Shown: piece after piece, positions 1 through 64,000 of the stretch
How the letters are laid out: each line of letters begins with the position of its first letter
Position numbering within the stretch: position 1 is the first letter of the stretch
Assembly (NCBI GenBank): GCA_024704765.1
Contig: JAKMXF010000111.1
Span: 1,499,627-1,563,626 of the forward strand
DNA length: 64,000 nucleotides
Source of the DNA: Oopsacas minuta
Lineage: Eukaryota > Animalia > Porifera
Direction of reading: 5' to 3'
Program-made: the position numbers and the translations under genes
Notes under the pieces: generated by a model
The model's input: the letters and a program-made list of their open reading frames with translations, nothing else
Databases searched by the model: none
What the model was told of the DNA's origin: nothing

Positions 1-134
1 GAGAAATGTGAAAACTTGTGGTGTTCAGAAACGAAAACATTATTAAGAGAGGAGAACGTGGATAGCTCTTGGAGAAGAAAGAATATTCAAATTGAATCGT
101 AAATCTGTAACAAAATTGTATTTACCATTCTGTA

Positions 135-842
135 TCAAATGGTATTAGAGCTTGAACCATTCACAGCTTCCTCTAACTCGGTTATCCAATGGCTGACTTG
201 TTCAGAGATTTTAATCTCAGAATTGACCTCTCTGCTGGTTGCTTGCCTAAAAGCACTCAGCTTAGTTTGCACGACATCGACAAGCTTCTCCACTCCCATG
301 CAGTGAGAGACTAGCTCCTCCTTGCTCATGGCATCTAGACGTGAAGCATGAGCATCTGTGAATGCAGATTCAAAATCGTGATCTAGATAATCAGGAGACG
401 GCTCATAGATAGGAATAGGTCCGTCAGCGGAGGAGTTACTCTCATTTCCGGAGTCCAGAGAGAAGATATTGACTGCGAGGAGGGAGGAAGGTGTATTCAT
501 GTGAGGCTGTTCGCTAGGCTTGTCATCCATCAAGAACTGAGTAGTATTATATGGAGCGACAGCCTTCCTCTTCCCCAGCTGTTGCACCTGTTGTAAGTGT
601 CGCTCAATCCGAAGATTCTCATACTCCTGAAACTCTTGCTTCTCTTCCCAAGTCATCTGGCTGTACGGTTTCCATTTGCGTATCTTCTGTCTACGCTTTC
701 TCTGTTTACGCTGCTTTCCACCAGAACTCTCTTCTCTGCGGATCTTGACACCAGTGACCTCTTTCTTGTCAGGTTCACTCAAGTTAGAAGAATCAGCCAC
801 CAACTCTGAAGGCCCTAATTCAGGCTTTTCATGAGTATCCAT
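135..842 (-). CDS. HEXIM1: HEXIM (P-TEFb inhibitor, 7SK snRNP component), intronless, 235 aa
   Basis: Basic region KQRKQRKRRQKIRKWKPYSQMTWEEK, followed by the APYNTTQFLM (PYNT) motif, an acidic region and a C-terminal coiled coil. Confidence 0.93.
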   Translation of the reverse strand: MDTHEKPELGPSELVADSSNLSEPDKKEVTGVKIRREESSGGKQRKQRKRRQKIRKWKPYSQMTWEEKQEFQEYENLRIERHLQQVQQLGKRKAVAPYNTTQFLMDDKPSEQPHMNTPSSLLAVNIFSLDSGNESNSSADGPIPIYEPSPDYLDHDFESAFTDAHASRLDAMSKEELVSHCMGVEKLVDVVQTKLSAFRQATSREVNSEIKISEQVSHWITELEEAVNGSSSNTI

Positions 843-1900
843 GTTGTATACTAATGCAATAACGCTATAATACAGATGCGTAGATCTAACAATGATAACG
901 AGAAAATCAGAATAATATTATCCACACCCGATTACAACTAACTAATGAATCAAATCTCTATACAGAACTAATATTTGGCAAATAATTTACAGATGATAAA
1001 TGGTTCAGGTATATGTATGTGCAATGGAAAAACTCGGAATGTTATCCGACACAGTTTCGCCTGACAAATGTTAAAATCTTGAGTGTGGCTACAAGGAGAT
1101 GCGATAATTATTTGGAGGTTGTCTGACATTGTACTTAAGTCCGTGGTAGTGAGAAACTGGCGGTCCGAGTCCGGCGAGTGGCGTAGCCAGCCTGGGCACA
1201 GTGTTGGCGCACGACACAAGTAGCATATTTGCGGCACAAGCGCCACCTTGACTACGTAACTGGGTCCGACTAATACGAATACTGGTACATTAATATATAC
1301 ACATTTGGGGGTGGGGATTTGCACCTGAGACTATCAATTTTCTCAAGGTACAATTTCCACACTTTTAATGATATAATTAAAAAATCAAGTTTTCACACCA
1401 TTAATTGCATTCGATGGAATATTCAAAACAAAGTTAGGCTAGGGAGATTGGGTTTCAACAACTTGTTAGAGAATTGGGAGGTGCGTAGAAGCTGATATTT
1501 TCAGAGAATGAAATTTAAAATACACGAAAATATATCATAAAACTTCGATCAAAATTTAGTTAATAATTTCGAAAGATTCTTCGAATATTAGGCATATTCG
1601 TTTTACCCATAATCAAGCCCGGGGGCACGGAAGTGTGCCGGTTAAATCATAGCAGTCATTCGAAAGTGATCCTATTGAAATCTCACCATATAAATAGTAC
1701 TAACAACAGTAAAGTGGCCCTGGGCCAATAAATCAATCATATTTCACGAGTGTGAAGTTGGCAGCGAATTCAAGGAATGAAATTTGAGCACAACTTAACA
1801 CTTAACTCGAATATTCGCTATCTCGAAAGGATTTTGACTTCCCGGGCGTTGACCGCATTTGCATTTATATATTGTTGCCATTATCCGTATTTTTCTATAG

Positions 1901-2485
1901 GAGCATTGGATGTACAGTTTTTGAGATGGCAACAGGGAAGCCACCTTGGTATTTACTTTTAAATGATTGTAATAGAATGGATTCTGTAATTATGCACATG
2001 AGAAGACCTCCCTTCCATCCATCACATATTTTAGCTTCAAGAGTGTTTGTAGGGCTTTTAAGGATATCCCACAAGAAGCAGCTCTATTCAGGATAGGAAT
2101 GGGATATGATCTACCAGAACTTCCTGATATATTATCAGATGGAGTGAAGGCAGTTATTAACAGAGGTTTGCAACAGTTAGTTGATAGTTTGGTTACAGTA
2201 ATGGTCACTTATTGTGAACCCCCGCGGGGCAAAAAATATTGTTCATGAATCAATTTTAAGAGAATGTTATTTCGGGAATGATAAGGGCTAGAAACTTGAA
2301 ATTTGGTGTCTATGCGGGATGTGATTAGTCTGGGAACACTTTCTAAGATATAAGCAATAGCTTATATTACACTCTTAATTTGTTTGTTCATCTGTATAAC
2401 TATTAATATTTCTTTTAGAGATCCATCCAATCGACCTAGTGCTAAACAGCTCCTACTCACCCAATTCTTAAGAGAATCATTTTAA
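1901..2485 (+). CDS. MAP3K19: MAP3K19/YSK4-like kinase, C-terminal exons only (1901-1948, 2053-2175, 2419-2485; subdomains IX-XI)
   Basis: Manual splicing at GT-AG sites gives (W)SIGCTVFEMATGKPPWAFKDIPQEAALFRIGMGYDLPELPDILSDGVKAVINRGLQQDPSNRPSAKQLLLTQFLRESF*. Phases match. No upstream kinase exon was found between 843 and 1900. Confidence 0.85.
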
Positions 2486-2837
2486 CCCCTGTGTATAATA
2501 TTTTAACAGTATATCTTCTAATGTGCGTGCTCGTTGTTATTCGCTTATAACTCGAATTGGATTCTATTTTATCTCAAATTATTAATAATATACTACTATT
2601 AAAGAAAAATGCAATAATCCCTCAGACTTAGTGCCCCATCGGATGACAGCAGGGAGTCCACCGGAGATATCCGAGCCCAGAGTTGGAATTGGGTTCAGGT
2701 TCGAAGTTGATCAGTTCGAACTTTGTGCGTAATTTTTTAAATTCAATGATTTAATATTATTTTTTGAAAGATTATATTTACATTAGAAACATCATATATG
2801 GAACTATAATGAAATGACCTCGAAAAGACATTTACGG

Positions 2838-2919
2838 CAGTGGTTCTCAACCTGGGATACACGGACACCATAAAATGAACTAAAGAGATCCGCGGGAGAA
2901 AAAAGGTTCAGAACCAATG
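2838..2919. mobile_element. 82-bp hAT (Charlie-type) miniature element
   Basis: TIR CAGTGGTTCTCAACC / GGTTCAGAACCAATG; perfect 8-bp TSD ATTTACGG (2830-2837 and 2920-2927). Confidence 0.8.
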
Positions 2920-3157
2920 ATTTACGGATAAATATTATTAACCTGTAATATTGCAAGAACAAATTTTCCTTTCTACACTTCGGGTTGGATCGGGTTCTGA
3001 AAAGTGGACCTGATTCCAACTCTATCCGAGCCTATACTTGTAAATGATAATCCATAGCGGTTGCAGACCTGAGGTCCACACGATCTCAAATTATATAGAC
3101 GTTGTGTCTTAGATAAATATACACGAGTGATAATTGAATTTAAGGACTTGATTAAGT

Positions 3158-3857
3158 TCACATACTATCACCACTAACACCTAGCTCAGCTCCAACCCTT
3201 TGTATCACTTCTAACACACCCATTTGTAGCTTAATACTCTCCTTTTGATTTGTAACACAAAAAGTAGGCACAGCGGCTTGTTCTAGGACTGATTGCTGTT
3301 CTTCTAGAAGTTTGTCTAATTCTCTAATTATTTCTTTGTCTTTTGCAGTCATTTCGTCTTGGCTCATCTTTTCTAATTTCTGTTTTGCTTCATCGTAATT
3401 CCGTCTTACAATTATTTCATGATGTTGTCTGCCATCTAGTTTACGTAACCCCTCTTTTAGCTGTTGGTTAAGTTCTGTTTGTTTCTTCTTGTGAGATGTA
3501 GCGACCTGATTGAATTATACAAGAGTAAACAGTTCTCAAATGGATGGCTCTTATAAGCGATACATGCACACACGTTGACACCATTCGGACGCGGGTTCAT
3601 ATTTTCACAATCCCCCAATTATCCACGCATCCGACGTGTATTACCTTCATTCTTTGTTGCAGGAGCTGCTCCTCTGTTAGTGACTGTATCTCTTCTAATT
3701 CTTTTATAATCTCAAATACAGTCCCGTCGAGTAACGAAGTAGCTAGTTGATAGAGACGCTCTTCCGTTAGATGAGAGCTAATCGGCTCACTAAGTTCTCC
3801 TTTTATTGAGTTTAGTGTCTTTAGGTATTGGTCTAGTTTGGGACTATTTTCTGTCAT
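3158..3857 (-). CDS. DGCR6: DGCR6/gonadal family protein, 2 exons (3857-3645, 3505-3158)
   Basis: LATSLLDGTVFEIIKELEEIQSLTE and ELDKLLEEQQSVLEQAAVPTFCVT match DGCR6 motifs (LLDGTVFEI, QQSTLEKAGV). Phase-0 GT-AG intron 3644-3506. Confidence 0.88.
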
Positions 3858-4159
3858 AACTAAATAGAGAATTTGTAAATAAGTTCTATGAAGGTATACG
3901 CATATGACAAGGGTCATATTAGGAAATAATCTGGTTATAAAATGACCAAAATACTGGAGAACAGGTCAAAACTGGTGTTCCGCCCCTACCAGGGGGTCTA
4001 TAAATGTGTGATAATTGGTATAGACTATCCATGGCTAAAAAGATTGAGAAATATTCATGAATTAAACATAATCTTAATTTAGCTAAGTTATGAATGAATT
4101 GAGACATTTATTACAAACCAATTATATCCTAAACTAGAAATTACATACTTTCTACATTC

Positions 4160-4339
4160 ATGGCTACTGCAACTGTTGCTATGGAAACGGGATCGCAAAT
4201 CCCAATCCCACAGACAGTTGGATTATCAGGTCAGATCCCAAACTCAGCTGGAGGGTATTCTTGGCCGATTAGCGATATTGGGAGACTGAGACATGAATAT
4301 TGTCATTATTTCACCATTTTATCAGTGAAATTCAAATAA
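4160..4339 (+). pseudogene. RO60: RO60/TROVE2 N-terminal fragment, truncated after about 44 codons
   Basis: MATATVAMETGSQIPIPQTVGLSGQIPNSAGGYSWPISDIGRLR resembles the Ro60 N-terminus ([23 protein letters not shown]). Similarity stops at about 4291 with no splice donor, and the frame runs into TAA at 4337-4339. Confidence 0.72.
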
Positions 4340-5749
4340 ACAATATATTTACTAACTAACGAGGGAATAGTAGTAACAGACCTCCTTTAACACGCTTAAC
4401 TACACATATTTACAAGTAGAATCATTGAAATATTTTCCATGAATTGGACACTTTGTATTATGATGACGTCATAACATAATGAGATATGAAATGCCATCAG
4501 ATAGACATCATGTTGAGCTGAAAAAATTTTCTCATTAACAAATGCATTTTAACAGCGATAATGACCTCCACCAAAAGGACAAGCTTCGTATCAATCGTTT
4601 GGACATGTGGCAGGTTCGGATTATCAAGGTTGTGTATTGAATCAATTTTCATATAAACTATCAAATATCTGTGGAGTCCGCCTATTAGCGAATCGTACAG
4701 TAAACTTCTGTTACAAGCAAGCAGCTATAGTTTGAAAAGAATATATTCCACTCCGCTTACAACCAAATGAAATCATGCACGCGGTGGGTACTTCGTTATA
4801 ACTAGAGTTTATTGCAGAGGTTCACAACCTAGGGGTCAAGGACAGCCTGGTGGTGCACGGATGACAGCAGGGGATTCACGAGTGAGCGAACACCACTGAA
4901 ATACTGATTAATCATGTGAAAATACCTGAAATATTCGAGTGTGAAGATTCACTATCTGGTATTTCTTTTGAAGCCATTTGATTCAAATAATAGCTAACAA
5001 AATGTATTAGAATTACTCAAATTCAAAATATCAGAAAAAATCGACAAATTAGAAAATACTTTCGATGTCATTAGTTAGACCGAGAGGTGATTTTAATAAT
5101 ATTCGAATGAATTATTTCACACCTAATTTGAGTGTTCATATTTTTGCTAGATAATATAACTACAGGGGACTATATTGGACTCAATAAGTATCAATCCTTG
5201 GTCAGATTGGGAAATGACTCTCAAACCATGAATTAATGAAATTCATCAAATTTGTATTCACGTAAATCGCTAAATTTTGTGATAATTCTATAACAGAGAT
5301 CCTCTGTTCCCTTTACACAACAAATTGTTATTGGAAACTGTGAAATCGGGAATTTAATTACAAACAAATATGTAAACAACAACAATATAATTAATAAATA
5401 TTTATTACACTATCAATAATACTAGCACAAATAATATCAAAGTTATTATTAACAACTATCCCTGTTGGATAATCACATGTAATTTTGTGTATCAGCTGTC
5501 CATCTTTAGTAAATATATTAATTGAATTTCCCCAATAATCGCTAATTATAATATTATTACACAAATCTAAACACATAAAATTTCTTCTCTTCCATTTTCT
5601 AATATTATGAAACTTTTCAATAAATCACCTGATTTAGAGAATATGTGTATATTATTAATCTTATTAATGTCTGCTACAAATATCTTATTATTATTTATTT
5701 TGACGTCACGCGGATTTATAAGTTTGTCTTTTCGTATTTCTCTTATATA

Positions 5750-8700
5750 TGTTATAGGAGATGTTGGCGATCTGATGGTATATGGCTTCAATACAGTTTT
5801 TAAGTGAATTGTGTGACTTCAACAAATTATAGCTGACATGCTTCAATCGTCGTACGATCGTACGATAGCACAATTCCACAAATAAATAGTAAACCTAAAA
5901 TGTTTTTATTTATTCATACTTAAAATGACTGAAAATTACCATCGAAAGTAAGATTACCACACTCTTATGTAAAATATGCAAGCGTCAAAATGAAATTATA
6001 CAATTAATAGGAGATTTTATCCAATTGTCTCCATTACTAATTTTAAAACTCCGGCACTTTAAGTTCCTTGGGTATACACTTCTTTTCGGTAATCATTTTA
6101 CCTTAAAAACTGTTATTGAAAAAAATCATTACCATTACGGTGGAATGAAAACAAGAAAATAATATCTGATGAAGATTCAAATCTACCACGAAACATGAAA
6201 GTCAATTTTGCAGTATACTTGGCTATTCCTTGTTAGTTGACCTCAAACACAAGCATTGAGGGAGTTTAGTACGTACCATTCCTAAATAAGTACATTAGAT
6301 ATATCGTAATATACTTGGCTAAATTATCAGTTTGCTTACTGATGGTATTAGAAACTATAAAAGTATACTGTATTGAAGCCATATACCAGGGGTGCCCAAC
6401 ATACGGCCCGCACAAAATTTGCACTTTGTAATATATACTATTTCTTCATGAACAATTCCTAAGCCACATTTCGATAGCATTCATACTGGGTGTCGAATTT
6501 CAATGTATTTGACATTTTGAGGATTCTTATTCATTTTCAATACACGACAGGTGCATGTGTTTAGTAATAATAATCCTTAGCGGTGTATAAATATAAACTA
6601 GTATAATTCTAAGCTTACAATTGAAATTCAGATACTGCGTTTACTCATCTCCTAAATTACCTGTAGAATATATATATCATTTATATTAACGGAGCCTTGT
6701 TCTAAGAAAAGGAAAGTTGATATCGAGAGTAGAACTTTCAACGACAGCTGGACCGAGAAATACTTTTTCACCAACTTGCTTAATATGCAAGCAGGTCATC
6801 GCAGTGATGAAAGAGTACAACATCCAAAGACACTATAGTGCTAAACATCAAGATTACAAAGCATGCTCAGGGCAGATACGGAAGGATAGAGTACAATCAT
6901 TAATAAGGAACTTTCGGTACAGCAAAATATTTTTACAAATACTAATTCTGAGTCAGAAAAAGCTGTTCGTGCAAGCTTTGCCATTTCCAAACTTATTGCA
7001 AAGAAATATAAGCCATTTACTGATGGTGAATTTATCAAGGAGTGTGTTATTACTTTGGCGCAAATTATGTGCCCAGAGAAACAGAAGTTATTTGAAAACA
7101 TTAGCCTTTCAAGAATGACAATTAGCCGTAGGATAGAGAACTTATCAACAGACTTAAAACTTACTTTAGAAAAACGTGCGAGTGAGTTCCAGTACTATTC
7201 TCTGGCCCTTGATGAGAGCACAGATGCCACTGATACTGCCCAACTTGCTGTTTTTGTAAGAAGAATCGATTCAAAGTTTAATCTTACAGAAGAATTGGCG
7301 AACTTACACAGCCTTCACGATAAAACAACTGGAGTTGATATTTATAAAGCGGTGATGAATGGAATTGATGCTATCGGACTTAAGTTGAATAATTTATGTG
7401 GGGTAACGACAGATGGCACACCATCAATGATTGGGAAGGAAAGGGGCTTCGTTGCTCTTCTGGAGAAAGAAAGGATCAATTCAGGAAGTAGTACTATGAA
7501 ATTAGTCAAAGTGCATTGTATAATTCACCAGGAAAATCTCTGTTAAAAGTCATTAAGAATGCAGGGTGTAATGGAAATAGTAGTGAAAACTGTCAACTTC
7601 ATTCGTGCTCGAGGACTCAATCATCGACAATTTCGAAAACTTTTAGACGAAATGGATTCTCAATATGGAGACCTTCTTTATTATACGGAAGTACGATGGT
7701 TAAGTAGGGGTGCGATGCTTCGACGCTTTTATGAACTCAAAGAAGAAGTATTTCATTTTATGGAGGAGAAGGGGAAACCAGTTTTTCATCTAATGATCCA
7801 TTATGGTTGTGTGACTTGGCATTTTTGGTCGATATCACTCAATATTTGAATAACCTCAACTCAAAATTACAAGGAAAAATCTGCTTATTCACAATTTGTT
7901 TGACTTCATTTGCGCTTTTGAAAGAAAGCTCGAGATATGGGAAAAACAATTAATAGAAGGAAATCTTTATCACTTTGAAACCTTATCAAAACATTCCCCT
8001 CCAGATACAGGTGTATACGCAATCGAAATCAATTCCCTGCGCAAAGAATTCGAGAATAGATTTAAAGATCTTCGTAGCAATATTGTAAACTTCGCTATAT
8101 TCTCAAATCCTTTCTCTTTAGAACCTATTGAACTCCCCGAGCATCTCCAGCTAGAATTGGTCGACATGCAATGCAACCAGGACTTGAAAGCAAAATTCAA
8201 TGATGTCACACTGATAGACTTTTATCAAAAGTATTTATCATCATCAGATTACCCCAATCTTATCAAGCATTGTAAGATGATGGCTTGTCTATTTGGGAGC
8301 ACATACATATGTGAACAACTGTTCTCCCAAATGAAGCTAGTAAAAAGCAAATGCAGAACTGTTTTAACTGATAGACATCTCGAAGATACATTAAGAATAG
8401 CTACTACGGATATGGAACAAAACATCGACCATATAGTCAGACCTATGCGTCATCAATCGTCATCCATGTCAAAGTAGTAAATCATTGCCTGTACTGGTAT
8501 TAGCGGTGGTAAAATGAGTATTCGGGTTTCTAATTAGTTAGTATTTTTGATCATTTTCTGTAGTCTGCCAATATTTCATATGTGTGTTCCCTTTCTGTAG
8601 CATTTCCACTTGGATATTCCAACAAATTTTCTCTAAATAAATCTGAAAATTATAAATTGGTCCATGTGGCCCACCAAACTATTGAGGAAGCCAATGTGGC

Positions 8701-8765
8701 CCGCAATTAAATCGAGTTGGGCACCCCTGCCATATACTATCAAATCGCCCACATCTCCTATAACA
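5750..8765. mobile_element. Non-autonomous TIR element with TGT...ACA ends and 4-bp TSD (Ginger-like), about 670 bp without the nested hAT
   Basis: About 48-bp TIR TGTTATAGGAGATGT(T/G)GGCGAT(C/T)TGAT(G/A)GTATATGGCTTCAATACAGT; TSD TATA at 5746-5749 and 8766-8769. The TSD length is ambiguous because the target is an (AT)n run. Confidence 0.75.
6387..8729 (+). mobile_element. hAT Charlie/SPIN-type (GTF2IRD2-like) transposon with frameshifted transposase (about 6700-8477)
   Basis: 14-bp TIR CAGGGGTGCCCAAC; perfect 8-bp TSD CCATATAC (6379-6386, 8730-8737). Motifs include CLIC..HY BED-like finger, LALDESTD, TTDGTPSM, HCIIHQE, EVRWLS and FGSTYICEQLFS, spread over 5 broken ORFs. Confidence 0.95.
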
Positions 8766-10005
8766 TATATTCTAAATCAGGGCTGAATGCTGCAATTCTA
8801 TTATTATTACAATCTGCAACTAACAATTCTCCATTTGTGTCAGTTGTTAGACCAAGAGGGTCACTAACAACTCCCTTAACACTCTTAATTAATTTGTAAT
8901 TTGTTCTAGAGAATTTCAATACAGCATTAAGTACAAAATCACTTATAAACACCCATTCCTTATTTAATGCTATACCGTATGGAGTATTTAGCTGCCCTTT
9001 ACCAAATTCATGAATGAACTTACCCTCTGTAGAGAAGATCTGTATTCTTTTATTGTTTGTATCTGCTATATAGATTATATCTCCATCTAGAGCTAGTCCG
9101 TAAGGGCGATTCAGCTCTCCTTTCTTATTGCCAGGTTTACCAATCCTTCTGATCGGATTAGTCTTGTTTTTGTAGACTTGTTGTTCAGCTGTATTCTGAA
9201 TAGACCCCAACTTCTCCAGCTGTCCTAGGAGAGAGTCCAGACGCTCAGTATTGAAAAAAGGAAATGGGACAAGCGTTTCTTTTTCGTATTTCAGCTCTTG
9301 TTTGCAACATCTGTTCTTCTTGAAACTTTACTATTTCACTCTGTTGAATAGAAGTCTCATTGAATTGTCTGATCATCTTCTCCAGGTCTGCTACTTGTGT
9401 CTTTCTTGTATTCTCCTTTCTTAGATAGTCCTGCTTCATATCGAACAGCTGGAGAAGCAGCTGATCTCGCCTCTCTGTCGCAATCCGAATAATCTTCCCG
9501 AACGTGGAATGGATCAGTTGTTCCGCTTGTTCGAAAGAGTTCATAGGAATTTCTTGTGCGTATTTGGTGGCCATTTGTTTGTTGTTCTGTTTATGATTAG
9601 TCTCATTTACAGACTGTATTTATACAAGTTCACACATTAAGTATTCAGGTGTCAAGTGATGAAATAGAAAGTTACAACTAATCACATTTCTTTGAACTCT
9701 ACCACGAGACTATTGTCACATAGAATACAGATGTGTTAGGTCAGATGACTTTCCACATGTAAATTAGTTCCAGCTATACCACACACATTCCTTATAGAAT
9801 TAGTTGCTATGCTCTATTAGCTATCAGTTTCAATTTGTGATTCTAATCATTTCTTGTATATTCTTCCTTGAAATTTGGCGCGAAAATATGAAAATATAGA
9901 GTTTATATAATTTCATAGGAAATTATCAAAGGTGTCAAAATATGATTAATCATAATAGATGCAATAATCTTTAGGGAATTGTTGTATGTAATATTTCTAT
10001 TTTAG

Positions 10006-10408
10006 CAATACGAACTCGTCAAAGCAGAAGTTGATGTTCTTAAGAGACTTTCTCATGGAAATATAGTCAAATATCTCGGCTCGTGTCTTGACAACACGAT
10101 AGTGAATATATTCATTGAGTTTGTAGCTGGAGGATCTGTAGCTCGACTGCTTAAAACGTAAGAAAATTAGAAATACAATTATATATTTATCTATTACAGT
10201 AGGCACCAGTTAATCAGGTCAAAATGGTCTGGTCCAGATATAACCCTAATTAATCTGAGTCTACTGTTCTAAAATAGAATAGTCCTATAGATAATTGAAT
10301 TAATTATGTAATTAGATACGGACCATTGGAAGAATCTTTTCTAAGGAATTACAATCGTCAAATTGTTAGCGGAGTTAAGTACTTACATTCAAAGAATGTA
10401 ATACACAG
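10006..10408 (+). CDS. MAP3K19: MAP3K19/YSK4-like kinase, middle exons only (10006-10157, 10316-10408; subdomains III-VIb)
   Basis: Spliced product [82 protein letters not shown], with canonical TTTAG/GTAAG sites and matching phases. Confidence 0.87.
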
Positions 10409-11281
10409 GTAAGTACATACGTATACAAGAACATCTTTAATACGAACAGCAACGAACGGTAGAAATGCTCCCCTATACGATGAAAACTAATCAACTATTA
10501 ACCAAAGTAGCATATAAAACTGAGTGTGCACCACACTCCTAATCTTCGAAGACTAAAATATTGGTCAATATGTCGAAAAACTACTTTACAAATCATCGAC
10601 AACACTATTGATAACTATATATGATCTTAGAAACTTCTCTCAACAAAGGGCTCGTTAAACGCTAATCCATGACATGATCCCCAAAAGAATATTGCGCAGT
10701 CATGAAAAATAACATATACGGGCATTCTCAGGATTGAGTCATCATCGCAAGAGATATCGTATCGAATTATATCAGGGTATGGGATATCGGGCATATATAC
10801 ATGTTCTCAGGGGACGATTTGACCATAACATTAAAGGTTGCCAAGTTATTGATGAATATCAGCAAAAATGTGGCATCCATGGATGAAACTATTACTCTGG
10901 AACGTGCAAACATAATCAAATCAAATTTTGATAATTTGCATGAAAATAGCCTTAGATCCTATTGAATAAATACGAGTTAACTGTCCATGCAGTTTAGAAG
11001 TCCATGATTAGGTATATGTAGATAAAAAAGTGTAGATGTAATAAATCATGCAATGGAGCAAAACTAAAATATGAAAGTCAATCTAAATGTTCTATCTTTG
11101 AAGCAAAGTTCTATACTTCAAGTGAACGAAATAATAACTAAGCCTGGAAGGAGTAAGGGCTAGTGGCGTAGATTAAAAGGATTTGGTAAGTGTGTAGCAA
11201 TGGAGCTTGGAGTATATAAATAAGTAATCTGGGACAGAAATTCAAATATATATACCTACATAATTACAGCTCAATACAATT

Positions 11282-11902
11282 CTATGAGAGTAGAGAGTAT
11301 GATCTATGTGTAAACTTTCGCGAAATATCCATGCTATGCAAGATAAATGATATTATTTTACTGCAGCTATATCCAATCCAAGTTCCAGCCAAACAAGGGA
11401 TAGGCCATTTCTGCCAGGGCTTATCCCAATCTAAGAGGATAGGAAAAGCACTCATCCACACACATACACAAACAGAATATACTTGTACTACTAAATCTAA
11501 CTCTTCTAAAGAGTATAGCTCTAAAAGCAATAGCTTAGAGATAAAATATCTGTAGTTTATTCTGAATGAGAAAGTACAAGGTAATACTGTGAGGATAGAA
11601 ACAGTAAACGATAAAACAAGAGTTTCAGTCTTATTCTCGAATAGAGCAGCACCAAATGCAATGAATATACAGTGAATAGGAATAATAGCGAGTAGAGTCA
11701 CGATGAGAGAATGTATATATCTCCTTACAACTATAGCACGACTGGCTGATGAATTGTTACGAAAGTAGACTAGAGATTTGATAAATAAATAGGAGAGAGA
11801 TATAATGCAGGAACTTGTGAGAATTCGAGAGTATGTTGTGAAGTAGTACGCCAGGAGGGAGATTGTTATCATAGGAAAAACCTCAGTCAATAACAGGTCC
11901 AT
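11282..11902 (-). CDS. PIGF: GPI biosynthesis protein PIG-F
   Basis: Multi-TM 206-aa protein with IAFGAALFE and LLDWDKPWQKWPIPCLAG, the typical PIG-F C-terminal motif. Confidence 0.88.
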   Translation of the reverse strand: MDLLLTEVFPMITISLLAYYFTTYSRILTSSCIISLSYLFIKSLVYFRNNSSASRAIVVRRYIHSLIVTLLAIIPIHCIFIAFGAALFENKTETLVLSFTVSILTVLPCTFSFRINYRYFISKLLLLELYSLEELDLVVQVYSVCVCVWMSAFPILLDWDKPWQKWPIPCLAGTWIGYSCSKIISFILHSMDISRKFTHRSYSLLS

Positions 11903-12319
11903 ACAAATATAATACTATCAATAAACTCGTAAGCCATTGGTAAGCAATGCTCCAAAACATATCAAAAATAATATTACTTAATACGATTACTTATAAATCT
12001 GTAAATTGAATAGACTGAAATATATACTATGCAGCTAGATAGTTATTAACTATATTAAAATGTAAACACGTAAACATCGTATGGTACAACGTATATGACC
12101 ATTGTACGAGTACTTCCCTGTATGTGTTTAGGATCCATATGATAGTTCAAATAAGTATTTGACATATTCGGTGATATAAGTATTGAGTAAGTAATCTAAA
12201 ATACAAATAGCGAAAAACATATGATGTGAATAATAAATTATAAATATTAAGAGAAGTGTACTAATAAAGAGGTTGTAGAGGTTATAAGCGATTCTGATTG
12301 CGATAAAAATATAAAATGA

Positions 12320-12832
12320 TTAATGTTGGATACGCTCCTTCTTCAGGTCAGCACCAGAAAATGAATAAGGCAGCAATTCGGTAATAGTAGCAATCTTGTA
12401 CTGTTTGTCAGGTCGTACAATTATAACGTAATATTCTCCAAACTCTAAGATGAACTGTCTACAGGCACCACAGGGAGCAGCGAAGCTATCCACCATATCC
12501 GTGTTGACAGCAATCGCACGGAACTCTCTGTATCCATCACTCACAGCTTTCACATAAGCACATACTTCAGCACACACACACAGCCCATAGCTAGCGTTCT
12601 CTACATTACATCCTCTGTATATCATCCCATCGTTCGTAAGCAGAGAAGCTCCAACTCTAAACTTGCTATAGGGTGAGTAAGAGTTAGATTTAGCTTCGAT
12701 GCATGCCTCAATTAACTCAGGGAGTGCCTTTTCTACGTCAGGAGGTAATTGTATCTCTTTATTAGGTAGCAGGAGGTGTTGATGTGTAGTCGGAACTTTG
12801 ACATCACTGGGGTCATTAGAAGGGATCGACAT
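12320..12832 (-). CDS. CDA: Homotetrameric cytidine deaminase
   Basis: SYSPYSKFRVGA, GCNVENASYGLCVCAE and PCGACRQ zinc-binding motifs. Confidence 0.95.
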   Translation of the reverse strand: MSIPSNDPSDVKVPTTHQHLLLPNKEIQLPPDVEKALPELIEACIEAKSNSYSPYSKFRVGASLLTNDGMIYRGCNVENASYGLCVCAEVCAYVKAVSDGYREFRAIAVNTDMVDSFAAPCGACRQFILEFGEYYVIIVRPDKQYKIATITELLPYSFSGADLKKERIQH

Positions 12833-13400
12833 CAAAGTTACTATAATTTATAAATTAAAAGTATAGTTATAATTATTGTTAGGAATAGTGGAGTCTTACT
12901 CGCACGGACATTCCGTCTTAACATAAAGATTTTCAATATTCGTATTAAAATTAATGCTGTGGTAGGATGATCAAACGAGATTAGTAAGGAAACAGTGCAT
13001 CTACGTTTCAAATAATTGACGAAGGAATGTGTTTGATAAGATTCACTACAACATCCATTATATACCACAAATAATTTCGCTTGCTCACGCTCTGCGGCTT
13101 GGGAACACAGTGTTCGCATGTAACTCTGCTCTTCGTGCCTCGAATTTTATTTACACACGAGTACCTTCAAAGTGCGAAATTCAGAATCAGTGTACTCGAT
13201 TACCCCGAACAACCGTTGAAACCAAGTTTCTAAGTCAGTAAGACTTATTAGAAATTTGTTTAATTTATCTACTAATATTTCTCAAAATACGTAAAACTAC
13301 AAAAAAATATAAATACAAAAATATTATCCAAAATATCATAGCCTATGAAAATGTATAAATTTGTATTCATTATACAACTTACACAAGTATCTCTGTGCAA

Positions 13401-14330
13401 CTATAAGCATGCGGGTGTGGGTAGATCGAATACGATGGGAGGCTGTGAAGGAACACATTTAAGTGTACAGGTAGAAGCATTTATAAATACAGTATTCCCA
13501 TCAGTTGTCTGACCATACCCTTCGTGTATGTGCCCAAATACATGTACTTTAGGTTTAACCCTATTCTGTATAGTAGAGAGTAGCTCTACACAGCCAGCTC
13601 TACCGCCATGATTACACAGATCACCGTGTCCAATTGGAGGTCCATGAGTAATCAGAATATCTACATTATCAGGTATCTTATTCCATTTGTCAAGGAGAGG
13701 CTGACCTCGTTTAAGGTTGAACCCCCAGCTGAAAAACTCTGGTTGCCATGGAGACCCATAAATCTTAAATCCTAACAATTCACATCCAAAATCTTCCAAG
13801 TAGAGACCATTAGAAATGAGAGATTTCATTTCGTTTGAATCTAGCTTAGTTTTATGTGAGAATCTCATCCAAAGTGTTTTAGGATATTCTTCAGTATCTA
13901 GAGATAGGTCGTGATTACCAGCTATCACAACTTTGTATCTGTGTGGAAGAGAACCGAGAAAAGAATTGAATTTAACAACATCTTCTTTATGTCCTATGTT
14001 AGAGAAGTCTCCTGCATGTATCAGTACATCTCCTGATGGCACTTTCAATTTATCCGTATGGGAATGAGTGTCTGATATACACACGAAACGGGTGTAACCA
14101 TCACGAGGTGGGCATAAAGGATCTTTAATCTTCATAACTTCTACCTTCTGTTTCGGTTCCTTTTGTATTTGCAGCCAAGCTTCATCTGGTTTTCCTGTTA
14201 ACTTATTTAGTTTAATCTCAGACGACCCTACTCGTGGAGGAATGATAGTAACATCTTTTGGTACAACTATTTGATAGGGCAGAGATTTGATGAATTCCTG
14301 TGAACCAGCTGCACTACATTTTGCTGCCAT
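13401..14330 (-). CDS. MPPED2: Metallophosphoesterase domain-containing protein (MPPED1/2-like)
   Basis: FVCISDTH, HAGDFSN, IAGNHD, THGPP and FGHIHEG calcineurin-like phosphoesterase motifs; intronless. Confidence 0.92.
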   Translation of the reverse strand: MAAKCSAAGSQEFIKSLPYQIVVPKDVTIIPPRVGSSEIKLNKLTGKPDEAWLQIQKEPKQKVEVMKIKDPLCPPRDGYTRFVCISDTHSHTDKLKVPSGDVLIHAGDFSNIGHKEDVVKFNSFLGSLPHRYKVVIAGNHDLSLDTEEYPKTLWMRFSHKTKLDSNEMKSLISNGLYLEDFGCELLGFKIYGSPWQPEFFSWGFNLKRGQPLLDKWNKIPDNVDILITHGPPIGHGDLCNHGGRAGCVELLSTIQNRVKPKVHVFGHIHEGYGQTTDGNTVFINASTCTLKCVPSQPPIVFDLPTPACL

Positions 14331-14981
14331 TCTTATCAATCTTAAATAATGGTGAAGTAGTATGATGGAGCTGTTGATTCCAAGAATAGCGGAGTAGAAT
14401 AAAGAAAAAAATGAATGTTTGAGATATTTCGAAATATACGGTGAACTAGGCTAAGATTTACCCATGTCACAGTGACTAGTGTTCCCCCATAGTCACTAAG
14501 GGACTATATAGCGATTGGGGGAACATTATCCACTAGGGAATAATTATTTTATAAGCTATACAAGATGTAAATCCGCATGGGGAACTAGCCGAATTTAACC
14601 CATTCCATCATCAAAATTTGTAAATACAGACCTTGATCAAGTTGGACATGCATATATTTGATAAGGAGGCATGTTCGGGTCTATATAGTCTGGGACTTCA
14701 GACAATAATTATATGGGTGAGGCTATTGCCACCGACCGATAACACTCTTATTCAATAATTCAAAAAAACATCCAATCCAACAACTGTACCTCACTCCAAT
14801 ATACCTCAACAATCTGGGGGTGGTACAGAATCAGGACAACACCAAAGAGTGCTGACACAAATGCGAGAAATCTAGCACAGATAGGAATAGTACTTCTAAT
14901 TATATACTATAGGTTAACATTACTACACATAGTATATATCACAATTATCACATACAAGTATAAAAAATAAAATTAATGTTT

Positions 14982-17900
14982 TCATAAATGGAGTTGGTAT
15001 TTAACATCTTTCAACATAGAATCCCAACCTAGATCTTCTAATTCATCATAATGTAAATCCACTGTAATGTCGTTACATACACATTTCCTCAAGGCATCCT
15101 TAGAGCTGGAGTACAGCATTTTGTGCTTTACTGAAGAACTCTCCGGACTCCTATCATAAAGTACGAAATTAAATACTCACCACTAATGTACGTATAAGGC
15201 TATGTAAAGTAATATACAGTCAATGGACAAAAGTATTCGACCACACAAATATATTGTCATAAATTGTATACTCTTTCCCGCTCCTATATATTGTGTAGTC
15301 TATATTCGTAGCTGCTATCTAGTAATTTGCATAGAATAACGTATGTTTTCCGAGTATTTCAAAAAAATATTTTCGATTTACACATTTTGAAGGTGTTAAT
15401 TACTAATAATCATTTGATAATTATTGATAATCAAAATATGTGGTAATTCAAAACCTATTAAGAATCTGTAATTTTTGACTTGATATTTGAATTCTACGTA
15501 GGCGAGTTACCCTAGATTTAAATTTCCAATGAGATTGAACAATTTTTACCAAAGTTATAGAAGAATTTCAATTTGTGCCACTTGAGCCACTTCTTGAAAA
15601 AGTGGCACAGGCGGCAGGAAAAAGCGCCACTATGAGGAAATCAACTAGGGTTAGGAGGAATAAGTCAAAGTAATATTTTCGAATGATATGACTATGCTAA
15701 CCCTTGAATTACAAAATAACCTCTGGGTAACGACCACTTGTGCCACCTTGGGCAAAAGGTGGCACAAATTGAAATCTTCTATAACTTTGGTAAAAATTGT
15801 TCAATCTCATTGGAAATTTAAATCTAGGGTAATTCGCCTACGTAGAATTCAAATATCAGGTCAGAAATTACAGATTCTTAATAGGTTTTGAATTACCACA
15901 TAATTTGATTATCAATAATTATCAAATAATTATTAATAATTAACACCTTCAAAAAGTGTAAATCGAAAATATTTTTTGAAATTCTCGAAAAACATATGTT
16001 ATTCTATGCAAATTACTAGATTGCAGCTACGAATATAGACTACACAATATATAGGAGCGGGAAAGAGTATACAATTTGTGACAATACATTTGTGTGGTCG
16101 AATACTTTTGTCCCCTGACTGTACTTGTTTCTCATCTCCGCCCGTCCCAAATTTGTCCCCGTCCTGAAAGATTTTATTGGTATTTTTTCATGTGCCAAGC
16201 TCTTTAGAATTTCCTAAATCAAGAGAAAATTCGTCTTTCTTGATTGGAAGTGGAGTTTGTCCGATAACCGAAAGTATTTAATACTAACTTGAATGGAGAT
16301 GATTAAAATTACGAACCAAAGTATGAAAATAACTTTTTCTTGAATCCTATCTTCACTCACAAACGCAAAATTGAATACGATATATCTGGGTTCATTCTGT
16401 GAAGAATCTCTCAGATATGAAATTAGTGAAGTTACTCCAGATCTTGTTTTGTTGTTAACCTCAACTCCCTTCTGGGATAACGTGAATTCTATATCAATTA
16501 AACACTCTGGGTACGCATTATTAACACAAGTATTATTTATTGAAAGATAGATATATTCGAAGGAGTATAAATTTGATATAATCTATGATGTTATCCAATT
16601 TGGTGCAGTACTACAATACATATTACAATCCTTACCGCTACTGCCTACCTATAGCTCTATCTTCATTCATAAATTCTGGGACGATATCTTCCGTATGTCC
16701 TCTGTCTACCTTAAACACGATATACCTATACACGCGTTTATTCTTTAGAGCTAGATACACAGCTGTACATTCACTGGAGCATTTTACGCCAGATGTCTAC
16801 AACAAATATATATTAATATGTCAGTCTACAGACCAATCGGAGTCAATCCTCCGCCGTGTCAAGGATATGGAACTATAGACCCCGAACAATTCTTCTAGGC
16901 ATTGACCAGGTGTAAATGATCGCATCAGCCAGATAGCATCATTACAGTGATTACACACCATTTAGTGGCATATACTTCAAACGAACTGAAGTGGTACTAT
17001 TGATAGAGTATGACATACCTGAAAACTTTTATTAATTATATCCCTGGACAGTGGACACAGGACTAGAATTCCAAGAACATTGGATCAGAGTTGCGAACTT
17101 TTTGCGGCCGACTAATTCAATCGTGGGCTGTGGGTCAGGATGCTGGCCGGACTGCGGTTAGAAATTTCCGCCCGCGTGCAACTCTACATTGGATAATTCC
17201 CCTGGACAATTATCTAGAGCAGTCGAACACTAAAAGAGCAGCTGAATACTCGATTGCTACGCTTATTCGAAAAAGTTACTCGCACTTAAAAAAGTATCAG
17301 CAAATATACCGAATTTCAACATGCATCACAAATCCGGCAAAATATCTCACACATTTTAGGGCTATTTAGAGGGAACATTCTGATTTCCTAAAGTGGAAAT
17401 TTTCAACAAATTTCTGACCTCACATTATGGCGCAATATTTATTCGGCAAATAACTTGAAAAGATTGCGCACATAGAGTGGCAAAATACTGAAGTTGTTAC
17501 TGTCCATGACCCCAACTTTAAACGACCATCACTCGGTGTCTTGATCAGATTTGAAGTTACAGGCGCGACCTATATTGTACAAGCAAATTACAAAAATTTT
17601 GAGGTCAACCTTAAACAAATTTTGATTTTTCTTGTAGCTTTATTATTGTAATTTACAGGAAAATATATTCCTAGGCCCAAATGTATGTAGAACTTCTATA
17701 TTTAGCCACTTAAATGTGCCACTTTTGGACACATTTTGAAGATATTAAAATGCTAATAAATAAAATCAGTTTAAATCGAATTATCATGTTAATATTCGTA
17801 ATCGATAAGAGATTTCGCGTCGTTTGAGTAGTCACTCGGAAATATTTGGGAATAATATTCTCTAGCAACGTAGGAAAACTAAAAGTCGTGGCTAATTACA

Positions 17901-19163
17901 GGAAAATACCTCGTTCGGATGATGAATTGTCCAACTATCTCTATTAACTGGGAACTCTGTGCATTATGAAAGAGAAATACAGGTAATTGTTGGACATGAT
18001 TCACCCAAAGTGTACATTTAAGTGGCTAAATATAGAAGTTCTAACATAGATTTGGGCCTAGGACTTGTTTCATGGTAAACTACAAAATTAAAACTACCAG
18101 AAAAATAATATTTTTCTTTTTAATTGCAATTTGTTTAAGGTCAAATCTAAATTCTACTGCACCACTAGGTTCATTAGAAAGCCCTGACAAGTCTATATCT
18201 CCCTGCTATTGGTTTTCCCATAAAAATATTCGTACATAGTGTGAGGTCAGATATTTCAAAAAATATCTGACCTCACACTATTTCCACTGTACAAAATCAA
18301 AATATTCCCTCATAGGCCTAAAATGTGTGAAAATGTTATTGCCAGATTTTAGTGATACATGTTGAAATTCTGTATATTTGCTTCTTCTTTTTTAAGCATC
18401 TTTCTAGTCTGAAATAATCATCTAACCTGAAGTATAATGCGGCATTTTGCATATCAAGGCTCAAGTTGAATATTAGATACGGTAGAACTCTGATAAGACG
18501 TACACCCTCGGGAAACTAAAATTAGTACGTCCTATCCGATTAGCTATTGTATTACAATGAATGGTAACTAATTTTCGGATTCAAGAATAGTAGGTCTCAA
18601 TCGAGTAACCCGAGTAAGTCTTATCCGAGTTCTACTTTACATAAACATGTAAATTCAGGCTTGAGGACAGGTGAATGACTTTAACGGCTACATGACGTCA
18701 AAGTTTAACTCGTCTATAGAGTAGCCGATGGGTCAGGCCCCCCCACCACTGCACTATTTACTCGAATAGGGCCCCAAATTCCTAATTCGGCACTGCTGAA
18801 GGATCATTATGAATAATTCCCAAAAGGTGTGAATGATGAGAATTTGCTAAATATGTGTTTGATGACCCTGTACTCTGCTAAGGGATCAAGTGGATCATCC
18901 AAATAATTATATAAGTCCGATTGGTAGAGTAGAACCCGGATAAGACGTACCCCTTCCGGAAACAAAACCGAGTGACGTCTTATCCGAATAGAGATTGTAT
19001 TAAAATGAATGGAAAATATATTTTATTGCAAGAAGTACGCATTAACAGAGTGTAAGGCTTATAATAGCTCTACTGAATACGTGTATTATAGAGTTCTACT
19101 AAATTGAATTAAATAATAAACTCATATTATTGATATAGAATACAGATACACCTAACTCACCAT
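14982..19163 (-). CDS. ADF/cofilin, 4 coding exons (19163-19161 ATG only, 16796-16649, 16488-16317, 15150-14982), 163 aa; not in the ORF track
   Basis: Manual splicing gives MTSGVKCSSECTAVYLALKNKRVYRYIVFKV...NEPRYIVFNF...KVIFILWSPESSSVKHKMLYSSSKDALRK...*. An intron directly after the ATG is typical of ADF/cofilin genes. Total CDS is 492 nt, in frame. Confidence 0.88.
15217..16121. mobile_element. 905-bp Tc1/mariner-pogo-type foldback MITE with about 365-bp inverted arms, in cofilin intron 3
   Basis: TA|CAGTC...GACTG|TA ends; about 15217-15580 is the inverse complement of about 15760-16121 at high identity. Confidence 0.88.
17380..18290. repeat. Degenerate foldback (long inverted repeat) in cofilin intron 1; limits approximate
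   Basis: CCTAGGCCCAAATGTATGTAGAACTTCTATATTTAGCCACTTAAATGT at about 17670 is inverted at about 18015-18062; TCTGACCTCACA at about 17414 is inverted at about 18240. Confidence 0.6.
18480..18637. mobile_element. Short pogo/Tigger-like MITE family (GTAGAACTCGGATAAGAC ends); other copies about 18928-19075 and 57397-57479, an end at about 27515-27535
   Basis: Terminal inverted GTAGAACTC(T/G)GATAAGAC ... GTCTTATCCGAGTTCTAC, TA-flanked, several dispersed copies in the window. Confidence 0.7.
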
Positions 19164-19432
19164 GTGGAAGTGGATGAGAGATCAGGTCGCCTTCGTAAAG
19201 AAATAGCTAATAATTATTAAACTATCACTTGTATAGCTGTTATTAATGTTAATTATTAATCTAATAAAGTGGCTATTAACACCGACAAGTAGTGAATAAC
19301 AATCCTAATTATATAAAATCACCTAAATTTAGACATCTGTCATCTGTCATCAGTTAACACGTTGGCCAGAGTATTGCAGAGATAAGCACTCCCATATCCT
19401 ACCATCAACAATTATACGTATATAAGATGGCC

Positions 19433-20566
19433 TGTCACACCAAAATTGGTCCAAGAATAGTTATGACAGCTAAAATTGGTTTGTAAATTTGGACCGAGAA
19501 ACAAAATTCCATGCTCCTATTTTTTGTAGCTACATTTTATATCTAGAGTTGTCTGAATTGGTTTTATAGATTAGCGTGAAAGCCGCGTTTTGAGGTTTTT
19601 GAGCGGTTATTTTATTGATTAGCTCTATTTCTAACCACAATTGTTAAGTGTCATTTACTACCTTTAGATTAGTTTGGAGAAATTCATGGGATTAGAGTCA
19701 AATCTAGAAGGGCTTGGTATGATCAATATATTCAATAATTTTGGGGGTCAGGGCCCCAACTTGTTGTGCCATTATCTCTCTACACGTTTTTGGAATTGTT
19801 GATAAAGTTATTTGATGAATTAGCACTATTTCTAAATAGTGTCTAGCTGGCAGACTGGGTGTGCAGCTTAGGCATCTTGGTCATATTTCTACCAAATACA
19901 AATTATTTGTCGTGAATTGGTGAAAATATGATTAATCTAATGATAAATTATGTAGATTGAAAATATCAAAATTGGAATCTACAAACTCAATTACGCTCAC
20001 AAGTGGCTGAAACGAAATATCTGGAATCATGTTGAAACATTTGCAAAACGGTGTGAAAACAGAGGCGTAGCTAGGGTCGCACGAGGATGCAAGGCATATG
20101 TGGGGCATTGCTGCACCTGTAATACATTTCACTTTAAATAGCATACGCAAGGTATGGCCTATGTTTTGGTGGGCACACACAAGGTGTGGTCTGTGTTACA
20201 TATGCAGCTCCTGGCTACGCTTCTGTGTGAAAATATGATTAATCATATGATAAATCTGTGAAATTGTTACTTCAAGCTCTGTAATTCTCAAAATCGGACT
20301 CTACGCATCCAATTACCCCTGGCAACATGTTAGAACCTAATCTCTAGTTTGCTTTTGAAATTTACATAGAAAGGTATGAAAATATGATATATCACCAAAA
20401 GGTGTGAAAAATCAGTTTAGATAATTCCATACTAGAGGTGCAAATCTCCGACACAAAACGTATATGTAAACCATGTAAAAATCTATGCCGGACCTATTTT
20501 GGCTAGGACCGCTAGGTCAGACCATTTTAGGCTGTCAAAATGGTCCCGGACCAATTTTTCCTGACA
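19433..20566. mobile_element. Second non-autonomous TGT...ACA element (Ginger-like), older
   Basis: Imperfect about 48-bp TIR (TGTCA...AAAATTGGTCC...TGACAGC.TAAAAT); 4-bp flanks GGCC / GGTC. Confidence 0.55.
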
Positions 20567-20882
20567 GGTCTCATTCACAAATTTAGATATCGAAAACAAA
20601 AGAAATATAAGGAATTAATCAAGAAAATTGGGATTATTATTGAACCGAGGAACTGGAAAAGGCTATCAATGAGGACCCAGATAAGATACTCTGGAGAATG
20701 AGGTTGATTAAGAATTAGACGATATTTGAGTTTAAGCAGATATATCTACAGGACTAGTACTAAGAGATACATCATGTTAAATTACGTATAATGATACAAA
20801 ATTGAATAGAATAAGTGAACAATAAATTTTAAGTAATATATATTATAAATTTTATACACATATGGTTACATCCAAAGAAATG

Positions 20883-21301
20883 ACATGGATATTATGGGTA
20901 TGGATAGTATGGGTATGGATAGTATGGGTATGGATAGTATGGGTATGGATGTGGATATTATGGGTATGGATATGGATATGGATACTATGGGTATGGATAT
21001 GGATATTATGGGTATGGATATGGATACTATGGGTATGGATATGGATATGGATACTATGGGTATGGATATGGATATTATGGGTATGGATATGGATACTATG
21101 GGTATGGATGTGGATATTATGGGTATGGATATTATGGGTATGGATGTGGATATTATGGGTATGGATATGGATACTATGGGTATGGATATGGATATTATGG
21201 GTATGGATATTATGGGTATGGATGTGGATATTATGGGTATGGATATTATGGGTATGGATGTGGATATTATGGGTATGGATATTATGGGTATGGATATGGA
21301 T
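20883..21301. repeat. Minisatellite of 6/9/15-bp units (ATGGAT, ATGGGT, ATTATG/ACTATG) about 25 bp downstream of the ABCC4 stop
   Basis: Directly visible; explains the MDIMG and WIWILWV ORFs in the track. Confidence 0.95.
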
Positions 21302-21326
21302 AAGGTAAAGAGGAATAATTTCTGAT

Positions 21327-24300
21327 TTAATTAATAGATTTATGGATAGATGAATTGATGATACGATTGTAATTGTGTAGAGCTAGACTTCTTAGGTTAC
21401 ACTGTGTGCATATGTCCATCTGGCCTAACAATCTACTCAGATAACTAGTTTCGTCTTGAAGCATCATATAGGGTATATCTGTCTCTACAACTCTACCCTT
21501 ATCCATTACAACAATTCTGTCAGAGTTTATAATAGTATCAATCCTGTGAGCAATAGTTAGCACAGTACAATCATAGAAGTGACCCCTGATTGCCTGCTGC
21601 ACTAACCAGTCCGTATGCAGATCTACATTAGCAGTTGCTTCATCAATAAGTATGATCTCATTTCTCCTAAGAACAGCTCTGGCTAGACACAACAGCTGAC
21701 GCACCCCTGTAGAAAAGTTATGCCCGTGTTCCTGTACTGGAGACATGAGTTTGTCGCTCAGAGTATCTATCCTACTCTTAAGATAAGATTTGTCAAGCGC
21801 CTCCCAAATCTCCTCACTCGTAAACTCGTCCAGAGGATCCAAGTTCTGTCTGAGGGTGCCGGAGAAGAGGAATGGGTCTTGAGGGATGATGGACAATCTT
21901 TTTCGATGGACAGATATATCAAGAGATGATATGTCTACGTTATCGATAATAATACTCCCAGATGATAACGAGTTTGTTAGGAGAAGGGAGTTTAACAGAG
22001 ATGATTTACCAGCTCCTGTCCTACCGATTATTCCTATCTTCTCTCCAGGATGCACAACCAGAGAAATATCTCTCAAAGTGTATGGAAGATGGTTTGCGTA
22101 TTTAAAGAAAATATTCTTAAACTCGATACACCCAATTGAAACTGGAGAAGATTGAGCAGGAAAATGAGGTGCAGCTCTATCTTCTTGATATAAATTACAA
22201 TATTCCAGTACACGATCTACCGATACCATGAGGATATCTACCTCCCCACTCAGTCTCACAACGTACTGAAATGTAGAGGGTAAAGTAAGGAGCAGTGGTA
22301 TTGAGAAATCTAATAATTCTTCCCAATTTAAGATACAGCGAGCTACGAAAGCAGATAATATCCCGAAAATTGCAAGAAAGGAAGTTAGAATATCCAATCT
22401 TAATCCAAACCATTTCTGACAAGAGGTGTAGTTGTACCAAGCACCCGTGTGCTCATCCTGAAAATGATAGAAATCCTGAATTAGCTTCTTCTCCATTCCA
22501 AGAGCTCGTATAGTAGAGAGACCCTGTAGAGTGAGAGAGATGTGAGAGTAGAGAGGACTGCGACATATGCTCTCCAGGTGTTTCACCTGCGTAGATGTTT
22601 TCAGGTAGAAATATCTTAGAGATAATGTAGTAAAGCATAGAAGCAGGAATGGTACGATCAGTAGCACTTGAATAGCACAACAAGCTATTGCAATTGCAAT
22701 GTTATAAGTACAAGATTGCCAAAAGTCGTAGAATATGATTGGCAATTGTTCGTCCATAAATCCAATATCTTTAGAGAACCTATTGAGAATCCTACCACTA
22801 GGGTTTGTATCAAAGAAATAGACATTCGTATGCATTACAGAGTTAAGCATTTTGTTGTGAAGTCTTCTGCCTGCCTGCAGTACCAGATAATAGAAATTAA
22901 ATCCCTGTAGAAACATAAACACAGATCCAGCAATAGTGAAGAGACTCAACAGCAGTAAAGAAGAGTAGTTCCTGAAATCAAAATACCATGAACAGGTATC
23001 ACTGGTCATATTTGATAGAATTGAGTTATCAGAAAGCTGAGAACATTTAGCGATCGATTGCATCCACCAGTAGGCGAGTAACAGACAGCCATTGCTGAGA
23101 ATGGTGAGAGCTAACAATACGAGAGTTGCTATTACTCCACTAGCCCTGAAATATTTCAAGTAGGTAGCTATACTGTTCGATTGTTTCTGAGAGTTTTCAG
23201 TAAGGATATAGGTAGACAGGGGCTGAGTAGACGCTGTAGTTTCTGTATCTATTGGAATCAGAGGATGTATAGACTCATAGGACTCATTCAACTCCTCAAA
23301 CGAGTAAGTAGAGATCATATCTGTTAAGCGGTCAGTGTTAGACGCTTTGCTGAGTTCATAGTTTCTTTCCTTCTCTAATCCTTGTAAATACTCCTTACAG
23401 AATGTATTATTCTCAATTATGTCAGGATAAACTCCTCTTCCCTCTATCACTCCCTCCCTCATTACAATAATGTAATCAACTTGTCTTACGTAATAGATAT
23501 GATGAGTAACCAGAAGGATCAATTTACTACTCAGAAATCCTCTCATACAATTATTAAACAAATCTTTTCCCACTCGAAAGTCAACAGAACTCAATGGATC
23601 ATCGAACAGGTAAATGTCAGCTTGCTTGTACACAGAACGAGCAAGGGATACTCTGGTCTTCTGTCCACCACTCAAAGTTACGCCTCTCTCCCCAATCAGG
23701 GTGAAATCTCCTTGGGGAAATAACTGAATATCTTCTCTCAAACAACAAGTATCTATAACCTTCTCATACCGCTCTAAGTTGAGAGGATTGCCGAATATAA
23801 TATTATCTCTTAGAGTACCAGAGAATATCCAAGGTTCCTGTGCTGCGTATGAAGGATGGCTAGCTGTGCTCAGATGGCCAGATAGGCCAGGTAGTTCTTT
23901 GATGAGACAGGACAACAGGCTAGACTTACCAGCACTGACTGGACCCGTTATAGCTACCAGCTTGGGAGAATCCAAAGTGAGATTTATAGATTTCAATACC
24001 AATAACTCATCAAGCTGTTCAGTTCCTCTCCAAGAGGCTGAGAAATTGTGTATGTGAATAGAATTTGAATTCTCTGGACAATTGAGGGAATTATTCTGAA
24101 AATTCTCTGGAAACTCTAAAAACTGTTGGATTCTCTTTAAAGCAACTCCACTCTCTCTTCCCGAGAATATAGCATGACCGATAACCAGTACTGTATCGAC
24201 ACGGAGTGTGTTAAGAACCAGGAATGCTAGTCCTATGTTAGAAGGAGTTAACGGATTTTCTACCACTATGCTGACCGTGTAAAGCAGGAAGAGAGCTATG

Positions 24301-25286
24301 AATATACTCGTGTTGAAGAAAGAGAATGTTGTGCTCTGAATGATGCCTGACAAGCTGGCATAACGCACCTCCCTTTTTCTGATTCTACTAATTTTACTGA
24401 TAAAGGTATTCTCCCAAACATAGAATTTAATCACACGTATACCACTGATAATTTGATCCATGAAAAGAATGCGTTTGTCCCCAGTCAAAGATTGAAGGTA
24501 TCTGAAATGACCAAACAGGAAACTGAGGGCAATCTCTACTGGAGCATGTAGTAGGATATACAACACACCAATCAGTCCTATGGGTCCTATATATACCAAA
24601 ATAATAATAGTAGATAGAATTGCTATTATAGGAGATATCCAGTAGAAGTTCCAAAACAAAACTCCTAAATCAAACTTGTAAACATCGTTAGAAGCGAGGT
24701 TGATGATATGACCAATAGAAGTGTTACCTAGTACGGACTGCTGTAAGCAAAGTACTTTCCTATAAATAGCAGTGATGCAGATGGTTCGCATCTGCATACC
24801 CACACAATAGAGGATATCAAATGCGATACTATGGTGTACTGTCAGATACAGACTGATAACAGATATTAACACTGCTAAAGATAGAGATAAGCCATGAGAA
24901 TCAGAATAAATACTCACATTATTTGTAGCAGATTTGTTGCTGTAGGAAGTCAAACAATTAGAAGATAACTCAGTTACTAGAATAGCTTGTACCAATAACA
25001 AGAAAGCTTCGATGAAATGGAATATACCACCAATGAGGAATGGAGTTTTTAAAGTTTTAGCAAGAGCCACTTTGATATCAGGGTTTGGTTTAGAAAGCTC
25101 TGTCTGCCAATGTATATCAAATTTGTCAAATAGAATTTTAGATATGTGTTCTTCTGGACAAGGATAGAGATCTTGTTGAGTTAGCTTCTTACGGAATCCT
25201 TTGAAGAAGATAGGTTCCAGCCAAAGGAAAAATATTTGGAAGAAAAATCTACCTCTGTAGTCAATCTTTGTTGGTGAGAAATTCAT
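21327..25286 (-). CDS. ABCC4: ABC transporter subfamily C (MRP4/ABCC4-like), intronless, 1319 aa
   Basis: TMD-NBD-TMD-NBD layout; GPVSAGKSS, LSGGQKTRVSLAR, YLFDDPLS; GRTGAGKSS, LIDEATANVD, TIAHRI. Confidence 0.93.
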   Translation of the reverse strand: MNFSPTKIDYRGRFFFQIFFLWLEPIFFKGFRKKLTQQDLYPCPEEHISKILFDKFDIHWQTELSKPNPDIKVALAKTLKTPFLIGGIFHFIEAFLLLVQAILVTELSSNCLTSYSNKSATNNVSIYSDSHGLSLSLAVLISVISLYLTVHHSIAFDILYCVGMQMRTICITAIYRKVLCLQQSVLGNTSIGHIINLASNDVYKFDLGVLFWNFYWISPIIAILSTIIILVYIGPIGLIGVLYILLHAPVEIALSFLFGHFRYLQSLTGDKRILFMDQIISGIRVIKFYVWENTFISKISRIRKREVRYASLSGIIQSTTFSFFNTSIFIALFLLYTVSIVVENPLTPSNIGLAFLVLNTLRVDTVLVIGHAIFSGRESGVALKRIQQFLEFPENFQNNSLNCPENSNSIHIHNFSASWRGTEQLDELLVLKSINLTLDSPKLVAITGPVSAGKSSLLSCLIKELPGLSGHLSTASHPSYAAQEPWIFSGTLRDNIIFGNPLNLERYEKVIDTCCLREDIQLFPQGDFTLIGERGVTLSGGQKTRVSLARSVYKQADIYLFDDPLSSVDFRVGKDLFNNCMRGFLSSKLILLVTHHIYYVRQVDYIIVMREGVIEGRGVYPDIIENNTFCKEYLQGLEKERNYELSKASNTDRLTDMISTYSFEELNESYESIHPLIPIDTETTASTQPLSTYILTENSQKQSNSIATYLKYFRASGVIATLVLLALTILSNGCLLLAYWWMQSIAKCSQLSDNSILSNMTSDTCSWYFDFRNYSSLLLLSLFTIAGSVFMFLQGFNFYYLVLQAGRRLHNKMLNSVMHTNVYFFDTNPSGRILNRFSKDIGFMDEQLPIIFYDFWQSCTYNIAIAIACCAIQVLLIVPFLLLCFTTLSLRYFYLKTSTQVKHLESICRSPLYSHISLTLQGLSTIRALGMEKKLIQDFYHFQDEHTGAWYNYTSCQKWFGLRLDILTSFLAIFGILSAFVARCILNWEELLDFSIPLLLTLPSTFQYVVRLSGEVDILMVSVDRVLEYCNLYQEDRAAPHFPAQSSPVSIGCIEFKNIFFKYANHLPYTLRDISLVVHPGEKIGIIGRTGAGKSSLLNSLLLTNSLSSGSIIIDNVDISSLDISVHRKRLSIIPQDPFLFSGTLRQNLDPLDEFTSEEIWEALDKSYLKSRIDTLSDKLMSPVQEHGHNFSTGVRQLLCLARAVLRRNEIILIDEATANVDLHTDWLVQQAIRGHFYDCTVLTIAHRIDTIINSDRIVVMDKGRVVETDIPYMMLQDETSYLSRLLGQMDICTQCNLRSLALHNYNRIINSSIHKSIN

Positions 25287-25489
25287 TTCCTTTCAATAAC
25301 CACAGTTGATATGCACTTGTAGTTTTGTTATCAAGGCACTCTTTTGACGGATATGGACACTCAGAGAGACAATATTTCACTAAATATAATTCTCTTATAT
25401 AAATATCTCAAAACACCTTAAGTCTCTTCAACGCTACTATAACATCCAAAGTGAACTAATACGAGAAATCCATAAATATGTCGTGATGT

Positions 25490-26346
25490 CAGGGGTGGAT
25501 ATCGCGGGGGTAGTTGCCCCCCACCCAATAATTTTATCCCGACATGTTCTAGTTATGCCACCAACTTCAACCTTGGCCAGAAATTTCATAACCCAATATA
25601 AGTCATATAACATTATAACGAAAATTTCAAGTGGCTAGCTAGAATTCTCTGCATTTGGTGACACTTTCCCTTTGTCCACTGTACATATTTTTCAGTAGCT
25701 ATGGTAATTACCACTAATTAAAATCGAAATAATAGCCATAGTCTATAATAAATTCAGATTTGAGATATAAACTAGCTACAAGTTAAATCAACTCAAGCCC
25801 CGTAGAAGACAGGTGTGGAGTTGCGTCATTTTATGGTTGATATTTCATATTTACAATTGAGATGATGGTAGGCCAAATATCAATACTAGGCATGACACTT
25901 AGATACACCATCAAACTTAATTTCCTTAAGTACACATATTTGAAGGTTCTATTCGAAAAAAGATAAAATTGAGGCATCCTAAAGCAGGGTTCAAACATAT
26001 TAAATTACATTTTGCTAATTATTGCCGCACTGACAATGCGTCCACATACCACATACCACATCCCCATATTCCCAGAGAATTCTAGCTAACGGGTTGAAAT
26101 TTTCGCTAAATGTTATATTGAATATGGAAAAATTTTGGTCAAGTTTGAATTTAATGCATACTTAGAACATCTCCAATTCAAAATCAATCAAACATCCCTC
26201 ATAAATCAACAAGTCAAAATTCTAATATTATGCGGGCGGTGGAGCTGAAACAAGTTTCGTAACGACAGTGTACAAATGTTAGAGAAACACAATGATGGAA
26301 ATGAATACACTAAACTGATACCCCAAATTTAAGAGATCCGCCACTG
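25490..26346. mobile_element. Non-autonomous hAT element with internal inverted repeats
   Basis: Ends CAGGGGTGGAT / ATCCGCCACTG; degenerate 8-bp TSD CGTGATGT / CTAGATGT. Confidence 0.55.
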
Positions 26347-27682
26347 CTAGATGTGAATTGTATCATAACTGGAAAAGTTAGTAAAGTAGCAGTTTGACCA
26401 GTAGGCTGAGTTGCTGACGACTAATTTGGAAATGAGTAAGACAAACGCCAAGTCAAGTATTCTACATGTTTTCACTGTACAGTAGATATACCATTATAAG
26501 AATACTGTTGGGAGAAAATATATTCTAATATTGTGTATATTCATATTTAGTGTATACCGTGTGAATAGTGTACTATAATCATAAAATACGTATATCAAAG
26601 ATAAGTATTTGTATGAATCTCTGTAGCAAATCGTAGTATACTTACATAATATTAGTTATTATACTGATTGCAGGATTAGCTAATAAGCCTAATAAACATC
26701 AACAAATTATGATTAATATTATTATCTACTACAACTCTCTAGATATAGAATATACTGTAGGACTATCGACATGACTCCGAAACAGGTTGTCATAAGATCA
26801 GGTTATTTTGGTCATTACAGGTCTTTATCAGGTTATTCCGAGTATTTTCAGCTCATTTTCATGCTTCAGGGAATTTACGGTATTATTTCTTCCATAGTCG
26901 TTGATATTATTGTGTATCCTCTAAAACTGGAAAAGGTGCCAAAATTTAAAGTAGAACCTGGTTAAAATGTTTTATCTCTTAAATCCCAATAAAAAAGTTA
27001 TCATCATCATAATATAATATCGATTCGGATAAGACTTACTTGATGACTGGAGTATTTCAATTCACATTGCTCTCAGGATGGACTTTTTCTCGTATAGTTG
27101 ATTTTCCTGCTGAAAATTGTGGATTGGGATTTTTTTCGCATTTTTCCTGGGGGAATTGACTTCCCGTGATTTCTATTCAAATTTAGTAGCGATTTGATCG
27201 TTTCTAGTGCCGCATTTAACTAGAGAGACTGCAAATGTTCTAAATATAGCCTTGATTAAGGAGACTTTCATCACTATAAATGACAGGACAGGATTTACTG
27301 TCGTTAGTTACTAGTATTCTCGTCGTACAGGTTCTGGCTTTCATTCTCACTTTATACTGAGCCCAAGGCTTTTATTTGTTACTAGTTTCTTCCTGCTTTC
27401 TTCATTCACGCCTTACTTCAGTCAGACAAATACATACTCCAGTCGGACAAATGCATACTTCCAAATTCGGACAAATGCATGCGTCCCATTTTGGTGTCTC
27501 GAAGGGGCACGGTACATCTTATCCGAGTTCTACTGAATATCTCATTATATTAATGATTAGTTCAGTACACTGTGGAATAACTAGATTTGATATGATATTT
27601 GTTTTAATGCAGTAATGCACGAGGGATAATTATGATAAAACAGATTTTAGCCAATAATTGATAAATAATAACTGTTTTCATG

Positions 27683-28425
27683 CCTACTAAAATACGGCTA
27701 TACAGCTGCCGGATCATATTAAAAGTCCAGTGTTATAATTCTCATAAAAGAATAATGAAGCCTCAATGCTTGCGAATTCATATTTTTTGGTTAAATAAAT
27801 TCACGAATCAATTAAGACTACTTAAAAAGTCCAAACGGCCATCCTTCATCAAGTTTAGGCGCAATTCAAATAATGGCACATAATGTAAAAATTTACTATC
27901 AAAATTGAATTTTGTAATTTTCGTTTTTGGAATAATGTCTTCTATTCATCCATACTGCATAAATATTCAGTACATTTGCTCTAAAATTCATTTCTTTCCT
28001 CATTTTCATGTTTTGTTGTTTAATTCATAAATAGATTTTGATGATTTTATTATTTCATGTCCTAGGTATAAATTGTGTAATCTTTCTTCCAATAAGCTGT
28101 CGCCTAACTTGTATTATCTTGATTGTGAAGTAAATGACAAATTCAATCAACCAGCATCAATTTGGATATAATATTTTTCTGGTATAAAAGTTGAAATTAC
28201 TCAAAATGTATAAATGATGACGTCATTGCATAATGGCGCCTAAACTTGATGAAGGATATCTGTTTGGACTTTTTAAGTAGTCTTAATTAATTTCGTAAAT
28301 GTATTTACCCTAAAAAGGTTCAATTCGCAAGCACTGGAGCCTTAATTTCTTTTATAAGAATTATAAAACTGGACTCTTGTTTTACTATGATTCGGCAGCA
28401 TGTATAGCCGTATTTTAGTAGGCCA
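27683..28425. repeat. Foldback element with about 200-bp inverted arms; related arms at about 49980-50040 and 50545-50610
   Basis: CCTACTAAAATACGGCTATAC...AAGACTACTTAAAAAGTCCAAAC...TCCTTCATCAAGTTTAGGCGC is inverted at 28235-28425. Confidence 0.75.
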
Positions 28426-28915
28426 TGCTGTATGATACTTAACAATTTGTTTTTGTAACACGTTGCGAATGAATCTGTAGAGTAAATATAAATACTTGCA
28501 TTTTTGTTAAGAACAAACAATTTCTGAAACAAAATGGGGCTGCCCGGCCCCATGAATGATGCCTTTGATTTCCTCACTAGCTTACCTTGCTATTCTCGTC
28601 TCTTACCTCGTAAATTGAATTGAATCACTGCCATAATACGGTCAATTAGTTTCTACTTTCGAGTATGATATATTTTCGGTGTAATAGGCTCTCGTACTGA
28701 GTAAAAACTGGCAGTATATCTATCCATCCCTTAGAGTTTGGTTCCCCTTTACTAAGATGATTAATTGTACTCAATTGATTCTTAAATGACCTAAAATTAA
28801 CCTAGAAATGACCTGAACTTTCAGTGGCACCATATACTTTAGCATAAGTCAAACTGACCAATAGTAACTGCTTGCTGATATATATAGGAATATTTTTGAT
28901 ATATTATTTTGTTAA

Positions 28916-30535
28916 TAACTAGCCGCAACGGCGCCCTCTGGGCGGCTTTTTCTGCTAGTTCCTGTGGAATGCTTTTTCGGGCCTTCGGCCCTCACGATTG
29001 TCTTGGAGTTTTGGAACGCTACGCGTCCGCATGCAATAGCTCTCAATGAACAATCAAAAAAACATATTACATTGATATGCGGCATTCGTTCAAGTGTTTG
29101 TCATGTGACGGTACTACAATGCATTTTGCCAATTCTTCAAGTGTAGTTATTTATTTTTAGGTGGGTATTAGTATTTATACTAAAGTACTTTATTAAGTGT
29201 TATATATAGATAGCTCAAATACCGCTCTTAGGGCGGCCTTTTAAGCTAGTTCTTGGGGAAGGCTTTGTGAAGGGCCTTCGGCCCCTTGTAGAGCTTCGAA
29301 TTGTCTTTTTGGGAGAAGTTGGGTAGCACTTTCTCCGCATTACTCCACGGGGTCAATAAATTGTGAATAGTAACTATTGTAATTGGTAGAATCTGATTCA
29401 ACCAAATTCCCAGACATGTTCATATTATACGAAGTAAGGAATCTGATTGGCCAACGTTGACCAATCAGATTCCTCCGAAGGCATCGATTTATATGGGCGA
29501 GGTGTGAAAAATTCACATATCTTGTTCAAAAATGGTTCGATTCGAAATATTTTTTATTGGAAGGTTGAGTACTACTTAGTCGACACACAAAATTTGGTTC
29601 GAATCGGTCCAGGCATCTCTGAGAAAACGCGCGGACACATAAAGAAGCGCCTGCAATTGATCGACTTTCTAAGGTTTGCAATTGATCGAAAATACAATTG
29701 TCGATGAATTGTAAACCAAACAAATGAAACTGTAAAATGTATACTCAGAAACGTTTCATTGTATAAATAAGTGTACATTTCACCAATTGCTTATTCGAAT
29801 ACGTACCTATCTCTAACTTTATTATCATTCTTAACATGGACTACGTTTGCGGAAATTATAAACATCGTGGTGGTCTCTCACCCGCGTGTATGGTTTTTTG
29901 TTGAAATCCTCAATAAGACGATACAGGATACAGATTTAGATATTCAGCGCCTAGCAAAAGGTATTAACATTACTCGGAGTCGTAAGTTGAAGGACATCCA
30001 AAATGATTCGTTTCGTGCTCAATGCAAAGAAAAGCTTGTGTCGGGAGAATATAGTCCAACTCAATATGTGGATGCAATAGCTAGCTCTATCCACCCGGAT
30101 ACAAACCCAATAAACCTGCTTGGAGATTGCCCAGATGAGTCATTGTCGGATGAAGAGCCTGAAGATGATATTCAGGTTAATTGTTGTGTGCTTACTTCAG
30201 AGAGTAACAACAGTCCTATTTCTTCCTTGTAGGCATGCAAAATGTTGTGAGGAATGCAGTGCATCCTTGGAACAATGTCCAATATGCAGGGCAATATAGA
30301 GCAAAGATTCAAAAGTTTTACTTAATTTTTTCTCTCCAATATATTTTACTGTTGTTTTTCATTTTTCATTCAATAACTTTTCTCAATTCATTAATTAAAT
30401 CATTATATTCTCAATAATATTAGTCAAGGTTAGGATAAATCAATTCTAAAGTCGATCAATTGCAAACGTTGTCAGTCGATCAATTGCCGCGCCCCCCACA
30501 CAAACACACACATTTTGTTTTATATATATAGATAT
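28916..30535 (+). mobile_element. Helitron/Helentron-type non-autonomous element(s) hosting the MULE at 29644-30495; limits approximate
   Basis: AACTAG-like start with GC hairpins (GGGCCTTCGGCCC, twice), ACAC microsatellite and TTTATATATATAGAT end. Similar ends occur at about 51290-51360 and 56295-56340. Confidence 0.45.
29644..30495 (+). mobile_element. Internally deleted Mutator (MULE) element carrying the transposase C-terminus plus a RING finger
   Basis: TIRs with repeated GCAATTGATCGA; degenerate 9-bp TSD ACACATAAA / CCACACAAA. HPRVWFFVEILNKTIQDTDLDIQRL resembles the MULE post-catalytic region, followed across a frameshift by VVCLLQRVTTVLFLPCRHAKCCEECSASLEQCPICR. Confidence 0.72.
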
Positions 30536-30574
30536 TAGTCGAAAATATTATAATACACTTTACAAGGTGTATAT

Positions 30575-31068
30575 AGTGTATATCCTTATACACTATAAAA
30601 GGTGTATATCCTTATACACTATAAAAGGTGTATACCCTTATACACCATATAAGGTGTATATCCTTATACACTATATAAGGTGTATACCCTTATACACTTT
30701 ATAAGGTGTATATCCTTATACACTATATAAGGTGTATACCCTTATATACTTTATAAGGTGTATACCCTTATACACTATATAAGGTGTATATCCTTATACA
30801 CTTTATAAGGTGTATATCCTTATACACTATATAAGGTGTATATCCTTATACACTTTATAAGGTGTATATCCTTATACACTATATAAGGTGTATATCCTTA
30901 TACACTATATAAGGTGTATATCCTTATACACTTTATAAGGTGTATACCCTTATACACTTTATAAGGTGTATATCCTTATACACTATATAAGGTGTATATC
31001 CTTATACACTATATAAGGTGTATACCCTTTTACACTTTATAAGGTGTATATCCTTATACACTATATAC
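30575..31068. repeat. Tandem array of about 19 x 26-bp units ATAAGGTGTATA(T/C)CCTTATACACT(A/T)T
   Basis: Directly visible; only two positions vary regularly. Confidence 0.95.
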
Positions 31069-31135
31069 ACCGTATTTGTAGATATTATCGGTACCAACAG
31101 TATTCTTATATACTGTTTCTACTACTCACTGTAGT

Positions 31136-32545
31136 TCAAATCTTGAATGCAATAATAACATCATGAGTCTGTCCTTGAAAATACTTCCCAGTTAGCGGGA
31201 GGAGCACACTCCTACAGTTAGCAACAGCATCTCCCTCGATTATTTTAACCGCACTCATCATGCACGGAAGTATGAAAACAGGAGGTCGGGGAAATGTCAT
31301 CAATTCTGCACTAGGCTCCATACAATTAAACTTTCCATGGCACTTAGTGTATACAGAAAGCTTACAAACAATCCACTCAGAAGTATCAGTATTAGAATCT
31401 GGCATTAGTTTCATAGATTTGATGTAGCAATTATTTTCCTGGTTCTCCATTAGGCGGGCCTCATAAGCTGGATCTCCATAGAATGCTACTTTATCTTGAT
31501 CATGCAGGAGCCCATTACATTCATAGTTATCATCTCCTGTTTGGGAATCAGCTGTAGAGAGATAAGGAATAGGAACAGTAGGATATTTCAAATGGAGCTT
31601 AGCTATTAGAGATTGTTGGTTAGCATAGAATGCTTCTGAGAATGTCATTGAACCAGGATTATCTATAAAGTAGCTGTGGACACCCCAACCAGCATACCCG
31701 AACCATGTAACCACTGTATAACCAGTCATCTGTACTACACCTGCTGAGTGCATCCAACACAATGCCATACTATTAACATCTTTAATATGACCCATCAAAC
31801 AGTTGCCAGCTGCACTGTATACTTTAGCACTACCATTATGTGTAACAGGAATTACTCTGCCTTCTATAGTTAATCCACATAATTTTCCTTCTTTCGATAC
31901 TAACTTACCACTTTCAAATGAATAGCCAATATTCCAATCCTTCTCAGACGCATGGCCACTAGTGACTATCATATCAACTCCTTTATCACCCTCTCTATCA
32001 CGCGGTGTACTCAATTCTCTCACTATATCCTCACTAGCATCACCTGGACATTGTTCCTTCAAAACTTCATTGCTATCAAACTTCCTTCGGGTTGCTTCTC
32101 CTTTCTTCCCTTCATTATACCAAACTCCGGACTCGAAGTTGTTGAGATTAACAGGAGTACCAGATAACACACGCCTGATTATTAGGGGTTTCTGTCTGAG
32201 AGTGAAGAGAACATCCTCCTCATCTCTTCCCGTGAGGATACCCCACACAGTATCGTAGTACGGGTTAGATTGATCAATCTCTCGCGTTAAGTGGTGAACC
32301 CGTGCAACGAACATTCTAGAACATTCAGAATGAAAAGTTACAAAACAGGAATAAGAAGGTCGTAGCTTCTGTAGATCCACTAGTGAGCAGGTAACATCAC
32401 CTGTATATTCTATTAGCATGACCCTACCAGGCCATTTCCTCTCGTATTTAGCAATAAGATCAGCAACGGAATTGGGGAGCTTGGCTCTTGTCTCTGTGCT
32501 CACAACTATGGCGTACATACAAGAAGAAAGCAGGTTAATATCCAT
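31136..32545 (-). CDS. Uncharacterised 469-aa intronless protein; predicted clan CD (gingipain/peptidase C25-like) fold, bacterial-looking
   Basis: Long open frame with hydrophobic strand-TSGHA, strand-AGNCLMG and a late FYGDPA motif (compare LxGDP in C25). Family assignment is recalled/inferred, not searched. Confidence 0.7.
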   Translation of the reverse strand: MDINLLSSCMYAIVVSTETRAKLPNSVADLIAKYERKWPGRVMLIEYTGDVTCSLVDLQKLRPSYSCFVTFHSECSRMFVARVHHLTREIDQSNPYYDTVWGILTGRDEEDVLFTLRQKPLIIRRVLSGTPVNLNNFESGVWYNEGKKGEATRRKFDSNEVLKEQCPGDASEDIVRELSTPRDREGDKGVDMIVTSGHASEKDWNIGYSFESGKLVSKEGKLCGLTIEGRVIPVTHNGSAKVYSAAGNCLMGHIKDVNSMALCWMHSAGVVQMTGYTVVTWFGYAGWGVHSYFIDNPGSMTFSEAFYANQQSLIAKLHLKYPTVPIPYLSTADSQTGDDNYECNGLLHDQDKVAFYGDPAYEARLMENQENNCYIKSMKLMPDSNTDTSEWIVCKLSVYTKCHGKFNCMEPSAELMTFPRPPVFILPCMMSAVKIIEGDAVANCRSVLLPLTGKYFQGQTHDVIIAFKI

Positions 32546-33025
32546 AACATCTAATGTAGAGATATCTGAATAACTATACAGATGTTTTATTATTATACGA
32601 AATATCGAAATAAGGCTGCATAAGGGTAATTACAGCTAATTTGGATAACTCCTCAGTCATAATAGTACGATCTGTAAGTGGTGTCTACAACTTAGACGAG
32701 GTTTAATTTAAATGTAATTTTATTAGATATTCTGTATACCGGTAAACCACTTAAAATGCGAATAATCTAGTAATCTAAGATATAACAGGGGCGTAGGAGC
32801 TAGTGCAGCAGGTGCTGCACTCGCCGCCCCAATACTTCTTTGCTTCCTACGTCCTATTGGGGTAGGTAGCAATGAATTTATGGACAATATTAAACTGTAA
32901 AGGACAAGTACTATGATCTTAGAATCTAAGCTTTTGGATTCGATAACAACACAATAATTTCAAAATAATAAATGCACCGATAGAAGTGATTATGGCAGAA
33001 CTATTTAATAAGAGATAGTTTAACT

Positions 33026-36000
33026 TCATAGATTCTGCCTCCATGATGGGATAGCTAATCTCTGTGTACCTAGCTTCATAACCGGAAGATCTCTAGGAGC
33101 ACATGTAATATTTCTTCTACTCTCTTCATTAGCTTTCTCTCTCGATTTCCAACCCTCTGTCTTACCAGTAGTTCTATCTGTGTTCCTTGTACCTAGGGTT
33201 TGAGACACTAAATCAGTATTTTCAATTTACTGGAAATATACGAACTTATTTCTAATCTATCTAGTATTGTCATGATATACTTCAGAAGACCTAATAGTGC
33301 CCAATAGCAATAAATTTTAAATTTGGGGACAGATGTAAACGTAGCTCACAAGGTGTCATGATGCGTAAAAATGGGTGGGTCCAATTCTAGCTGGCGGTAT
33401 GTGAGCTTCAGTCAGGCACGTAGCTACGGGGGGGGGGGCAGTCGCCTTCCCAGATAAATTTGGAAGTTTTCGTTTTTATATACAATGTAGTTAGCTTATT
33501 AGTAATATTGCTCTATTAGCAACCAGCTTTTGGGTCCCAAACGGGATTATAATGTTAATTTCGTTGCCCTATTAGCAACCAAATTTCTTCAAAATCCGAG
33601 TTGCTAATAAGCGAACTCCACTGTAGTTAATAGCCTATGTACTTCAACTGCATCGCCAAAACTATGAAATTAATAACTCGCGTTGCAATGATGGTATAAT
33701 ACTAGACAGGAAGTAACGCTCATTGATAGTAAACTCGTTCTATTTTGACAGGCACTGAATTTCTACTATAATTTTAATTGAATTACCACGACCGCTAGCA
33801 AATGTTGTCAGAAGTTAGACTGTCCATTGAAGTAATTGAAGCATTGGTGATGCTCTTAGGGTTTCAGTTTTCAAAGCTTGTTCTGAAATTTACACATGAG
33901 TGAAGCCAATTTCAGATAGTCTCTATAAGTTATAAAGTCATTCTAAATCATCATATCTTTCACATTATCTGTTCTTCAATCAGTTCAGTGACTCGTATCT
34001 CTAATAATTCTAGATGACTAAAAGACTACAACAAAGCAAAGTTCAGGCGTATTTTAAAAGAAATCGAACAGAAATCGAAGATCATGTCGTCTCTTCAAAT
34101 TATGACGAGGTAGAGCCTGTTGTTACGAGTCTTCAAGTTCGACCCCTTTAACTTCCGATTCTTGTACAACTATTTCAACTCCGAGTTTAAACACGACTCA
34201 AATACAATCACCAATTGTGACTGTAAATGATTTGTCCAAAAAGGGTGAGAAACCGAGGCAGCTTTCTATTATCTTCCCAAAAAATGAGGCCGGTAGACAT
34301 TTTAGTACTCATTGGTATGCCCAATTCTCCTAGATAGAATATAGCAAAGAACTCGATGCTATATTTTGCCAACCGTGTCGGCTTTTTGGAGGATCAACAG
34401 CTGAAGCAACGTTTTAACAAAAGGACTTTGTGACTGGAGGAAACTTGGCGACAAGTGCAGAAAGCACGATAGTTCTGTGTGTCATATGGCAGCTGTTGAA
34501 ACACAGAAAGTCTGGGCAATTCATCAAAAAATAGGGACGGTTGATAAGCAACTGGATCCCAATTTTCGAAATGAGAAATTCATAGATGACAATCGGAAAC
34601 ATTTACTGACTGTTCTTGACATTATTACTTTTTGTGCCAAACAAGATATTCCTCTTTGAGGAGATGATGAATCAGGTCAGTCGCTTAATAAAGGGAACTT
34701 TCTTGAAATATTAGAATTTTTAGGAAAATATGATAGCAATGTGACCAAGAGGATAGAAAGTCTTCCAGGAAATGCAAAAATGCTAAGTCCAGATATTCAA
34801 AATGATTTGTTTACATCACTCGCTTCAGTGCTTCTAGACTATGTTAAAAGTGAAGTAGAAATCGCGTCTTGTTATGCTATTCTAGCTGACGAAGTAAAAG
34901 ATGCATCTAAGAAGGAGTTGTTAGGTGCTTCTTTGCGATATATCCATAAAGGTAATGTCCGAGAAAGAGCTATTGGCTTTATTGAATTGAAGGACATGGA
35001 TGCGGGCACCATCTCTGAAAAACTGATAGAGCTACTTAAGCCTTTTGAGCTCGATCCTCTGAAATGTGTAGGGCAGGGTTACGACGGGGCTAGTGTTATG
35101 TCAGGAATACACGGTGGTGTCCAAGCCCGCATGAAAGGAGCAGGTTATCGCAATGCGACATATGTTTATTGTGCTTCACATAGGCTTAACTTAGTATTAG
35201 CTGCAACTGCTGAAGGACATCCTCTGATGAAATCTTTCCTTGATATATTGGATTTGACGTATTCGTTCATGAATGGAACAAAGCGACATGCAGTTTTCAT
35301 AGACGTCCAGGATGAGCGCTATCCCAACGTCCAAGCTCTTGAACTTGCACGTTCATGTAGTACTCGTTGGTTTTCCCGTTCTTTGGAGGTGGAAAGGTTT
35401 CTGCGTCGGTTTGATTGCATACTTGATACTTTAAGCATATTTGGAAATGATGATGATGCAGACACAAGTTTAGCAGCTAAATCTTTGCTGGGTAGTCTAC
35501 AAACAAAGAAATTTATGACCATCTTAGTTTACTTTGGTAGGCTGTATGATTACTCTGATTTTTGCGCTAAAGCTTTTCAGAAGTCGACAGCAACTGTTTC
35601 TTCTGTTTGATATTACTTGCCGATCTGAGGGAAAGGTTGGTCAATTTCGATTTTGACAAGGTTGTCGAATATGCCCAAAGATTTGTCCAGTAAATATGAA
35701 ATCGAAAATTTTGATGTAAGAGACACAATCAGGCAACGGAGTCTTCCAGAAAGGTTTAGAGAAGGATATCTAAATAGCTCTGTTGGACACACAAACGCAT
35801 CCAACTTTGAAGAGCTTGAAATATTGTTACGCCAAAATGTCCGCGAGATCTTAGCAGAATTGGATGCCCGTTTTGGTACAGATCAATCAGGCATCATGAA
35901 GGCTGCTGATTGCTGCTTACCAAGGTCTCAAAACTTTCTTAACAAACAGGAATTGAATACACTATCTGAACTGTATGCAATAGATATCAAAGATTGTGAA

Positions 36001-39000
36001 ATAGAAGTTTCCGTTCGTTTATTGCTCGGAAAGGTGAATCTCAGCTAAATACTTTGATCGATGTACTGGATGTGATTGACAGATATTTTCCCTGATGTTT
36101 TCAACTTATACCAAATTCTTGTGACTATCCCTCAGAAGTCTTGCAAGGTTGAGAGAATGTTCTTATCTGTTAAGAGAATAAAAACACGTTTGTGCTCACA
36201 AATGACCACTGAGCGTCTCAACCATCTTGCCCTGTTATCTATTGAAAAAGATATTGCAGAAACACTTTGTTATAATGATGTGATCGAACATTTTAAGCAG
36301 ATGAAGCACCGCCGCTTTCTTTTGTAATGCCAAATAGTATCCCTGAATTGAGTTTAGTATCTTAATAAATGCTCTTACTATAATGTGGAGATTGTAGACT
36401 AATCTAATGCACCCTAGGTTAGTAATCTGGTACTTTATGAATTAAAAAGTTATACATGTAAGAAAAGGAGACTGGGTCGTACTTGTTATACACAAGTAAT
36501 TAACTTTTCAAAAATATTTAGCCCTGCAATTGCCCTCCCGAAATACTTCTTGCCCCCCTGAATGTCTTGCTCTAGCTACGTGCCTGGCTTCAGTGCTGTA
36601 TTAGGGGCATCAGGGCAAAGCCTTGTAAGCGGTAAGTGATTTATTGTATTTTACTAAGCTGTCGTGCAGCAACCTAGCAAGCGAAGCACGCTAGTCACTA
36701 TGAATATGAAATGTATGTAGGTTTACACATTGATACATACCTTCTATTCTAACTTTATTTCTTAATTTTTCTAGCTTTTCTTGTCTTTGTAATTCCTGTT
36801 TTATTAAATTATCAGATTTTTGTCTCTGTAATTCAGCTGCTGCTTTATCTCTTATAAGAAACTTTGTAACTCCAATATTTGCTAATTTCTCCCGTTTTCT
36901 CTGCTCATATAGTTCTGCTAACTTTATTTCTTCTAATTGTTTTTCAGTATCTTTCCGCTTGCTTATATAGTCAGCAACCTATCGTACTGTTAGTCAATCA
37001 ATAGTTATCACAGTACCAGACAGTGGTTCCCCTAAAGCGGATTATTTAACGCGCTTTCACGCTCTTAGAATATCTAGCTGCGTCAAAATGAGAACTGTAT
37101 GCATATGGTTTAATACGTGTGTAAGCGACAGAGCCCCAATCATCCCCAAATATGAGCGCTTCCTAAAATCCTGTGGGAAGCACTGGTACTAGGATAATGT
37201 ACACCTATAGTTAGCAACGAGAATAATAGTAGAGTATCGTACATCGATGGGAAATGATTAGTAAATTATTTAAACCAATATCCTGCCCTCATGCTATCCC
37301 AATTACAGAGGTAATGACCTGTAATCTGACTACATCTTTCCATGCCCTCTCCATCTCCATTTCACTTATCCTCTTCTCTTCAACATTCCTCTGTTCAGCT
37401 CGCATTCTAGCAATTTCTCTCTCTTTTTGGAGTCTCCACTCAGTCAGCTGTGCTTGTTTCGATTCTCTTTCCTCTTTCCTAAGCATATCTCTCCTACTCA
37501 GAACCTCCTTCTCTCTTTCTCTCTCCTACTATGCACAGTTTAATATACATACGTATTATGTATATTGTAAAATTTAATTCTATATACAGTATTACCTAAA
37601 TTTTCGGTCCCTCGAGGGCTCTATAAAGTATAAACTGGTAATTGGATATATCAAAAATCCCTCTTGGCTTCCTCTGTATTTATTTATCTAAGTGCTGTTA
37701 GTTAGGATACTTAAATACGGTTATAATGAAGTTAACGTAACTTCCCACTCAAGAGAGCTAAAAATAATAATCTTCGAGGCTACAATTCGAATAAATACAT
37801 ACAGTATTGAACTTATCGCACTTGTACATATATTTCAGCTGCTGTAGACTTCTGCTCAGCTCTAAGCTTAGAATGTTGCTCTCTCCAAGACTTAATAGCC
37901 TCTCTATTTTTATTACACAACTCAGTGTATTGCACAAACCACTGTTCATGTTGTCGTATCTCTTCTACACTGTGTACGGGTATGAAGGGTAGAAGTGCTT
38001 CCGAGAGGTTGGGAGCATTTTTGTGTTTTAATCTGAGTTTTATGAAAGTTGCATGGTCTACTTCATCCCAACCGCCAGTGTGTCCGCAATGTTGCGTTAG
38101 ATATTCTCTGAAGTTCTTTACGTCTATATGTGTGCTATCGTCCTCACAATCATCTTTCTCAAGGGGTATCCGCAATCCCTGGTTAGAGAAATTATATGAG
38201 AAATGAATAAAATGTTATGGAATATAGTTACAGACCACCCTGCTCTAGAGACTTATGGTACGGGTAACATAAACCGACAAGGTGGTCAAATAAAATCTCC
38301 CGAAAATTGACTCAATTATTGATTTATTCGCAAATAAAAAATACATTACTTGATAACTCTAGATGATTTCATCAATTTAATCGTACATGCGCTGCTCTCC
38401 GTCTTTTTGAGCTACCCATTCATTGTGTTGGATTGTGCGATAAATACCAAAAAATAAAAATGAAAAATGTCCAGCCGACAGACTGGTAGTGCATCTCAGG
38501 GTTATGTATTTTGTTCTTGTCGGGGGGGGCACGCCCCCCTGACCGCTCGTGTAAATGCCGCATTGCCCGGACCCGACTGATTTTGGGCTCCTAGATCTGA
38601 TAAATATTTCAGGATATTCAATATTATTCGTCCCCTAATGTACTTCATGTTCTATCCTCCAATCCTATGGATAAAATTCCGAATAATTATCTTACAATTA
38701 CCTCCTGTCTAACTTTTGAAATGAAATCTCTAGCATCAATTTTAAATATATGTAAAAAGGTGTGAAAATATGATAAATAATGTAGACGAGCCGCTTCGCT
38801 TGCTCGTGCTGTGCGGATTACGAACACTTTGTGTTCGCATGGGATTCGGCACTTCGTGCCTCGAATTTAGCAAAGTATAAAATTGCAAAATTGAATGAAT
38901 TTATTAATAATTCAACAAATTGTTTACTTCATATTCATAATAACAACAATAAATTTACATTTGAGAAACTTGAATATGCGAAATTCGGAATCAAATTCCA

Positions 39001-39802
39001 CTATTCTAACTGAAGTGTAGAGCTTTTGCGTCAGAATAGTGCTAATTAGCATTGTTCCTGGATCTTGTCCGGAATTCTACAATTCCGATTTTTGACCAAA
39101 ACCTGGACAAATGCATATTTCAGAAATTTTAACAAATGTAACTGGTTTGTCTGCAAATGCATGTGCCTCAAATATATTGAAATTATGGATTCTAACAAGT
39201 TAAGGTATTGTCTAAAATGATTCCATCAAGTGAAAGCTTGGCAAATTGTAACAAATGAAAGCTCCAAAATTCTTCCAAATGAAGGCACCTCACACACACG
39301 AATATCAAATATATCATACCTTGTTCTGTGTTTGCAGATTGAACTTCTTTTTCTCCCATACATCAAACCTTCTTTCATGAGAAATAATTTCTTGCCATAA
39401 TTTATGTTCTTCATGTTGTAACTCATCAAAATCAACTCTCTGAGAGTTCCTCAGTGTCTCAATACAACTCTCTATCTCTTGCATCAATGCTTTTATACGA
39501 GAGACATACTCACCTGTTGATTGTATGTTCCTTACTTTGTGTTGGAGTAGGTTTACACGTGAGTTCAGTTTATCAATATTTGCCTTAAAATGTCTAGCTT
39601 CTCGATTGTATGCATTGTCAAGGGTGGTGTTATATGAGTGGAGTTGTAAACAAATATTTCTCGACTCGCTTATATCACTTCGCATACGAAAAACACTCCA
39701 TATGTCTTTATGTTGTGAAATGAATTGATTTGAAAGTTGAGTTCTCTTCTCATTGAATAAGTGTATGTCACTGCTATTTGTATTGTTATCTAGAGAAGCC
39801 AT
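33026..39802 (-). CDS. CCDC112: CCDC112-like coiled-coil protein, 5 exons (39802-39320, 38178-37822, 37525-37319, 36978-36741, 33207-33026), 488 aa
   Basis: GHTGGWDEVDHATFIKLR and C-terminal LAIPSWRQNL match CCDC112 motifs (GGWD..DH..F; AIPTWRQG). All four introns are GT-AG with consistent phases (1467 nt). Confidence 0.85.
33413..36586 (+). mobile_element. hAT transposon with ZMYM1-like transposase (TTF zinc finger, DUF4371-like, hAT dimerisation), disrupted; in the last CCDC112 intron
   Basis: 14-bp TIR CAGGCACGTAGCTA; perfect 8-bp TSD GCTTCAGT (33405-33412, 36587-36594); ILADEVKD, GQGYDGASVMSG, YCASHRLNL, TRWFSR, VERMFLS; multiple stops and frameshifts. Confidence 0.95.
38460..38780 (+). 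mobile_element. DINE-1/HINE-like dispersed repeat family; other pieces at about 19915-20470, 49440-49965, 55010-55240, 57605-57870, 58620-58945
   Basis: Shared blocks AAATGTCCAGC.GACAGACTGGTAGTGCA, CCCGACTGATTTTGGGCTCC and AAGGTGTGAAAATATGAT; GACA/GACG microsatellite and 3' stem-loop CTCCCTATAGGAG. The Helentron assignment is inferred from architecture. Confidence 0.5.
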
Positions 39803-41808
39803 TCTACGTATATCTTACATATTAAAACTCAATGATTTGTGTTCGGTGTCACAGTGGATAGTATTACCGCGTAAATAATGTTCTCTCCGAAATCTTTACC
39901 TAGTGAATAGTGTTCCTGTCATACCATATTTGGTCCCCCCCTAATGTCGGACCATACATGGCGCCCATGGATGGTCCCCCCGTAGTTAATATACCCCCGA
40001 TAATTATAATAGTGAAGAAGGAAGGAGTAATTCTCTAAAGTGGCAAATTGAGCTTCCCAGGTTGTGTTGTCGGATGCCAGGTTAGCTTGAAATTATGTAA
40101 CAAAATTATATCAAATGCACAGCTGTAACGCTCTTCAATTGTTGGAGCACGCTCCCACCTCCGCTCCTTACTCAGAAAGGGAGCGGACTCGGGCCCGCTC
40201 AAGTCAAAAGGTAGCGTACTCCTTTTCATCCTTTCAGATTTACATTAGATTTGCATTGGAAGTAATTAGGATTGAATTTAAACAATTGTAGATTCGGGGA
40301 AATTGCTAATTGTACAACGTCAAACAATTTCAATAATTTGTGAATTATGCAAAAGTGTCCTAATATCAACTTTATATCGCAAGAACACTGAATTCCATAC
40401 AGAATAACGATGAAATTTGTAAATTGTTCGCAATTAATAGGAGCACGCTGCTTCAAAATTGAGCACCGCTCCACCTTCCTCTCCTGAGTCATAAATAAAG
40501 CGCGTTACTTTTGCTCTGAGTGTAATAAAAGCACATAAAAATGTGATATAAAGGTAATATTAGGTCGAAGTGGAATTATTAATCCTTAAAGCATCTCAAG
40601 TGGTGCTTTGGGGCAGGAGGCGGGCGCTGGGGCTAACGTTTTCACGAAGTTTTCTAAGAAACAGCTCAACTGAAATGTGGAGCACTCTCATCCCACTTCA
40701 CTATTTGGCAAAACGCCACTGTGTATCTCTCTAAAGGAGAGGAACGTTAATCGCAAAACTAAAAATTAAAGGATAGTCTGGTATTATTGCGTATTGGCAT
40801 CCTCTTAACAATAAGGAATAATACATAATATGTAAAGAGTATAATTTGTTCAAATATAACAAAATAGTTATTCTGAAGGAAACATGAATGATTGTATGAA
40901 TATATTAGTAAAATAGAAAATTATCAAAGTATAAGGTAATTCTGATAATAATCAAAATTTACAACATAAATCATTCTAAGTCTAAGAACTTACTACATAA
41001 ACAGTGTTCCCTCTAAGGAACCCAGGAGAGGTATTCCCCCGGAGTTTTCTCATTTTAGATCTTACCCCCCCGTAATTTTTGCTTGAAAACGTTCGATCCC
41101 CAGGATTATTGCCCGAATTTATCACATTTTGCCAATACAGTAGAACTTCTATAAGTGGGGAGGTTGGGACGGCGAATCTCCGATAAACCCCATTCCCCAA
41201 TTATAATATTAACCTAAAATGTCCTATAAACAGAGATTTTTGAGTCAATATGTATATCCGCCTCCTCCAACGACTGTTTTTAAACGATAATTGATAAATT
41301 TGAAACAAATTTTCTTCTGAGAAACCCAAAAGTGTTTTTAAATTTAGCACAAAAGTGATTATTCAATAAAAATTATCGTAGAATTCCCCACTTATATGGG
41401 TATATTTCAATAGTTGTTTTGTGAATCTTAAGAATGTATTTTGGTCAAGAAATTATAGATAAACTTTTGCTGATGGTATAAATGGTCAAAGTGTGATAAT
41501 TGTGTCGTAATGTGTCATAGGAAATTTTTAACTTAAATGTACACTCAGTAGATTATCTGTGACTTTGAGTCTAACTTTGGGCTCTGAAACGCAGATGGTG
41601 TGGCCAGGGGAGTGTACACATATGACCAGTGGCGGCGAACCACGGGAGCTACGGGGACTAGGACTATAGCCCCCCTAAATATCAGGCTTGTTTTTATAAA
41701 ATATTTCCCTGTATAAAAGCTAATTTCGTATTTACACATCAAATTCAGAAATGCTGTATATTGCCATTGAAAACTGTCCTGATTTAATTCCCACTTTATA
41801 GAGAAGTA

Positions 41809-42157
41809 CAGTAGACCCTCGCTAATCCGAACAGAGGTGTTCCGATTCATGGAATATCTGTTCCGATTAGCGAATTTGTTCGGATTAGTGAAGTAATACA
41901 CTTATATGGGGAATTATAAACATTATGCAACTCAAAATTATAGGAATAAATATAAGTAATATGTATTACAAATCAGATTATGGTACTGTAAGACATAATA
42001 GAAACCTCGCTAATCCGAACGAGACATTACTATCCTACTACTACTACTACTATTATGTACTATGTACATATTAAAATTTCAAATTCCGATTGAAAATTAT
42101 TATTTTTAAAACAAAAATTCCTTATCTTCTACTGTTCGGATTTGCGAAGGTCCACTG
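41809..42157. mobile_element. 349-bp pogo/Tigger-type MITE
   Basis: TA|CAGTAGACCCTCGCTAATCCGAAC ... GTTCGGATTTGCGAAGGTCCACTG|TA. Confidence 0.85.
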
Positions 42158-42355
42158 TACTTTGTATAATTATAAACCAATCAAATATATAATTTTAAGT
42201 TAATAGTTGTTGTAAATGGAGGCAAATGCCACCCTACTAATTTAATTATGTTTATTGAAATAGATCGCCCAAATGGCGAACGAATCTTACCAAAGTAGTA
42301 TAACAAGGGCGGCGGAAGTACGGGGGCTAGGGGGGCTATAGCCCCCCCCCTACTT

Positions 42356-43911
42356 CGGATACCGACAATTCGCACCACCGACAATTCGCACCTAATTTGA
42401 TTGGCCTACTGTGTCCACTTGCCCAGCCTCAACAGATGCTCCTGGACTTTGAGAAGGGCGCGATTACCAGCTTTGAGCATGTCTGGCCTAACACAGTAGT
42501 GAAGTGCTGCTTCTTCCACCTCACACAGAATATCTGGCGACATGTGCAGTCTGTAGGGCTGCAGTCTGCCTACACACATGACGAAGAGTTGGCTATGTGC
42601 ATCCGGAGGATACCAGCCCTTGCTTTTGCCCGACCAGCAGACGTACATGATCTGTTTGATCAAGTGGCAATGGACCTCCCCCTTACGTCTGAGATAGGCG
42701 AACTAGTCGACTACTTTGAGAGGACGTATATCGGTCGCACGCTAGCCAGTGGATACCATGTAGCGGCGACGTTCCCCATCGACCTGTGGAACTACCACCT
42801 CAGCACGCCCTTCGGGCTCCCCCGTACAACCAACGCCGTGGAGGCATGGCACCACAGCTTCAATGCCACTGTCGACTGCCATCACCCCACCATATGGAAG
42901 TTCCTCCTAGCCCTCAAGCGTGAGCAGGGCCTAGTGGAGGTGCGGCATACTAACTACCTCGTTGGCAAGCCACCAACCAAGCGAAGGCGGTCCCAACAGA
43001 GTGAGGAAGCGTTGAAGACTCTAGTTCGTGAATATTATTCTCAAGATCGTTCTAAAATGGAGTTCTTGCAGGGTGTAGCACATCATTTCAGTCTGGGAAC
43101 CGATTAACATGTTAATCTAAAGGATTATCTCTAATCAATGTATTTGAGGGCTAGATAACCCTTTAGATTAACATGTTAATCGGCTCCCAGACTGAAATGA
43201 TGTGCTACACCCTGCAAGAACTCCATTTTAGAACGATCTTGAGAATAATATTCACGAACTAGAGTCTTCAACGCTTCCTCACTCTGTTGGGACCGCCTTC
43301 GCTTGGTTGGTGGCTTGCCAACGAGGTAGTTAGTATGCCGCACCTCCACTAGGCCCTGCTCACGCTTGAGGGCTAGGAGGAACTTCCATATGGTGGGGTG
43401 ATGGCAGTCGACAGTGGCATTGAAGCTGTGGTGCCATGCCTCCACGGCGTTGGTTGTACGGGGGAGCCCGAAGGGCGTGCTGAGGTGGTAGTTCCACAGG
43501 TCGATGGGGAACGTCGCCGCTACATGGTATCCACTGGCTAGCGTGCGACCGATATACGTCCTCTCAAAGTAGTCGACTAGTTCGCCTATCTCAGACGTAA
43601 GGGGGAGGTCCATTGCCACTTGATCAAACAGATCATGTACGTCTGCTGGTCGGGCAAAAGCAAGGGCTGGTATCCTCCGGATGCACATAGCCAACTCTTC
43701 GTCATGTGTGTAGGCAGACTGCAGCCCTACAGACTGCACATGTCGCCAGATATTCTGTGTGAGGTGGAAGAAGCAGCACTTCACTACTGTGTTAGGCCAG
43801 ACATGCTCAAAGCTGGTAATCGCGCCCTTCTCAAAGTCCAGGAGCATCTGTTGAGGCTGGGCAAGTGGACACAGTAGGCCAATCAAATTAGGTGCGAATT
43901 GTCGGTATTCC
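42356..43911. mobile_element. Palindromic Mutator (MULE) derivative: two inverted 754-bp arms encoding the transposase C-terminal half, 22-nt spacer
   Basis: Arms 42377-43130 and 43153-43906; ORFs 42397-43107(+) and 43176-43886(-) are identical except T/A at residue 235; DFE, CFFH and RTTNAVEAWH MULE motifs; 9-bp TSD CCCCTACTT (42347-42355, 43912-43920). Confidence 0.92.
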
Positions 43912-45364
43912 CCCCTACTTACCCCTCATACACGTATATTATACTAATTTAAATAATACTAGTAAAGGACAATTCAGTAACTATTTGCGTTAGTGAGTGT
44001 CACCAGCCAGTCGTGAAAGTAATCGAAATATGACTCAGAAACGCTTGAATCATCTTGTTATCTTACATTGCAATCAACAGCAGACTGATAATTTGGATCT
44101 CTTGAAAATTGCTGTCGATTTCACTTCAAGAAACGATAGAAGACAAATTTTTTTGGCAATTTTATATAATTTTGTCACTTTACAATACCAATACATACAT
44201 ATACTTAATGTAGCAAACATTTAGTTTGAATACTAATTGGGGTTTTGTGGCCAATCGTAGTATATAAAATACTCATAGAATCATAGTCATAGAGTATATA
44301 TGTCGCCCATATATTTCGTTCTATTTGAAGGTGGACATAGTTACACAGGTTAGCCCCCCTAGTTTTTATTAGCTTCCGCCGTCACTGCATATGAACAAAC
44401 ATAAACGCTCATTTCAGCTGGGCACTATACTATACTATGCTATAATCGGCCCAGTAAAAAGAATTGCCCTTTGAAATATGATATTAATCACAGTGGAATA
44501 GGGTAGTAATAATTAGTCTAGAAATCGCCCCAGTAGAAATTAGAAAAGGTAGAAAGTATATGAATTCATTCGTATATTCAACGCTACAGCTATGCATCAA
44601 TATTATTGTCAAGTTAAGCTTATAAAATGTATTATCTACACTATTATTAACTTATTTGTCAATCCTACGTGGAGACTTCGCGCATAGTAAAATACACAGT
44701 GCAGAAACTCGAAATATTTACTTCTGCTGTCATCAATTCCTGGCAGTGCTAACGATTGTAGAGATATTCTCGTTAGCATCGCGATATGAGCTGGAGTTAA
44801 TGAACAACGATCATCGGAGACAATTGTAGTTGTAGAGGAAATGATTTTTTAGACCCTTCAATCAAAGTTTTGTACTCTGAATTGCTACATACAATATAAT
44901 TCGATGTAGAAATACCAATTACATTTTATACTTGTAATCTTTGAACTGTAGAGTCAGCATATATCGACGCACTCGAGGAGGTATATCGATGGTGTAATTT
45001 AGATATATTAATTACAAGAAAAGTAGAACCTTTCGATATACCACAATAGAAAAAATATTCTTATTTCTTATAATAAATAGATTATAATTACCTTATAGAT
45101 CGCTACCGTACATGGTTAAGCCATTATTGTATTTCCTATATTGGATCTTCAACCCCTATGCAAATTGGAAATTTGATATATCTCAACAATACATGTATGC
45201 ACTTTACAGCGCAAAGATTAAAAGCATAAAATGTACTTAATATGTTTTACATCAAATTATATTGTATATAGCAAATTAGAGTACAAAACTTTGATTGAAG
45301 GGTCTAAAAAGTAAGTACTACATATACTACGTTAAGCACCTTGTGCTGAGAAATTGAAAAGCTC

Positions 45365-47371
45365 ATGGTGCCAATTGTTCAAACAAAACGACTCTCAAGT
45401 TATTTATCAAGGAGGTTAATAAGCAGCACTAGTATTAAGATAATTTGTTTATGTGTCTTGTCCTACTTGATAATAACTAAATTCGGAATAAACTACTTCG
45501 TAACAGATATAGAAAGAATCGAAGTGAACTCTGATTACATTTCTTACACTACTCCTAAATTTGAATCCGAAGTGCAAAATGGGATTGATTTCGATTTGAA
45601 TCTTCCTTTATTAAGAAAAATGATTGTGAGAATATCCAACGCATATCAGTTCCCATCTAATTTTACAAATCCAGACGCACTATACAGCAATGATATGAAC
45701 AATGAATTATTTGCAAACTTAAAAAGAGGTTCTCTGAATGTATACATATGGATGGATATGTTTTCCGACTCGATTGATTTCCTGAAGTCTAAATTCGAAT
45801 ACCCCTACAACCCTTGGAAGAAATATTTCACAACCTCGCTGAACAAAATACAAGCAACAGAGCGTACTGGTGGAAGAATATTTGGTTACATACTCACTCG
45901 AGAACATGGGCTATATTCCTTTGAAGTGAAATACGTAGGATCAATAGAGTTATGGATATCGCCTGACACACTACCTTCTAATGCAATCAAATGTAAATCC
46001 GCTATGACAAAAGAAGTTAAGTACTTCTATGCTTATCTGAAATCTGAAAAGAAGCAGTACATTGAACTTATTTATGCTAGCGAAAAAGCTGGAGAAATAG
46101 AAATAAGATGGAAATGGAAGTCTACCTCCTACAAATATATAGATTCTGATTGTCTCTTTCCCTTCGTAAATGACACAGTTAAAATTGTCCCTGAGACGTA
46201 TAATCCATTACCTTTACTATTACACACTCCTAGCTCATGGATGAGAGATCAATTCCACCCTTTTGATGAGAGGAACACATTATTTTCTATCCCTCCTATT
46301 GATTTTAGCCAATTTGGAACAAGTTCTGTATTTGTCTCATGTGACTACAAACCAGCTATACCAAGTATAGATACATCTCTGAAACTAATCAATTCCTATC
46401 CTGCTAAAACTCTTCTCTCTAAGATCTCAATGGGGAATAATCAAAGTGTTACCGATGCAGTTATAAGTGAAGAATTGAAGGAAAATATACTTGCTCTATT
46501 TATGGTGAGCATATCTGGCGCATATCCAGCTGTTCATCTCTCTCGTCTCATGAACATGGAAAGACTAAACGACGATCATAATGGAGATCTCTATCTAATT
46601 GAAGTTATGGTTACACTTGCATCAAATTCATCGAAGGAGTATCTTCTCTCTCATTACGTAGTGCTTGGACACAAATATTATCCTCAATCTCAGTTTTGTC
46701 ATCCAACAAATATGAAGATTCGAAGAAATACATTTGTACACATTCTCGTAACTCACAGGAACCTGCCACAAATATTGAGAGAATTTGTTCAGAATATGGA
46801 ACAAGTGTATGATGAAACCAGGGATGAGAATTTTGGTGTGATTATCGTCAATTACGTGATCCCTCAGTTTAATGTTACCACATTGCTACGTCAGAGTAGG
46901 CTAAAACACTGGACTGTAATCGACATTGTAGGGCCCTGGACGAAAGTAGGTGCTATTAATTTAGGTATAGACAGTGTTAAGAATTCAGATGATATCATAT
47001 ACACTACTGATCTCTTTATCTATAACCCTTCACGTATCCTCGACGATATCCGTAAACATACTTTCCAGGGATACTCGGGGTTTGTTCCAGCAATTTTCTA
47101 TATGTCTGCAAGATTTAAACAAGATACACCGGACCAACCGAAAGGATTTTACTCATTGGAAGGATATGGATTATTTAGTTTATACAAGTCTGACTGGATA
47201 ATTTTAGGTGGAATGGATTCCATAAAATTCAAAGATAAATGGGGAGGTGAGGATACAGATTTAACAAACCGCGTCTTAAGAACTGGCTACGTGATATTTT
47301 GGATGGTTGCACAAGATAGTTACCACCAACCTCACTCTAAATCTTCCTTATGGGATGAAGACTCTCGTTAA
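45365..47371 (+). CDS. Beta-1,4-N-acetylgalactosaminyltransferase 3/4-like (type II TM, PA14-like and GT7/CHGN domains), intronless
   Basis: N-terminal TM; GGRIFGYI..YSFEVKYVGSIELWIS PA14-like segment; GYGLFSLYKSDW and KWGGEDTDL GT7 C-terminal motif. Confidence 0.85.
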   Translation: MVPIVQTKRLSSYLSRRLISSTSIKIICLCVLSYLIITKFGINYFVTDIERIEVNSDYISYTTPKFESEVQNGIDFDLNLPLLRKMIVRISNAYQFPSNFTNPDALYSNDMNNELFANLKRGSLNVYIWMDMFSDSIDFLKSKFEYPYNPWKKYFTTSLNKIQATERTGGRIFGYILTREHGLYSFEVKYVGSIELWISPDTLPSNAIKCKSAMTKEVKYFYAYLKSEKKQYIELIYASEKAGEIEIRWKWKSTSYKYIDSDCLFPFVNDTVKIVPETYNPLPLLLHTPSSWMRDQFHPFDERNTLFSIPPIDFSQFGTSSVFVSCDYKPAIPSIDTSLKLINSYPAKTLLSKISMGNNQSVTDAVISEELKENILALFMVSISGAYPAVHLSRLMNMERLNDDHNGDLYLIEVMVTLASNSSKEYLLSHYVVLGHKYYPQSQFCHPTNMKIRRNTFVHILVTHRNLPQILREFVQNMEQVYDETRDENFGVIIVNYVIPQFNVTTLLRQSRLKHWTVIDIVGPWTKVGAINLGIDSVKNSDDIIYTTDLFIYNPSRILDDIRKHTFQGYSGFVPAIFYMSARFKQDTPDQPKGFYSLEGYGLFSLYKSDWIILGGMDSIKFKDKWGGEDTDLTNRVLRTGYVIFWMVAQDSYHQPHSKSSLWDEDSR

Positions 47372-47779
47372 GCCTTTTGCAATTTTATTATTATTTTATT
47401 ATCTATTAATATATTGTGGTGTTCCAAGATCTGGCATACCAGGGCCGGGTCTTGGCCAGGATTTTGAAACGCTACGACTGCCCCCTTGAAGTTTCGTTTC
47501 AAATCATTCATTGTCAGAGGTAATCGAGTATTTATGTTCTAATAATGACATTAACGGAACGGACAAATCTTGTTTAAGAAAGTTAAAATTCTTTGCCGCT
47601 ATCTTCTTGTACGACGGTGGTAAGCCTTTGTTGTGTTGTGACTCTTCACCTATTGCAATCAATTGTAAAATTTATTGAGCTGTTGCATGAGATATTGACC
47701 CACTCTTATCACATTAAGCTATTGTCATCATGGATGACATTATCATATGACATCTACAAAATATATTGTTCATTAAACC

Positions 47780-48082
47780 CAGGGTTCTATCTACTGGGGG
47801 GGTGGGGGGAAGCTTCCTCCCCAAACACTTCAGCTTCCCCCCCAAAAATCTCATAAAATGTACTATTAATCGCAATATATTATTCAATTGATAAATTATT
47901 AGAATATCAATTCATTGTGAAAATACTATTTGAAGTGTAAATAAATAACAAATGGGAAATCTTCATTATTAGGAATTAAATTAAAGGTTTGGTGTTTACT
48001 TCAAGGTTGTAATATTTTGATAATTGGGTACTAAGGATTTTAAAGCTTCCCCCCCAAATTTAACATCCTAGATAGAACCCTG
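47780..48082. mobile_element. 303-bp MITE
   Basis: 14-bp TIR CAGGGTTCTATCTA; apparent 5-bp flanking duplication AAACC; superfamily unclear. Confidence 0.65.
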
Positions 48083-48543
48083 AAACCACAAGAAGCACCG
48101 AAAGTTCAGTGTTTATGTTGCAGTGCAAACGCGAGATTGGTGTACACCCGTATAAACGCGAGAATATTCAAGTTTGGTTAATCTTGCGATTACACCAGTG
48201 TAAACGCGAGTAGAGTTGTAATAGAAATAGTGGTTTATTTATATGACATACGTATGTACTCAAATAGCGCAGTGTCCATGTAGCCAATTGTCCATGTGTA
48301 GCGAACTGTTCGTATTCGATTAATTATTAAATTGTATTGAGAATTCTCTTATTTTATGAAAATATATACATATATCAAATACTATATTACTACCAATACT
48401 ACGTACTATATTTATTACGCAAAATACCAGTAAAAATATATAATTTCAACCTGTGTCGACAGCTTAGTCTATTAAATTCAATTTGTTTAAAAAGTGGTAC
48501 TGTTAATTGGAGGCACTATGAAAGGTTAGGTTTAATCCCAATG

Positions 48544-48861
48544 CAAGCTTGGACCGAGTCATGATTTCCTGACCCGGTGACCCGGCTGACCAGGTAGACC
48601 AGGTTGAAATTTCTGACCCGGTGACCCGGTTTTCAAAACATTAATTTTCTATATTACATATCTATATACGTACATACAAGATTAGTAAAAATACTAATGA
48701 TTCATGAAAATGAAACGTCTAACTAATATTGACTGAATCTTTATGATTTACAAACCGATATAATTTAATTATCCATAAAGATATAAACCGGGTCAAGTCA
48801 AAATCAGTGACCCGGTTCAGACCCGGAAATTTATTGAAAATAATGACCCGGTCCAAGCCTG
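48544..48861. mobile_element. 318-bp hAT MITE nested inside an older foldback (about 48438-48929)
   Basis: TIR CAAGCTTGGACCG / CGGTCCAAGCCTG; perfect TSD TCCCAATG; many subterminal TGACCCGG motifs; outer about 60-bp inverted arms CAACCTGTG.CGACAGCTTAGTCTA. Confidence 0.85.
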
Positions 48862-51370
48862 TCCCAATGCACATTGTGCCACTTTTAAAACAAATGGATT
48901 TTATTAGACTAAGCTGTCGGCACAGGTTGTAATTTTACATAATGCATTTTAGGAATGTTCCACTAATTAGAATGTAGCACATTTTTAGTATATTATTCTA
49001 GAGTTATTTTAGGGTAGAAAACAATCGGAAGTGATTCATTTGGGATTTTGGTTAAACTAATTTAACCAAAGATTGACCGGACATTAATTTGTATTATTAA
49101 TAATGAGTAATCTAAAAAATAATAATAATACAATCATTCAACTAAAAAACACAATAAATTCTTTAGACAAAGTATTATACAATCTTGATAATCTCTAGAA
49201 ACAAATAACTAGACACCACACTATAGTAGTCAACGCATCTTCAGCTAGAGACTAAAGAAAAACAAAGGAAATATAATATACTAACCATAGGGGATCCAAA
49301 TTTCTAATTAGTCACTACTATATCATACAGATAAGAAAGTAGCTGAGCAAACGAATAAAAGGAGAGGCCGGTTTTATAAATCTCATAAAAGTTAAATAAC
49401 CATTCAGAGTTTGTGAATTGACTTTTTAAGAGGAAAATGTCCAATCGACACCCTGACCCCTCAATGCACCGGACCCGACTGATTTTGGGCTCCTGGATCT
49501 GATATATATTTCAGGATATTCAATATTATTCGTCCCCTAATGTACTTAATATTCTATCCTCAAATCTTATGGATAAATAATAATTATCCTACAATTATCC
49601 CCTGTCTATCTTTGGAAACGAAATCTCTAGCATCAATTTGAAATACATGCAAAAAGGTGTGAAAATATGATTAATCCTATGATATATCTGTGAGTTTGTA
49701 ACTTTCAGACTGAAATTCTCAAAATCGGACTCTACTCATCCAATTACCCCTGACAACAAGTTGAAACCTAATTTCTAGCTTGATTTTATAGAAGGTATGA
49801 AAATATGATTAATCACCAAAAAGGTGTGAAATCTTCACTATAGAAAAAATCCATACCCGAAGTGCAAATCTCCGAACCAAAAATGCATTTGTATGCCATT
49901 TTTTATGTTAATTGGACTGCTAGATTTCGCACGACCGCGCGGACGTACGTCGCACATGCACTAAAAAATAGAAATCAGTCAAGACTACTTAAAAGTTGAA
50001 ACGGCTATCCTACATTTCATTTAGGTGACATTCTAGGGCGTAACTAGCATAGAGGCATGAGGCAGAGGAGGCAGCTGCTGCCTTGCTTTTGGGCGTTGCC
50101 TCATCTCCCTATTGTATTCGTTAATACATTGAGGCAAATATTCATCCTTGCCTCCTAGCTCTGGAATCTTCCCAGAAAGTTAGCATTATATAAATTGACT
50201 ATTTTCAAATATTTTGTAAAAAAGGTATTTTATCTAAATTTATGCTAATATTGATTGAAGTCATTCATTACTTCAAACTCAAGATAAATCCATGTTTCAC
50301 GGTAGCTTATTGGAAGACAAATTCTACCATGTCCATGTAGTAATTTATTTATCAAATTAGATTTTGTGAATTTTCAAAAAAATGACATGAAGACATGGCA
50401 AGAAATCTATTCTAAAGAAAATATTCTGATTACTTATCCCGTATAAATGAATAGAGGACATTAATTCATCAAAATACAAGAATTTCAAAGTCTAAAAAAA
50501 AAAAAAATCAACTTCCAATGAGCATTTTGATGTCATGATTTGAATGAGCCTAAACGAGGATGAAGGATGGCCGTTTGAACTTTGTAGGTAGTCTTCAATT
50601 ATTCCTTACATTTTCTACCTAAATATGTAATCAATTCATAAACTTTGATAGGTTAATTTATCTCTGATGAGATGTATAAAACTCGCCTCTCATTATTTGA
50701 TTACTCTGTTACTTTCCTATCTGTATTATATAGTAGTCTAAGGCCCAGCGAATATATACGAATACAAGTACTCCTTAAAGCTAGTGGCGTTTGTCAAAAA
50801 AGTAGTGTAGGGAGGCCGGAGCCCTCCCACAAGTTAAGCCTCTTCTTAGAAAACCTCGGAGAAAACGGCCTATAGGGATATAAGTAGGTGGGTCACCCCC
50901 CTCCAAAAGTCCACTACTTAAAGCCTTAATACGTTCCATCTTCTGACTTAATGATTTACCAGATACGAGCGTGCTTCGCTTCTCGTGCTGTGCGGCTTGC
51001 GAACACTCTGTGTTCGCATGGGGCTTAGCGTACTTGATTACCTCAATGTAATTGTTGAGAGCAAGTCTCAAAGTATATTTCGAAGTTTCAACTATTTGTT
51101 TACTTTATATTCATAAAAACAACATTAAATTTGTATATGAAAACTTAAAATTCGAAATTCAGATTCAGCGAACTTGATTACCCCAATGTAATTGTTTACT
51201 TTCCCTATATCGTAATTAAAAGGATATGTTATTCCTTATATTATATGCAAATCATCTTCCCCTATCATTAAAATACAAAGGGAACAAACACACAAACAAA
51301 CAAACACACAAACAACAGACACAGACACAAACACACAATAATTGAGATTTAGAATATAGATAAACTACTA

Positions 51371-53084
51371 CGGGCGTTCAATATATTCTGATCACTGTGT
51401 TACTGTGGGGATTTATAACACAACAATAATATATTGATATTTGAATATGAATACTTAATCCTCTGTCTACAAGCTAGTATGATTTTTTCATTATCGCTTA
51501 AAAACTCAACAAGTTATATCAAATTTTACAACAGGTGTTTTTTATACTATACCTTTATGACATCACTTGGCAAGAGTTCTAAAATCGAGCAAAGAGCTTA
51601 TGTCAAGATTCGTACTCTCCTCGGGAAATCTGCACACGAGATACATCTTGATTTGGTTCAAGTCTATACTACGAAAGGTGCTCTGTCTTGTGCAGGAGTC
51701 AGAAGATGGGCTCAGCGTTTCAGGCTGGGAAGAAAGTCTATCGAAGATGACCCTCGGCCTGGAGCACCAATTACGGCGGCATCTCCCATTAAATCGTGCG
51801 CTATTAAGAAACTGATAGACCTAGACCCACATATAACTATCAGGGAACTTTCTAATCTCTTTGATGATTTTCTAACTCATGAAGTGTAGAGAAGTACTTA
51901 TCATATTGAGTGCATAAGAATAGACTGTTATGGTCCAGAGAGTTGTTTCTATCCGTGCTAGTATGTCCAGTTGCCCTGGGTATAACAGCTCCCTTAGATG
52001 GTAGGTATACAGTAATGATTTTGAGTGGGGAAAGCTTTACTTCGTTCAGATGCTAGATGGGAGATAGATCTTCTAGGACAAGTAGGAGTGGAATGAATCT
52101 TAAAACAACAAGGACATGAGAAATCTGTAAAGTTGTCACAGAGATTTTTCAGGAATCATAGGTTCAAAATATGGTTAAATAAAGTTAGATATTTGGTGCA
52201 AGATAGTGAGTGCATAGGAATTTCTTAAAATTGTATCCCACATCTAATAGATGGGAAGTGTAGACCACATTTTAAGATCACAGCTCAAGTTGACGAAGGT
52301 TTGTGCCAGATGGGTCCCACATTTACTCAAAAGGCCCAGAAAGAGACAAGGGTGAGATGTTGTCGTGATCTCCTTAAATCCTACAAAGAATGCGACCCGA
52401 GAAGATTATTTGAGATAGTGACTGGTGATGAGACACATGGGTTCAGTATAACACACCTTTTTCCAAACAGGCAAATAAGGTGTGGATAGGAAAGCAGTCG
52501 GACCCTCCGATGATACCGCTTCCAGATTTCAGATCATCGAGGATCATGTATTGCATATTTTTTGATGCACATGGCCCAGTGGCCCAGGTGATAATTCCAA
52601 AGGGACAAACTGTTACTGGAAGCTTCTACACTAGTAATTGTCTTGGTGCAGTGGAAGAAAGCTTGTTGAAGAGGAGAAAAAGGACTGGTGCTAAAGGGTT
52701 GAGATTATTACATGATAATGCCCGTCCTCACAAAACCAAGCAAGTCAAAGAAAAAATCTTAAGGATGGGGATGATTGAGCTTGAACATCCACCCTACAGC
52801 CCAGATCTAGCTCCTTGTGATTTCTATCTCTTCCCTAAGCTTAAGGAATACCTCTCTGGTCGTTATTTTAGCAACAGTGCAGAACTAGGATCGGCGATTT
52901 TCCAGTATCTCAAACGGATACCGCCGGAAGACTATAAAAATATTTTTGTACAATGGTTGGAGAGTCTTCAACGCTGTATAAATAATGGTGGGGAGTATTT
53001 CGAAAACATTAAACACTGATTGTTTGTGTACAACATACTTTTGGGTACTTTTGGGGGTAGTGATCAGAACTTATTGAACACCCG
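51371..53084 (+). mobile_element. Mariner (D,D34D) transposon, interrupted by an about 400-bp insert (about 51860-52260) and frameshifted
   Basis: TA-flanked TIR CGGG(C/T)GTTCAATA..TTCTGATCACT; HTH from ATG 51557; CARWVPH, VTGDET, HDNARPH and YSPDLAPCDFYLF motifs. Confidence 0.93.
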
Positions 53085-53548
53085 TAGTATCATTGGATTA
53101 CTATGTCATCATTATTGTAAAAAATGATAAATTTTACAAGATTTACTTTATGAAAATTAATATAAATCGAGGCAAATAGTGACAGAAATTAGTATCGAAA
53201 GGCTGCGTAGCTGCTTTAGTGTCAAGACAGGAGGCCATAACAATTCTTTTGGTTGGACCATGGATAATAAGTTTAGAAATTTCCGCGATTATCTAATTCG
53301 AGGCAAATAGTACCGTTGAGTATATCTTGTCGCCCAGCGATCTAAAACACAATACAAAATTTAGCTGTTTTATACTTAAGATAAAGATGAGACAAGAATT
53401 AAGAAGTGCAGAGCATACGGTCATCGCGCAGCAACCTAGCATATACGTAAATAGCATGCGAGTAAAATGAAATACAATTCTATAAACTAACCTGATGAAG
53501 CACAGCTGTAACACAACGATAGTGTTGATTTCACTACTAAACTCTCAC

Positions 53549-56024
53549 TTATTGTAACACTGTCCTCTCCATCATCAATAGTTCTTGTTGATTTCGATTT
53601 AATTCCGCATTCAGCACACATGCCAGATCAAGAAGAGGAGTAGTATTATACTTTAATAGAATTTGACAGAGAATTTGAGGGAATATGGAGGGTGGTAACT
53701 TCGGAGAATGACGACAAGGATGGTCGAACCAAGAACATATAATCACAAAGTCACTCTTATCTGAGTTTGGATATTCAGGATGCTGACCATCAGTTTTTCT
53801 AGGAAAATTTTCTACTCCACCATCTTTCCAACTGTTCAGCAGAATCAGTTTAGGCTTAGAGCTCAACATAGGACATTGCTTAGGATTGAATATATCTTGT
53901 ATTTCATCTAACGTCACAACGTCTTTAAGACCTTTGGTAGGCTCTCCTTTCTTCTCCAGGTATAGCCGCTTTTGTATATCGACTCCAAGCAAGCCATCTT
54001 TATTACCGTAGGAACTTAATAGAATATGAAATAGATTTTTATGTTCAAAACTTACATAACTAAGATGTATATCGTGATTTACATCTAATTTATATATATT
54101 GCAATTATACTAGTAACAATTTCTCCCAAAAGAGACCGATAACATTATATATCAGTAAGAAATGTGACAAACTTACAAGAACAAATTTAGCCTCTGGGAC
54201 GATTCCATAAAATCGTGTTTAAAGATATTTTAGATGTCTATTTGTCTATAACTAGACTCTGCTAGCCTAGCGGCGTCGAACCAGGGTCACTCGATGGGGT
54301 TAGGACATATGTTATGAATGGAGTGTTACCATACTGCTGACATTCTGCGTTGCTAGGTAAAAAATCTTCCCAAATATAGTCATAACTACTCAAACGACGC
54401 GGAATTTTGTGGTGATTACGAATATCAACAGATAATAGTTGGAATCTGTAGAAGTTACATACATTTTAACTCCTTCTGAATGTGTCTGAATTGGCCCCAT
54501 AAATTTCCCCCTAACATTTCCGTCCAGGTTTCCAGAAATCTACCCAAGTTTTTTTTCGTACCCATTCACCCAGTAACTCAAATCAAAGTCGAAACCTGCG
54601 TCTCTTGAATTGTACACGGGGTCATAGCTAGGGACAGGACTACAGTCTTACTACCAAATTCAAATTAAATACAAACTAATCAGGTTTTATTATCGCGTTT
54701 TCTTGCATATCAGGTGTTTTTTCTCAGTAATCAAAAATTCTCGAAATCGAGAGCAATTTCCTTTGTTAAATGATTAAACATTGTAATTGTTTAGTCAAAG
54801 TATACTAAATTTTAATGATTTTTGGTGTCTCAGTACAATATAGACTAATTCTATGAACGTAAAGACTAAAAATTCACCCTCCAAGAATAAAATTGTTCAG
54901 TAGTTAAAACGGGTTATTTTGCCAATCGGTTTATTTCGCCTATAACTTGCATTTTGAGGGGGAAAATAAATTTCGACTGTCCTCATAAACCCCCGACAAA
55001 CAGATAAAACGAACATTCTAGCATCAATTTGAATTTTATGCAAAACTGCAAAGGGTCTGATGATCAATCCTATGTTAGGTCATGTAGATATAGATTTCGA
55101 CCAAAAATGTATACGTATACCAATTTTCATGTGAATTGGACTGCTAGATTTCGCAAGAACCTCGGACAGACTGACGTACAGACGTCGCACATCTTCCATG
55201 CCATCAGGGCATCTCCCTAAAGGAACTGTACTAAAAGTTAATTTTCCTCGGGGAATGGTCACGAGGAAAATTCGTTGTCTGATAATTCTGTGACGAATCA
55301 CCTGCGATCAATTCATCTAGTCACCAATTTACAAGCTGATCGTTTTTCGCGACTAACTTTCCGACATTAAAATATAACATATTCAAACATTAAAACAGTT
55401 AGCTTGACAGTAAGGACCGCTGAGAGCACTAGTCCAATTTGATTATGGTCCCTGATTTAAATAGTAGAGGAGAGATATAATTATCACGTGGATAAACTTT
55501 AGGTGAAATCCTACCAGCAGTAAAACACAATGTTTCTGTAAAGCTCGTTATTAAGCGCATCATTTAAGTATTTAAGTATTTAATGATAAACGTTAGCGAC
55601 GTATAAGGAATCCATGGTCCGTAGTATGTATCAGTCAATTGCATTTGTATGTGAGGACTGAGGACAGAGTGATGAATATTACGTATTTCTAGGTAATATA
55701 CAAGCTCTATAAACACAAAGCTTTGCGTTTTAATATTAAAGATTGATTCATTATACTTTATGGCAATAGCCATCATGGAGTGATTATTCAGCTCAGGATC
55801 TCGAGTTTTTTCCCGAAGGTCTTCAATGATTTCTTCTTTCGTCCGATTTTCATAAAAGATTGGCTTTAGTGCAATTGACTTGAATAATTTTCGAAATTCT
55901 TCCTCTCGTCCTCTGTACCATCACGCTGATATCCCGGGATTTCATTGAAACTATTAATAATAATAATTCCATAACCACAATTTTTTTCGTTTAACGTGTA
56001 TGGTTCAGCAGGGAATGAGGCCAT
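53549..56024 (-). pseudogene. Caspase-like gene, 2 exons (56024-55757, 54014-53549), catalytic His->Tyr and Cys->Trp, 1-nt frameshift near 55905
   Basis: YTLNEKNCGYGIIII...RDGTE and (after the frameshift) FRKLF...YENRTKEEI...HSMMAIAI|NSYG; later CPMLSSKPKLILLNSWKDG aligns to the caspase KPKLFxIQACRG motif. Confidence 0.78.
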
Positions 56025-57032
56025 AATATAACTAACACAGCTACAGATAATAAATTTTGTAACACATCGAATAAACATATGCAGTACCCTCGTTTTCCGA
56101 AAACCTTCGCCATATGTGTTCAAGTTAGTTGTTCGCTATTCAGGTAACTAAAATAGTGAACGTATTGGCTAATTATGAAATTCCTGCTCGGGGATATTTG
56201 TGAGGATGTTGTAATTTGTAATATAATACCGTACGGGCAATTGGCTCGTCGCTTCTCGATGAACTCGGCGCATTCCGCCTCGAGGTATTCCACGGACAAC
56301 AAACAGACAAACAACAATTGAGATTTATTAATATTGATGTTGTTTACAATATTCAGACTCAGCATACTCGAGTATACCAGTATAGTCGTTGTAAGTATGA
56401 TTCTACCTCATTTTAAAATTTGTTTACTTTATGTACCTAAAAGTAAACAAATATTCACAATATGTTGTTTACATTACCATATTCGTACTCAGTATACTCG
56501 AGTACCCCAGTATAGTCGTTGAAAGCATGTTTCTACAACAATTTGAAATTTGTTTACTTTATATTCATAAAAACAACAATAAATGTACATGTGATTAATC
56601 CAAAAGTGTGAAAATCGGATTCAGCATGTTCGGTATATTTAGTGAAGTTTTATTGAATTCTATTTACTCCCTTGATAAACACGATAAATTCATAGTTATG
56701 CGATAATTTAAAAGGTGTTGGATAGTCGAGGGTATACTCAATCTACTGTACTCATTCATATATATATATATAGTCATAGCCGCAACTAGGGTCATTTTGG
56801 AATGATACGTGCCCACCCGGAAGCGACTCCACCATAAAACAAAAACTATAGGGCGGGTATGACGTCATCTTGCCAACCCTGACTCATGAGTCTGGTTGCG
56901 CTAATGTAGTATATACATACCAATATTATCATTCAAAAAGATTCAATGTTCATCACAACAATGTTCTCACTATTTACACAATTATTTATAGTATATATGA
57001 AAATAAATATATATCTACTAGTAGCTTCAATA

Positions 57033-59307
57033 TCAACAACAACTGGCCTTCTTCTTACCACTGATCGTAACACCAGGCTTTATGATATCATGTTTATTGT
57101 TAGTATTATCAGCATTGGCATTGCTCTCATTTTTGGCTAAATCCTTTTTAATATCGCTAGCCATTGTCAAAAAGGCTTGTTCGACATTAGTAGCAGATTT
57201 CGCACTTGTCTCTAGAAAATGAACATTCGCTTCATCAGCAAACTCTTTAGCAGTAGTGTAGTCTACGATCTTTGTGCTTGTCATGTCACATTTATTGCCC
57301 ACCAACAACTTAGACACATTAGGAGTACAGCAACGTTCAATTTCCTTGAACCACTTCTCAACGTTATCTAATAATTCGCTTAAATAAATATTCATAAAGT
57401 AGAACTCGGATAAGACGTACACTGGGTTAGTAAGTACTAATTTTTTTCCGAGGGGGTGGGTCTAATCCGAGTTCTACTGTATTATAGAAATAAAGTGGAA
57501 TATTGGACAATTTGCATAATTATGAGTTCACCCGTGATAATTTGATGAATATTACTTAAAACTTTCTATAAATAGGGTAGGGAGCGGAATTAGGCTTAAA
57601 CTGTATTAAAATGTCCAGCAGACAGACTGGTAGTGCAGCTCAAGGTTATTTGTTATGTTCTTTTCAGGGCTCACGCCCCCTACCCCCCGTGTAATACAGC
57701 GAAGCACCAGACCCCGACTGATTTTGGGCTCCTGGATCTGAGAAAAATTTAGGTTCAATAAAATACCAAGCCGTGTTGACTATAATGATACGCACTAATA
57801 TTAGGCCCCTACTGTTCTTCATGTTTTATCCTCAAATCATATGGTTAAGATTCGGAATAACCTGCAATTACCCTATGTCTAACTATTGATACGAGAACAT
57901 AGATTACATTTGAATAAGATTAACATTGGGATTATAATATCATGTTATCCTTCTTTTACACAATTATCATATTTTCCTTCTTATAAATTTCATTCACTTT
58001 GTTTTTTATCAGAAACTCAAACTTTAGTTTCATATTTGTTCACTCAATTTAACCCTCAAAGTTTCTACACCATTAATTATGGTAACTGATGAAGTAGGAC
58101 GTAGAATTGATCGGCAGGGCTGATAAAATTCATGATTATTTCATTTAAATCAGATTTTAGATTTTAATTATTTCTTCTTAAATATAGTGAATAAAATTAC
58201 AATTCTAATCCGATAACGAATCGAATATTCCAAATAATTATGAGTTAAACCCAAAATTATAATTGCTCAATTGAATTGAATTTTGCCAAAAAGATGAAAT
58301 GAGGGAGAATTTTCTCACCCTTATACTGTGGATTCTCGTTAATATAAACACGGTTAATACCAAATTCCGAATAAGACGAACAAATATTTAAATAAATTCT
58401 CTGTTCGTATTAAAGAGGCTCTACTTTGTGAAACTTTTATTAAAGTAAATTTACAATCTGTATATCTAATGATTTTAGCAACTTTGTTTATTGTACGTTT
58501 GATTGGAGCGTAACTAACGAGCAAACGAAGTACGATATCAAACTAAAATCTTGAGTAAGAACATTGTAATGGCAAAATTCATTCAGGCTTGTCTGGGTTG
58601 TATTCGCCTATCTACCGTATAGAAATACGTAGATAGTTAGGATTGGAGAAACGTTTCCCGGAAGATGGTTCTTATATTGGATTACCCCTGACAACTTGTT
58701 GAAACCCAATCTCTAGCTTGCTTTGGAATTTTACACAGAAAGGTGTGAATATATGATTAATCACTATAAAGGTGTGAAATAATCACTTTAGAAAAAGTTT
58801 CAAACCCGAGGTGCAAATCTCCGGCCCAAAATGTACATGTATACCAATTTCAATCGGACTGCTAGATTTCGCACGGCCGGGGAGGGACGTCGCACATCGT
58901 CCATTCCATTAGGGCACCTCCCTATAGGAGCTGTACTAAATAAAACGAAATGACTATTGCCACCGACCAGTCGGTGGCAATAGCCTCACATTTATAATGA
59001 GAATTGACACAATCTTACCAAAACTATCCTGATCAGTTACGTCATACACCACTATGATACCATGCGCACCTCTGTAATACGAATTGAGAATAGTTCTGAA
59101 TCTCTCCTGTCCTGCTGTATCCCATATCTGTAGCTTAACAACTTTACCATCCAAATTGACAGTGTGTAATTTAAAGTCCACGCCAATAGTACTTAGATAA
59201 GATTTAGTGAAAGTACCTTCTGCAAATCTGAGAAGGAGACTTGATTTCCCAACACCTGAGTCCCCGATTATCAGAAGTTTAAATAGGTAGTCATACTCGG
59301 TATTCAT
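57033..59307 (-). CDS. RAB1: Rab1-like small GTPase, 2 exons (59307-59019, 57367-57033), 207 aa
   Basis: [47 protein letters not shown] and C-terminal CC; phase-1 GT-AG intron. Confidence 0.93.
58954..58983. repeat. Perfect 14-bp-arm hairpin CTATTGCCACCGAC-CA-GTCGGTGGCAATAG in the Rab1 intron
   Basis: Directly visible; one arm with its flank recurs at about 14720-14737. Confidence 0.85.
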
Positions 59308-59972
59308 ATTATCTAATAATGTGATTATAGAAATAGAAATTGACTCAATATTTTGTGACACAAATTAAAACACCCCTTGTTCATACTATCGTTGCTATTT
59401 ATGTATAATTAAAGTTAAATAAATATACTTACTACCTTAGTAATAATTTAATATAATTTCTACTTATCAGAGCATAAAGGAGCGCTCCTATTTATTGCAA
59501 ACAATTTACAAATCTCACGTTATTCTGCATAAATTATTTTTGCCATAAAAAGTGGGCTCTGACACTTTTGGATAATTCACAATTTATTGAAATGGTTTGA
59601 CGTTGCACATTTAATAATTTCCAGAGTCTACAATGGTTTAAGTTAATTCTCCTGATTACTGAAGATACAAATCTAATATATATCTGAAAGAATGAAAAGG
59701 AGCGCGATTGGAGCTGTTCCATTTTTCCTGGATCGGGAGCCGGTGTAGCAACCTATTATAACTGCTATATTCGTAGTTTTATTTCATGCAATGCTATATT
59801 TACATTGAATAAACAAATGAATAACCACTACTACGATTAATATTTCAGTGAATTTGAAATTCCTTCGTTGATTCTTTTCAACTTTAGTGGTATAATCTCA
59901 ATTCTTTGTTCATATTACGCAACAGGTATTAAACTAGTAATAACACAGAAATTCTTACAGCTCAATACAGAT

Positions 59973-60261
59973 CAGGGCTTCATCTAGCACTCTCAAATTT
60001 GTGCACCCAAGGTGTGCAGATTATTCTGTTAGGATATATTTTCAAGTTCGTAAATGTATCATGGTATGTATTTTTGATATGATTTGTGTCTGTAATCATT
60101 TTCAAAACCATGCTGCACCAATGGGTGCGCATTACACACCCAAAAGCAAAATGGGTGCGTATTCCGCACCCAGTTGAAAACTTGGTTATACGCACCCTAG
60201 TAAATATTTTCTAAAAAGTGTGCACCCCTGGGTGCGCATTGCGCACCCAGATGAAGGCCTG
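59973..60261. mobile_element. 289-bp hAT MITE
   Basis: TIR CAGG(G/C)CTTCATCT; TSD ATACAGAT / ATGCAGAT; repeated TGCGCACCC / GGGTGCGCA subterminal motifs. Confidence 0.78.
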
Positions 60262-60356
60262 ATGCAGATGCATACGTAAATACAAATCATAAATCAATAT
60301 TTTACTAGCACGTCAGCTTAGTTCAGGTTAGATTAAGTATTAAACAGTTAAATATC

Positions 60357-61499
60357 TTAGCCTGTCCCTTCAAGTCCAATAGTAGTCACAATATGTGCCT
60401 CTATAGAGATTACTTTAATGTTATGACCTCCATAGTTACTAACTGTAATGTTCTGATGTCTGTCTAGACAGATAAGGCAAGGATTAGTGAGTATTTCCTG
60501 TGATGCAATCACTTGAAAGAGGTTCTCATCTCTTGAAAATAATTGTATGAGATAGTCACAATCCTCAAACAGGACTATGAATAGAGATGGAGTAGTTCTT
60601 AGGTCGCAGAGCCTTGTGTCTTGTGTTATGTGAGGAGAGTTAAGTGCTGTTTTCTTGATTATACTCAAATCCTCCAAACCGTAATGAGCTATTTGATTAC
60701 CTTCACACATTCCTGTATACAGTGTATCTACGTCAGCTGTAATACCGGATATGAAACAACCTGTTTCTATTTGACACATTAATTCTCCAAACACCTTATC
60801 CAGCGTGAGGATACTATCTTGACTAAAACATCTAACAAACAGCTGATGAGGTGTTACAGCTATGTCAAAAGGCAAAGACATTCCTTGTAGCTTAATGGTC
60901 CTCTTATAAGAGCCATCTTTACAGAACACCTTAATCCAATGAACCACATAATCACATACATAAATATCTCCGTTACTTCTATCCATTGAGAGACCAGTAG
61001 GAGCAAATATCTCATCACTTTCTCTTCCTTTAGTGACACCAGAACACACTGGTTTGTGTCTGCTCACGTAGGACACTCCCTCAACTACGCGACACAATCC
61101 TCCGATGCCACCTTCCAACCACTCGTCATGCCATTCGAGTCACACAGATGGAACCAGGTCAAAAATCGCCTCCAATATTTGTATTTTCTGGTCCAACTCT
61201 CTTGACACATTTTCAAGAGTTTCATTCAACTCATTATGCACCAAATTTTGTGTCACGTCAGCTTTGGTGATTCGCAGCTGATCCAATTTGTTATGCCTGT
61301 CCACCAATTTAGCCTCTGCCACACGGACCACTTCATCTAGTTGTGCCTCCATTTTTAGAGGTTTCTCTCGTAGCACATGGAAATAGGACTCAAATTTGGC
61401 TCGAAGTTCCTCTTTCGCCATCAACACCTCTCTTCTAAGCCTTTCCAACTCTCTAGCTATCGTCTCTTCATGCATTCCGGTACCAATTGCGGTTGCCAT
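60357..61499 (-). pseudogene. Coiled-coil + NHL-repeat gene with an internal in-frame TGA (61142-61140) and a truncated C-terminus
   Basis: ORFs 61140-61499 and 60357-61118 are in the same frame, separated by one TGA and 7 codons; repeats such as FAPTGLSMDRSNGDIYVCDY; ends at TIGLEGTG*, mid-repeat. Confidence 0.85.
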
Positions 61500-61888
61500 G
61501 CTACAATGAATTATACAAGCACAAGGTAAGTAAAATAATTGTTTCTATAAAATAAAGTATTTACAAATATTTAATTTGAATCATTACAATAGTCCCCATC
61601 ACTTTCTATACTTTCACTCTGCATTTCACTATCAATCCCTTCTTCTCGAGAATTTCCTCGATTTTCATCTAGTAACGAATCTAAAAAACACTTTATCAAA
61701 GTTTTTTATTAGTTTTGACTTTCTTTGCATCGGTTTTCACACTTTCTAACTTTTTTTTACATATTTTTTCTGTTCGCTACTTACAGCATTGAAAAGCTGT
61801 ACAACTCCTTTAGTCCCTAATTGTTGTAAATTTCTCTCACGTGGGGTATCTAGAATATTCGGTTTTTACGCGCCATTTGAGATCGGTG

Positions 61889-62275
61889 TCATTTTTCTAA
61901 CATATGGGAGCTCTTCTTAACATGACGCGCTAATAATTTATTAGTTGACCGTTGGCTCTTAACGCGTGATAATAGAGGTGTAAGTCCACATTCCGATGAA
62001 TTAGTTTGGTCGTTAATAGCAAAATTCTGTTTCAAAGCAAGTTGTTCTAATCCACTTTTCATTTCTGCTAGCTCTTTCAAGTTATCAATGTTTGTTTTGT
62101 TGTTAATTTCGAAGGCTAATTTTAACTAATTCAGCTTAAGGAGAAGTTCATTTTTTTCGAGTTAAGGCTTGTGTAACTATTTTATTGAAATGTTCGTTAA
62201 TGTCAGCTGCAATTTTCTCAAAGATATCTTCAGCTGGGATATTAGGTTGAATAGTTGCCGTTTGAGAAAACAGTA
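61889..62275 (-). pseudogene. Degenerate N-terminal coiled-coil fragment of the same NHL gene family
   Basis: ...IPAEDIFEKIAADINEHFNKIVTQALTRKNELL... resembles the N-terminus of the 9574 NHL gene; stops and frameshifts present. Confidence 0.4.
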
Positions 62276-62645
62276 ACTATCTCAATGAATTATATACAAT
62301 TACTGTAGCTATAAATAACTTATAATATTAAATTACAACTACGATAAGTATATTAAATCTTACCTTACTTATAAACCAAATAAGAAAGAGCACGCATGGG
62401 ACTTACTTATCCAAAATCGGTCCTGGAAGGATCGATTTTGAAATCAGTCACTCCCACGGTGCTGAATGTTATTTATACAAATAGGCCAAGGAATACCAAG
62501 AGGGCTTGCTGCAATTCTGTGAGAATATGACCCAAAATATCCATGTTTCTGTAGAACATCAACATAAGTAACTTTAATAATATAAACAAAACAGAGAATT
62601 AAGTAAATTTACAATCAAATCAAATGAAACTATTTATACATAATT

Positions 62646-64000
62646 CTAAGTGTTAATCAGCCAATCAGGAAGCGTTCTGTTAAGCCTAATAAGTAATTCC
62701 TTTAATAGTTTATTATGCGCGGAATATACATTCCTAAGATACACAATTTCCTCTGAAGATATTTCTTGATAATTTCTGCCTTTACTAGGGCCCAGACATC
62801 TACTAACCCCACTCATATCTACCGGACAGAAATACCCTTTCTTCTCATCAAATCGTACCGAGCTGTTTATATCTCTCCTAACAGTAATATTGACAAACTT
62901 TAAAACTTGTTCAATCGCAGAGATTGGATTTTTGGTTATCTGACCCCCATCTATAAATATGATATGATAATTTGGGAAATATATAAGCCAATAAAGAATG
63001 TGTTTATAGCATAAACCAGCTCAATACCAGGAAATTTCAATTTATCAACAGATTATCTTGTGAGTTTATTCATGAAATTATTCTGTAGTATATCAATAAA
63101 ACTATAATTTTGAGCGAGAATATTTCTATGTACCCTTTGGTGTTGGAACCATGAATACACTCGCTCTACTGGATCTCTGAGTATGATAACTATGTGTGAA
63201 TTTGGGAGAAGAGTATGTATACGTTGCGGACACATTTTGTGGTCAAAGTAAGTAGCAGATTTTTCAATAAGAATGGTGTTTGTGGGTAATGGGAATCTAG
63301 ACTGATACCAATCTATGCCAAAGAGACATCCAGACGAATTTGAGAAAAATTGAATTTCTTCAAAAGAATCAGGATCTTTATAACTCGTTGAGAATTCAGG
63401 GAGATTAACTAGAAATGAGAGGAGGGCAGTTGACCCCGTTTTCTGCGGGCCTACTAATAAAATCCGCGGGGTTCTCTGACAGGCAATATCCCCTGAATAA
63501 ATATCTGCATGTCTAGAATTTAGCAGTGAGTTACATGGCAAATTCCATAACGGAATTATATCTCCAGGGAAAGTTTTAAAATATATATCAGCTAATTGTA
63601 ACTGTGATCTGTACACTAGTTTAATCTGTGGCCATCTTTGAACGAATGTTATGAGTTCCTCAAACATAATTTGAGCAAGATTATCCCCAGCAAAGTTAGA
63701 GAAGTGTGTCATAAATATATTTACAGGATTATACAACAAACTTTCAAACACACTACCACCACGTGGTGACCTATAAAACTCACTCTTTCCTCCTTTAACT
63801 CTTTGAAGTAATTAGTACTAGTATCGAAAGATAAACCCCTCCTCAAATGATGAGGCCATAATGTAGGATATTGTTCTGTAGAGGTCACTGTTACATAACC
63901 CAACTTCTGCCAGGATTTGTATAGTGGAAGATATATAGGATATACACCTGAATGGTGAGGTGTTACTGAGTAGCCTGTTGTTGTTATTGACAAGTTATGG
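62646..64000 (-). pseudogene. NDST: Heparan sulfate N-deacetylase/N-sulfotransferase (NDST-like), 3' part, multiply disrupted; continues beyond the window
   Basis: PHHSGVYP, TSTEQYP, NPVNIFMTH, GPQKTGSTAL, FEEIQFF, EKSATYFD, RVYSWFQH, CLGPSKGRNY and LPDWL. Lesions: deletion of the conserved IMVLPRQTCG block near 63830, frameshift near 63790, TAA at 63053 and frameshift near 63020. Confidence 0.9.

What the first reader, a model, noticed from the sequence alone, without database searches (positions are those of the whole stretch)
1901..10408. MAP3K19 exons in permuted order with a truncated RO60 at the internal junction: circular-DNA re-integration or a trans-spliced scrambled gene
Seen: exons for kinase subdomains IX-XI (1901-2485) lie about 8 kb UPSTREAM of exons for subdomains III-VIb (10006-10408) on the same strand. 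Both sets are MAP3K19/YSK4-like, do not overlap in the protein, have open frames and keep intact GT-AG sites. I found no exons for subdomains I-II or VII-VIII anywhere in the 64 kb. Between them lie DGCR6, an RO60 gene cut after about 44 codons with no splice donor (about 4291), and an NHL pseudogene. Inference: one event explains both oddities. A donor segment [MAP3K intron..NHL..exons III-VI..(VII-VIII)..exons IX-XI..DGCR6..RO60 5' end] circularises, which creates the RO60 break as the circle junction. It then reopens between the kinase exon groups and inserts between HEXIM and PIGF. Such circularly permuted duplications are known in cattle (KIT), tilapia and yeast. Alternatives: exon-scrambled gene assembled by trans-splicing, two unrelated nested paralog fragments, or misassembly.
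Basis: partly seen in the sequence, partly recalled or inferred. Interest (0 to 1): 0.85.

Follow-up and report, generated by a model that had tools for sequence, protein, structure and literature searches.

The report
Relocated, circularly permuted kinase gene wreck
In the glass sponge Oopsacas minuta a roughly 8-10 kb piece of an old kinase-DGCR6-RO60 gene cluster now sits between two unrelated genes with its two ends swapped, which split the kinase gene into two out-of-order remnants and left only DGCR6 looking intact.

Summary
Exons IX-XI of a MAP3K19-like kinase (1901-2485) lie 8 kb upstream of exons III-VIa (10006-10408) on the same strand. All splice sites and reading frames are intact. 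Exons I-II and VIb-VIII are absent from the 64 kb window and from 9.9 kb to its left.

The genome is Oopsacas minuta. Two other glass sponges have PIGF directly next to HEXIM, 1.1-1.9 kb apart, so the block between about 1844 and 10424-11281 is lineage-specific. Three relatives carry a complete, normally ordered kinase gene beside DGCR6 and RO60. An NHL gene is nested in RO60 intron 1 in two of them. The window block is that cluster in circularly permuted order: IX-XI, DGCR6, RO60 exon 1, NHL, then III-VIa.

- The joint of the two donor ends lies at about 9835-9978, not at the RO60 break.
- RO60 exon 1 is cut at 4291, where a high-copy repeat begins.
- The block looks single-copy, so it was moved or its donor was lost, not simply duplicated.

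A circular intermediate fits the order but is not proven. A two-fragment rejoining fits almost as well. The kinase, RO60 and NHL pieces are most likely dead relics, and DGCR6 is the surviving passenger.

The parts
135..842 (-). HEXIM, the left ancestral flank gene
   Evidence: Pfam HEXIM, E=1.5e-26. Collinear with the HEXIM genes of relatives L004 and L005.
843..1843 (.). Ancestral HEXIM upstream spacer. It ends in a copy of a high-copy repeat (1746-1843) that is truncated at 1843.
   Evidence: A 50-nt element at 1562-1611 is conserved upstream of HEXIM in L005. The repeat is present at high depth in all four runs, and other copies continue beyond 1843. An X1 contig spans 1-1921 with 0 differences.
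1844..2491 (+). Segment A: remnant of kinase intron VIII plus exons IX (1901-1948), X (2053-2175) and XI (2419-2485, stop codon)
   Evidence: Aligns with L011 8841-9549, L009 1681-2795 and L018 13161-12684 at 73-81% nucleotide identity. Splice sites are intact.
2497..3072 (.). Dispersed high-copy repeat filling the spacer between the kinase 3' end and the DGCR6 3' end
   Evidence: Summed contig depth reaches 9578, against about 300 for unique sequence, with many partial contigs.
3150..3917 (-). Segment B: DGCR6 main coding exons (3158-3507 and 3642-3857/3917). It is single-copy and apparently intact.
   Evidence: Pfam DGCR6 on both exons. The public model is 204 aa. It aligns with the relatives' DGCR6. 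Depth is about 240-370, close to the flank's 305.
4160..4291 (+). RO60 exon 1, truncated. The last ~22 codons and the splice donor are missing. It lies head-to-head with DGCR6, as in relative R5.
   Evidence: Matches PDB 1yvp RO60 residues 14-38, E=0.016. The alignment with relatives' exon 1 stops at about 4290. No other RO60 exon is in the window.
4292..5184 (.). High-copy repeat whose left edge is exactly at the RO60 break
   Evidence: 14 X1 contigs and 5 X5 contigs have loose ends just before 4292/4291. Depth reaches 12700.
5360..9834 (-). NHL-repeat pseudogene (coding parts 5360-5743 and 8790-9607) with its upstream region to 9834. It is the orthologue of the NHL gene nested in RO60 intron 1 of relatives R1 and R2. 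Together with 4145-5359 it forms segment C.
   Evidence: blastn to L009 12029-12413 and 12440-13528. Pfam NHL. Frame breaks.
5745..8770 (+). Degenerate hAT-type transposon inserted in the NHL gene
   Evidence: 42-nt terminal inverted repeats. Pfam zf-C2H2_12, DUF4371 and Dimer_Tnp_hAT on four broken ORFs. The relatives' NHL is uninterrupted at this point.
9835..9978 (.). Joint of the two donor ends: the end of RO60 intron 1 meets kinase intron II
   Evidence: Homology to relatives' RO60 intron 1/NHL upstream region ends at 9834, which corresponds to L009 13528, immediately before the first + strand ORF after the nested NHL gene (L009 13527-13940; it has no Pfam hit, and I take it to be the next RO60 exon). 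Homology to the kinase resumes at 9979-10000.
9979..10424 (+). Segment D: kinase exons III-V (10006-10157) and VIa (10316-10408) with flanking intron ends
   Evidence: Pfam Pkinase. 80% nucleotide identity to L011 7732-7893 and L009 346-506. 86% amino-acid identity to P0001.
10425..11281 (.). Spacer of unknown origin between segment D and PIGF. It contains the right insertion boundary.
   Evidence: No homology to relatives and no Pfam hit. This stretch was not covered by the reads call.
11282..11902 (-). PIGF, the right ancestral flank gene
   Evidence: Pfam PIG-F, E=4e-30. Collinear with L004 and L005, where it lies 1.9 kb and 1.1 kb from HEXIM.

Best explanation
In the Oopsacas minuta lineage a contiguous ancestral segment left its original cluster and now lies in the PIGF-HEXIM spacer. 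The segment ran from kinase intron II, through exons III-XI, DGCR6 on the opposite strand and RO60 exon 1, to the end of RO60 intron 1 with its nested NHL gene. That span is about 5.7-5.8 kb in relative R2 (L011 about 7711 to 13431 or beyond).

In O. minuta its two parts are swapped but keep their orientation: [IX-XI, DGCR6, RO60 exon 1, NHL] comes first and [III-VIa] second. Exons VIb-VIII were lost at the opening point, and exons I-II and the rest of RO60 were left behind.

The simplest single mechanism is excision or copying as a DNA circle. This would join the RO60-intron end to the kinase-intron-II end at about 9835-9978. The circle would then be linearised inside the kinase gene and inserted by end-joining.

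The consequences are structural rather than functional. The MAP3K19-like kinase is destroyed. RO60 exon 1 is orphaned and was later clipped where a repeat now begins. The NHL gene decayed through a hAT insertion and frameshifts. DGCR6, which is single-copy, survives as the functional passenger.

Shown here: the insertion, the permutation, the homology map, single-copy depth for 1-5740, and the broken genes. Inferred: the circle, the order of events, and that the kinase pieces have no function.
For: - Identity of the genome: contig JAKMXF010000111.1 of GCA_024704765.1. JAKMXF01 is the O. minuta WGS project.
- Ancestral adjacency of the flanks: Metallophos-CDA-PIGF-HEXIM-transketolase is collinear in L004 and L005. 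PIGF and HEXIM are only 1.9 and 1.1 kb apart there, with no kinase, DGCR6 or NHL hit between them.
- Ancestral cluster: a complete, compact, normally ordered kinase gene sits next to DGCR6 and RO60 in R1 (L008/L009), R2 (L011) and R5 (L017/L018).
- Segment map: window 1872-2491, 3150-3857, 4150-9834 and 9979-10424 correspond to the donor order D-(VIb-VIII)-A-B-C, seen in the window as A-B-C-D.
- No extra inversion is needed. DGCR6 is head-to-head with RO60 in R5 just as in the window, and the kinase distances give the split R1+R2 | O+R5.
- The HEXIM-to-exon-IX junction is confirmed by a 4380-nt contig with 0 differences.
- Depth over A, B and the start of C is about 240-370, against 305 for the flank. 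There is therefore no second copy at 80% identity or more.
- The missing exons are absent from 74 kb.
- The introns inside the segments are retained, so the event was at DNA level.
- The same reversal of block order is the published signature of circular intermediates (PMC7450558; the cattle KIT Cs29 case is cited in PMC3784456 and PMC12235870).
Against: - The order alone cannot distinguish a circle from two fragments rejoined at random. That outcome is one of four possible order-and-orientation classes.
- Breakpoint microhomology could not be examined, because no sufficiently close un-rearranged sequence was available.
- Published circle-mediated cases are duplicative. Here the block is single-copy, so the donor must have been excised or lost afterwards.
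- The right half (5741-11400), including the joint of the donor ends and the PIGF-side boundary, rests on the assembly alone. That assembly is a hybrid SPAdes/SSPACE build.
- The kinase exons show no decay. All splice sites are intact. Nonsynonymous divergence on the O. minuta branch is not elevated: the O/(R1+R2) ratio is 1.84, against 1.25-2.0 for HEXIM, PIGF and CDA. Four of the five listed exonic polymorphisms are synonymous. A recent event would explain this, but so would retained function.
- The original site in O. minuta could not be inspected.
Confidence: 0.62

Rival explanations
1. Multi-break reshuffling without a circle. Several simultaneous double-strand breaks, or a few successive cut-and-paste or inversion events, freed fragments [IX-XI..NHL] and [III-VIa]. 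These were re-ligated in swapped order into a break between PIGF and HEXIM, and exons VIb-VIII were lost.
For: Only two fragments need to be swapped, since A-B-C stay contiguous as in relatives. The block is single-copy, as expected for cut-and-paste. The DGCR6 neighbourhood differs among five relatives, so it is prone to rearrangement. Repeats sit at several boundaries.
Against: It needs the same number of breaks but gives no reason why both fragments kept their orientation and cyclic order. No other foreign fragment was recognised in the block, although the 10425-11281 spacer is unidentified.
Confidence: 0.25
2. Assembly artefact. The unique segments between dispersed repeats were mis-ordered by the hybrid assembler, and the real locus is differently arranged.
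For: The assembly was made with SPAdes, PacBio reads and SSPACE. High-copy repeats separate the segments. Other first-stage notes report wrong-order kinase exons elsewhere in this assembly. The right half was not checked with reads.
Against: The HEXIM-to-exon-IX junction is present in an independently built contig with 0 differences, so the kinase gene is truly broken there. There are no Ns. A misassembly would not recreate the ancestral adjacencies A-B, B-C and exon 1-NHL seen in relatives. Exons VIb-VIII are absent rather than misplaced.
Confidence: 0.06
3. The pieces still function. Either they belong to a scrambled gene whose exon groups are transcribed separately and joined in trans, with the missing exons at the old locus, or exons IX-XI encode a new small protein.
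For: All frames and splice sites are intact. Nonsynonymous change shows no excess. Four of the five listed exonic variants are synonymous. Glass sponges use spliced-leader trans-splicing (first-stage note).
Against: The public annotation, which drew on RNA-seq data, calls no gene on these exons. The G-loop/lysine exons and the catalytic-loop/DFG/APE exons are absent from 74 kb. Spliced-leader trans-splicing only adds a 5' leader. The neighbouring NHL and RO60 pieces in the same block are visibly decaying. The variant list is truncated and tiny.
Confidence: 0.04
4. Two separate genes or paralogue fragments. Each would continue outside the examined region, with the other genes nested in their introns.
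For: Nested genes are very common in glass sponge genomes.
Against: There are no partner exons in 53 kb downstream of exon VIa or 11.7 kb upstream of exon IX. The relatives' gene has introns of about 60-700 nt. Both groups map to one compact gene in three relatives. The flanks are ancestrally adjacent.
Confidence: 0.02

Closest known systems
Circular-intermediate translocations: cattle KIT colour-sidedness alleles Cs29/Cs6, and human 'circular' segmental duplication pairs (Chicote et al. 2020, PMC7450558)
   Same: A contiguous donor segment reappears at an unrelated site with its two parts in swapped order and unchanged orientation. The two original ends are joined internally. Breakpoints lie in non-coding DNA.
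   Different: Those cases are duplications with the donor retained, and they span tens to hundreds of kb. Here the block derives from only about 6 kb of ancestral sequence, is single-copy, lost an internal piece at the opening point, and destroyed a gene. Breakpoint microhomology could not be examined.
MAP3K19 (YSK4) family of STE-group protein kinases
   Same: The best named relatives of the exons are MAP3K19. The kinase domain ends at the protein's C-terminus. Relatives of O. minuta have a complete gene.
   Different: The O. minuta copy lacks the exons for subdomains I-II and VIb-VIII, and its remaining exons are out of order. It cannot encode a kinase domain from this locus.
Unprocessed (DNA-level) pseudogene fragments created by genome rearrangement
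   Same: Introns are retained, there is no poly(A) or retro-copy signature, and the flanking genes are unrelated.
   Different: The two fragments are complementary parts of one gene, in permuted order, and still free of disabling mutations.

Membership tests
MAP3K19/YSK4-like kinase | Closest named homologues are MAP3K19 | tested here: met
   Exon III-V is 57% identical to the P0013 and P0011 clusters, which are named MAP3K19 in a caecilian and a coral.
MAP3K19/YSK4-like kinase | Complete catalytic domain: G-loop, VAIK lysine, HRD/catalytic loop, DFG and APE | tested here: not met
   Only subdomains III-VIa and IX-XI are present. The exons for I-II and VIb-VIII are absent from 74 kb.
MAP3K19/YSK4-like kinase | Kinase domain at the extreme C-terminus | tested here: met
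   The stop codon comes 21 codons into exon XI, as in relatives.
Circular-intermediate translocation | Donor order X-Y appears as Y-X at the acceptor site with the same orientation | tested here: met
   The donor order is D-(VIb-VIII)-A-B-C in three relatives. The window has A-B-C-D, all co-oriented with R5.
Circular-intermediate translocation | An internal joint connects the two outer ends of the donor segment | tested here: met
   The end of RO60 intron 1 (to 9834) abuts kinase intron II (from 9979).
Circular-intermediate translocation | Acceptor site unrelated to the donor and intact in relatives | tested here: met
   PIGF and HEXIM are adjacent in L004 and L005, and the cluster is on other contigs.
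Circular-intermediate translocation | Only microhomology or short indels at breakpoints | not testable with these tools
   Introns and spacers are saturated between O. minuta and the available relatives. The sequence of the ~92%-identical organism (run X5) cannot be retrieved.
Circular-intermediate translocation | Donor copy retained (duplicative) | tested here: not met
   Contig depth over exons IX-XI and DGCR6 equals the single-copy flank, and no second version at 80% identity or more was laid.
RO60/TROVE gene | TROVE and vWA domains present | tested here: not met
   Only a truncated exon 1 is present. The relatives' TROVE and vWA exons find nothing in the window or its left flank.
hAT transposon | Terminal inverted repeats plus a transposase with the hAT dimerisation domain | tested here: met
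   42-nt inverted repeats. Dimer_Tnp_hAT, DUF4371 and a zinc finger on broken ORFs. An 8-bp target duplication was not clear.
Processed retrocopy | Introns removed | tested here: not met
   The introns between IX/X/XI and between III-V/VIa are retained.

The most novel reading that the evidence does not exclude
The two kinase exon groups, and perhaps exons left at the old locus, are still used. They would be transcribed separately and joined in trans, or exons IX-XI would encode a new C-lobe mini-protein. This would explain why every splice site and frame is intact and why the listed variants are mostly synonymous, even though the neighbouring NHL and RO60 pieces decay.
Probability: 0.04. Interest if true: 0.9.

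Novelty: new member of a known kind. Interest (0 to 1): 0.45.

Why it matters
This is a clean case in an early-branching animal, backed by comparison with three related genomes. A small gene cluster was relocated in circularly permuted order. The move killed a conserved MAP3K19-like kinase and carried an essential-looking neighbour, DGCR6, to a new address.

It gives a concrete mechanism for one of the gene losses for which O. minuta is known. It shows that the signature linked to circular intermediates in mammals also occurs at kilobase scale in a compact sponge genome. It also flags that DGCR6, RO60 and the kinase need re-annotation in this assembly.

It does not change any general principle.

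Tried and rejected
- **Partner exons outside the finding.** tblastn with MAP3K19 queries found none in the window or in 9.9 kb to the left. blastn and tblastx with the relatives' own exon DNA also found none.
- **DGCR6 inversion specific to O. minuta.** I first inferred this from R1 and R2. I dropped it after R5 showed the same head-to-head DGCR6/RO60 orientation as the window.
- **RO60 break as a rearrangement joint.** Rejected. RO60 exon 1 followed by NHL is ancestral, and a repeat family starts exactly at 4292.
- **Relaxed selection on the kinase exons.** A three-taxon dN test gave no signal. dS is saturated.
- **Locating the O. minuta RO60 locus.** The gene downstream of RO60 in relatives returned no O. 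minuta protein. Two sequence look-ups in the scan's notes were blank.
- **Known RNA or tRNA in the conserved high-copy element at 1746-1843.** None found.
- **Inverted repeats flanking the block, or other copies of its repeats in the window.** None found.
- **Relative R4 contigs (L012, L015, L016).** Too short or differently arranged to help.
Full report
**What is there.** The window is the reverse complement of part of contig JAKMXF010000111.1 of assembly GCA_024704765.1. JAKMXF01 is the Oopsacas minuta whole-genome project.

Reading the sequence and aligning it with relatives gives these kinase exons on the + strand:
- IX: 1901-1948
- X: 2053-2175
- XI: 2419-2485, ending in a stop codon
- III-V: 10006-10157
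- VIa: 10316-10408

Every exon has an AG acceptor and a GT donor in the same phase as in relatives. Pfam Pkinase matches both exons of the downstream pair. A search of 1.8 billion representative proteins with exon III-V gave, apart from one 88-aa fragment, named full-length hits that are MAP3K19, at 57% identity.

The public annotation calls no gene on these exons.

The genes between the two groups are:
- DGCR6 on the - strand.
- An ORF starting at 4160 whose residues 24-48 match RO60 residues 14-38.
- An NHL-repeat gene on the - strand. It is split by a degenerate hAT element with 42-nt terminal inverted repeats at 5745-8770 and carries at least two further frame breaks.

**The missing exons are really missing.** tblastn with MAP3K19 proteins found only the four known places in the window. 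It found nothing in the 9.9 kb left of the window, which holds transketolase with a nested gene and the start of KTI12. The exon I-II and VIb-VIII DNA of the sponge relatives also found nothing in those 74 kb. The window has no N.

**The flanks were neighbours.** HEXIM orthologues on long contigs of two other glass sponges (R1 = ERZ25072730, L004; R2 = ERZ25072740, L005) sit in the order ABC transporter, Metallophos, CDA, PIGF, HEXIM, transketolase. The order Metallophos, CDA, PIGF, HEXIM is collinear with the window. PIGF and HEXIM are 1.9 and 1.1 kb apart there, and that gap has no kinase, DGCR6 or NHL similarity. In O. minuta the two genes are 10.4 kb apart. A 50-nt element upstream of HEXIM is conserved with R2 at window 1562-1611. 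The left boundary of the foreign block therefore lies between 1611 and 1872.

**Where the block came from.** DGCR6 orthologues lead to a conserved cluster on other contigs.
- In R2 (L011) a complete, compact kinase gene has exons I, II, III-V, VIa, VIb-VII, VIII, IX, X and XI in normal order within 2.4 kb. It is followed by DGCR6, RO60 exon 1, an NHL gene on the opposite strand nested in RO60 intron 1, and the rest of RO60.
- R1 (L008/L009) is the same with a few extra genes between the kinase and DGCR6.
- R5 (ERZ25069837, L017/L018) has kinase, an NHL paralogue, DGCR6 on the opposite strand head-to-head with RO60, and then a complete RO60.

Nucleotide alignments map the window onto this cluster as follows:
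- A = window 1872-2491, kinase exons IX-XI
- B = window 3150-3857, DGCR6
- C = window 4150-9834, RO60 exon 1, NHL and its upstream region. The hAT element and another repeat are extra insertions.
- D = window 9979-10424, kinase exons III-VIa

In relatives the order is D, (VIb-VIII), A, B, C. In the window it is A, B, C, D. All four segments have the same relative orientation as in R5.

Kinase protein distances are R1-R2 12, R1/R2-R5 23, O-R1 24, O-R2 32 and O-R5 30 differences out of 159 residues. These give the unrooted split R1+R2 | O+R5. The opposite DGCR6 orientation in R1 and R2 is thus one inversion on the internal branch, and nothing extra is needed in O. minuta.

The block is therefore a pure circular permutation of one ancestral segment that ran from kinase intron II to the end of RO60 intron 1. 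That span is about 5.7-5.8 kb in R2. Exons VIb-VIII were lost at the opening point.

**The RO60 break.** In relatives exon 1 continues for about 22 more codons to a GT donor. In O. minuta the similarity stops at about 4290. Laying run contigs on the window shows that 4292 is the left edge of a dispersed high-copy repeat: 14 contigs of the O. minuta-like run have unrelated sequence before it. However, it is a repeat insertion or an associated deletion inside segment C, not the joint of the donor ends. That joint lies at about 9835-9978. Homology there ends at the position matching L009 13528, immediately before the first + strand ORF after the nested NHL gene (L009 13527-13940). That ORF has no Pfam hit, and I take it to be the next RO60 exon. 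No other RO60 exon is in the window. An unchecked first-stage note places a RO60 gene with introns on another contig.

**Read-level support and copy number.** I laid window 1-5740 only, keeping within the operators' 6,000-letter limit.
- A 4380-nt contig of run X1 covers 1-1921 without a single difference. HEXIM's upstream region, the truncated repeat and the first 21 nt of exon IX are therefore truly contiguous.
- Summed contig depth is about 300 over exons IX-XI, about 240-370 over DGCR6, and 305 over HEXIM. No second version at 80% identity or more was laid. The block is thus single-copy in this organism.
- Run X5, from an organism about 92% identical, has contigs for HEXIM to 1432, for exon IX, for DGCR6 and for RO60 exon 1. 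The exon IX contig stops matching left of 1848. The RO60 contig stops matching left of 4013 and continues unlike the window beyond 4291. This hints that the close relative lacks the rearrangement. I could not read those contigs, so it is only a hint.

**State of the pieces.** The kinase exons show no stop, frameshift or lost splice site. A three-taxon comparison puts the nonsynonymous divergence on the O. minuta branch at 1.84 times that of R1+R2. This is within the range of the functional neighbours HEXIM, PIGF and CDA (1.25-2.0). Synonymous sites are saturated. The break is therefore recent relative to the deep split from R1 and R2, or the exons are still constrained.

Of the five exonic differences between X1 and the assembly that the tool listed, four are synonymous. 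The list is truncated and the number is too small to carry weight, so I record it as unexplained. In contrast, the NHL gene and RO60 exon 1 in the same block are visibly broken.

**Mechanism.** Introns are retained, so this was a DNA-level event. A circle formed from the donor segment, linearised within the kinase gene and inserted between PIGF and HEXIM, explains the order, the orientation and the internal joint in one step. The same block reversal is the published signature of circular intermediates in cattle and human.

Three things argue for caution:
- Only two fragments need to be swapped, which random rejoining would produce one time in four.
- Published cases are duplications, whereas this block is single-copy.
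- The breakpoints could not be compared with an un-rearranged close relative.

I put about 0.6 on the relocation-in-permuted-order account with a circle as the simplest route, and about 0.25 on multi-break rejoining without a circle. Misassembly of the unverified right half, retained function and independent fragments each get a few per cent.

The observation and the main inference are borne out: one event, an insertion between HEXIM and PIGF, and a circular permutation. The donor layout, the position of the joint, the cause of the RO60 truncation and the assumption of a duplication are not.

**Novelty.** This is a further, small-scale and gene-destroying example of a known kind of rearrangement, in a phylum where none seems to have been described. 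It adds a mechanistic case to the known gene loss in this species.

Noticed in passing
window 1746-1843: A ~100-nt element is present at very high depth in all four runs laid, which come from four differently labelled organisms. Other copies continue with a conserved sequence beyond 1843, so this copy is truncated exactly at the left edge of the relocated block. There is no Rfam or tRNA match.
   Followed up: partly
window 3158-4977 (L001 5866-7685): The public DGCR6 model (204 aa) reaches to 4977. It runs across the RO60 exon 1 remnant and a high-copy repeat. In relatives DGCR6 consists of two main coding exons that match 3150-3857, so the extra 5' exon of the model looks doubtful.
   Followed up: no
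window 1958-2498: Run X1 differs from the assembly at 2056, 2062, 2069, 2434 and 2479 inside kinase exons. Four of the five changes are synonymous, and the fifth restores the residue seen in relatives. Over 1922-2122 no contig with the assembly's own letters was laid.
   Followed up: partly
L009 12063-13235; L011 12110-13261: In two relatives an intact NHL-repeat gene is nested on the opposite strand inside RO60 intron 1. This is a conserved nested-gene pair that relative R5 lacks.
   Followed up: partly
L006 10001-10702 and 15266-15967: In a more distant relative (ERZ20067936) HEXIM is present twice, as an inverted pair flanking a PhyH gene. The neighbours also differ there: actin and the ABC transporter.
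   Followed up: no
L002/L003 (ERZ26869290 ctg247377): This 4-kb contig consists of about four alternating-orientation copies of the same kinase gene stretch, 92-99% alike. It looks like a fold-back or chimeric long-read artefact rather than real structure.
   Followed up: partly
window 2070-2433, run X6: A 635-nt contig of a distant organism joins exon X to exon XI with the intron skipped. This run may be RNA, in which case the kinase would be expressed and spliced in that species.
   Followed up: no
L001 14579-15778 (3.7-4.9 kb left of the window): An intronless ORF (320-399 aa, with a signal-peptide-like start and no Pfam hit) is nested on the opposite strand inside the transketolase gene. 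A similar unannotated ORF lies at the same place in relative L005.
   Followed up: no
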